Below are positions 1 through 64,000 of a stretch of DNA of 64,000 bases, piece by piece. The notes under the pieces are model-generated. The model was not told where the DNA came from and did not search any database. It saw nothing but the letters and a program-made list of their open reading frames with translations. The stretch lies in assembly GCF_009914755.1 (NCBI RefSeq), contig NC_060932.1; one strand, written 5' to 3'. Source of the DNA: the human T2T-CHM13v2.0 reference genome, Homo sapiens. Each line of letters opens with the position of its first letter. Position 1 is the stretch's first letter. The translations under genes and the position numbers were made by a program.

Positions 1-206
1 TAATATTTTTGTTTTCTAAGGGCAAATTTTAGCTCATACATGAACTGTTGTGCTGAATTTGAATAATATCTTTGGAGCTGAAATATTTTTTAATGTTTTA
101 AAATTAATCAAAAGATGATAATTACATGACTTTTACTGAAAACAATATTGACATATGAGGAGGGGAGGATTAAAAAGTTATCTTCTCTAGAGTTACCTAA
201 AAGCTA

Positions 207-513
<307 letters not shown>

Positions 514-581
514 GTTATTGGCCTCAAATATTCCAAAAATGTCATTACTACAGCGCATTTCTCTCTCCTTACGTTTTGCAG

Positions 582-879
582 TTACTGGCCAACACCTTCC
601 CAAGAACAAGCGTCCAAAAGAACCAGGAGAGAATAGAATCAAACCTACCAACAAGAAGGTGAAGCCCAAAATTCCTAAAATGAAGGACAGGGACTCAGCC
701 AATTCAGCACCAAAGACGCAGTCTATCATGATGCAAGTGCTGGATAAAGGTCGCTTCCAGAAACCCGCCGCTACCCTGAGTCTGCTGGCGGGGCAAACTG
801 TAGAGCTTCGATGTAAAGGGAGTAGAATTGGGTGGAGCTACCCTGCGTATCTGGACACCTTTAAGGATTCTCGCCTCAG
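582..879 (+). CDS. PDGFRL: PDGFRL coding exon (first in window; (V)TGQHLPKNKRPK...DTFKDSRL(S)), start of first Ig-like region
   Basis: Polypyrimidine tract + ttgcAG at 580-581; donor cag|GTaagc at 880; 298 bp, phase 1 to phase 2; translation matches recalled PDGF receptor-like protein. Confidence 0.97.
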
Positions 880-1063
880 GTAAGCATTTTTTTTTAAAAC
901 TGTGTAGGGTTGAGGATTTGTAATAGTTAACAAAATTCCTTCTTAACTATTATTACACATTGTTTCTGACATGTTCCATTTTACCCTAATAGATCATAAA
1001 AATAGAAGCTCAAAGGGCAAAAGTCACAGATTTTATTTCTTTACCCAGTTAATAACAATTGCA

Positions 1064-1349
1064 GGCCGGGTGCGGTGGCTCATGCCTGTAATCCCAGCAC
1101 TTTGGGAGGCCGAGGTGGGCGGATCACGAGGTCAGGAGATCAAGGCTATCCTGGCTAACCCGGTGAAATCCCGTCTCTATTAAAAATACAGAAAATTAGC
1201 TGGGCGTGGTGGCAGGTGCCTGTAGTCCCAGCTACTCAGGAGGCTGAGGCAGGAGAATGGTGCGAACCTGGGAGGTGGAGCTTGCATTGAGCCGAGATTG
1301 TGCCAGTGCACTCCATCCAGCCTGGGTGACAGAGAGCGAGACTCCATCT

Positions 1350-1398
<49 letters not shown>
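1064..1398 (+). mobile_element. AluY-like with 48-nt pure A tail
   Basis: gagaatggtgcgaacc/ggagcttgca diagnostic segments; A run 1351-1398; AATTGCA on both sides. Confidence 0.93.
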
Positions 1399-1401
<3 letters not shown>

Positions 1402-1571
1402 CAAATCCTACCAACATTTGCTGAAAGAGTGAAATTTTACAGGAAACCATGTGACAAAACCATATGACAATTTTCTATGAAAATGTATGATGTGTGGAAT
1501 TTTATGGGAAACCAAAATGTTATAGAAAACTATTATGCATAGAGATGGATGTTTAAAAATTCATATTGTGT

Positions 1572-1870
1572 GGCCAGGTGCAGTGGCTCATGCCTGTAAT
1601 CCCAGCCCTTTGGGAGGCCAAAGCAGGCAGATCACTTGAGGCCAGGAGTTGGAGATTAGCCTGGCCAACATGGTGAAACCCCGTCTCTACAAGAAATATA
1701 AATTAGCCAGATGTGGTAGCATGCACCTGCAATTCCAGTTACTCAGGCAGAGCTGAGGCAGAAGAGTCGCTTGAACCCGGGATGCAGAGGTTACAGTGAG
1801 CCGAGTTCGTACCACCGCACTCCAGCCTGGGTGACAGAGTGAAACTCCGTCTCAAAAAAATAAAAAAAAA
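1572..1870 (+). mobile_element. Alu (S-type)
   Basis: Dimeric Alu consensus + A tail. Confidence 0.92.
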
Positions 1871-2030
1871 TCATACCATGAAAGTTAATGGACTCAATGT
1901 TTTATGTTGTTTTTTTAAGTAATCATAATGAAAACTGAAATGACCTAACAGGAGATTTCTGTGAGCAACTTGACCAGATATCAACTTCAACTACTTTTCA
2001 ACTGCTTCTCATTATTATTATTACTATTAA

Positions 2031-2356
<326 letters not shown>

Positions 2357-2780
2357 CTATGACTGTTACATTCAGAGGCCTCAACTGGTAAGAAGGCCCA
2401 TGATTTCTCATGTTTGAATGAGTACCTTCAGGAGGCTAGGCTTCTAGACCAGGAAGAGTGGTTACCATGGTGACAGCGGCAAGTGTGAGAAGCAAGAAAG
2501 AAACACGTGCTTCCTGGGGTGCTGGGAGGAACCTGAGCATGGGCTCTGCGTCAGGGGGTGTGTACGGGGTTACAGTCCTGTGCACCTTGGTGAAGTCTCC
2601 TAAACTCTGCCAGTTCTCAGTTTCCTTATGTGTAGAATGAAGGGTAGGGGATGACATGATTTCTAAGATTCTTTCTGGCCCTATTTCCGTATATGATGGA
2701 GAAATAGGATGGACTTACAATGGAGAAATACCAGATGTTGTCTGAGATGACAAGAATGGGAGAAAGAAAGCCTGCAGGCA

Positions 2781-3080
2781 GGCTGGGCACGGTGGCTCAC
2801 GCCTGTAATCCCAGCACTTTGGGAGGCCAAGGCGGGCGGATCGTCATGAGGTCAAGAGATTGATACCATCCTAGCCAACATTGTGAAACCCCATCTCTAC
2901 TAACAATATAAAAATTAGCTGGGCGTGGTGCATGTCTCTAGTCCCAGCTACTCGGAAGGCTGAGGCAGGAGGGGATTGCTTGAACCTGGGAGGCGGAGGT
3001 TGCAGTGAGCCGAGATCAGGCCACTGTGCTCCAGCCTAGCAACATCGCGATACTGTGTCTCAAAAAAGAAACAAAGAAAG
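2781..3080 (+). mobile_element. Alu (Sc-like)
   Basis: Alu consensus; TSD aaagaaag(c/g)ctgcag. Confidence 0.9.
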
Positions 3081-3313
3081 AAAGGCTGCAGAGGGCAGGT
3101 ATCTCAGACTCTGCATGTTCACAACGATTTATATTTCCACACAAACTGTGTTTCTGCAGAAATTCATCTCCCTCAAGGACATCATTATCCACTTGGTTAC
3201 CCAACCAGAAGACTGGGCGGCATCCATGCCTCCTCCCTCTCCCCCACACTCTCCACATCCCATCGGTCACCAAGTTAAGCCAGTTCAGCCTTCATTTTAA
3301 CATTTCAAAATTC

Positions 3314-3394
3314 TGAGTTTGGTGCAAAAATAATAGCTGTTCTTACCGTGAAAAGTAATGATGAAAAACCACCATTGCTTTTGCGCCAACCTAA
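3314..3394. mobile_element. MADE1 (Hsmar1-derived ~80-bp MITE), diverged
   Basis: ttggtgcaaaaataatagc ... attgcttttgcgccaacctaa-TA matches the MADE1 TIR consensus TTAGGTTGGTGCAAAAGTAATTGCGG. Confidence 0.85.
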
Positions 3395-4052
3395 TACATG
3401 ACTCAGTTCCCTCTTCATAGCACTTGAGCCTTCTTCCAGGAATGGGAATCTGTCCATTTGCATTCCTGGAGTCACTGTCCCCTGTCTGAGGCGCTCTTCT
3501 CTCCCATCTCTGATACTGCGGTGACCACACCTGGGCTAGGGCTTCTCACTGCCGCTGGAGCAACACTTAAAAGTCAGAGTTCAGCGTGTGGCTTCCCTGC
3601 TCACCACTCGGTGGATGCCCTTGGGGATAAAGTCCAGCATGCTCATATGGTAGTGAGGCCCTCGCTGACCTCTGCCGTCCTCTGGAGTCACCTCTAATCT
3701 CGATCAGACACTCTGCTTTCGCTGCCCTGGGCTCCTGTGAGATTCTCAAAAGCGCCAGGCTCCTGGGGACTTCGAGTTTGCTCTTTCATAGCCAGGAACA
3801 CTCTTGGGCCCCTGAGCACCGGGCTAACCTCAGGCATCACTGTCTCTGGGAAACCCATGGCAGGCCCCCCCAGCTATGTGTTCCCACAGCACTTGCTGTT
3901 TCCTCTTCCCAGCTCTCTTCACACTGAAAACTACTATTATTTTCTTTCAACATCTTTGTTTTTCACTGAGACTTAGCTGAGTGGTTGGCGGTTAGCTTTC
4001 TCTATTAATGTTTGACTGACAAGCCTCCCTGATACATTTGTCCTTCTTAAAC

Positions 4053-4100
4053 CCACATACACGCGCACACACACACACACACACTACTCTACACACACAC
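4053..4100. repeat. Imperfect (CA)n microsatellite
   Basis: cacatacacgcgcacacacacacacacacactactctacacacacac. Confidence 0.9.
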
Positions 4101-4423
4101 CTTGAGAGTAAATAAAAATAGACGTATAAGTGATATTAAACTGTCTACTTATCTCTCTTATCCTGTTGTATTAAGACATCTTTCACATTTTTATTCTGAC
4201 TCTACCCTCTAGCATTGTGGATATAACAGGATAGAGTCCTTCTTAAAGGTGAGTGGGCTGGATGTGGATTGGAGAGGGAGAAAGTGAATCCGTTCTTCCT
4301 GTTTCCCTTTCCACACTTGAAGTGCGTAAGAGGGAACGTATGGATATTCTGCTTGGAAGAAATCTGGAAAGGCTTACCACTATATATATTTATGTGCAGT
4401 AAAAAACATATAACATAGGTTTA

Positions 4424-5050
<627 letters not shown>

Positions 5051-5358
5051 AATAATTTTGAAGTGTACAGTATTGTTAACTATAGGCACATGGTTGTATA
5101 ATAGACCTCTAGACCGTTTTCATCTTGCATGGCCGAAACTATGTGCCCACTGAACCCCTCTCCTAGCATTCTTTCCTGGCAGTCACCTTGCTACTGGCTG
5201 TTTCTATGAGTTTGACAACTCTAGGTACCCCATATAAATGGAACATGCAGCGTATTTTTTTTTTTTGTTACTGACGTATTTCCCACAGCATGATGTCCTC
5301 AAAGTTCTTTGATGTTGCAGCCTATGACGTGGTTTCCTCTTTGTTTAAGGCTGAGTAA

Positions 5359-5975
<617 letters not shown>

Positions 5976-6144
5976 TAGACTACATTTTTGTAATCCATCA
6001 TCCAGCGATAGGCATTTAGGCTCCTTCCACCTTCTGGCTGTTGTGAATGCTGCAGTGAACATGGATGTGCATATATTTCTTTGAGATTCTGCTTTTAATT
6101 CTTTTGGATGTATACCCGCAAGTGGGATTTACCACATACATTTT

Positions 6145-7515
6145 TTTTTTTCCTGATGTACATCCTGATGTTGATTTTACTGTTTGTGTTTTGAATACAC
6201 AAGCCGGGTCAGGAGCAGTGAGATTTGCCAGCACTCAGGGCCCTATGGGTCTTGGGCCAGCTCTGGATGGAGGGACAGCCCCACATGCCCAGAGCAAGGC
6301 CCCCCATTAAGGGACTGCAGCCACCTCCAGGGACTCCGCCCTCCACTCACCTGCTCCCAAATGCCAGAGGGAGCCTCCTTGCCCTCCCTCCCTGCCCACC
6401 ATCCCCTCAACCATCAGCCTGGCATTCAAAGCCTTTCCAAGTTCCACTTGAGTTTTCCTGCTCCCAAAGGTGCCCAGGCTCTGGGCAGGCCCAGCTCATA
6501 TCCCTGATGGTGGCACATTCTCTGGAGGACCCTCCTGTTCTCGGGTAGGGGCTATGCCCCACCTAGGTAGCCGCCCTATTTTGGATCCTGTAGGATCTCT
6601 AAAACCCAGCTCTGGCCCCAACTTTCTGTCTGGCCTGGAGGTTTCTCAGCCTCCTGAGAACTCTCCTGGGCCCTGGTCTGGGCAGAACCTGGAACTAAAC
6701 AAACAAGAGCCAGGGCAGCCAGGGTCTCTGCGTGGCTGAGCCCAGGGCTTGACCTCAGAGCTCCCCTGTCCAACAGGAGAGGAGTGTGCCTCCACCTTCC
6801 CTACTGCCCGCCCCTTTTTCAGGGTCTCAGGGCCTCTAGCCCTGTGGTGGTGCGGGGGTGCTGGGTACCCCAGGTAGAGCTAAGGTTATGGGGCTGTTGA
6901 GGAGTTGGCGTCCACCTGGAGTCTGTCCAGTGAGTTTAGGTCAACAGGTGTGCAGCCTGCCCTTCGAGGCTGAGCCACCTCCCAACAGCCTGTACAACTC
7001 GAGGGGCCTTTTGAGGGAGGGGCAGGCAGGCCCAATGGGTAGTCAACCCAAGGTGAACCCACCCACCATGGCCAGGGTTCCTCAGGTTGAGCCTCCAGTG
7101 GGTGAAACCTGGGAGTCCTCAACCTTACTGGCAGATGGGGCCGTTGACAAGAGGAGGTGGGTGAGGCCTCCACAGACTCCACCCTGTGGTATCACACAGC
7201 TGGCAGCCAATGGGAAGCAACCAGCCAGGAAGCCCCAGAGTTACCCTTGCTGGGTACCCTTGCTGGGGGACCTGGGCCATCCCAGTTTGTGAGAAGTGGC
7301 CGGAGGCAGTTAGGAGCCCACATTCAATCCAAGGCCGTCCACTGAGCCCCGTGTGACTCTGACCGGGCTGGGGGTGTCCATGTCCTCTCTGGACCTCAGT
7401 TCCTGTAAAATGGCCCACTGGCCAGATCGGCTGCCAGGCTGCTCACAGGCACATGGGCTGCACGTAACTCCGTGGGAAGAAGCCAACGCGCCCGCAGGAC
7501 CGGCCCTGCCTCCAA
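6145..7515 (-). pseudogene. 5'-truncated processed pseudogene (retrocopy) of GRAP: last 23 codons of the C-terminal SH3 domain + 3' UTR + poly(A)
   Basis: Minus strand 7514-7443 translates WRQGRSCGRVGFFPRSYVQPMCL*, vs recalled GRAP C-terminus WWRGRSCGRVGFFPRSYVQPVHL*; poly(T) 6141-6151; AGTAAA at 6181-6176; TSD TACCAC(A/G)TACATTTT at 6130-6144 and 7516-7530. Confidence 0.9.
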
Positions 7516-7947
7516 TACCACGTACATTTTAAACGACCTTATTCACCAAAGTCAGATTCATGCACTTTTTATAAAAAAACAGAATTGATATAATTTAAAT
7601 TATTCTGAACATTTAGTCTTTGACTTCCTACACAAAGCATCTTAAGCTTAGAGGATTCCATGCTTGAAGTTTTAGTATTTTCTAAGAGTATTTTCAAATA
7701 TATCTAAATTATATATTAAAATGCATTTGAAAACATTTTAAAGACTCTAAAGTGAGCGTTAATCTGAAGAGAAATATTCAGCATGTGAAAAAACAAATTT
7801 TGACTCTTTGAATAGTGTTCATTCGAAGCACAGCAAGAGCCTTAGAAGAAAGTAATGACAGATGTGGGCTTCCAAAAACTTATGAAACATTGTGAAAAAA
7901 TGTGAAAAACATCTAGTCATAGCTGTATCAACCACAGATGTGCTATT

Positions 7948-7966
7948 TGCCCTCAAGGGGGCACGA
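7948..7966 (+). promoter_or_regulatory. Candidate CTCF site
   Basis: TGCCCTCAAGGGGGCACGA aligns with the CTCF core TGGCCACCAGGGGGCGCTA at 14/19 positions. Confidence 0.4.
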
Positions 7967-8036
7967 TGTATTTCACACCAGAGATTCAAGAAACGGACTC
8001 TTGACATCGTTCCCAGAACGTGGTGCCTTTGGATAG

Positions 8037-8455
<419 letters not shown>

Positions 8456-9811
8456 AGCCTTGTAGTTATAACCAATATTGTTGGCTTTCTGGAAGCACGA
8501 CCACATTTATCCGAATGTAATCTTCTGACTGCTTCATCTTTTCCTACTAAATTGTGAAATGTTCTTGACACTCACCTACAAAAGCAGGCCAACAGAGAGA
8601 GCAATTAATGAAGAAGAAGGAGATCTAATGAACTTTAGAGCTCTAGGAAGTAAAATGCCCAAGTAGAGAAAAATGCAGTATACATTTTTTTTTTCCCAAA
8701 GTGCTGGGAATGTCACAGTTGCTTACTAAATACTTCAATGAATTGATGTATCTGGCTTTATTCATCAGTGATTTTGGTAAATGATTAAAACACAATATGA
8801 AGAAAACATTCATGGCACCCAAATATAATTTGGCATCTCTCTAGGATTGGAGGATGCAGAAATCCATCTCTTCTTACGGATTTTTCACGGTGGTGTTTTA
8901 GCAAGGATGCTGCCTCAGTTTCTTAGCCTGTAAAACAAGATGGTCTCTAAGGACCCACTCAACTATGAATTTGGGATTTGGGAATTTGTTTAAAGCAATA
9001 TTTCAGTAAGTTAATGTGTTGTAACCTGCAGTGATTTCATATGGATTTTTATGTAGATCTCCTTATGATTTTGATGACAATATGGTATTCCATCAATGTT
9101 ATATAGCATTGTGTTCTTACCTAGTTCCCAGCTTGTGCTTTTTGAGTTTTTACTATCATAAATAGTGCATTTATAAACATTATTATATAAATAACTTGAT
9201 CTCATGGTTCATATGTGTAACACAGAGAAAGCATTCAATTTACTCAATAAGGATAAATGTCTTATCCTATATGTTTCCTGCAGTGAGAATAAAGACAAAG
9301 AATGTTGTGGAACAGAGAAGCCAGAGGCTGAGGCACAGCTAGATTTGAATCTTCCGTTTATCACTAACCAGCAAAGTGGTGTGTGATCAGTAGTTTCCCT
9401 AGAACCCAGTTGCCTTATCTGGAATGTGAATATATTATTGCTTATTTGTTTATTTAATTGATTACTTCTTTATAATCTGGGATCTGTGTCCTTCTTCCCT
9501 CCTGAAAGAATAAACCCCTTGAGGGCAAATAACACATCTGTGGTTTATCATCAGATTCCTAGCACCTAGAACAATGTCTGACACATACCAGAGCTCAGGA
9601 AGTATGTTTTGGCTTCCACAGGGGTTTAGGCCGCATGTCAGAAGTCAGTTCTTAGTCATTCATTCATTCAGTATTTAAAGATAATTACTGAGTACTGATG
9701 TGTACACTGCATGTATTGGGAGGTAGGTCAGCTAGGCAAACAACAAAGTATTAATGTATTTCATATCTATGGTGCTGTGTCACCTGGATCCATCCCCATT
9801 GTCTCAGAGCC

Positions 9812-10170
9812 TGATATGGTTTGGCTGTTTCCCCTCCAAAATCTCATCTTGAATTATAGCTCCTGTAATTCCCACATGTTGTGGGAGGGGCCCAGTGGGA
9901 GATAATTGAATCATAAGGGCAGTTCCCCCATACTGTTCTCATGGTAGTTAATACGTCTCACGAGATCACATGGTTTTCTAAGGGGAAACCCGTTTCTCTT
10001 GGTGCTCATTCTGTCTTGCCAGCTACCACGTAAGACATCCCTTGCTCTTCCACCAGGATTGTGAGACCTCCCCAGCCACGTGGAACTGTGAATCCATTCA
10101 ACTTCTTTCCTTTATACATTACTCAGTCTCAGGTATGTCTTTATTAGCAATGTGAGAACAGACTAATACA
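9812..10170 (+). mobile_element. THE1-family (MaLR) solo LTR
   Basis: TGATATGGTTTGGCTG...gaacagactaataCA; 5-bp TSD ga(g/a)cc; 359 bp. Confidence 0.9.
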
Positions 10171-10269
10171 GAACCTATTGTTACTTGACCTCATAGAGCC
10201 GTTAGTCCATTGACTCTCCCTTCTCCCTCTTTATCCACATTGCACCTTTATGTCTTTACTTCTCTCTCT

Positions 10270-10572
10270 CTTTTAAAATTTTATTTTTCCATAAATTATT
10301 GAGGTACAGGTGGCATTTGGTTACATACGTTCTTTAGTGTGAGCCATCAGATCCTGGTGCACCTGTCGTCACCCAAGCAGTATACACTGCACCATATTTG
10401 CATATATGTTATCTTTTATCCCTCACCGCCCCAAACTCTTCCCCCCAAGTCCCTAAAGTCCATTGTATCATTCTTACGCCTTTGTGTCCTCACAGCTTAG
10501 CTCCCACATATCGGTGAGAACTTATGATGTTTTCTATTCCTGAGTTACTTTACTTAGAATAATAGTCTCCAA
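10270..10572 (-). mobile_element. L1PB-type 3' end fragment
   Basis: gtacaggtggcatttggttacat...cttagaataatagtctcca. Confidence 0.8.
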
Positions 10573-10574
10573 TT

Positions 10575-11680
10575 CTGGGCTCTGTCATTTCTACTGAACT
10601 CTTGAATATGTCCTAAGTTCCTTTGCTCTCTGTTCTTCCTTCATTTCCACTTGGAAACTTGCGACCCTAAATGACCCTGTTCATCTACTTTCTCTTGTCT
10701 GCACATGGACCCTGAGGACTGCTGGAAGGAGCCGTACAGCTCGCCACGTGGCCGTGGCTGCCAGTAGATGTGGCCACCTCACGTTTGCTTGGCAAAATCA
10801 ATACATTTCTCTAGAAAGGTCACTTTTTCTCTCTTCTTAAACCTCTCATCTTCATCTCTCTGACTTTCAGCTAATGAAATTATCCCCTAACTTATTAAGA
10901 AATTGGAGCTCTAATCACCTTAAGTTTCTCTGATCATATGTCCTCCTTCCCTGATCTACCAGTGACGGGAAGAAGGATGAGGATTTTCCCTCCTAAGGCC
11001 AAAGCACTATCCGTGCCCTGGATCTCATCTCTACCTACTTTCCCGGGAACTTCGATACATCACTTACTGCCTCTTCATTCTGGATCATCAACATCTCCTT
11101 GAAAAGGATTTATGGGTCCTTTTCATCAATATTCACCAAATTAAGAAATTCTGCCTTGACCCCCATGCACCCTGCAGCCATCTTCCTCTCTGATAACCTT
11201 CACACCCAGTTCCCTGGGAGGAGTCTCTGTCCTCATTGTATTCACTTTTTTTCTTTTTCCTATTCATTCTTCAATAACTCTACCTGACTCCTGGCCCCAT
11301 TACTCCACATGCATTTTTTCACCAAGGTCAACAAGGGCACTAAATCCAGAGTTCGCTTTTCCATGCCTTGAGATTTCCTGCACCAACTCCATTTAGCTGA
11401 GTGAAGCATCGTGTCTTGGCCTTTGCAGTCCTGTGTCCTTCTGGTTTTCTCTCTGTCTCACAGCCCTTCTGGAGTCCTCTTCACCAGCTCTGAATCCTCC
11501 ACTCTTCCAGACATTGAATGTTGGTTCTATACACTCCTCTCTACTTGCTGGCGAATGCCCTCGATTTGTCCTATATTACATTAAACGTTTCTTCTGAGCT
11601 CCAGACTGAGCTACCTAGCTGCCTGCTCACAATATCTGCTTGGATCTTTCATGAGCTTTTATTTACGCTGAACCATCTAT
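10575..11680. mobile_element. Degenerate L2-like sequence
   Basis: CT-rich, ctgagctccagact / cacaatatctgcttggat L2 motifs; boundaries uncertain. Confidence 0.5.
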
Positions 11681-11691
11681 CCTAGCAACAG

Positions 11692-12130
11692 GGGAGGCCA
11701 AGATGGGAGGATCACTTGAGGCCAGGACTTTGAGACCAGCCTGAGCAACACAGCAAGACCCCCATCTCTAAAAAAAAAATTGTTTTAAATTACAGGTGTG
11801 GTGGTACATGCCTGTAGTTGCAGCTACTCAGGATGCCGTGGTGAGAAGATCACTTGGGCCCAGGAGTTTGAGGCTGTAGTGAACTATGATCTGTGACTGC
11901 GCTCCAGCCTGGGCAACAGAGCAAGACCCCATCTCTAAAAAAAAAAAACAAAAAAACCCCTAAAAATTAGCCAGGCATAGTAGTGCACCCCTGTAGTCCC
12001 AGCTACTTGGGAGGCTCGGATGGTAAGATAGTTTGGGCCCAGGAGCTCAAGACTGCAGTGAGCTATGATTGTGCCAGTGCTCTCCAGCCTGGGAGACAGA
12101 GCAAGGCCCATCTCTAAAGAAATAATAAAC
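11692..12130 (+). mobile_element. 5'-truncated AluJ plus an extra right monomer
   Basis: gaggccaagatgggaggatcacttgag..., second aaattagccaggcat... arm at ~11960-12130. Confidence 0.85.
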
Positions 12131-12594
12131 AAACTGAGCTCATGATCTTTCTCCACACCTGGTCATCCTCCTGTGTCCTTCAGTTCAGAGAATGGCACTA
12201 ATTCCATCCAGTTGCTCTTGACCAGAGGCCCGGGAATCACTTGAAAACCACTTTCGTTATTCACTCCCGCATCCAACCAATGATGCTACTATCTAAGCAT
12301 TTCTTGAATTGTCCCACTTCTTCCTATCACAACAGCAGTGACTGTAGTCTCTAACCTTAGAGGGTGTCTGTTTATTCCCTGATGTTTTCCTCACACCCAG
12401 CACAGTCTCCAGCATGCCCCAGGTCCTCCATATGTATTTCTATGAATGAATGGTGCCAGAGGCACTGAGCCTGCAGGGGATCTAAAGTCAGGCCCCTGAG
12501 ATCATGTGACCTGAGACTCTGGGAGCAAGCTCAAAGAACTTTAGACCTGAAAGGGACCTTCTGATTGTTAACTTATACCCCCGTTTTTGTTTTT

Positions 12595-13380
12595 TTTTTT
12601 TTCCTCTTTCCAACTTTTAGGTTGAGCGTGTATATGTGCAGGTTTGTTACGTGGGTAAATTGCATGTCACGAGGGTTTGGTGTAGATTATTTCATTATCC
12701 AGGTAATAAGCTTAGTACCCGATAGGTAGTTTCTCAGTCCTCACCCTCTTCCCACCCTCCACCTTCAAGTGGGCCCCTGTGTCTATAATTCCTGTCTTTG
12801 TGTCGAGGTGTACTGAATGGTTAGCTCCCCTTTAAAAGTGAGAGCATGTGGTATTTAGTCTTCAGTTCCTGTGTTGGTTTACTTAGGATAATGGCCTCCA
12901 GCTGCATCCATGTTGCTGCAAAGGACATGATTTCATTCTTTTTTATGGTTGTGTAGTATTCCATGGTGTGTATGTACCACATTTTCTTTATGCAGTCTAC
13001 TATTGATGGGCATCTAGGTTGATTCCTTGTCTTTGCTCTTGTGACTAGTGCTGCATGAACATAGGAATTCTTGTGCCTTTGTGGTAGAACTATCTATATT
13101 CCTTTGGATACATACTTGGTAATGGGATTGCTGGCCCACATGGTAGCTCTAAGTTCTTCGAGAAATATCCAAACTGCTTTGCACAGTGGCTGAATGAATC
13201 CACATTCCCACCTGCAGTATGTAAACTTCCCCTTTCCTCCATGACCTTGACGGCATCTGTTATTTTTGGCTTTGGTTACTAGCAGTTCTGACCGGTGTGA
13301 GAGGGTATCTCATTGTGGATTTGGTTTGGATTTCTTTAATGATTAGTATGTTGGGCATATTGGCCATGTGTATGTCTTCG
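12595..13380 (-). mobile_element. L1PA/PB 3' end
   Basis: gtgcaggtttgttacgtgggt, ggataatggcctccagctgcatccatgttgctgcaaagg. Confidence 0.88.
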
Positions 13381-13991
13381 AGGAAGCCCCACTTTTTGAC
13401 AGATAAGGGAACTGAGAGTCATAGAGGAGATGTGGCTGGTCAGAGGGACAAGCTGGCAAGTGGCTGCATGAGTCCCAGAACTTGGGAGCCCTAGTTCCTG
13501 AGGCAGAGCGGCTGCCCCACTTCAGAGCTCTGTGGTATGTGTGTTGAGATAAATTCAGATCACAGTACACTCTCGGTCTGATGGAGGTAGCTTCAGGCAA
13601 GAGAGAGTAATCATCGAATTTTTTTTTAAAGCTGTAGACTAAACTAACCTGATTTCTAAAGATTCAAAACAGAAATGAAAAGCAGATACCCAGAATGAGG
13701 CATTGATTTTTCTTGGTGGAATAGCTTTGCGTGGAAAGTGGTTGAAATTCCACATTGATTTAGGGTAGCTCTTTGGATGCCAGAGTGTGAAAACCTGATA
13801 CTGGGCTATTTGGAAAGGAGAGCTCTGTTGGAAGAGCGTAACTGCAGGATGCTCTTGGAGTTCTGGTCTGCTCTGCGATGCTTGTTTGCAAAACCCTGTC
13901 ATGAGAAGGTCCACTAGATGGCAGGTTTCAGCTGTGCTACAACTGGCTTCCTATCACCAGTAAATGAAGAAACATTCCAAATGAGAACTGA

Positions 13992-14420
<429 letters not shown>

Positions 14421-15223
14421 CAACAAACACATTTTTTAAAAAGGGAGCAGACATTTGTAAGTGTATGTACCCACACAGGGACAAATTTATTCATGCCCCT
14501 GTCCCCTGCTGGGTCTTTCAGGAGCAGTGGCCCCCTTGAACAGTGTAGTTGATCCCTTCGAGGCTAATATAAACTTGCTGATGACTGTATTTTCAGGTGC
14601 TGAAATTGATTCAGGTTTTACCTCCAGACTCAGTCCATCCCAGATCCCATAAACATCTCCTGTCTTTGAGATCGGAAATAGCAAAGGTACTGTTTCTGAC
14701 AACAGTAATTATCATTTGTCGAACACTCTGTTTCTTGACTCCTCTGCCCTGTTCCTTTCTTCCCACTGTTTTGTCATAAGCATCTACTATGTTTATGGTC
14801 CCTGCTAGGCAGATGATGGAGATAAGATGGTGAGCAAAATAGATAAAATCTCTATATCCCATAGATCTTTTAATCTTAGGGAAGACAATTAAATAAGCAA
14901 TTTTAATAAAATATTAAAGTCTGTTAGCAAGTGCCTTGCTAACCGAAGTATGGTGTCAAGGAGGAGGAAACTCAAGCTCATATTTGAAAGTTCCCTGGGT
15001 AAGGAAGGGCATAGCAGGATATAAGGAAATTCCAGAAAGAGAGAAGTGTTTGAAGGAAGTACCTAGAAGTGGGAAAGAGCATAAAACTTGGAGCATGGAG
15101 GGCAGGTGGGTAAGATGTGGCGGTCAGAGGCGAGGGAGTGGGAAGGAGGTTAGGAGGAGAGATGATGATGGGAGGTGAGGCAGACCATGGAGGGCCTTGT
15201 TGGCCACATTAAGAAATTTAGAG

Positions 15224-15890
15224 TGCTGGAGAGGATGTGGAGTAATAGGAACACTTTTACACTGTTGGTGGGACTGTAAACTAGTTCAACCATTGTGGAA
15301 GTCAGTGTGGCGATTCCTCAGGGATCTAGAACTAGAAATACCATTTGACCCAGCCATCCCATTACTGGGTATATACCCAAAGAGTTATAAATCATGCTGC
15401 TATAAAGACACATGCACACGTATGTTTATAGCGGCACTATTCACAATAGCAAAGACTTGGAACCAACCTAAATATCCAACAGCGATAGACTGGATTAAGA
15501 AAATGTGGCACATATACACCATGGAATACTACGCAGCCATGAAAAATGATGAGTTCATGTCCTTTGTAGGGACATGGATGAAGCTGGAAACCATCATTCT
15601 CAGCAAACTGTCGTAAGGACAAAAAACCAAACACTGCATGTTCTCACTCATAGGTAGGAATTGAACAACGAGAATGCATGGACACAGGAAGGGGAACTTC
15701 ACACACCGGGGACTGTTGTGGGGTGGGGGGATGGGAGAGGGATAGCATTAGGAGATATACCTAATGCTAAATGACGAGTTAATGGGTGCAGCATACCAGC
15801 ATGGCACATGTATACATATGTAACAAACCTGCACGTCATGCACATGTACTCTAAAACTTAAAGTATAATAATAATAAAATTTAAAAAAAA
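15224..15890 (+). mobile_element. 5'-truncated L1PA (ORF2 C-terminus + 3' UTR), sense to PDGFRL
   Basis: ORF 15197-15616 encodes the ORF2p Cys-rich end ([14 protein letters not shown]); AATAAA 15873-15878; TSD aa(g/a)aaatttagag. Confidence 0.95.
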
Positions 15891-15965
15891 TTTAGAGCAA
15901 AATTTAGGGCAATTATGAGTCGAGGATTTAAAGCCTTTCTAAATATGTATACAAAGAAAATGCAT

Positions 15966-16255
15966 GGCTGGGCATGGTGGCTCACGCCTGTAATTCCAGC
16001 CCTTTGGGAGGCTGAGGCGGGTGGATCACTTGAGCTCAGGAGTTTGAGACCAGCTTGGGCAACATGGCAAGACCCCATCTCTACGAAAAAAGGTACACAA
16101 ATTAGCAGAGCATGGTGGCGTGTGCCTATAGTCCTAGCTACCTGGGAGGCTGAGGTGGGAGGATTGCTTGACTCTGGGAGGTGGAGGCTGCAGTGAGCTG
16201 AGATCATGCCACTGCGCTCCAGCTTGGGCAACAGAGTGAGACTCTGTCTCAGAAA
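15966..16255 (+). mobile_element. AluJ-like followed by a GA-rich tract
   Basis: Alu consensus; (GA)n/(GGAA)n to ~16320. Confidence 0.9.
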
Positions 16256-17988
16256 GAATGAAAGAAGGGAGAGAGAGAGACAGGGAGAGGGAAGGAAGGA
16301 GGGAGAGAGACTGAAAGAAGATGCTGAGTAATATAAACCGCATTGTGAGGGTTGGCCCTCCTCATTGCCTTCAGAAGAAAGACAGTGTCTCTTCCTGTGT
16401 CAGTTGCCTCCATCCTTCCTCCCCATGCCCCATACCCATTTCACTCCAACTGGGGTCTTTAGATGTGTTCTTGGACCTCATGCTTTTTTGCAATAATTTT
16501 TTAAATTTTTTCTTGCATTTTGTTGATAATATTAAAAACTTTGTGTAAGAATATTCTGGATTATCTGAATAACCCCTGCTGGGAGATCAACGTGACCCAT
16601 TTGCATCTTCTCTGCACACATTTTGTTTCTTGAATCTCATCATAACACACTTCCAGGGTGTAAAGCCAGAGAATTCTTGGCACCGCGCTGAGCCAGGGAA
16701 GAAAATGAGATGAAACGGAGAATAAGTGGGTCTGGACGAAGGCTTAAATATAACCAATCAATGCTGGTAGGAACAAGGAGACGTTGGAGATTTCAGCTAT
16801 GTTGTCAGCAACATCACAGCAGTAAAAACAAGATAGGCTGATGTGGTAATAAGCCCTGGTCCTGCTCCCTAGGAAATAAGAGTCCAGGCATTGTCTTTCA
16901 GGATGTTTTTCTGGTATCTGGTCGGATGTTAGCATTTTTTCAGTCAAAAACTGGGAGTTGGGAGGAGTGCGTGGGGCACAGGAGATCTCTTTGATGGCTG
17001 GCTCCTCGGAAAACAATAAATAGCTTTTAGAGAGAAGGGAGGGCATCGGGCTTTTCATTTGGCCACGGTTGGCAACAGCTTACTCCACCCACAGACAACA
17101 CAAAGGGAGGGTGGGCCGATGGAGCAGAGAGTGGGCTCCCAGCCAGGCTCATCATGTCATCCAGCATCTGGAGGGAGAGTCTGGAAGACATTTTAAAAGA
17201 AAAGGAGAAATATCTTAAGTGGTTATCAACAGAAGAATCCCACCATTGAGAAAGAATCTGCACAGACTTTGGTAAATGTTGTGGACAGTACTCTGGTGTT
17301 ATGCTGAGGAAGGTATTTTTTTTTCAAATAATTTATATTTTTGGAAAATACACAGAACGTACAATTTACCATATTAACCATTTTTAAGGAGATAGTTCAG
17401 TACACTTAAGTGCATTCATATCATTATGTGAGTGTCTTTTGTATGCGAACTCACTTTCCTCCAAAGCTCGTTTTATTTTATTTTCTGAGCAGAACAAATG
17501 AAGATGAGGAGGCTCTCACTTTGCCTTCATTCTTATCTGGAGCATGGGTCCAATTGGGGTCTAATTTGCAGTGGCCAGTCAAAAGGAAACGCCACCCCCA
17601 AACTCTAATACTTGCCTTCAAATGGTCTTCCACCCCAGAAATGACAAATACGTGACCTAACCAATGCTGAAGGTAGAGCGTTCTCTTTCCAGACTCACTG
17701 GCACCAGCTGCAGGCCCTCCGTATTTCCCCAGAGATGGGTAGGTGGAGGCTGCAGGATACAAGACTTCCCCCAGTGTACTCAATGTTCTGAGAGCGTTCA
17801 GCTTGCAGAAAAACACAGCTATGTTCCATTCAGGACATGGGTGGGGGCAGGTAATAATAGAACGAGGCTCATTGTGCTGTTCTCAGGATAGAATGAGGTC
17901 ATGTGTGTAAAGCTCTTGGCACACATAGTAAGCCACCTAAATATCGGTGAGCTATTTCTGTTCACCATACTGTACCCAAAGGAGGTAA

Positions 17989-18282
<294 letters not shown>

Positions 18283-20066
18283 CGAGTTTCGTTTTAAGAA
18301 ACGTTTTAGACGTGTGTCTCAATCCCCTACAAACTCTTTGTGTCCATAGCACTGTGGAGGGCTCACTGATGCTCATACTAATGGTCCCAAGGTTCTCTAG
18401 ATCACCCATTGCTCGTCGATCTAGTCATTAGAGTAGGGGAAATTGGTTGAAGCACGTTCTATAGTTTTGGGGAAAACGTCTTCTGCTAACTCTTACTTAA
18501 AAATAATGTTTCTACCTACACCAAATATGTATTTAAAAAAACAACAAAAAAAGTTTCTTTCAACAAAACATTTCATTTCTTGAGCATTTCTGGTAAGTCT
18601 AGGATTGATTATCCCAGATGTGTTGCACAGAATTAAAATACAGTAAGAAAATGACAATACAGTCAAGCTAGTGCATTAAACCAAAGACACTGTAGGAATA
18701 TCACCAACTATGTTAGATGATAATTTTGGGGCATCTTGCAAGATGGAGCATTGTTTATAGTACCAGTGATTGCATGTATTTTATGAGTGAAATGTTGCTT
18801 TAACAAGTAAGTATACATGTGGGTGACGTCTGGGATTTAATGCTCAAACGTAAAAACTGGTGTGTTAGTAGCATGATTTTTGACCAAGTATTTGAATATA
18901 GAAGATGTAAATAAAACAGCTTTGAAAGATATGTCAAAGGAGGGTGCAAGAAAAGAGGAATAAAGGATAAGATGTAAAATGGGAAATTTTATGTCCACTA
19001 GTGTATAATTGTGTAGAATGGCACATTTATAAAAAAGCAAAACGAAGATGTCAGAGGTTTGCCTCCAGTGTCCGGGCTTGGCTGCCTTGGCGGCTCCGTC
19101 CCACCCACACAGCCGGCTGCAGGTGGGCAGCTGCTAAGTTGCTGCCCTGGGGAGTCTGCCCAGAACCTTCTCTTGTCACTTCCCGTCCTGCATTCCCAAC
19201 TTGTCCACTCTGTCCTGGGGCCTCAGGGGCCTGTCTCCTGCCTCGCTTGGTGCCTTCCTGCTCAAAGACTTTGCTTGGATTGCCTTTGGGAGTTCATCCT
19301 GATTTGCCCCTGGTCTCTGCCTTTCAGACCACATCCTACTGTCCAAAGCACTCCTCTCTCTCCATCCCACTGCCTAGAAACCAGATGAGATCTGGTGTCT
19401 CAGTTACATTGGAGCAGAGGTCAGAAAGCACCAGCTCACCCTTTCCTGTAACAGCACTGTTGTTTGTGAACTTGACTTCATGGCTGGGAAAAGGTAGGGG
19501 GTTGGGGGCCCTGTGAGTCAACCAACATTGATACAAGTGAATCAATGTTGAACGTGCCCTCAAGCGTTTATTTACTCAGGTGGCTCGTGCATTGGCACAA
19601 TATATCACATCAGCTGGTAGGCATCCTGGGGAAGGAGGCAGAGGGAGGCACTGTCCCATACAAGAGCCGGAGGGGTGACCAGAGCGAGTGTGTCACAGCC
19701 TTCAGTTCATTGTTGGTCTGCTGAGGAGAATGCACGCTAAATAGCATTAACGTTTGCTTAATGTATATATAAAGGCAGTCTACTAAGCCAGAATGCTTAT
19801 GAGGGGGGGAAAAAGACAGAAATAGTCCCAATGACAAGCAGCTTAAGAACTAGTGAGATAAAAGACAAACCAGATACAAGGACAGAGCAACAGAAGACAG
19901 TGTGTGGTCAAGTGTGAGTGTGGAGCGGCTGATAGGAAGGAGAGAAGGCAGCTGTGAGCAGGCGTTGGTGAGGCAAATGGAATCATTGAGTAAGTGATGA
20001 CCTGATTGTAGGAGACCAGGCCTTGAAGATAAGATAGAGACTTGTACAAAGCAGAGCCAAGGAGGG

Positions 20067-20343
20067 GCCAGGCAAGGCAGCTCATGCCTGTAATCCCAGC
20101 ACTTTGGCAGGCTGAGGCAGGAGGATCACTTGAGCCCGGGAGTTTGAGACCAGCCTGAGCAAAATAGTGAGACCCCATCTCTTAAAAACAAACAAAAAGT
20201 TTTAGCTGGATATAGTGCTACACCCTGTGGTCCTGGCTACTTGGGAGGCTGGGGTGGGTGGTTGAGGCTACAGTGAGCCATGGTCACACTGCTGCACTCC
20301 AGCCTGGGTGACAGAGCAAGACTGTCTCAAATAGTGATAATAA
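20067..20343 (+). mobile_element. AluJ-like
   Basis: Alu consensus with a small internal deletion. Confidence 0.85.
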
Positions 20344-20353
20344 AATAGGAGCC

Positions 20354-20933
<580 letters not shown>

Positions 20934-21449
20934 TCATGTTGCACAGCTTTTAGTAAAGTAAACTCAAATCAAGCCATATTCCCAAGATCTCTGTAGTCTC
21001 TACACCAAGAAAACAGTTTGTTTATTTAGGTTTCTGATGTTACTCAGAAGATTTACCATCAAAGTGGCATTGTTATGAGCGATTACCTTGAAAACGTTGG
21101 CAGGAGGGAGATTTGGTGGATTTCCCCGCAGTGAATTCACTGTGCTGGGTGCAAATGGGTCCAGGCCCCATGGCTGTTGCATTCACTATTCTGACTTGGC
21201 CATAATACACTCACTGTGCCTGCACGCCTGCCCATTAGTAATTCACAGCTTGTTCTCCTAGCAAGGGTGGCAGAGGCTTGCTCCTTTGTCCTCTGTCCTC
21301 ACTCATCTTCCAGGGCCGATTCTTCCCAAGTATGTGGCTGTGAGCGTTCAGCTGAGCAGAGCTGGGGCATGTTTTTCTGATGTTACCCACAGAGAAGTGC
21401 TGATGAGCTTCTGCTACATGGTAAGATTAGAATTGCCAGATTTATAGTA

Positions 21450-21681
21450 AGGGTTGGGCATCCTAATCCATAAATCCAGAATCCGAAATGCTACAAAATC
21501 TGAAACTTTTTGAGCACTATGACATTCAAAGGAAATGCTTACTGGAGCATTTCAGATTTCAGATTTTCAAATTAGGGATGCTTAACTAGTAAGTATGATG
21601 CAGATACTCCAAAATCTGAGAAAAATCTGAAGTCCAAACCCCTCTGGTTCCAAGCATTTTGGATAAGGGATTCTCAACCTG
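21450..21681. mobile_element. Tigger4/MER46-family DNA transposon MITE
   Basis: TIR-like ggttgggcatcc ... gggattctcaacctg, TA flanks, internal aaaatctgaaa / tttcagatttt inverted repeats. Confidence 0.8.
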
Positions 21682-21760
21682 TAGTGTGAGTAACCCATAT
21701 ACATCTGAGTTATATGGTCACAAAGTTTGAAAGATGACCTTGTCAAATTTACATGAGAAG

Positions 21761-22048
21761 GGCCAGGCGCGGTGGCTCACACCTGTAATCCGAGCACTTT
21801 GGGAGGCCAAGGTGGCAGGATCCCTTGAGCTCGGGAGCTAAAGAGCAGCCTGGCCAGTATGGTGAAACCCCGTCACTACTAAACACACAAAAATTAGCCG
21901 GGCCTGGTGGCGCATGCCTGTAGTCCCAGGTACTCAGGAGGCTGAGGCGGGAGATTCCCTTGAACCCAGGAGGCAGAGGTTGCAGTGAGCCGAGATCACA
22001 CCACTGCACTCCAGCCTGGGGGACAGTGAGATTCCGTCTCAAAAAAAA
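21761..22048 (+). mobile_element. Alu (S-type)
   Basis: Alu consensus; TSD ttaca(t/c)gagaa. Confidence 0.92.
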
Positions 22049-23514
22049 TTACACGAGAATTGATGATTTCGTTGTTATTTCCATGCATTTCTCTACATGG
22101 TGAGTGCCTATCTGGAAAGTAATCATCTGTAAATTTCCTCCAAGTCATTCATTTGGTTAGGACTTACTTACGTATTTAAAACAGTCAACTCATGTTTCTT
22201 TTGCGGTACGCAGTGGGAGGCATGCCAAACTCTCTTTTCTCAGGAGTCCCCAGGGATTTCATTCCCAGCTCTGCCTCTAGCTGGCCTTGTAACCTTGGAT
22301 GAGTCAGTTCATCTCTGTAAAGTGAGACATCCAACCAGATGATCTTTAAGGTCCCTCTCAGTTCTGAAAGTACTCTTGGCACTTGTACTTAACTCACATT
22401 GGATAAAAAAGGGAGGCAAAAAGTAAGGACTCTTAGATAAGTTATTCAACCCACTTTCACTCACTGAATTCTCTTCTATTCTGTACACTGTCACCTTTAA
22501 CCGTAGTTCAAGGTCACATAGCCAGTAACTGGTAGAGGCAGGATTTGAACCAAGGAAAGCTGACTCCTGAGTGCATGCTCTTAACCGCCCTTTTACAAAG
22601 GCCACTGGACATGGTCGGCCTCCTTGGGAATAGGACCCTGAAGAGTAACCACGTTTTGGTCAGATAGAAGAAGAGAGCGCTTCAGAGGGAAAGAGATGCG
22701 TGGAGGGCTCAGAGGTGAAAATGAGCCGATGTGTCTGGGTTTGGTGAGGAGCTAGATGGCTAAAGACACCGGGTTACTCAGCTTAAGGGCTGGGAGAGCA
22801 AAGGAGCTGGAATACCAGGCAGAGGTGGTAACGTGCAATTCTGTGTGCAATGGGAGAAGCTAATATTTAGAACTGGAGGTAATGATAAAATGATTTTCAG
22901 GAAAGTATATCTGATACGTGATGAAAGGCATCTGAAGGGGATGGGGGAGACATTTCTCCAGAAAGACTGATTTGTCAGCTGACAGAGGAGAAATGAGAGA
23001 GTCAATGGTAATAGCAGCCTGGGTGACAGGTGGAGTTGCAGCTCGGTGGAAAGAACTAGAAATGCCGAGAGTGGGAACCAAGTAAGAAGGAAGGCTTGCT
23101 AAGATCTGGGAGCCTGGGTTAAACTCCAGGGGAGGTGGCACAGCCTCGGCAGGTCCACACAGGCAGGGGAGCAGAATGGCTAAGAAACAGCCATGCCGCA
23201 CTCCAAATGATGTGTTATACTCCAGTTGGCAGTGTTTCCATTAATCAGAACAAAATAATACACAGTAGTTTTAGGCCTCTAAAGGAATTCTTGGTGGCCC
23301 TGCCTGTTGGAAATTCACATTTTAAAAAGGCAACACTTTGTAAAACTAACCTCCAGGTATTTAAATACACATGAGCCCTTGTGCTTACGCATTTATGCAG
23401 TATCTGTTTCGCACTTTATAAGCAGTTTTACTTGTTTTGCTTTTATTATAGCTTTTCTTTTCTTTTCTCTCTTCCCTCTTCCTTCTTCCTTCTCCTCTCT
23501 TCTCCTCTCTTTTC

Positions 23515-23803
23515 TTTTTTTGAGACAGTGTCTCACTCTGTTGCCCAGGCCATAGTGCAGTGGCATGATCTCAGCTCACTGCACCTCTGCCTCCCGGGTT
23601 CAAGCTATTCTCCTGCCTCAGCCTTCTGAGTAGCTGAGATTACAAGCACCTGCCACCATACCCGGGTAATTTTTGCATTTTTAGTAGATATGTGGTTTCA
23701 CCATATTGGCCAGGCTGGTCTCAAACTCCTGACCTCAGGTGATCCACCTACCTCGGCCTCCCAAAGTGCTGGGATTACAGATGTGAGCCACCACACCTGG
23801 CCC
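23515..23803 (-). mobile_element. Alu (Sx-like), antisense
   Basis: Alu consensus preceded by a CT-rich tract. Confidence 0.92.
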
Positions 23804-23962
23804 AGTTTTTCTTTTCTTATTATAAAATAACACATACTTATTTGATCTAGAAACTTAAAAACTATAAATAAGCAAAAAGGAGAAAGATCACTGAAAACCC
23901 CAAGAAACATGGTTAACACAGTAATGTTGAATCTTCTAGTTTTGTATTTAGTATAAAAAAGG

Positions 23963-24175
23963 TATCAAAATCTGCAAACTCTTTAATGACTAACTTTCCC
24001 CCTAATCTGTTGTGAATATTTTTTATGTGTAAAGTTATCAAAATATTCTATCTCTTTTATGATTAACTTTTCCCGTAATCTATTGTGAATATTTTTATGT
24101 GTAAAATTATCAAAATATTCAAACTCTTTCATGATTAACTTTGCACCTAATCTACCATGAATATTTTTTGTGAGT
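23963..24175. repeat. Diverged 72-73 bp tandem repeat, ~3 copies
   Basis: Units start tatcaaaat at 23963, 24036, 24108 and share atga(c/t)taacttt...taatct...tgaatatttt. Confidence 0.9.
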
Positions 24176-24727
24176 TATGGCTGTAATACTGTAGTAGGTT
24201 TAGCTAAATCTCTTGGGTCTCTCCATCTCTTAGATCATGCCCCATTTTTTACGATCACTGTCATTGCGGTAGCTAACATCTAGGTAGCAAGGATCTCTTC
24301 CTCTGGGTGGAATTGCTGGGCGTATTTTAAGGCCTTTGTTCCAGGTGGTTGGAGGGGATTTTCTGTTGGGAGGATCGCTGGTGTGTCAGGTATGGTTTTG
24401 GTTTGTGGTGTCAAGGGGATATACGCTTCTCATTTTCTCAGAGTCTAGAGAATATCTGAAGGAGGAAGAGGAGCTTTTCCTTTGTAAAGGACCTGGATAT
24501 GCTGGACAGAGGGTCAAAAAGAATGATGACCCCAGCAGGTGACAGAGGGGAAATGAAAAGGGAAGGGGGACTTCGCAGTATGGCGGGCAGAGTCCAGGCA
24601 GTGCCAAGAATAGGACCTGCAGGGGTGAGAGTGATGCCGGCAGGGCTGGAGGGATGTAGCGTGTGCAGTCTCCCGTGAAGTAGTGGGGAAGTGCTTAGGG
24701 TGACTTCTTTTTCAATAATCCAGAGAA

Positions 24728-25000
24728 GGCCAGGCGCAGTGGCTCATGCCTGTAATCCCAGCACTTTGGGAGGCCGAGGCAGGTGGATTGCTCAAGCTCA
24801 GGAGTTCGATGCCAGCCTGGGCAACGTAGGAAGCCCCTGTCTCTACAGAAAAATGCTAAAATTAGCCAGGCATGGTAGTGTGCACTTGTAGTCCAAGCTA
24901 CTCAGAAGGCTGAGGTGGGAGGATGGTGTGAACCCCACGGAGGTCACACCACTGCCCTCCAGCCTGGGTAACAGAGTGAGACCCCATCTCAAAAAAGAAA
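24728..25000 (+). mobile_element. AluJ-like
   Basis: Alu consensus with a right-arm deletion. Confidence 0.88.
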
Positions 25001-25169
25001 AGCTACCTTAAAAATAATAATAAGATAATAATACAGAGGAATCTGGCATAAGTGATTGCAGTAGAGAGACCTGAGCCACATTTCACAACGTAACTGGTTG
25101 TTGAGGTGGAAATATTGTATCACATTGCAAGGATTTTGAATAGTTCCTTGGATAGTATGCAAATGTGGA

Positions 25170-25302
25170 GATAGATGATAGATAGATAGTAGATGGGCAA
25201 CAGACAGATTGACAGATGATAGATTGATAGATGATAGATCAGTAGATGATAGGCTGATAAATGATAGATTGATTCGTAATAGATAGATTGATAGATGATA
25301 GA
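25170..25302. repeat. Degenerate (GATA)n/(GAT) simple repeat
   Basis: gatagatgatagatagatag... Confidence 0.88.
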
Positions 25303-25726
25303 GGAATAGAGCTATTCCAGCCTAATTTCTGATACAAGAACTATATTCACTTTGAAGTCCTTTAGTTTGCATATTTGTTTCCCTGAGATCATCATGCATA
25401 TTTTTTCTTTCTTTTTTAAAGAAACATAAACAGTGACAGTTTCAGTATGTTTTACCCAGCTGTCTGTTTCCCAGGATCTGTACTCTGTTCATATGGCACG
25501 TTTCCTGCATATCATTCAGCCATTCTTCTCTGACACGTTCTGAGACGGAGACTTACAGGAAATACAGGCCCTGTGTAAACACTTGAAACACAGACAAGCA
25601 AATACCCACGAGTCTTTATCGCTCTTGATTCTTGGCACAGTTCCTTGCATGTGGTAGAGGCCTAACAGTTTTTCACATGAATGTAGAATAAGGAGGATAT
25701 TTATGTTTTAATTTTGTAAACTTGTT

Positions 25727-25990
<264 letters not shown>

Positions 25991-25994
25991 TGAA

Positions 25995-26210
25995 CTGAGC
26001 TTCAAATTCTTCTCTGGCAGCTCCAACACTTCCTGTGTAGCCTTGGGAAAGTTACCTAACCTCTCCAGCCTGTTTGTTCACCTGCCACGTGGGGTTAATA
26101 ATAGCACTTATCTCTCAGGGCTTCATGAGGATCAAATGAGTCAAAATGGGTAAAGGGCTTACAGCATTGCTTAGCACATATTAAACACTGCTTAAGTTTC
26201 AGTTATTGTT
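25995..26210. mobile_element. MIR
   Basis: ccttgggaaagttacctaacctctcc...aatagcacttatctctcaggg...gaggatcaaatgag core. Confidence 0.75.
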
Positions 26211-26767
26211 ATAAGTCTCATCATTGCCATCTCACGGGATTGAGAAAAAGTAAAGTGTCTCTTCCGTATTGCCAGTTATGAAGTCGATGCTTAATAACTG
26301 ATGGGTGTCCCGTTCTTGTTTCCTTTAATTAATTACCGGATGGTTTAGTGTTGACTTAATAGAAAACAGTGTACCGTTTCTACTATGGAATTTAAAATTC
26401 TGAGCTCATTTAACTGGATCTCTCATATTTTTGTTTGTGATTTGGGAGTGTGTGTGTGTGTGCATAGCTATACTTAGCAGATTTTACAAGCTGTTAGAGG
26501 TGCCATCACTCAGTCAAAATTGCTTCATTTCATTTCATTTCTGTAGGATGAAAATCCATGCCCTCTTAATTTATAAGTGTTTGTAACCTGAGTCTGTGTG
26601 ACACTAGATTAGATGCTCTGCCACTCAATAGCTGAGTAACTTGGACAAGTTGCTTCTCTATGTTTCGGTGCCCTCAAGCAGTAAAAGGGGAAAAATAGTA
26701 CCTCCAACTTAATGTAGCTGTGAGAACCAGGGGGACCATAATAATGACAATTTCTAAAGTGTTTCGA

Positions 26768-27060
26768 GTCTGGGTGTGGTGGCTCATGCCTGTAATCCCA
26801 GCACTTGGGGAGGCTGTGGTGGGAGATTGCTTGAGGCCAGGAATTCAAGACTAGCCTGGGCGACGCAGCAAGACCCTGTCTCTACAAAAAAATCTAAAAA
26901 AATTAGCCGGATGTGGTGGCACATGCCAGCTACTCAGGAGGCCAAGGTGGGAGGATCCCTTAAGCCTAGGAGTTTGAGGCTGTAGTGAGCTATGATTGCA
27001 CCACTGTACTCAAAGCCTGGGCAAGAGAGCGAGACCCTATCTCTAAATGAATAAATAAGA
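26768..27060 (+). mobile_element. AluJ-like
   Basis: Alu consensus within MIR-like flanks. Confidence 0.88.
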
Positions 27061-27229
27061 TGTATTGAGCACTTCTCTGTGGCAGATGCTGTTCTAAGTC
27101 CTGAACTTGTTTACGGAGCTTGGCAGCGTGCCTGCACTCAACAAGCATTAGCTATCATTATTGTTACTACAAGTCTGAAGAGTAGGTGAAGCCAGACTGT
27201 GGAAGACGAGCTGTAGCTAAGGACTCTGA

Positions 27230-27635
<406 letters not shown>

Positions 27636-29194
27636 CAAGTTCATGATTTTATGCCTTTCACCACAGTCTTCAGCCAACTTGTCGTCCAGAATAACATCGC
27701 TTTGTTCTGCACAAACTTGCCTTTTTTCTTCTCTCTGGAGACCTCCTTCCCTGGGACTGCATGCCCTCGATTTGCGCATGTTGACATCCTTCCTTTGTAC
27801 CAAGACCCTCTTGGCCTAGAGGCTCTTGCTGGTTACTCTCCTCGGAGTTCTCATGGCATGTTGTGTAGGAGAACTCGGGAGCAGGGACTTCTCTAGACAT
27901 CATTGCATCCCTCCTGTCCTCTCCAGCACCTCCCATTTATTTTGTACTTACTAAGTATGTGTGGGTATAATACCAATGAATCATTATCTTGTAACCCAAG
28001 GCTCACCCTTGCCCTTGGCTTGCGGAGTCTTCACCGGGGCAGACAGGAAATGGACCCCACTACTATTAACTGGCCACTGCCCCAAGTAAGATGCACCGGT
28101 CCCTATATCTGAGGACTGTCAGCTCCCTCCTCTGTGCCATCTCATGACTTAGGCCACCCCCAGGAGAGAGCAGCCTGGGCTAAATACAGGAAGCTTCAGT
28201 CCTCCACTGATGGGAGCAAGACTCTGTGTGTGTTAAGGCCAGGGGAGCGTGTTGGAAGCCATGCACACACATACACATACACGGGGTCTTAAAATTTGAA
28301 CACTTTCACTTTGAAACATGGACTTGGCCATCACTGAGATCTCTGTGGGTCAGGGCTAGAACTCCTAGTTTAGAAAGAAAAGGCCAGAGGCAAGCTGATG
28401 TGTTGGCGTGTTCAGAGCTGCTTCCTGTTAATGTGAATTCTGCTTCTCTTAGGACGCTTTTTCCTGGCATTTGGTCATGACACCTTCTTTTTGCTCCACT
28501 TAAACTCCCCATTCGCCACTTTCTCCATCCCTGGGGATGGTGTTCAGTGGTTACACAGAAAGGAAGGGTCTTTGATGAAGCGTCTCTGTACAGACACTGG
28601 CTCTGAAGGGCTCAGGGAATCCTTGTCTCCCTTGCGTGACACGGACTCAGCCTCCAGAGGCCCTCGGTCACTTCCAACCCCTTGCGTAGCCTGCTGCCTA
28701 GACGATGAGATACCATTGGTAGAAATGGACATTCTAAATCCAGGCCCTGAAACTGTAATCCCACTAAATAATTTGTTTCCTGTTTTACATTGTTTGCGTA
28801 GAAGAGGGGGTGGAAAAATGCAGAACTGTTTTCCAGTGCGTTTCCTTCCTTCCGCCCCCAAACCTACTAAAGATACAGCATGCAGATTGCACACTGGTGG
28901 TAGGGTTATTCCCAAGTGTTAATTTCTTACGTGCCTAATTACTTTCCCAGTAGGAATGGCATCTTATACTTTCTATCACTACAGTGCTAGCAAATGCTCG
29001 GCCCAGAGAAGATGCGCAGTGAATTTACTGATTGCCTGCTGATTTGGTACCCTGGTTCTGAGCTCTACGGGAATGTGGCCAGAAATTATTGTCCACATGG
29101 GGAGACTGTCGCCTCCATTTTCCCTTCCCTTTTCTTTTTTTTTAATTTGCTGAAATCTAGCTTCATCCTTAAAACTAGCATTGATCTTTCCATT

Positions 29195-29492
29195 TTTATT
29201 TTTTATTTTTTAAGTCAGGGTTTTGCTCTGTCGCCTAGGCTGGAGTACAGTGGTGGGAATCATAGCTCATTGCAGCCTCGACCTCCTGGACTCAAGAGAT
29301 CCTCCCACATCAGCCTCCTGAATAGCTAGGACTACATGCACACTACCATGCCTGGCTAATGTTTAATTTTTTGTAGATATGGGGTTTTGCTATGTTGCCC
29401 AGTCTGGTCATGAACTCCTGAGCTCAAGCGATCCTCCTGCCTCAGCCTCCCAAAGTGTTGGGATTATAGGCATGAACCACCGCACCTGGCCT
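29195..29492 (-). mobile_element. AluJ-like, antisense
   Basis: Alu consensus. Confidence 0.9.
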
Positions 29493-31109
29493 GGGTCGAC
29501 CATTTTTTATTTGCTGTGCTAACTATCCTCAGTGCTGCATGTGTACTATTTGTCATGGCTATAGTAATCTTCATGATTACTACTATTCATCTGTAATTAA
29601 GATATAATTGGGATAACACAATGAACCAGGCATTGCACAAGGGGCTTTGTATGTATTTTCTTATCTAATGAGTGGTATTCAGAACATACTTAATTGACTT
29701 AAGGAAGACTTGCTCACAAGCGATTCACAAGCTGTGGGTTTCAGGGAAGTCATTTCTGCTGTCTGAGACTCAGTTTTCCCCCTCTGCAAAATAGGGAGCT
29801 GGATGCCTGCCTCTCCAGATTCTTTCCTTTTCCATCACTGGTTTAACTCAATTCGCTCATGTTTAGGGAGTCCTTACTGCATACTCTGCACAGATTTGTT
29901 GCTTAGAGAATATAAAACAAATACAGTTCAGTTCCTGCCTCAAAGCTTGTACCATCTAGTGTAATGACAGGAAGCCAGGGGTATCCGAGGGGTAGAGAAC
30001 AAGGAAGTCAATTATGTCAGGCAAAAGTGGGGAGATTCCTGAGAGTCGATCGATCCTAATTAGAAGCTTCCTGAAGGAGGAGAGATTTCCGTTCAGGGTA
30101 AGGGAGGCAGTTGATGGCGTGGGAGTACAGAAGCACCACTTGGCAGAACTGGTGGACAAAACAAGCTATTCCGCAGTGAACCAGAACAGGGCTGCGTTCA
30201 GGACCAACTCACCTGACATTTTCCCTATGCTAAATGTAAACTGGTCACGGTATTGATTCTGCTGCAAGATAAACTGCAGAATCTCAGCTACATCATAAAA
30301 GTATGTGGATCTCAGAAGAGCGAAGCATTTGGATATTCGAGATGAGTCCCCAGATTAAAACTGCTTATTTTGGCGCCCCCATGTGCTGAGGCTCTCAGCC
30401 TCAGGGGAACCTCCAGTGTGAGGATGATAAATCTGATACATCTGGATTTGTGCCACAATATAATAGAATTAATTGCCATTGAAATTGGCTAATGCTAGTG
30501 TTTAATAATAAATATGTATGCCCCTCTTCATTTCAGAAAGAAACTGAAGGGGTTTGCAAATATATTTGCCATGCAACAAGTTACAAAATACAAAAGATAA
30601 GGAAGAAAAATAAAAGAAGAAATAATAGAGTAAGGTCAGAGGAAAAGTCGAAATGCCCAAACCCTTTAAATACTTTATTAGAAGTGGGCTGTATGCATAC
30701 TTTGGGCTCAGGACCTTATCAGCCAATGCGTTTTTTTCCTAAAAGAAAGTTTTTGGTTTTAACATGATAATGTAGCATGTGTAAGATTCTAAGAGTTAAT
30801 GCAGAGACTTATCTTTATTGATGAAAGGGATTTTGGATATTGCATAATGCTGTGTGCTTTCATTTATGTTGACTGCTTACAAACGATTCATGAGACACAG
30901 GCTGAAAGCAAAACACCAGGCCAAGGCTTTCTGGCTGAACTTCTGAGGCTGCATAGCTATTGCACCAATGGTTTTACTTAAGGAAACCGCAGGTCTGAGG
31001 ACAATTACATTCTCCAAGAAGAGGAATTCTCTTTGACATTTATTATTTCCTTTGAGGAGAGGCTTTTCTCTCTGCTTCCCCCACACACCCATTTATCAGA
31101 AACGTACTC

Positions 31110-31393
31110 TTTATTTTTTAGAGACAGGGTCTTGCTCTGTCACCCAGGCTGGAGTGCAGTGGCGTGATCATGACTCACTGGAATCTCAAATTCTTGTGCT
31201 CAAGCCATCTTCCTGCCTTAGCCTACCAAGTAGCTAGGACTACAGGAGTCAGCCATCATGCCAGGCTCATTGTTTAATTTTTGTAAAAATGGGGTCTTGC
31301 TATGTTGCTCAGGTTGGTCTCAAACTCCTGGCCTCAAGTTATCTTCCCATCTTGGCCTCTCAAAACACTGGGATTATAGGCATGAACCACTGC
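31110..31393 (-). mobile_element. AluJ-like, antisense
   Basis: Alu consensus. Confidence 0.88.
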
Positions 31394-32187
31394 CAAACAC
31401 ATTCTTTTTTTTGAAATTTATTTTAGTGGTGACACATTGGTTTATTAAAATATGTAGCAATGTATGGTGAAAATAATATTCATATTTTCTTAAAACAGAA
31501 TATTTCAGTTTTTAGTGATAGATTTTGCTTTTTAGGGTGGATTTAGGTTGCAGAGAAATGGAGAAAAAGATACAGGGTGGCCATTTACCTCCTCCCCTCC
31601 TGCACACAGTTTTCCCATTATTAATTTCTTACGTTAATGTGGTACATTTTTGACAACCGATGTACCAATATTTATACATCATTATTAGCTAAAGTCCGTA
31701 GTTTAAGTTAGGGTTCACATCTTGTATTGCTCATTCCTTGAGTTTTGACAAATGTATAATATTGCATTTTCACGATTAACATTTCTATGTATTTGATCAC
31801 TGCATAAAATATGAAAACAGTAGTAAAATCCAGAAATACGGTTATGAATAAAATTTTTTGAATTGTTGCAAAAAATATTTACCTCATTGTATTACGCTGA
31901 AAAGCCGAATAATCCATCATGTTGCTCAAATTGTTTTAGAATGAACTTTAAAATGTAAAAATGTCATTTTTTTCCTGATTTCTTTTTTTTCAGTTTTTAT
32001 CATTTTTTTTTTATTATACTTTAAGTTCTAGGGGTGTTTGACAAGTCAAACACATTCTTATATTACTCTATGACATCGGAGAAAGATTGGGGCAAGTCTG
32101 CCCAGAGAACAGTGGAGCCGAGTGTGACAGCTGGAGGGCCCCAGCCAGGTCTGACTTGCTTTGAGTTCATGTGTCTTTTATTCCTAG

Positions 32188-32339
32188 CGTCAAGCAGAAT
32201 GAGCGCTACGGCCAGTTGACTCTGGTCAACTCCACCTCGGCAGACACAGGTGAATTCAGCTGCTGGGTGCAGCTCTGCAGCGGCTACATCTGCAGGAAGG
32301 ACGAGGCCAAAACGGGCTCCACCTACATCTTTTTTACAG
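32188..32339 (+). CDS. PDGFRL: PDGFRL coding exon (VKQNERYGQLTLVNSTSADTGEFSCWVQLCSGYICRKDEAKTGSTYIFFT)
   Basis: ttcctAG acceptor at 32186-32187, donor cag|GTaaaa at 32340; 152 bp, phase 2 to 1; Ig DxGxY/FxC motif (DTGEFSC). Confidence 0.97.
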
Positions 32340-32667
32340 GTAAAATACTTGGTGCATTAATGGAACTCTTCAAACTTCTGGACCGGGCTGAGAGCTGAAG
32401 GTTCCCCCACTGCATGCTGAATAGCAAATAATGACAATCAGAGCACTTCCTGTTTGCCAGGCTCTGGGCTAAATGCTTTACATCAGTTATTTCATGTAAG
32501 TCTTACCGTAACCCTTCAGGGCAAATACTAATATTATTCCTGTTTTTTTTTTTTTCAGATGGGAAAGTTGAGGTTTAGAGTGATTAAATAAGTCCTTAAG
32601 GTCACACAGAAAGTAAGTGGTGGTAACAGGATTTCAACACAAACCATTTGGTTCCAGGGTCTGTCCC

Positions 32668-32867
32668 TGCACTCCCCAATACGGTGACCACTAAACATGT
32701 GTGGCTACTTAAATGAAAATTAAAATGAAATAAAATTAAGAACAAGTTCTCAGTGCACTTGCCACATTTCAAGTGCTCAACTGTAGCATGTGGCTAATGG
32801 CTATTGTACTAGACAGCACAGAGAGAGAACATTCCCTTTATCACAGAAAGTTCTATTGGACAGTGCT
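32668..32867. mobile_element. MER3-like hAT-Charlie MITE
   Basis: catgtgtggctactt...gccacatttcaagtgctcaa...cagaaagttctattggacagtgctg. Confidence 0.8.
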
Positions 32868-32964
32868 GCTGTTGACTTTCATCACTGTCTTCTCAGAACC
32901 TATGACCATCTTCTTTTTGGAAACTCCATAGGATGCTTCACTAAAGACCTCCCATTTGTCCTTT

Positions 32965-33110
32965 TTATTATTTTGTTTTTTGATTTTTCGGTAGAAGTGA
33001 GGTCTCACTGTGTTGCCCAGGCTGGTCTCGAACTCCTGAACTCAAGCTATCCTCCTGCTTCGGTCTCCCAAATTGCTGTAGTTACAGGCATGAGCCATTC
33101 TGCTCAGCCC
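32965..33110 (-). mobile_element. FLAM / Alu left monomer
   Basis: gtagaagtgaggtctcactgtgttgcccaggctggtctcgaactcc. Confidence 0.85.
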
Positions 33111-33727
33111 TGTTTGTTCTGGTGAATACTATGAGCTGAGATTTCGGGGGCAAGATTCCCAAAGATTGTGGCTGTTGTGTCTCCAGTCCCTGTCCCTAAG
33201 CCTCAGTGGACTGCCTCAAAATGTTCAGGTCAGAGTGGAGAACTCTTCTCTGCAGTGCAAAGTATGTTTCTGGAAGATGGAGCTTGCATTTTGAGAAACA
33301 CGTGTGCAGAATAACTGCTCAGCCTCTTTCTTCTGTAATGTTCTCTAAGTTCTGAAGTTTAGGGGATGAAGTTCTCCAGCAAGGTTCAGAAGTCAGTAAG
33401 AGCTTTCAGGAATCTTACAAAGCCACCCTCGTCCTATTGTCGTCCAAGACATTTCAGGTGAAACCAGAATCCTTTGTTAGTGCCTGGGCAGGGACTTTCA
33501 TGAAATTTCTCCATGCCTTGAATCCACCTACCTTTCAGACGTAGACCTAGACATAGGCCTAGACCTAGACATAGGCCTATGACCCAAAGGATGTTATGCC
33601 CTGACCATTAAAGAATGTTTTAGTACAATCTTATGTATTTGTCCTTTCCTGCCCAAATAGCTCCTCTCTGGCAAGGAGATGCATTAGTAGGGTATGCTGC
33701 AGTTCTGGAAGCACATGTATCTCATTT

Positions 33728-34191
33728 TGATGCAGACTTTTTACTCCTTAGTTCAGAGATCCAAGTTCTTGTCTCATGCCAGGAAAACTTAGGCACACAG
33801 ACACTTAAAAGAGTGCGTGGAGTAGAATTTATTATGCGAAAAGGAAAGCTCTCAGCAAAAAGAGGGGTCCTGAAAGCAGGTTGCAGGTTGCTCTCCACAC
33901 AATTGAATACAAGGGCTTCTATGTTCCCTCGGTAGGGCTGGGTTCCCTGTTTGTAAGAGGCGTGAATTCCTGGCGGCTCCACCCCATCCTTTCAGTGTAC
34001 CTGCAGGCCCTTAATCTGAGTCACTCCACGTTGATTTATTTCCCTTACTGCATGTGTGTTAAGGGATGGAATTTTTCACTGGGGGTATGTTTAGGCAAGA
34101 CCCCTGTGCACAATGACCTTGGTAGGTCAGAGGTTCTCTAAGGACATTCCCGTATCTGCTTAGGAGAGTTCTCTGCCTCCTGCCTCTATCA
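33728..34191 (-). mobile_element. ERV1-class solo LTR, MER61-like
   Basis: TG...CA ends, minus-strand start TGATAGAGGCAGGAGGCAGAG, minus-strand AATAAA, 4-bp TSD-like (a/g)ttt; family name by recall. Confidence 0.7.
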
Positions 34192-34730
34192 GTTTCATTC
34201 CACAACATCCCTGGGAAATAAGCAAAAGCTATTTTATTATCTCCAAAATACTAGAAGTACTAATGCTCATGCTGAGCCTCAATGTTCCAGGACCTGTAGT
34301 GGCACAATAAGGAGCCAAACCTGTTTTTCTGACCCAGGATCCAGTGTTTTTACTGCCTTGAACCTTTTGTAGGACAAGGTGAAGGATGGACTGATAGCCA
34401 GATTCTAGCTAGCATAACTGGTGTTGTCAGGAGAATTGCTAATAATTGTTCATAGGCAATCTCTTTGGATCTTCATTTTGGAACTCGCTACACAAGATTG
34501 TAAATGTGCCCTTTGTATTATACCATGCTGTGAAGCAACAGTGGAAAAAGCAATCAACTAAGATGAATAAAAGTCTGTTATTCAAGTCAATGACTGATGC
34601 CACATTTCAAGTTGCAGAAGGAAGATTCTTTGCCAAGATTAGCACTGTTGTGTCTTCCCAAAGTATTGGTCGAGGTTTTGAACTGCAGGCTTAGCTTGGG
34701 CAGAATATCCTATTAATATTATGGGCTCTT

Positions 34731-35023
34731 GGCCAGGCATGGTAGCTCATACCTGTAATCCAGCACTTTGGGAGGCCACGGCGGGCGGATCACCTGAGGT
34801 CAGGAGTTCGAGAACAGCCTGGCCAACATGGAGAAATCCCATCTCTACAAAAATACAAAAGTTAGCTGGGCGTGGTGGTGCACACTTGTGCTCCCAGCTA
34901 CTCAGGAGGCTGAAGCAGGAGGATCGCCTGAATCTCGGAGTTTGTGGTTGCAGTGAGTCAAGATTGCGCCACTGCACTCCAACCTGGGCGACAGAGCAAG
35001 ACTTTACCTCAAAAAAAAAAAAA
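34731..35023 (+). mobile_element. Alu (S-type)
   Basis: Alu consensus; TSD ta(t/c)gggctct. Confidence 0.92.
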
Positions 35024-35762
35024 TACGGGCTCTCTTTGAGTTTTGGAGGCGGAACCTTTTTGTTTTTTTTTTAACTGAACTAATTTTGGGAACCAAAGAA
35101 AAGCTAAAATATATTTATTCCAACTATCAAGAAACTTTGATCAAAAAAAATAAATGCTGTAACACATTTGACCTAATGTGTTATACATCATTTATTTTTT
35201 CTTATTTGTCAACACTAAGCTAGGAGTCCAGTTGGATTTTTACTGTAGGGTTTGGCAATTTGTCTTTTCAAGCATGGATGGCTTTGAGAAACCAAGATGG
35301 GCTGTTACAGAAGCTGAGGTTCTCACTGCTGGCTCAGGATTCTTTCAGAACATGTGTTTCCTGGCTACCCATGTGGAGAAATGTTTGTCATTCATTATGT
35401 TTGTATGTTTCCTAGAGTTTGATTAAAAACACTGAAGCTTCTTTTGGGGGACTCACTGTTGTTAGTGTGCAATTTGTGATTAAATAATTGCCGTATGTAT
35501 TTCCTCTTTCATCTTGATCCAGGAGGATCTTGGAAGGTTTTCCCTGCTTCTCTTTCACTTCTTATTGTAGTATAACATATGTAAAGAAAAACATTCAAAT
35601 TCTCAGAATACAGCTCAATAAATTATCCTTAAGCAAACAGGCACATGTAACTCCCACCCAGATCAAGGATGAGAACATTACCAGCAGCAGGGCTTTCTCA
35701 TAGTAAAAGGCTGAGGCTCTAATTTTTATACGTAGGAAAACCACATTAATAAGTACTTTCCT

Positions 35763-36053
35763 GGCTGGGTGCAGTGGCTCATGCCTATAATCCCCTAGCA
35801 CTTTGGGAAGCCGAGGCAGGCGGATCACTTGAGGTCAGGAGTTCAAGACCAGCCTAACCAACATGGCGAAACTCCCTCTGTACTAAAATGCAAAAATTAG
35901 GTGGGCATGGTGGCACACGCCTGTAATTCCAGCTACTCGGGAGGCTGAGGCACAAGAATTGCTTACACCCAGGAGGCAGCGAGTCAAAGTTGCAGTGAGC
36001 CGAGATGGCACCACTGCATTCCAGCCTGGGTGACGGAGTGAGACTGTCTCAAA
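35763..36053 (+). mobile_element. Alu lacking A tail and TSD
   Basis: Ends gactgtctc-aaaa-tactga. Confidence 0.88.
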
Positions 36054-36104
36054 ATACTGAATTTGTTGTAATTTGGATTTAGTTTATAGCTTGTTAACTT
36101 GCAT

Positions 36105-36583
<479 letters not shown>

Positions 36584-36841
36584 GAGTTTTTTTTTTTTAA
36601 TCTAAAATCCCATGTGTTTAGTTTTCTTTAAGTAAAACATTTGTCTTCTAGATGAGTGGATATAAATACATTTGCAGGGGACATGTGTAATCTATAATTA
36701 TTAAAACAAACTTCAACACTTTGTTATTGTTGATGGAAGCTACGGATTGCAAATATATTTTTAAAGCAACTGGTTTGGTCACATTTCAAAGTATGTATTA
36801 TAGTATAAGAAGTAAAGTATATATTACACTATAAGAAGTAA

Positions 36842-37145
36842 GGCTGGGAACATTGGCTCATGCCTGTAATCTCAGCACTTTGGGAGGCCAAGGCAGGAGG
36901 ACTGCTTGAGTCCAGGAGTTTGAGACCAGCCTGGGCAACATAGTGAGACCCTGACTCTAGAAAAACTAAAAAATAAAAAATTAGACAGGCATGGTGGCAC
37001 GTGCCTGTAGTCCCAGCTACTCAGGAGGCTGAGGTGGGAGGATCATTTGAGCCCTGGAGGTTGAAACTGCAGTAAGTCATGATGGTGCCACTGCACTCCA
37101 GCCTGGGCAACAGAGTGAGACCCTGTCTCAAAAAATAAAAATACA
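36842..37145 (+). mobile_element. AluJ-like
   Basis: Alu consensus. Confidence 0.92.
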
Positions 37146-38570
37146 AGAAGATATTTTTGTGTTCTTAAATTCACACGGTTCACTTATTCGACTAATGGCT
37201 CTGCTTATCGCTTCAGATTATTCTACACACTTTTAAAACAAAAGTTGCCTCTAAATCTTGCAATCATAAAATCCTAAAGTGTTGTTGCTAAGAAAACATC
37301 TTCAATATTATCCACTCCAGATTCTTCTCTTGACAAATGTGGACATTGAAGCATGAGGAAATAAAATAATGCCTTTGAGGCCATGTAGATGGACTCTGTG
37401 TGAACTCATGAACATTAGGCATGACGTTGACAAAGGTACCCCTTACCTAAGCCTGAAAGCCAATTTCTTATGAAGTTGCACAGACCTCCCAGCCTGATGG
37501 AAACCCATGTAAAAGACGGAGACTCTCTGAGCCATGATATACTCTTCCCTCGTCTTAGAGTCAGGAGGAAGGATCTCCGTGTTAGTGAACTTGGTACTTA
37601 CAGCCCAAGAACTCTTGGCTCATGAACCATTTGATGATGTGTCCAGGAATTCTGCCCCCAACCTAAAACACCATCTAACTGTGACACAAAGAAGGCAAGT
37701 GGGGAAGAAAGCCAAGAAAAATTATTTATTTCAGGAACACTGTGGGGAAAACACAAGAAAGCCTGTAATACGTATTGGGGTATCACTAGCTCTGAAGATT
37801 TCTCTTTGCAAATACTGTAATATTCCCTCACAGAATGATCCAGAAAAACAAAGGATTCAATGTACCATGCCAAAAAAGAAAAGCCACCAGCACCAACAAA
37901 AATACCCCCAAAAGCCCAGTCCAGAGTTTCTTGCCTGTCCTAAGGACAGAATTGGTAGGCCAGTCCTCGTTTCTCCCATTTCAGTAAGATAAAAATGCCA
38001 TCATCTGAGCTTAAAGAACCAGGCAGAGTAATTTCAGAGGAAATGGGGGGAGATAAGAGACTGGCTGAGGATTCCCAGCCAGGTGCTGGCCAAGCCGAGA
38101 GCAGACCTGAGACTGATGGGTTCCTCCTTCAAGCCGACGCCATTCCCCTCCGCTAACCTTGGCAGGCGCCAGATCCTCTGGGCTGTGTGAGGACAGGCTG
38201 AGGACACTGTCACCGTGCTGGGGCTCCCAGGGGAGCTCTGATGTACTGGGAAATGCTTCCTGGCTGGCAGTTACTGACTGTGGCTGTGGGGCTGATTTCT
38301 CCACCCACAAGCAGCAGATGGTTTCAAGGTTTTACAACTGCTAAGGGTTTAAAACTTACAATCATAAAATCACATTAGTAAGTGCTTTCCTAAATATTGA
38401 GTTTGCTGTAATTTGGATGTAGTTTACAGCTTATTAGCTTGATTTTTTGTGGAAATCTAAAATCCAATGTGCTTGTCTACTTTAAGTAATACGTGTGTCA
38501 TCTACATGAGTGGATGTAAATACATTTTCAGGGGACATATGTAATCTATAATTATTCAAATGAGCTTTAA

Positions 38571-38976
<406 letters not shown>

Positions 38977-39038
38977 TAAGAAGTAAGGCTGGGCATGTTA
39001 AACTTTAACTTGTTAAAGGTTAATATGTTAAATCTTAA

Positions 39039-39429
<391 letters not shown>

Positions 39430-39623
39430 CTTCTGTTTTCTTTAAGGAGACAGGAAGTTAGATCATTCTTCCAAAAAATGAAAAGCATTAAAGTAAAAAA
39501 AGAAAACCCGGCCTTTCCTACTCCTAAGGACTCAGTATTCAGAGTATGCTGCCAAAATCCTTAAGGGTGCTTTTACTTTGCGTCTCCGGAGTGAATAAGC
39601 CTGTGTCTTCCTTCCCTTTGCAG

Positions 39624-39917
39624 AGAAAGGAGAACTCTTTGTACCTTCTCCCAGCTACTTCGATGTTGTCTACTTGAACCCGGACAGACAGGCTGTGGTT
39701 CCTTGTCGGGTGACCGTGCTGTCGGCCAAAGTCACGCTCCACAGGGAATTCCCAGCCAAGGAGATCCCAGCCAATGGAACGGACATTGTTTATGACATGA
39801 AGCGGGGCTTTGTGTATCTGCAACCTCATTCCGAGCACCAGGGTGTGGTTTACTGCAGGGCGGAGGCCGGGGGCAGATCTCAGATCTCCGTCAAGTACCA
39901 GCTGCTCTACGTGGCGG
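39624..39917 (+). CDS. PDGFRL: PDGFRL coding exon ((E)KGELFVPSPSYFDVVYLNPDRQAVVPCRVT...KYQLLYVA)
   Basis: ctttgcAG acceptor at 39622-39623, donor cgg|GTaagc at 39918; 294 bp, symmetric phase 1-1; PDGFR/VEGFR D2-like VVPCRVT...YC motif. Confidence 0.97.
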
Positions 39918-40049
39918 GTAAGCCTGGCCACCCCTGCCTAGATTCTAGTTAGTCCCCTGGTCAGTTTCAGGTACTGCTGTTCCCTGCCTGCAGATGGAAT
40001 AAGGAAGCTCCATGAGTGCCTTTTGTTTCATTGTTGTTGGGTTGTTGTT

Positions 40050-40367
40050 GTTTTTTTTTCTCTTTTTTCTTGAGACAGGGTCCCGTTTTGTTGCCCAGGC
40101 TGGAATGCAGTGGCACAACCATTTTCTCACTGCAGCATTAAAGCCCTGGGCTCAAGCAACCCTCCCTCCTTAGCCTCCTGAGTAGCTGGAACCACAGGTA
40201 TGAGCCACCATGCCCTGCTAACTTTTTTTTTTTTTTTTTTTTGTCTCATAGAGAAGAGGTCTCCCTACCTTGCCTGGGCTGGTCTCGACCTCCTGGGCTT
40301 AAACAATCCTTTGATCTTAGCTTCCCAGAGTGCCGAGATTACAAGTGTGAGCCACCATGCTCGGCCC
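40050..40367 (-). mobile_element. AluJ-like, antisense
   Basis: Diverged Alu consensus. Confidence 0.88.
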
Positions 40368-43300
40368 ACTTATGCTGTTCTTAAAGGCTTCCCTTCTGCC
40401 CCACCACTTCTAGGATGGATGTTCTCCTTCCTTGTTATGACCCTGACCGAAAACCCCTCTTCTCCATTCCAGCCAAATCCTTCCATCGTTCACTCTGGTG
40501 CTGCCTCTGTGTTGGATCAGGTCTTCTATGTCCCCAAACTCCTTTAGAGCATCCTCCCAGCCTCTTGGTCTAAACCCAAATCTGCTGTCTCCTAAGGACA
40601 TCATTCATTCCCACGTCAAGGCTGGCATCCTTCTTGTACCCATTGCCACCTGCCAACCCTCATTCTCTGCCCTTCTGTTGGGAACCTCTGCTCTTTGGGG
40701 GCTCTACCAGCATTCTCATTTCCTTTCCTGTCACTCCCATGCATTCATCGAACATTTTGGCACTTGGTTCATGGCCCTGCTTGTCACTCCATTTTTAGGG
40801 TGACTTTGATACCGACTTGGTACCCACTGGCCAGGTTCATGGACCCCTCATCCGTTCCACCTCAGATATTCCCACCCTCATCACAATGTGAACATGTCAA
40901 CCACAACCACTGTGACAGCAACCACCGGGGCTGACCCCAGCTCCAGTGACACAGGCTTGTACTTTCCCAGGATTCTGTGTTCAATGACTCCCTCAGCCAC
41001 GGTCCTCACCTGCACCCACCCTGTTCTTGAGGGCTTTCTGCCCTCCCCACCCATGAGGCTTAGATCCTGGGTCCCACCACATCAGTACTCACTACCCACA
41101 CCCGGCACGCCCTCCTCTCTGTACTCCCCTCTCCTGTCCAGGAAAGAACCACCCCGGATGAACACAACTAACCTTCTCCCCATGCCTGTACTCAGAGAGT
41201 TAAGAGCTGTTGGGACACTCCCATGGGAGGGTAGAGGGCATGGCCATGAATCCCCCATCTCTCGTCTACCCTGCCTGGTGTCCTCTGCATTTTGTCCCGT
41301 CTTTCTTCTGTTTTCCCCAATGTGCACAGAACACTTGGAGTTCTCAAATTCCCGCCTCATTCTCTTCCAGTTGGCCTTACTCCCTTACTCTTGACAGAAC
41401 TGAAACATGATCAGTCTCTCAATTAAAATTGGAACTACTTCTTTCAATGTGGCCATTTTAGTGAGGAGTTTCATTTCATAGCATTTATACATGAAATACT
41501 TTTTTCCCTGGTAACTGCCATCCGTTCCATTGTGTTGAATCCCCCTTTTCCTGAGGGTAGGGAGATCTGTTGGTCATGTCGAGTTTCCCTTTGATATCCA
41601 ACAGGCTTGCTGGGTGAGTAAGACAGCCTCATTCTGGTTTCTAAGACTGTTTGTTTAAAATCTTCAGTCCCAACAATTCATCCAAGCCTGCTTTCTGCTC
41701 TTCCTGTCACATGCAGGCTCCATGGTGAGTGCAGCAGCTCTGAGTCGGAGGCCACAGTTCCCTCCGCTCCCCTCCCCTCCCCTCCCCTCCCTGCTGGGGC
41801 ACCAGGTTAGGGGAAGTAAGTGAGAGAGGTCAGAGGAAGTAAGTGAGAGCTGGCAGTCCCTGGTAATAAATGCTGACCTGGCTTGTTGTCTGTTAGCCTG
41901 ATGGGAACAGATAGTGACTCCAGTGGTTTGTCACAGGTGATAGGGACTCACCTGTCACAAGCCCCCTTGGTGTCCTAGGCCCTGTCCCATGCAGCCTCGC
42001 CTTCTCCTGGACCCTCAGCTGGAGGCTGCCTCTGCTTGTATGAACTTCTTTGCTCTGAGCTGCAGCATGGCTGAAAGAGCCTGGAGTCCTGACATCTCTG
42101 TGTCTACCTGATCACCTGACTCCAGAGCATGTGGCCACCAGAACATACAGTGGAGACACAGTCTGGGCCCTCTTTACTTCTCGAAGTCCCCCACCCTGCC
42201 ATCTTGTCCAGAGCTCTTTTGCCCCGGGCTGATGGCATAGGGGCAGGCTAGGAGCAGTTGCGTTGCAGAACGCTGCAACACCCCCCACATTCCTTGGCAA
42301 GCAGTTCTCTGAGGCCGCTCCCTCGCCTTTCTGGAGTGAAGCACCCTCTTGCCAGCCTTGCAAGGGAGGAGGGGAAATAGTTTCTCTTCTGGCACTGTAG
42401 TCCCTCAAAGGTGACTTTAGTCTCTCCGAGAACTCTCACCTTGACCAGGGGAGAGTGGTACGTGTGGGCAGAATCCATCCCCTGCAGTGGAGCTTCTCAG
42501 CCACCCTGTCGGGGGGATCAGTAGCCCCGAGAGTGAGCTGCTCTCTGAAGTTAGAATTTGGGTTCTGTCATGCCTCGTGTTCTCAGCCATGGTGCTTATT
42601 CAGCAGGCCATGCCCCTTACACCCTGTTACCAAATCCCTCTCACAGCCCTGCTCCACCTCCCCCAGTGTTTTGCTGAGCCCACCACTCTTCCCCACTAGA
42701 ACCAAGTCCCTGAATGAAAGAGCTCTCCATGTCCCTCTCCACTTCCTTTCCTCCCACACACTCCTTTGCCCACTCCCATCTGGCCTTCTCCCTTGACTTC
42801 CACCAAAACGGCTATTGCCAAGGTACTCGGGGACCCCCATGCCATTAAAGTCTGTCCCTGTCCTCCTGGATTCCACCTCACCTGCAGGGAACAGCCTCTG
42901 CCCTGGCTCCATTTTTCCCAGCTTCCCCCACCTCCCCCACAGGTTTCTCACTCTTCTTGGTCAGCTCTTAGCCTTCTATCAACTTTGAAATGCTGGTGCT
43001 CCCCCAGGCACCCTTCTTTCCCACTCCTTGTTCTGTCCCTGGGCCAGCTTCACATCTGTACACTGGTAACTCCCAAGTGAACGGAAGTGGCCGGATCTAG
43101 GAGCATCAGGTCCACGTGTCCGCCGTCCACCTCAGGTGTGCAATGAGATGCTTCGGGGTCCTCCATCCTCCGCGTGCCATCCCTGGCCTCAGTGCCATCC
43201 TCCCTGGACCTGGTTCTTCCTCCTCCTCTGCCTTGGTGATGGCACTACCTTCACCCACGGGTCAGGCCTGCGGCTGGAAGCCAAGCTAACCTCCCTCCTC

Positions 43301-43480
43301 CTCCCGATCCTTTCTACTTTTTTCATTAAATCACTTTCAAATCCTACTGTTTCTCTCCATCCTCACTGCAAAAAAGGGATCAAGCTAGCATTGTCTCTGC
43401 CCTAGACTTATGTGAATACCTTCTCATTTCCCCTATGTCCACCTTTTCTTTCTCCACTCCATTTTCCACACTGTAGCTGA

Positions 43481-44146
<666 letters not shown>

Positions 44147-44299
44147 TAAATTAACCATACGATGACTCACTCAGTGTCCCGCCCCTTTGCTAGAATACAG
44201 ATTCCAAGGGCTCAGAGATCAGGTCCATCTCCCTCCCTGCTCTAGGCCCACCTGCTAGCACATAGCATTTCTCAAGGCTGCCATCAAAATTGCTCATTA

Positions 44300-44756
<457 letters not shown>

Positions 44757-45210
44757 TCATGTCCAAACATCCTTCACATCTGTACATTTAGATTTTCTGT
44801 TCGTCTTCTGCGGATGGTCAGCCACACACCTATCTGCTCCCTGCCACCCCTGTGGACACCACCACCCAGTACTTCCTCCCTGCTTCTTCCCTAGGGACTT
44901 CTTCCCCCTCACCTCTTCATTCTCTTCACATGACCACTGATGGACCTCTGAGCTTCCTCTCCTAATCACAGTCTTGGAGGCTGTCCTGGGAGTCCTGGTG
45001 CCTACCCCATTCCAGACCACCAAGGTCAACAGATAAAGGTGGCTTCAAAGGAAGCCCCAAGTTGTGGGCTCACACTGTCCTCGCACTGGTCAGGGAGCTG
45101 TGAGAAAGGCAGAAAATTCCATCTCTCTCCATGGAAAAGAATGCATCTGTAGGTTTGTTTTCAAGGTTACACTCGGGGTCTCACTCTGCCTGTTTCGTGC
45201 TTGCTTCCAG

Positions 45211-45350
45211 TTCCCAGTGGCCCTCCCTCAACAACCATCTTGGCTTCTTCAAACAAAGTGAAAAGTGGGGACGACATCAGTGTGCTCTGCACTGTCCTGG
45301 GGGAGCCCGATGTGGAGGTGGAGTTCACCTGGATCTTCCCAGGGCAGAAG
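45211..45350 (+). CDS. PDGFRL: PDGFRL coding exon ((V)PSGPPSTTILASSNKVKSGDDISVLCTVLGEPDVEVEFTWIFPGQK)
   Basis: cttccAG acceptor at 45209-45210, donor aag|GTaagt at 45351; 140 bp, phase 1 to 0. Confidence 0.97.
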
Positions 45351-45659
45351 GTAAGTGTTGTACCTGCATCTCAGCCCCTGCGTCTCAGCCTCTGCATCTC
45401 AGCCAGCCATTTTAATTCACAGCTTCGTCCCCACCCAGTGCTATATGCCATAACTTCAGAAGTGCAAGAAACATGTGGGGCTATGTTGGGGGCCAGGTAT
45501 TGTTTGTTTTTTTTGAAGATGTTTCGGTATATTTAAAAATGAATTTCTTTTAAGGACAGGAAATAAGAGATTGAGTTTCATTAGTCAGTTTGCTCAATGT
45601 ACCCTCTTCATATGCAGGTTTTTTTTTTTTTAAACCCTTAAGTAAGAAAGGACAGTAAT

Positions 45660-46127
45660 GCTCATTGCAGCGCCATTCACAATACCAAAGACATGGAATC
45701 AACCTAAATGCCCTTCAATGGTAGACTGGATAAAGAAAACATAGTACATATACACCAAAGAATACTATGCAGCCATGAAAAAGAATGAGATCATGTCCTT
45801 TGCAGGAACACAAATGGAGCTGGAGGCCATTATCCTTAGCAAACTAACACAGAAACAGAAAACCAAATACCTCATGTTCTCACTTTTAAGTGGGAGCTAA
45901 ATGATTAGACTACATGGACATATAGAGGGGAACACACACTGGGGCCTACCTGGGGGTGGAGGGTGGGAGGAGGGAGAAGATCGGGCAAAATAACTAATGG
46001 GTACTAGGCTGAATATTAATACCTGGGTGAGGAAATGATCTGTCATTTCATGACACGAGTTTACCTATATAACAGACTTGCACATATACCCCTGAACCTA
46101 AAATAAAAGGTTTTTTTTTAAAAAAAA
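45660..46127 (+). mobile_element. L1PA/PB 3' end, sense
   Basis: ggaatcaacctaaatgccc...gaacctaaaataaaag; TSD aaaggaca(g/t)t. Confidence 0.88.
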
Positions 46128-49100
46128 GGACATTGGGAGGAAAGGGAAATGAAGGATCTCCCTCTTTCCTCCTGCCCCCACCTCAGTCTTTCAATCCCAT
46201 CTTCTGGGCCAACTAGAGTCTAATCTAACCTCCTCCTGGGGTCCTTCAGAGTGTTCTCTTTGTTTTTAATATATTTTGTCATTTTTGATTTCAATCGGTT
46301 TTTAAGAACAGTAGGTGTGTGTTACGTGAATAAGTTCCTTAGATGATTTCTGAGATTTTGGTGTATCCATCACTTGAGCAGTGTACACTATACCCAATGT
46401 ATAGGCTTTTATCTCTCACCCCTCCCCCCAACCCTTTCCCCTGAATCCCCAAAGTTCATTGTGTCATTCTTAAGTCTGCATCCTCATAGCTTAGCTCGCA
46501 TTTAACAGTAAGAACATACCATGTTTGGTTTTCCATTTGTGAATTACTTCAATTAGAATAATGGTCTCCATCCAGGTTGCTGCAAATGCCATTATTTAAT
46601 TCCTTTTTATGGCTGAGTAGTATTCCATGGTATATATACTACATTTCTTTATCCACTCATTGATTGATGGGCATTTGAGCTGGTTCCCTATTTTTGCACT
46701 TGTGAATTGTACTGCTGTAAACATGTGTTCAAATATCTTTTTCATATTATGACTTCTTTTCCTCTGGGTAGATACCCAGTAATGGGATTGCTGGATCAAA
46801 TGGTGGTTCTACTTTTAGTTCTTTAAGCAATCTCCACAGTTTTCCATAGTGGTTGTACTAGTTTACATTCCCACCAGCAGTGTAACAGTGTTGCCTTTTC
46901 ACCACATCCATGCCAACATCGATTATTTTTTAATTTTTAAATTATGGCCATTCTTGCAGGAGTAAGGTGGTATCACATTGTGGTTTTGATTTGCATTTCC
47001 CTAATCATTAGTGATGTTGAGTACGTTTTCATATGTTTGTTGGACTTTGGTATATCTTTTGAGAATTGTCTATTCATGTCCTAAGCCCAATTTTTGATGG
47101 GATTGTTATTTTCTTGCTGATTTGTTTGAGTTCCTTGTAGATTCTGGGTGTTAGTCCTTTTTCAGATGTATGGATTGCAAAAATTTTCTCCCACTCTGTG
47201 GGTTGTGTGTTTATTCTACTGATTATTTCTTTTGCTGTGCAGAAGTTTTTTAGTTTAATTAAGCCCGATCTATCTTTGTTTTTGTTGCATTTGCTTTTTG
47301 GTTCTTGGTCATGAACTCTTTGCCTAAGCCAATGTCTAGAAAGGTTTTTCCACTGTTATCTTCTAGAATTTTTATGGTTTCAGGTCTTAGATTTAAGTAT
47401 TTGATCCACCTTGAGTTGATTTTTGTATAAGGTGAAAGATAAGGATTCAGTCTTATTCATCTACATTTGGCTTGCCAATTATTCCAGCACCATTTGGTGA
47501 ATAGGGTGTCCTTTCCCCATTTTATGCTTTTGTTTGCTTTGTCAAAGATCAGTGTAAGTATTTGGGTTTATTTCTGGGTTCTCTATTCTGTTCCACTGGT
47601 CTATGTGCTATTTTTATACCAGTACCATGCTGTTTTGGTGACTATGGCCTTATAGTATAGTTTGAAGTCAGGTAATGGGATGCCTCTAGATTTGTTTTTT
47701 TTTTTGCTTAGTCTTGTTTTGGCTATGCAGACTCTTTTTTGGTTCCACATGAATTTTAGGATTGTTTTTTCTAGTTCTGTGAAGAATGATGGTGGTGTTT
47801 TGGTGGGAATTGCATTGAATCTGTGGATTGCTTTTCGCAGTATGGTCATTTTCACAATATTGATTCTACCCATCCATGAGCATGCGATGTGTTTCCATTT
47901 GTTTGTGTCATCTATGATTTCTTTCAGCAGTGTTTTGTAGTTTTCCTTGCAGAGGGCTTTCACCTCCTTGATTAGGTATATTTCTGAGTATATATATTTT
48001 TTGCAGCTATTATAAAAGGGGTTGAGTTATTGATTTGATTCTCAGCTTGGTTGCTGTTGGTTTATAGCAGAGCTACTGATTTGTTTACATGAATTTTGTA
48101 TCCTGAAACTTTGCTAAATTCATTTATCAGTTCTAGCAGCTTTTTGGAGGAGTCTTTAGGGTTTTCTAGGTATATGATTACATCATCAGCAAACAGCAAC
48201 AGTTTGACTTCGCTTTATCGATTTGGATGCCCTTTATTTCTTTCTCTTGTCTGATTGCTCTGGCGAGGACTTCCAGTACTATGTTGAATGCAAGTGGGCA
48301 TCCTTGTCTTGTTGCAGTTCTCAGGGGAAATGCTTTCAACTTTTTCCCATTCAGTATAGACAGTTTTCATTACCTTAAGGTATGTCCCTTCTATGCCAAT
48401 TTTGCTGAGGGTTTTAATCATAAAGGGATGCTGGATTTTGTCAAATGTTTTTTGTGTGTCTGTTGAGATGATCATGCGATTTTTTGTTTTTAATTCTATG
48501 TGGTGTATCTCATTAATGTCTTGTGTATGTTAAACCACCCCAGTATGAAACCCATTTGATCATGGTGGACTATCTATTTGATATGCTGTTGGATTTGGTT
48601 AGCTAGTATTTTGTTAAGGATTTTTGCATCTATATTCATCAAACATGTTGGTCTATAGTTTTCTCTTTTTTGTTATGTCCTTTCCTGGTTTTGGTATTAG
48701 GGTGATACTGGCTTCACAGAATGATTTAGGGAGGATTCCTTCTTTCTGTGTCTTGTGAAATAATGTTGATAGGATTGATACCAGTTCTTAGAATGTCTGA
48801 TAGAATTCATTTGTGAATCCATCTGATTCTGGGCTTATTTTTGTTGGCAGTTTTTTAAATTACCATTTCAATCTCACTGCTTGTTATTGTTCTGTTCAGA
48901 GTTTCTCTTTCTTCCTGGTTTAATCTAGGAGGGTGGTATAATTCCAGGAATTTATCCATCTCTTCTAGGTTTTCTAGCTTGAGTATGTAAAGCTGTTCAC
49001 AGTAGCCTTGAATTATCTTTTGTATTTCTGTGGTATTGGTTGTAATATCTTGTTTCATTTCTAATTGAGCTTATTTGGATCTTCTTGGTTAATTTTGTTA

Positions 49101-49866
49101 ATAGTCTATCAGTTTTATTTATCTTTTCAAAGAATCAGCTTTTTGTTTATCTTTTGTATTTTTTTGGTTCAATTTCATTCAGTTCTGCTCAGATCTTTAT
49201 TTCTTTTGTTCTGCTATGTTTGGGTTTGGTTTGTTCTGGTTTTTCCAGTCCTTGAGGTGTGACCTTAGATTGTCTATTTGTGCTCTTTCAGACTTTTTGA
49301 TGTAGTCATTTAATGCTATGAACTTTCCTCTTAGCACTGCCTTTGCTGTATACCAGAGGTTTTGATAGGTTGTGCTACTATTTTCATTCAGTTCAAATAA
49401 TTTTTTAACTTCCATCGTGATTTCATTCTTGACCCAGTGATCATTCAGGAGCAGGTTATTTAATTTCCATGTGTTTGTATGTTTTGAGGGTTGCTTTTGG
49501 AATTGAGTTCCAATTTTATTCCACCGTGGTCTGAGAGAGTACTTGATATAATTTCAGTTTTCTTAAATTTATTGAAACTTGTTTTGTGGCTTATGATATG
49601 GTCTATCTTGGAGAATGTTCCATGTGCTGATGAATAGAATGTATATTCTGCAGTTGTTGGGTCGAATGTTCTACAAATAGCCCTTAAGTCCATTTGTTCT
49701 AGGTTATAGTTTAAATCCATTGTTTCTTTGTTGATGTTCTGTCTTGATTACCTATCTATTGCTGACAGTGGAGTATTGAAGTTCCCCACTATTACTGTGT
49801 TGCAGTCTATCTCATTTCTTAGGTCTAACAGTAATTGTTTTATAAATTTGGGAGCTCTGGCATTAG

Positions 49867-49870
<4 letters not shown>

Positions 49871-49924
<54 letters not shown>
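49871..49924. repeat. Pure (AT)27 microsatellite within L1 ORF2
   Basis: 54 nt uninterrupted atat. Confidence 0.97.
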
Positions 49925-49927
<3 letters not shown>

Positions 49928-50052
49928 GATATTTTCCTGTTGGGCAAGTCTTTTTATCATTACATAATGTCCCTCTTTCTCTTTTTTAACTGCTGTTTCT
50001 TTAACGTTTGTTCTGTCTGATATAAGAACAGCTACTCCTCTATAAGACAGGC

Positions 50053-50207
50053 CTGCACCTGTAATCCCAGCTACTAAGGAGGCTGAGGCACAAGAATCAC
50101 TTGAACCTGGGAGGTGGAGGTTGCATTGAGCCAAGATTGAGCCATTGCACTCCAGTCTGGCTGACAGAGTGAGACTCTGTCTCAAAAAAAACAAAACAAA
50201 CAAAAAG
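50053..50207 (+). mobile_element. 5'-truncated Alu (right arm) nested in the L1
   Basis: TSD aagaa(c/t)agctactcct. Confidence 0.9.
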
Positions 50208-53200
50208 AATAGCTACTCCTGCTCACTTTGGTGTCCCTTTGCATGGAATATCTTTTCCCAGCCCTTTACCATAACTTTATGTTAGTCCTATTTGTTAGGT
50301 GAGTCTCTTCAAAACAGCAGATACTTGGTTGGTGACTTCTTACCCATTCTGCCATTCTGAATCTTTTAAATGGAGCATTTAGGCCATTTACATTCAACAT
50401 TAGTATTGAGATGTGAGGTACTATTCTATTCATCTTGCTATTTGTTGCCTGAATACCTTGGTTTTTATTTATTTATTTATTTATTGTGTTTTTGTTTTAT
50501 AGGTCCTATGAGATTTATGCTTTAAGAAGGTTCTATTTTGGTGTATTTCAAGGATTTGTTTCAATATTTAGTGCTCCTTTTAGCATTTCTTATAGTGCTG
50601 GGTTTGTAGTGGCGAATTTTCTCAGCATTTGTCTGTCTGAAAAAGACTGTATCTCTCCTTCATTTATGAAGCTTAGTTTTGCTGTACACAAAATTCTTAA
50701 ATTATGATTCTTTTGTTTAAGGAGGCTGAAGGTAGGGCCTCAATTTCTTCTAGCTTGTAGGGTTTCTGCTGAGGAATCTGCTGTTAATCTGACATGTTTT
50801 CCTTTATAAGTTATCTGGTGCTTTTGCCTCACAGCTCTTAAGATTCTTTCCTTCATCTTCGCTTTAGATAACCTGATGACTCTGTGCCTAGGTGATGATC
50901 TTTTTGCAATGAATTTCTCAGGTGTTCTTTGAGCTTCTTGTATTCAGATGTGTAGCTCTCTAGCAAGGCCAGGGAAGTTTTCTTTGATTACTCCCTCAAA
51001 TATGTCTTTCAAACTTTTAGATTTCTCTTCTTCCTCAGGAACACCAATTATTCTTAGGTTTGTTTGTTTAATATAATCCCAAACATCTTGGAGGCTTTGT
51101 TCATTCTTTCAAATTCTTTTTTGTTTGTCTTTGTTCGATTGGGTTAATCCAAAAATCTGATGTTCGAGTTCTGAAGTTCTTTCTTCTGGTTGTTCAGTTC
51201 TATTGCTAAGACTTTCCAATGTATTTTGCATTTCTCTAAGTGTGTTCTTCATTTCCAGAAATTATGATTGTTTTCTATTTTTGCTATCTATTTCACTGAA
51301 GATTTTTCCCTTCATATCCTGTATCTTTTTTGATTTAATTAAGTTGGAGTTCACCTTTCTCTGATGCCTCCTTGAGTAGCTTAATAACTGACCTTCTGAA
51401 TTCTTTTTCTGGCAATTCAGGGATTTCTTTTTGGATTGGATAAATTGCTGGTGAGCTAGTGTGATCTTCTGGGGTGTTAAAGAAACTTGTTTTGAAATAT
51501 TACCAGAATTGTTTTACTGGTTCCTTCTTATTTGGGTAGACTATGGTAGAGGGAAGATCTGGGGCTCAAGGGCTGCTCTTCATATTCTTTTGTCCCATGG
51601 GGTGCTCTCTTGATACAGTGCTCTCCCCCTTCCCCTATGTGTGTGGCTTCCTGAGAGCCAAACTGCAGTGATTGTTATTTCTCTTCTGTACCTAGCCACC
51701 CAGCAGAGTTACTGGGCTCTGGGCTGGTACTTGGTGGTGCCTGTACAGAGTCCTTTGATGTCTCAGGTCTCTCAGCCATGGATGCCGGCAGCTGCTCTGA
51801 TGGAGGTGGCAGGGGAGTGAAATGGATGAACTCTGTGAGGGTCCTTAGTTGTAGTTTTGTTTATTGCACTAATTTTGTGTTGGTCTTCTGCCAGGAGGTG
51901 GCACTTTAAAGACAGCATTAGCTGCAGTAGTATAGGGAGGATCAGGTGGTGGGCAGGACCCTAGAGCTCCCAAGAGATTATGTCCTTTGTCTTCGGCTAC
52001 CAGGGTGGGTAGAAAAAGACCATTAGTTGGGGGTGGGCTAGGCGTGTCTGAGCTCAGACACTCTCCTTGGGCGGGTCTTGCTATGGCTGCTGTTGGGATT
52101 GGGGGTGTGGTTCTCAGGCCAATGGGGTTATGTTCCTCAGGGGATTATGGCTGCTCTGCTGTGTCATGCAGGTCACCAGGGAAGTGGGGGAAAGCCAGCA
52201 GTTACAGGCCTCACCCAGCTCCCACGTAGCCCAAAGGGCCGGTCTCACTCCCTCTGTCCCTGCCAACAGCACCGAGTTTGTTTCTAGGCAGTGGATGAGC
52301 AGGGTTGAGAACTTGTCCCAGGCTACCAGCCTCTTGGCTAAGAAAGCAAACAGGGTTTTCAGATTTCACATCTCCTACCTGCCATGGTTTCTGTGCTGTG
52401 TCTGCACTCCTGCTTCACCCCCTCACCCGAGTTCTGTCCAGGAAACTGTGTTTGGTCAAAATTGTTACAAAGTTCAGCTAGAAGTTTCCTTCTCCCTGTG
52501 GTCTTTTCCCAGTTTCTCTGGTAGCCCTCTCCAGGGATCTCTGTGAGACAAAGTCAGAAATGGCTTCTTTGGGGACTGAGAGAGCCCATAGGGCTCTTTC
52601 TGCTGCTCCTTTCTATTCCTGTGTTTCACTTGGCTAGAGTGTTCTCTATACAAGCTGTGCCCATGGCAAGCTGCTGTGAGCAGACATCCACCAAGTGGAC
52701 ATAGACCACGCCAAAAAGGTGCTGTGAGGCCAGAGATAATTTTAAAGTAGACTTCTCATAAAAGCAATTGCAGCGTATTTAGCCCTTGTGCATGTTCTGC
52801 TTGCTAAAATAACAGCTCTGCTCCCAGCACGGAATAATCCCTTTGTTGCCAGAAGAGATTTGGCCTCCACAAGACACATTAAGTAGCTGACATCCTTCTG
52901 GCCTATGGGCTGTGATTGGTAGAAAATAACTGTCTCTGGGGAATAGTGTTTTCCGGCATCCTGGTACCAGGCACTTGATTATCAAACGTGTTGGTCATAC
53001 TTACAGGACATTGATGATTTTCAATAGAGGTCCCCGCCCCCCCCCACCCCCCGCCACATTGCTATTTGGTATTTTATGAGAAAAGGTATTCACTTAGTGA
53101 TATATTAGTTCTGTTACATGAATTCAGAAAATACTATGTTCTTATCACTGGAGTTGGGTGGACATCTCAAAAGTGACCATCGCACTTTGTAGAAATAGGG

Positions 53201-53764
53201 GTCCTGTCATGTAGTACATTATCTTACCCATCCTTGGTACAACTTTTCTCCCACTAGAGTCCTAAGGCACACTGGCCTAATCATACTTCTCCCTCTCTCA
53301 AATCTGAGCAATTGGGAGCTCTTAGTCATTTATACAGTGGGTGCTTTTTCAGGCTACTGACTTTCAGTTCTGTAGGTAAGAACCACTTAGCTAGGAAAAG
53401 AAAGTGGGCAATGTGAAGAACGGGGCCAGTGGAAAATTTTGTCCCTGCTTATGCTTAATACCAGTTCCACTTCCTTGGAGTTCTAAAAGCATACATTTTA
53501 GATTAAGTAAAACCTTACAGAAGAAAAGGGCAGAAAGACAGTGCCAAACAACGTAATGAAATTCAAGGGCTGTTTGGAAAAAATGCAACCTAAAATGATT
53601 CCAGTGTAGAAGCTTCCACAGCTTATGAGCTACGCATACTAAACAGTCTTTTATAAGCATGTGCTTTGCTCTCTGAAAGGAACGCTCAACAGTGTTGGGT
53701 GAGTGGGAGCTCTTTATAGCAGCTTGTCCCTCTTGCTTCAGTCTTTGTGGGTGTCGTTAAACAG

Positions 53765-53953
53765 GATGAAAGGCCTGTGACGATCCAAGACACTTGGAGG
53801 TTGATCCACAGAGGACTGGGACACACCACGAGAATCTCCCAGAGTGTCATTACAGTGGAAGACTTCGAGACGATTGATGCAGGATATTACATTTGCACTG
53901 CTCAGAATCTTCAAGGACAGACCACAGTAGCTACCACTGTTGAGTTTTCCTGA
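53765..53953 (+). CDS. PDGFRL: PDGFRL last coding exon ([62 protein letters not shown])
   Basis: aacAG acceptor at 53763-53764, phase 0, TGA at 53951-53953; DAGYYIC Ig motif; no transmembrane segment. Confidence 0.97.
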
Positions 53954-54290
53954 CTTGGAAAAGGAAATGTAATGAACTTATGGAAAGCCCATTTGTGTAC
54001 ACAGTCAGCTTTGGGGTTCCTTTTATTAGTGCTTTGCCAGAGGCTGATGTCAAGCACCACACCCCAACCCCAGCGTCTCGTGAGTCCGACCCAGACATCC
54101 AAACTAAAAGGAAGTCATCCAGTCTATTCACAGAAGTGTTAACTTTTCTAACAGAAAGCATGATTTTGATTGCTTACCTACATACGTGTTCCTAGTTTTT
54201 ATACATGTGTAAACAATTTTATATAATCAATCATTTCTATTAAATGAGCACGTTTTTGTAAAAAATAAAAAGTGGGATAAGTGTTTTTTA
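53954..54290 (+). other. PDGFRL: PDGFRL 3' UTR (end approximate)
   Basis: Follows the stop codon; ATTAAA 54239-54244 and AATAAA 54264-54269, then a GT/T-rich stretch. Confidence 0.8.
54239..54269 (+). terminator. PDGFRL: PDGFRL polyadenylation signals (ATTAAA, AATAAA)
   Basis: Hexamers seen directly; downstream gtgtttttt element. Confidence 0.75.
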
Positions 54291-54944
54291 AGTTAAGTTG
54301 ACTTAAAATACATCCAGAAAGACTTGGTGGTGGTGATACGTGGGTCAATACCAAGTATTCTCTTTTATATCACCACAATATATTAGAATTTTAAAATGTA
54401 CTAGATACAGTTCAACTACTTACCCACAAGCAACAACTCCAGACTCAAATGCTTAGAAATGTCATTTTGTCTTAGTAGCAACTTTAACAAATGTGAGTTA
54501 ATTTATGAAGGTACTGAAAAAATTCAAGGACACTTCATTTTTTTAAACTGCTGCACTCAAAGGTGTAATTGTAGATTAGTCTATTCAATAACTAGAACAA
54601 GTTTTTAGAAGTTTAGCTTTCAATATGAAATAGATGCATAGATTAAGAACATTCAACTTTGTTTAGACATTTTTTACGATATTCAAAAATATTTACCAAG
54701 TTTGTCCAATTTTCTTATACAGCAGAAATTGTTACAGCCAGCCAAAATTTATTTGTCAAACATAGATAGCTTTGAATTTAGAGAAGAAGAGCTTACCTCT
54801 CACTCTAGCTCTGTGAGCCCATGACCAACTCTGCTGTTGCAGTGGAAATTCCTGGGAAATATAAACTAAGAGGAGATACGACCTTTACTGTGCTGTCACA
54901 GGGCTGTAAAAATGAAGAATTTGAAGAATGAAGTAGGTCAGAGG

Positions 54945-57073
54945 ATGCAATTCTTGAGTATTCCAGCATTATTTATTTGATCAGAGTAAAATACACTTCC
55001 CATCACTACAAACTGAGCACAACTACAGTTGTCTACACATTCATATTTTTGACGTGCCAACATTTTGCATTCTACATGAAACATTTGGTTTAAACAAAAT
55101 CTTAAGAATTCTCTATTTTGTTTCCCATCTTCCCTCCTGTTCTCTCCCATCCTCCAAAGATGTTTTATATTAACTGCTATGAGATTTATTTGCCGGTCAC
55201 GTAATACGGAGGACAGCAGGGAACAACACAAGATTTACCATGCCTAGGGGATGAATGGCAAACCCAACTTTGGCTAATGTCATTGAGAACAACTTGGAAG
55301 CGTGAGCAGAGATATCTCATGAAGTGGCAGTGAACCTACATTTCCATTTATCAGAAGCAAACATGGAAGGTTACATACATGATGAAGTATTGGAAGTTAA
55401 AGACTTAAGACACAAAATCACTAATTTAAAAGAACATGCAACATGAGTATCAACTTGCTATGTAGTGTACATGTAAATGACCCAAATATTCACCTCTAGC
55501 ATCCTGAATCTCTTCTTACTACAGCTGTTATTTGTACAGCCACTGAATGTAGATTAGTAAATACTGACATCACAATGTTGACACATGCAGGGAGGGGGAG
55601 ATAAAGCAACAGTTCTTCCTTCCACCTTTTCCAAAGTCTCAGGATTAGGGGAGGTAATAAGTTTTGGAAAGAAACTGAAATGCAACCTGGAGGAGAGTTG
55701 GACAAGCCACATTTTCCACTCATGGGAAAGAAGCGGACCATTCTGCTACTTTCCCAAAGACAAAGGGACTCCTTAAAGGGTAACTGAAAAATGAGCGCTA
55801 TCCTCCCAGACTGTTTTCTTCTATCAAGTACTGCATCATCGGTAAGCACTGAATCCTACCTTTCTTAATTATACTAGCCAATGACTTCCTTGTTCTCGTT
55901 CTTTATTCTAAGATTTCCCAAAATTTGTAATATCAAATCCAGGCTTTAGTTTATTTGGAAAGTGGTTTCAGCACCTGGAAGATGAGCTGGCTCTGGGGCT
56001 CTGGAAAATCATATTCCTTTATCCTTGTCCCAGAGAAAAGTAGGTAGGAGGTAGAAGGTTTGCTTTTGTGGCTCTGGATGGTGGAGAAAGGTAAAAGGAA
56101 AATGAGAATAATGGGAGGGAAGAAGACAGGTTAAATCTGCAAGGGTAGATCAAAGGTAAAAATAAGGTGGAAAAACCCATTGGTACTTCCCTTTTTCTTT
56201 CTTTACACAGTTAGTTAGTTTGTTTTTTTATAGAAAAATTAGGGTTCTACATTTACACATAGCCTGAGAAAATGAATTACAGGATAGTGTTAGGCTCACA
56301 TGGGTAAGTAAAAAATCTACAGAAAAATCTAGTTTCAACTGACATGGCTGAACACTGAAAAACTGCCAAGAAGTTACCCCCAAAAGATACAGAGAATGTA
56401 TAGACAGGGACAAGTCAAAGCTCTTCCTGTTATACCCTCTCCCTACCCTGTTACAGGGCTGAGCAGAGTTGGTGGTAGATGATCATAATTCAAGCAACTA
56501 TTGCTTTTTCTTCTATGGCTTTGGCTGAAATGTATATGCTGATTGATTGATTATTATTTGATTAGTACATATCCAGATATATTCAGATTTTGACATTTAA
56601 TACACAGCAGAGGAGGCTGCATCAGACACATGACACTCTGTGACATCCATTTCATTCACACCCCCCACCCCCACAGTCAGACTGAAAACTCACAAGAAGG
56701 TGTCTGTGGTGAAGAACATTACAAAGGTTATAAATCTTAATAGGGCCCTGAGAGTTTTTCCCCTTATGCTTAGGTGAAAAAGGCAATGAACAAGATGCTC
56801 TCGTTCTTTAAGTGCTTTGTGCAACAACGTCCGTGTCGATGCCGAAATCTTTTTTTAAATCTTTTTTTGGAGGAATCTTTTGGACGGAGGCAAAAGTCTT
56901 CCTCCAGACTTCCAGTCTCAGAAGCTGCGATTCCGCCGGTGGTGACGCTCCAGTTACCCTACGGTGATCACACGTGTGCTGATATACCTCTTGTGCCCAC
57001 GTTCCTCCTTGGGGTCAGTCCTGCAGACCTGCATCAAAATGCTTTCAGAGAGTCTGTGGACTTTGGGGACGTG
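54945..57073 (-). other. MTUS1: MTUS1 3' UTR (~2.1 kb, distal end approximate)
   Basis: Sequence with no recognisable interspersed repeats after the MTUS1 stop; minus-strand AATAAA at 54972-54977. Confidence 0.75.
54972..54977 (-). terminator. MTUS1: Probable MTUS1 polyadenylation signal AATAAA
   Basis: TTTATT on + strand; T-rich sequence downstream on - strand. Confidence 0.65.
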
Positions 57074-57287
57074 TCATCTGGGTGAAATGCTGGGGCTAGG
57101 GAAGGAGCCCGAATTCCTTGGTGACTGCAAAGGGATGGCGGAGGATGTGGGGGATCTCTTGGGGCTACACAGGTCCCCATTGTGCAGTTTCCACAGAAGC
57201 TCCTCGTTTTCCATAGAGAGTCGCTTGTTGACTTTCGACTCCTTCTCCAGCGACTCTTGCAGAACAGCCTGCTCCGTGGAAAGCTGC
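57074..57287 (-). CDS. MTUS1: MTUS1 last coding exon ((R)[70 protein letters not shown])
   Basis: Minus-strand acceptor ctttttcttcaAG (57289-57288), stop TGA at 57076-57074; 214 bp, phase 2; matches recalled ATIP/MTUS1 C-terminus. This frame is absent from the ORF track. Confidence 0.96.
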
Positions 57288-57437
57288 CTTGAAGAAAAAG
57301 GCCAGAAACCATGAGATCTATGTAAAAAAAAAAAAAACTTGAAAAATTTTTCTTAGCGTTTGAAACTTTAAAGTCCAAAATTATTCCTTTGGGATAAAAC
57401 AGAATCCTGCACAAGGTCACAGGTATTTGGCTGGCTA

Positions 57438-57774
<337 letters not shown>

Positions 57775-58129
57775 TCATAGTAGGCTGAGAGCCACTTTTG
57801 CAAATATTCGACATGTTTTATGACTATCTTATGTTGCAGGCTGTTTTCTATTTGGTTTTGTGTTGCTCTTTGTCTGAAAGCATTCTCAGAGGCAGCCAGA
57901 GGCCGTGGGAGCAGGCTTGCTGGCCTGGGTCTCAGTGTACAGTTTTCAGGCCGCTTTGGTAAAAGCATGAACTACTACAATCATATTTTCCACAGAGAAA
58001 TCAATGCCCTTTTAACCATCTGCTTCCATCATATTTCCAGGAGGTGCAGGGGTAGAGCGTGTCCAGAAAGTACACTGGATGTCCAAGGGAGCGGGGAGCT
58101 CGGGAGAAACAGCACTGTTTTATTTTTAC

Positions 58130-58227
58130 CTTGAGATTGCCATGTGCTTGTCCATCCGAGCTTTCAATTCTTCATTCTCCTGCTGGAAACGCTTCAATTT
58201 GTCAACCAATGCTGTGTTGTTGTCCAC
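58130..58227 (-). CDS. MTUS1: MTUS1 penultimate coding exon ([32 protein letters not shown](R))
   Basis: Acceptor tgccaAG, donor aag|GTaaaa; 98 bp, phase 0 to 2; coiled-coil heptads. Confidence 0.96.
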
Positions 58228-60244
58228 CTTGGCATAAACAAGAATTCCAACATTTATACAATATTAAAAAAAAAACCCCTCATTTCTTAAGGCACCTCAC
58301 GACACAAGCACACTTTGGAGATTTAATTAAGGAAAATGCAATTCCATATTAAAATATTTATACACTAACAAACATACTGAAAAAGATTTTAAAACAGCAA
58401 AACAGAGCGGCTGGGTATTTTTAAAACATGTATGCCAGGACACTTAAATATTGATACGAGTGGGTAACAGATTTGTTCCAGGTCATGTTGTTTTGGAATT
58501 CTCTAAGAATTGGTGCCTCTTTCTGTTTCAATGTGAAATAAACCCTGCAGACACACTGCCCACACTTATCAAAGCTTATCTATCTTCTTACGGTGAATTT
58601 TGCTGGAAAAAAAAAAAAAAAGATTCCCACATCTGATGAAAACTCACAGGCCAGCAATTCACAGTCCCTGGCAACGTTTACTATGGACTTGAACTCAGTT
58701 TCATGGTAAGTTTTCAGCATTTGCGTCTGAGTGGCCATACAAAGCTTCAATTCGATAGAGCTCTTAGAGCATCCCATCAAAGAAGTAACATGCCACGAGT
58801 CTCCTCAGGTCAGCTGAAGATAGATAGGTCTGTTCTCTTGCTGCCCTGTGCAGGCTGAACTTTCAAGGCAAACAAACTGATCAGCGGAGAGATGAAAGGA
58901 TAAGATGCCTGAGGACATTTAATCACTTAACATGATGAAGACCTGATTCCATCCCCCACTCACTTTCTAAAGGTAAGGCTTTATGAAGAGGCAATATTAT
59001 AGCTCCGTCAGGATTAAGTCTAAGTCCTTGTCCTTGTAGCAGGACTAACGCGCTTTGAGTATGTTGCTTAGTTTGGAACCTGATTGTTCTTAAGACATCC
59101 TGTTATCCAGAAGCAGCTCAGGACAACCTGTTCAGGTTAAATCACTTTCCAGAAAAGGAGTCTACGTTCAGTAATTATGAAGGATTCCCAGATAAAACAA
59201 CGTGGAAAAAAACCTGGAATTTGAGATTGGGAGGTATTGTCCTTTAAATATCTCATCCTAGGGAAACTAGTCCTAATAATGTCACAGAGCTGATTATGGG
59301 CAGTGCCGGTTTCATGGGAAAGCTGTCTTTCTTAGAAAACTTCCTGTGCTTCTAAGTCTCTTAATTTCATCCGAGGCCTGTAATTTACAAATATGAAGGG
59401 AACAGTGGGTCTCCCTCTCATTGTATCAACTCATTCTTGCACACATACACAATGCAAGGCTGAAGGATATTATCAGGATACCTCTGGGGCATGGCAAGAA
59501 ACAAATAGTAGATCATCAGAAATTAAATGTGTTGGTAAGTTTACAGCAAAGTCTGATTTATTGCACATGATTTTTTGAAAGTTTTGATGCATGAATGGCA
59601 TATGGAGCAGTCCTATTAACAGGATCATCTGAGTCATCCCTGACTACCAGATTAGAAGATACCAGACTCAGTCGAACAGGACGACCTTTGGCAGGAACTG
59701 GTATGTATACTAGGTTGGCCCATTAACAACCATGAGTTCCTTTCCTTCCTTTACAAAAATTTCCTGATAATTCAAAATGCTGGTATATCCACACAGGGGC
59801 TTGGCCGTTATCTCCCTCAACAGGAGTCATAGTCTCCAGAAGAAAACCAAACGCCAAACCAACACAAACCAAGCAGCAGAGAGGTCCCCCATGTCCCCTA
59901 CTGTCCAGGGCTGGTTTGGGTTTGAATGAGGCACTTGTAGAAGCCTGAGTCACTCATCACTGTGGGGAGAAGAGGCCAGTAGCATGCGGCAGCTGGACAG
60001 TCAACAGCAAGGCACCGCGAGGGCGGGGATCACTTAAGCTGCCTTGCCAAACTCTGCCAACTTGGTTAGAGTCCTGGCTGGCAGCAGCTGTATTTCAGGG
60101 CCGGGCCAAGACTGACGCTGAACACTGAACATGCCACTCACACTAACATCGTTCTCTGTTCTAGACACTGCAAAGTGAATGTTAATTCATATTTTTGGTA
60201 ACACCTGCTACTTGTCCAAATGGATTAATCTTATTATAGCACAA

Positions 60245-60505
60245 TTTTTTTTTTTGAGATGGAGTCTTGCTATGTCGCCCAGGCTGGAATGCACTGGTGC
60301 CATCTCACCTCAATGGAACCTCCACCTTCCCAGTACTTGGGATTACAGGCACCCACCACCACACCCGGCTAAGTTTTATATTTTTAGTAGAGACAGGGTT
60401 TCACCATGTTGGCCAGGCTGGTCTCGAACTCCTGACCTCAAGTGACCCACCCATCTCAACCTCCCTAAACTGCTGGCATTAGAGGAATGAGCCACTGCGC
60501 CCAGC
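60245..60505 (-). mobile_element. Alu with an internal deletion
   Basis: Alu consensus; cctccaccttcccagta deletion junction. Confidence 0.88.
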
Positions 60506-60994
60506 CCACGATTCTTTTATCACATGCTAATTCACAAGAAGCAAGATGAAGAATTTTGATAAATAGTATTGCTATTCATTTCTATTAAATTCATTTCTAT
60601 TCATTTCTATTAAACGTATCCAACTGTTTTGGATCTAAGAAACCTGTCCAGGGTGGCTGGTATATTAAAGTACTGATTTTACATAGATATTTAAACATTT
60701 TTCTTATGCAGGTGAAGATCCAAAATACCACTGAAATATAAGCCTGATTTGTTTGTAGTTTTTCCAAGGACTGGGTGCTGTTTTACATGTTCCTTGAAAA
60801 AGAAAACATTCTAGGAGGCAGCAATGAATAAATATGGAACAAACTTGGAAAGAAAATGTGAACTTTATCTTTTGTATAATTTCTAAATATCTTTAGGAGC
60901 AGTTAACCCAACTCCACAGTTCTAAAATGCAGGGCTCAATTTCACACATATTACCCCATTTGTAAGATCCTCTTTCATTCTGAAGGAAACATAC

Positions 60995-61111
60995 CAGTTT
61001 CTCCATTTTCATTAACTTGATGTCCTGTTGATGCAGTTTCTCATTCTTGATCTCTAACACAGCTTTCAGGCTTTCTAACTCCTGTTCTAGATACATGATC
61101 TGAGGATTTTT
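60995..61111 (-). CDS. MTUS1: MTUS1 coding exon ([39 protein letters not shown])
   Basis: Acceptor cctttccAG, donor ctg|GTatgt; 117 bp, phase 0-0; coiled-coil. Confidence 0.96.
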
Positions 61112-61699
61112 CTGGAAAGGACACAGCAAGATACTGCTCTTATTCCACATAGTTCAAATTCTTAACAGAAAGAATCTTTGATTAGATTGAGACATTAGAC
61201 AAGTAGCAAGCGACAGATGTTCATCATCTTAGAGCAATTTCAAAGAAAGAGGTGAAAAACAAGAGCACCTTAATGTCGAAGACTGGTCCTAATACTGAAA
61301 GCAAACATTTCACTTATTTATCAGTAACTTAATATGCAAAAATGTGAGTTGCATCAAACATGTTATTGTATCAAGAGAAAAACTTTGCTTACATACAAAA
61401 CAGAATCTTGGCTGGAGATGAGGCAATCTGTGAGTCAGTTATTGGCATTTTCTGGGAGAACAGGGAACAACAGTTCTCTCCTACCAAACAAACTGATCAG
61501 GAAAGAAAAAGCAGTGCATTATACGGCTCTCTGGAAAACAACAGGGATAACAATGTCCTGAGTGTTTGGATTTTTGTTATGATGGGGCTACGTTGACTGG
61601 GCCGTACTTCTAGGGCAGACATAATACTATCATTTTCTATTGTGACACCCCAGTACCTACACGGCATGGAGTACACAGCCTATTTAAATTTCTCTCCAA

Positions 61700-61865
61700 A
61701 AATTACAAGTTTGCCAGGCATAGTGGCATATGCCTACAGTCCCAGCTACTCAGGAGGCTGAGGCGGGAGGATCAACTGAGCCAGGAGGTCAAGGCTGCAG
61801 TGAACTGTGAATGCACCACTGCATTCTAACCTGGTGGCAGAACAAGATCCTGTCTCAAAAACACA
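61700..61865 (+). mobile_element. Alu right monomer (J/FRAM-like)
   Basis: gccaggcatagtggcatatgcctacagtcccagctac. Confidence 0.85.
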
Positions 61866-62309
61866 AAACTCTCCAAAATAAATGCTACATCAGGGGAGGC
61901 GTCCTCTGAGAGCACACCATCAGTGTGGATTTCCCACCACCGCCCACCCACTCCTTGCTTTATTCGGAAATTCAACTAAACCATTCAAAATTTATGCTAC
62001 AGAAGAACAGCATATGGTCCACTGATCAGATATGTTTAATGAAGCAACGTCTTAGGTAAGAGTCGGTGGTGTGGTCATCAAGCTTATCTTCCGGGGCATT
62101 GGTTTCTGCTCTGGACCAATCCTTAGGGAGAATCCAGGAAGGGGCCTCGGGGATTACTTAATCCAAACCCCTTACTTCACACAGAAAGAGGAAACGTGTT
62201 CCACGGGTTAAGCGACCTACTCAGGAAAGATCAGGAAAGCTTCCAGAGCTGGAAAGGGTCAGGGCAGGGACTAATACATCTTTAATTCTAGGTTCTTTAG
62301 ATAGTTCCC

Positions 62310-62640
62310 TGAGGCTAGGAGAGGTATGCGTGTGTATGGTGGGAGGTGGGGTGGGGTGGGATGAGGAGAGGTTGGTTAATGCATACAAACATACAGTTAG
62401 ACAGAAGGAATAGGTTCTAGTGTTCAAGAACATAGTAGGGTGACTATAGTTAATAATAATATATTGCGTACTTCAAAATAGCTACAAGAGAAGATATAAA
62501 ATGTTCCAAACACAAAGAAATGATAATGATGACGGATACCCTAAATACCCTGACTTGGGCATTACACAGTCTATGATTGTCTCAACACATCACACGTACC
62601 CCATAAGTACATGCAAATACTAAGTATCAATTTTTAAATT
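62310..62640 (+). mobile_element. L1MA-type 3' end
   Basis: gagaggttggttaatgcatacaaacatacagttagacagaaggaat...gtagggtgactatagttaataataat. Confidence 0.8.
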
Positions 62641-63424
62641 TCATACATTTTATACAGTGTTACCCTTGTACGCAGGATTTTTTTTTTTTTTTTTACCTTG
62701 AAAATAGCGAATCCTACCTCATTTTTGTTAGAGGGAAATGGCATAACTTACCGTCAGTTTTAAAATTAGAGCATTTACAAGACTTGTACCCTCTGCATTT
62801 TCTCCTCCTCCTCTGCCAGCCCATCCCTTTCTCCCGGACTACAGTCAGACGCACTCTTTTTCCGCAGCCTCAGCATGCTTACGTGACAGAAGCGGTTGGA
62901 TGCTTCTGTGTTCCTCACTCTGACTCTGCCTTAGCTTTTCAAAAGCGGCTGCAGTAGAAGAATCCCCTTTGTGTACCGGAAGCTCTTTCAAACCTGTTTC
63001 CTGAGCCATCAATAAAGTTTATACCCTGCATATCCCTGCATGTAAGTCTAGATTTCTTTTGAAATCACTGACTCTTCCTAAGAATCTTCTAGAATAAATA
63101 GCTTTGAAGTTTCTTTGAATATAAGCTCATCTAATGTTATCAAATAGCTAGAGGGTCTCCCAATGACATTATTTGCAGAAGGTCTCACTGAGAGATCCAC
63201 ACATGTACTTTCTAGAGCTGGCCAGAGATTTGAAGTGGAGAAAAGCTTTGCTTCTGCAGTCTCAGAGTATAAACATGAAATGAAAACAGTGGTACTAAAG
63301 GCAGAAGCAGCAAGGAAACAAATTTTTTTCAAAAAGACAAAGGTTGGGGTAAGGCTGGGGAGAAAGGACAAATGTGCCACAAGAAATTTCAGCTTCCAAG
63401 AGATTTGTACTTTTCAGAATTGAC

Positions 63425-64000
<576 letters not shown>

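What the first reader, a model, noticed from the sequence alone, without database searches (positions are those of the whole stretch)
6130..7530. Hidden GRAP retrocopy (SH3 tail + 3' UTR) inserted antisense in the long PDGFRL intron
Seen: an abrupt GC-rich 1.37 kb block bounded by a 15-bp direct repeat with one CpG-type mismatch (TACCACATACATTTT 6130-6144 / TACCACGTACATTTT 7516-7530). It has a poly(T) at 6141-6151, an AGTAAA signal ~25 nt from the tail on the minus strand, and a TT|AAAA L1-endonuclease site at the right junction. Minus strand 7514-7443 reads WRQGRSCGRVGFFPRSYVQPMCL*, too short for the ORF track. Knowledge: this matches the SH3 GxFPxxYV signature and, from memory, the C-terminus of GRB2-related adaptor GRAP (WWRGRSCGRVGFFPRSYVQPVHL*). 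Inference: an L1-mediated, 5'-truncated retrocopy that is ~95% UTR, so protein-based pseudogene pipelines could miss it. PDGFRL pre-mRNA therefore contains ~1.3 kb antisense to the GRAP 3' UTR (possible trans dsRNA), and the copy can confound GRAP probes or read mapping. I do not know whether it is already annotated.
Basis: partly seen in the sequence, partly recalled or inferred. Interest (0 to 1): 0.8.

Follow-up and report, generated by a model that had tools for sequence, protein, structure and literature searches.

The report
Truncated GRAP retrocopy inside PDGFRL intron
This 1.37-kb GC-rich block is an old, dead, 5'-truncated L1-made copy of the end of the GRAP messenger RNA lying backwards in a PDGFRL intron, which is an ordinary kind of genomic fossil.

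Summary
Window 6150-7514 matches, collinearly and on the opposite strand, the last exon of a five-exon SH3-SH2-SH3 gene at G000:C17:18.97 Mb (93% identity). That gene's closest named relatives are all "GRB2-related adapter protein" (GRAP).

The copy starts 114 nt inside that exon. It keeps 23 codons plus the stop and about 1.29 kb of 3' UTR. It ends in an A-tail 24 nt after an AGTAAA signal, where the chr17 genomic sequence goes on differently. A 15-bp target-site duplication (14 of 15 identical) flanks it, at a TTTT|AAA nick site.

GRAPL is excluded as parent. The second chr17 copy holds only exons 1-3.

A second, longer GRAP retrocopy on chr1 has intron 4 spliced out, with its own A-tail, duplication and TT|AAAA site. 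So GRAP RNA was retroposed at least twice.

A search of the whole genome with a 217-aa GRAP protein finds the chr1 copy but not this one.

Divergence suggests an age of roughly 30-40 Myr (inference). There is no sign of coding capacity. The trans-dsRNA idea is untested. I could not check annotation beyond RefSeq. Low interest.

The parts
6130..6144 (.). Left copy of the 15-bp target-site duplication (TACCACATACATTTT). On the + strand its 3' TTTT is the primer end from which reverse transcription would have started.
   Evidence: (D9)
6145..6151 (-). Remnant of the poly(A) tail. It is 7 T on the + strand, or up to 11 if the TTTT of the duplication is counted.
   Evidence: homology to chr17 stops here, and the chr17 genomic sequence continues differently
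6152..7442 (-). Copy of the GRAP 3' UTR (1291 nt), collinear with chr17. Against chr17 there are three gap runs (of 1, 7 and 1 columns). Only the 1-nt gap in chr8 and the 7-nt gap in chr17 that overlap at columns 994-1000 net to a difference. Column 527 is gapped in both chr8 and chr17 and reflects an insertion in chr1.
6176..6181 (-). AGTAAA variant polyadenylation signal, 24 nt upstream of the tail. It is conserved in chr17 and in the chr1 copy.
7443..7514 (-). Last 23 codons plus the TGA stop of the C-terminal SH3 domain of GRAP (WRQGRSCGRVGFFPRSYVQPMCL*). Four residues differ from the chr17 exon (WWRGRSCGRVGFFPRSYVQPVHL*). The frame has no start codon.
7516..7530 (.). Right copy of the target-site duplication (TACCACGTACATTTT). 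It keeps the CpG that the left copy has lost.
7527..7533 (+). TTTT|AAA, the L1-endonuclease-type nick site of the uninterrupted target (TTT|AAAA on the minus strand).
   Evidence: That this motif is the L1 endonuclease consensus is established knowledge, recalled rather than tested.

Best explanation
Window 6145-7515 is a 5'-truncated processed pseudogene (retrocopy) of GRAP mRNA. It was made by L1 target-primed reverse transcription.

Inferred mechanism. The + strand of the then uninterrupted PDGFRL intron was nicked at ...ACATTTT|AAA. The T-rich 3' end annealed to the poly(A) tail of a GRAP transcript that had been cleaved about 24 nt after its AGTAAA signal. Reverse transcription ran about 1.36 kb and stopped 114 nt short of the 5' end of the last exon. 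A staggered second-strand break 15 bp away produced the duplication.

Result. The copy lies antisense to PDGFRL. It holds only 23 codons without a start, so it cannot make GRAP protein. It has since drifted as neutral DNA. About 4.3% of its sites carry changes private to it, and its CpG observed/expected ratio is 0.18.

Shown: the homology, the boundaries, the tail, the duplication, the identity of the parent gene and the exclusion of GRAPL. Inferred: the L1 machinery, the order of events, an age of about 30-40 Myr and the absence of function.
For: (1) Genome search. A search of the whole genome with 6145-7515 gave 3 candidates, and all 3 were scored. They were the window itself, C17:18968566-18969923 (93%, query 6-1370) and C1:208420139-208421494 (92%). 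BLAST of the fetched loci gave one collinear piece each: 1365 columns at 92.97%, and 1367 columns at 92.03%.

(2) Parent exon. In the three-way alignment chr17 shows intron sequence and a ...TTCTTGCAG| acceptor 114 nt upstream of where the chr8 homology begins. Downstream of the chr8 tail, chr17 continues with AATCTAATTTTCC..., which chr8 lacks.

(3) Name of the parent.
- The chr17 exon encodes a 61-residue SH3 tail.
- 119 proteins reached E <= 1e-10 among 125 candidates. Of the 30 best rows, 25 are named GRB2-related adapter protein or -like, 3 carry no name and 2 carry uninformative names. The best is 95% identical over the full length. The first row named otherwise (GRB2-like, a fish) is 50% identical.
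- Among solved structures the best match is the C-terminal SH3 of GRB2, and it is not identical.

(4) Gene structure. Marmot GRAP (P0003, 217 aa) maps to five minus-strand exons at C17:18994823-18969855, covering residues 1-31, 26-62, 59-100, 97-156 and 154-217. Exons 1-3 recur at C17:19061491-19072460. Exons 4 and 5 do not.

(5) Retroposition hallmarks. The tail, the AGTAAA signal, the 14-of-15 duplication and the TTTT|AAA site are all present.

(6) Sister copy. The chr1 copy joins exon 4 directly to exon 5. The 2070-bp intron between them has GT...AG ends on chr17. The chr1 copy has its own run of 17 A, its own duplication (AAAA)GTGCCACTGCAG and its own TT|AAAA site.
Against: The chr8 copy lies wholly within one exon, so it carries no exon-exon junction. 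Its RNA origin therefore rests on the tail, the poly(A) site, the duplication and the nick site.

The tail is short, with 7 unambiguous A.

I had no primate genomes, so no empty site was seen and the age is not anchored.

The protein database returned no full-length row 100% identical to the chr17 exon product. The name GRAP therefore comes from orthologues at 95% or lower identity and from the 17p11.2 position, not from a human record.

The high-copy repeat to the left ends within a few bases of the start of the duplication in 11 of 11 realigned copies. I read this as coincidence and cannot prove it.
Confidence: 0.96

Rival explanations
1. The block arrived by DNA-level duplication or transposition of the GRAP 3' end (segmental duplication, or gap-filling repair), not through RNA.
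For: The chr8 copy holds no splice junction. [quoted passage not shown] A partial duplicate of exons 1-3 lies nearby.
Against: Homology stops exactly at an A-run 24 nt after the AGTAAA signal, while the chr17 genomic sequence continues differently. A 15-bp duplication at a TTTT|AAA site flanks the block. The sister chr1 copy from the same gene is demonstrably spliced.
Confidence: 0.015
2. The parent is GRAPL or another SH3 adaptor gene (GRB2, GRAP2), not GRAP.
For: The 23-codon tail alone is too short to name. It scores below Pfam's cut-offs (SH3_2: 18.3 bits against 21.8; SH3_9: 17.4 against 30). It matches many SH3 domains in the PDB with similar weak scores.
Against: The 1.29-kb UTR has only one intron-bearing match in the genome, at C17:18.97 Mb. 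The second chr17 locus has exons 1-3 only. The GRB2 locus (C17:76.21 Mb) matches the chr1 copy's exon-4 part at only 73%, and it was not among the matches to the block. The matches at C22:40.43-40.44 Mb are 40-47% identical at protein level.
Confidence: 0.01
3. The copy has been put to use. One route is a 1.3-kb stretch of PDGFRL pre-mRNA that pairs with the GRAP 3' UTR in trans (dsRNA, RNA editing, small RNAs). Another is a GC-rich intronic regulatory element of PDGFRL. This rival concerns function, not origin.
For: Complementarity is physically there. There are 26 exact runs of 21 nt or more, the longest 53 nt, over 1.36 kb at 93% identity.
Against: The copy carries more private changes (58 of 1346 sites) than the chr1 copy (36) or the parent (28), so there is no sign of constraint. 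Its CpG observed/expected ratio of 0.18 resembles the chr1 copy's 0.17. No Rfam family matches inside the block; the 2 matches at E <= 1 both lie in the left flank. RefSeq's only functional element nearby (silencer 3547-3841, hub table) does not overlap it. I had no expression data.
Confidence: 0.03

Closest known systems
L1-mediated processed pseudogenes (retrocopies) of human mRNAs, in particular 5'-truncated copies that are mostly UTR
   Same: It is collinear with the 3' end of a mature mRNA. It has a poly(A) tail at the mRNA's cleavage site, a 15-bp target-site duplication and a TT|AAAA-type nick site. It is truncated at the 5' end, as many L1 insertions are. It lies antisense in the host intron.
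   Different: Nothing is different in kind. Only 72 of about 1364 nt are coding. A six-frame search with a GRAP protein therefore does not find it, and the RefSeq table supplied for this window has no row for it.
The second GRAP retrocopy at G000:C1:208419226-208421527 (L003 588-2889)
   Same: It has the same parent gene, the same AGTAAA signal and the same type of junctions (duplication plus TT|AAAA). It is 92% identical to the chr8 copy over the shared 1.36 kb.
   Different: The chr1 copy is about 2.3 kb. It begins in intron 3 (about 630 nt of intron retained), contains exon 4 spliced to exon 5, and was polyadenylated about 20 nt further downstream. It has fewer private changes (36 against 58 of 1346 sites), so it is probably younger.
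Pseudogene-derived antisense or small-RNA regulators of parent genes (for example pseudogene endo-siRNAs in mouse oocytes; recalled, not looked up here)
   Same: A transcribed sequence antisense to a parent mRNA exists in principle, because the copy lies antisense inside a transcribed intron.
   Different: Nothing here shows co-expression, duplex formation, small RNAs or sequence constraint. This is a resemblance in layout only.

Membership tests
L1-mediated processed pseudogene / retrocopy | Collinear homology to the mature transcript of a parent gene located elsewhere in the genome | tested here: met
   Window 6150-7514 against C17:18968566-18969923: one collinear piece, 92.97% over 1365 columns
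L1-mediated processed pseudogene / retrocopy | Introns of the parent are absent (an exon-exon junction is present) | tested here: inconclusive
   The copy starts 114 nt inside the last exon, so no junction can be present. The sister chr1 copy does show the exon 4-exon 5 junction.
L1-mediated processed pseudogene / retrocopy | An A-tail at the parent's polyadenylation site, downstream of a poly(A) signal and not encoded in the parent's genomic DNA | tested here: met
   There are 7-11 A, 24 nt after AGTAAA. chr17 reads AATCTAATTTTCC... at that point.
L1-mediated processed pseudogene / retrocopy | A target-site duplication directly flanking the insert | tested here: met
   15 bp, 14 of 15 identical, abutting the tail on one side and lying 1 nt from the end of homology on the other. 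Fixed-register chance is 4e-8.
L1-mediated processed pseudogene / retrocopy | An L1 endonuclease-type nick site (TTTT/AA on the primed strand) in the reconstructed target | tested here: met
   The + strand reads ...ACATTTT|AAACG at 7527-7533. The consensus itself is recalled knowledge.
L1-mediated processed pseudogene / retrocopy | An empty (unoccupied) orthologous site in an outgroup species | not testable with these tools
   No primate genomes were on hand. A paralogous empty site was sought and not found. The right flank is unique in the genome and matches none of 11 other copies of the left-flank repeat.
Derived from GRAP (GRB2-related adapter protein gene, 17p11.2) | The parent locus encodes the full SH3-SH2-SH3 GRAP protein | tested here: met
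   Five exons on C17 cover residues 1-217 of marmot GRAP at 86-93% identity. 25 of the 30 best database rows for the last exon's product are named GRB2-related adapter protein or -like.
Derived from GRAP (GRB2-related adapter protein gene, 17p11.2) | The parent is GRAP, not its partial duplicate GRAPL | tested here: met
   The duplicate at C17:19061491-19072460 matches exons 1-3 only. The block and the exon-4 region each have a single match on 17p. That the duplicate is the gene called GRAPL is recalled knowledge.
Functional retrogene | An intact open reading frame with a start codon, and signs of constraint | tested here: not met
   The frame is 31 codons from stop to stop with no Met. 4 of the 23 parent-derived residues are changed. 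The copy has the most private substitutions of the three sequences.

The most novel reading that the evidence does not exclude
PDGFRL pre-mRNA carries 1.3 kb complementary to the GRAP 3' UTR, so in cells that express both genes it could pair with GRAP mRNA in trans. This would give long imperfect dsRNA that is edited or processed into small RNAs and lowers GRAP output. That would be a host-intron-borne, UTR-only retrocopy acting as a natural antisense regulator of its parent. My evidence shows only that the complementarity exists (26 exact runs of 21 nt or more). It shows no constraint on the copy.
Probability: 0.02. Interest if true: 0.5.

Novelty: new member of a known kind. Interest (0 to 1): 0.12.

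Why it matters
It matters little biologically. It is one more neutral retrocopy fragment among the many in the human genome.

Its practical value is for annotation. The hub's RefSeq table for this window has no row for it. A six-frame search with a full GRAP protein missed it. Short probes or k-mers designed on the GRAP 3' UTR share 276 exact 25-mers with it, and 323 with the chr1 copy.

Together with the chr1 copy, it records two different GRAP poly(A) cleavage sites. The two copies also show that a 7-nt stretch was lost from the GRAP UTR after both had formed.

Tried and rejected
(1) Paralogous empty site. I asked whether the flanks belong to one repeat family whose other copies would show the uninterrupted target.
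- The left flank 5985-6129 is a high-copy repeat (1676 candidates, 40 scored, 76-85% identity).
- The right flank 7516-7760 is unique in the genome (1 candidate, itself).
- The right flank gave no hit against 11 other copies of the left repeat, even with 7-base words.
So this test cannot be made.

(2) Naming the left repeat. To me it looks like an old L1 ORF2 fragment (recalled).

(3) Dispersed repeat inside the block. I tested whether the stretch just after the stop codon (7330-7430) is a dispersed repeat. It had only 3 matches, the same three loci. That search skips very common words, so this is weak evidence.

(4) RNA families. The Rfam scan of 5900-7800 at E <= 1 gave 2 matches. Both lie in the Alu-like left flank (SRP-like at 5900-5974; mir-619 at 5937-6004). 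None lies inside the block.

(5) Literature.
- 'GRAP' with 'processed pseudogene', whole words: 1 paper, on mouse genomes, seen in the listing only.
- 'PDGFRL' with 'retrocopy': 0 papers.
- 'grap' with 'retrocop' as word starts: 232 papers, but 'grap' also matches 'graph', so the result is uninformative.
- The one supplementary file of PMC11295320 held as text has no occurrence of GRAP.
They may list the chr1 copy or this one.

(7) I did not fold or model anything. A 23-codon fragment without a start does not warrant it.

Full report
**What is in the sequence**

- A block at 6145-7515 has GC 0.597. The 985 bases to its left have 0.474 and the 1000 bases to its right have 0.396.
- The block is bracketed by TACCACATACATTTT (6130-6144) and TACCACGTACATTTT (7516-7530). 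These match at 14 of 15 positions, and the one difference is CA against CG.
- At a fixed register such a match has a chance of about 4e-8.
- Eleven T follow at 6141-6151.
- On the minus strand the only poly(A)-type hexamer in the block, AGTAAA, lies at 6181-6176, 24 nt before that tail.
- Minus strand 7514-7443 reads WRQGRSCGRVGFFPRSYVQPMCL and then a stop. It sits inside a 31-codon frame without a Met.
- That peptide scores only weakly as the last strands of an SH3 domain. SH3_2 gives 18.3 bits and SH3_9 gives 17.4 bits, both under Pfam's cut-offs. It matches many SH3 chains in the PDB at similar levels. The peptide alone cannot name a gene.

**Where it came from**

The genome that holds the window could be searched. 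The 1371-base block gave three candidates, and all three were scored:
- the window itself;
- G000:C17:18968566-18969923, 93% identity, same strand as the window's + strand;
- G000:C1:208420139-208421494, 92% identity, opposite strand.

BLAST of the fetched loci gave one collinear piece in each case. The three-way alignment in mRNA sense shows the anatomy.
- On chr17 the homologous stretch is preceded by a pyrimidine-rich tract and ...TTCTTGCAG|TCACCTGGGG. That is a splice acceptor opening an exon.
- The chr8 copy begins 114 nt inside that exon.
- At the other end, chr8 switches to an A-run where chr17 continues with AATCTAATTTTCC....

The homology therefore ends at a polyadenylation site, not at an arbitrary genomic point.

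**Naming the parent**

The chr17 exon encodes SPGACF...WWRGRSCGRVGFFPRSYVQPVHL followed by a stop, 61 residues in all.
- Against the large protein database, 119 proteins reached E <= 1e-10 among 125 candidates.
- Of the 30 best rows, 25 are named GRB2-related adapter protein or -like by their sources. Three have no name and two have uninformative names.
- The best rows are 95% identical over the full length (marmot, capuchin).
- The first row with a different name is a fish GRB2-like protein at 50% identity.
- No row with full coverage was 100% identical. The name therefore rests on orthologues, not on a human record.
- Among solved structures the closest is the C-terminal SH3 of GRB2. It is clearly not identical.

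The 217-residue marmot protein was searched back against the genome.
- It maps to five minus-strand exons between C17:18994823 and 18969855, covering residues 1-31, 26-62, 59-100, 97-156 and 154-217.
- Exons 1-3 occur a second time at C17:19061491-19072460. Exons 4 and 5 do not.
- From memory, that partial duplicate is GRAPL.

A paper places both GRAP and GRAPL in the repeat-rich 17p11.2 breakpoint region (passages of PMC4069034 read). GRAP, not GRAPL, is therefore the only possible parent in this assembly. GRB2 itself, at C17:76.21 Mb, matches at 73% or lower.

**A sister copy that shows the splice**

The chr1 match extends further 5' than the chr8 copy.
- It runs from about 630 nt before exon 4 (intron 3 sequence, 95.4% identical to chr17) through exon 4.
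- It then passes directly into exon 5.
- The 2070-bp intron that separates these exons on chr17 is missing. That intron has a GT donor and an AG acceptor.
- The copy ends in 17 A, about 20 nt downstream of the point where the chr8 tail begins.
- It is flanked by (AAAA)GTGCCACTGCAG on both sides, at an ATT|AAAAG site.

This is an independent retrocopy of a partly spliced or intron-initiated GRAP transcript. It shows that GRAP RNA entered the L1 pathway at least twice. Its different 5' end, tail position and duplication exclude its being a DNA copy of the chr8 insert, or the reverse.

**Mechanism**

The order of features on the + strand is: flank, TACCACATACATTTT, T-run, antisense UTR, antisense coding tail, TACCACGTACATTTT, then AAACG.... 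Target-primed reverse transcription predicts this order.
- A nick falls at TTTT|AAA.
- The T-rich 3' end primes on the poly(A) tail.
- cDNA synthesis stops early.
- The second break is staggered by 15 bp.

The L1 endonuclease consensus and this model are established knowledge. The steps themselves are inferred from the scars.

Because the copy lies inside one exon, it holds no exon junction. That defining feature of processed pseudogenes is therefore inconclusive here. The case rests on the tail at the poly(A) site, the duplication, the nick site and the spliced sister copy.

**Age and state**

These counts are over 1346 ungapped columns shared by the three sequences.

| Pattern | Sites |
|---|---|
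| chr8 alone differs | 58 |
| chr1 alone differs | 36 |
| chr17 alone differs | 28 |
| all three differ | 2 |

- Pairwise differences are 6.6% (chr8/chr17), 7.2% (chr8/chr1) and 4.9% (chr17/chr1).
- The chr8 branch includes any change in the parent between the two retropositions. The chr8 copy is therefore the older of the two, unless its locus mutates faster.
- From memory, human-lineage neutral divergence since the split from Old World monkeys is about 3%. On that basis the chr8 copy would be roughly 30-40 Myr old and the chr1 copy roughly 20-28 Myr. This is an inference with wide error. It is not anchored by an empty site, because no primate genomes were on hand.
- CpG observed/expected is 0.18 in the chr8 copy, 0.17 in the chr1 copy and 0.24 in the parent.
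- Both retrocopies keep 7 nt that chr17 lacks. The GRAP UTR therefore lost them after both copies had formed.
- Nothing suggests constraint on the chr8 copy.

- The UTR share is 1291 of 1363 non-tail bases, so '~95% UTR' is correct.
- The six-frame search with a full GRAP protein returned 61 matches at E <= 0.001, from 176 candidates of which 150 were scored. The chr1 copy was the best, at 2e-51. No match lay in this window. That supports the claim that protein-based pseudogene finders would miss this copy. It is one search, not a test of any published pipeline.
- The RefSeq table supplied by the hub has no row for the copy. I could not consult GENCODE, the UCSC retrogene track or retrocopy databases.
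- My literature searches found nothing on it.
- On cross-reaction, the chr8 copy and the GRAP UTR share 276 exact 25-mers and 9 exact 50-mers, and the longest exact run is 53 nt. Short probes could cross-hybridise. Reads of 100 nt or more would carry about 7 mismatches.
- The trans-dsRNA idea is physically possible (26 exact runs of 21 nt or more) but has no support beyond that.

**Surroundings**

- The stretch 5900-5974 gives a weak SRP-RNA-like Rfam match, as Alu elements do.
- The stretch 5985-6129 is a high-copy repeat (1676 candidates). In 10 of 11 realigned copies its similarity ends at window 6128-6129. In one it ends at 6138. This is at or just inside the start of the duplication.
- The right flank is unique in the genome.
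- I treat the coincidence of the repeat's end with the insertion point as chance. It is recorded as an open observation.

**Verdict**

The object is an ordinary 5'-truncated retrocopy that is mostly UTR: a new instance of a well-known kind. Its annotation status outside RefSeq is unknown, and no function is indicated. Interest is low.

Noticed in passing
L003 588-2889 (G000:C1:208419226-208421527, + strand): A second GRAP retrocopy of about 2.3 kb. It holds the last ~630 nt of intron 3, then exon 4 spliced to exon 5 and the 3' UTR. It has 17 A, the duplication (AAAA)GTGCCACTGCAG and a TT|AAAA site. It derives from a partly spliced or intron-initiated transcript. It has a 1-nt insertion in the SH3 coding part and a 10-nt deletion in the UTR.
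   Followed up: partly
G000:C17:19061491-19072460 (not in the window): A second copy of GRAP exons 1-3 lies about 78 kb from GRAP on chr17. Its scores against marmot GRAP are identical to those of the GRAP exons, and it lacks exons 4-5. It is presumably GRAPL (name recalled).
   Followed up: partly
L002 about 2200 (G000:C17 about 18969265) against window about 6855: Both retrocopies keep about 7 nt (CCCC(T)GC) that the present GRAP 3' UTR lacks. GRAP therefore lost them after both copies had formed.
   Followed up: no
window 6152 against L003 2871 (chr17 L002 about 1506 and 1484): The two retrocopies record two GRAP poly(A) cleavage sites about 20 nt apart. Both lie downstream of the same AGTAAA signal.
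   Followed up: no
window 5985-6129: A high-copy interspersed repeat (1676 candidates in the genome). Its similarity to other copies stops at or within a few bases of the start of the target-site duplication. To me it looks like an old L1 ORF2 fragment (recalled), but Pfam found nothing in its open frame. The end of the repeat falls at the insertion point, and I have no explanation for this beyond chance.
   Followed up: partly
window 5900-5974 (minus strand): A weak Rfam match to metazoan SRP RNA (27.4 bits, below the gathering score of 70), as expected of an Alu element. It lies inside the stretch 5453-5982 that NCBI masks as repeat.
   Followed up: no
window 7242-7267: An exact tandem duplication of 13 nt (TACCCTTGCTGGG, twice). 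The alignment shows near-identical counterparts in the chr17 and chr1 sequences, so it was inherited from the GRAP UTR.
   Followed up: no
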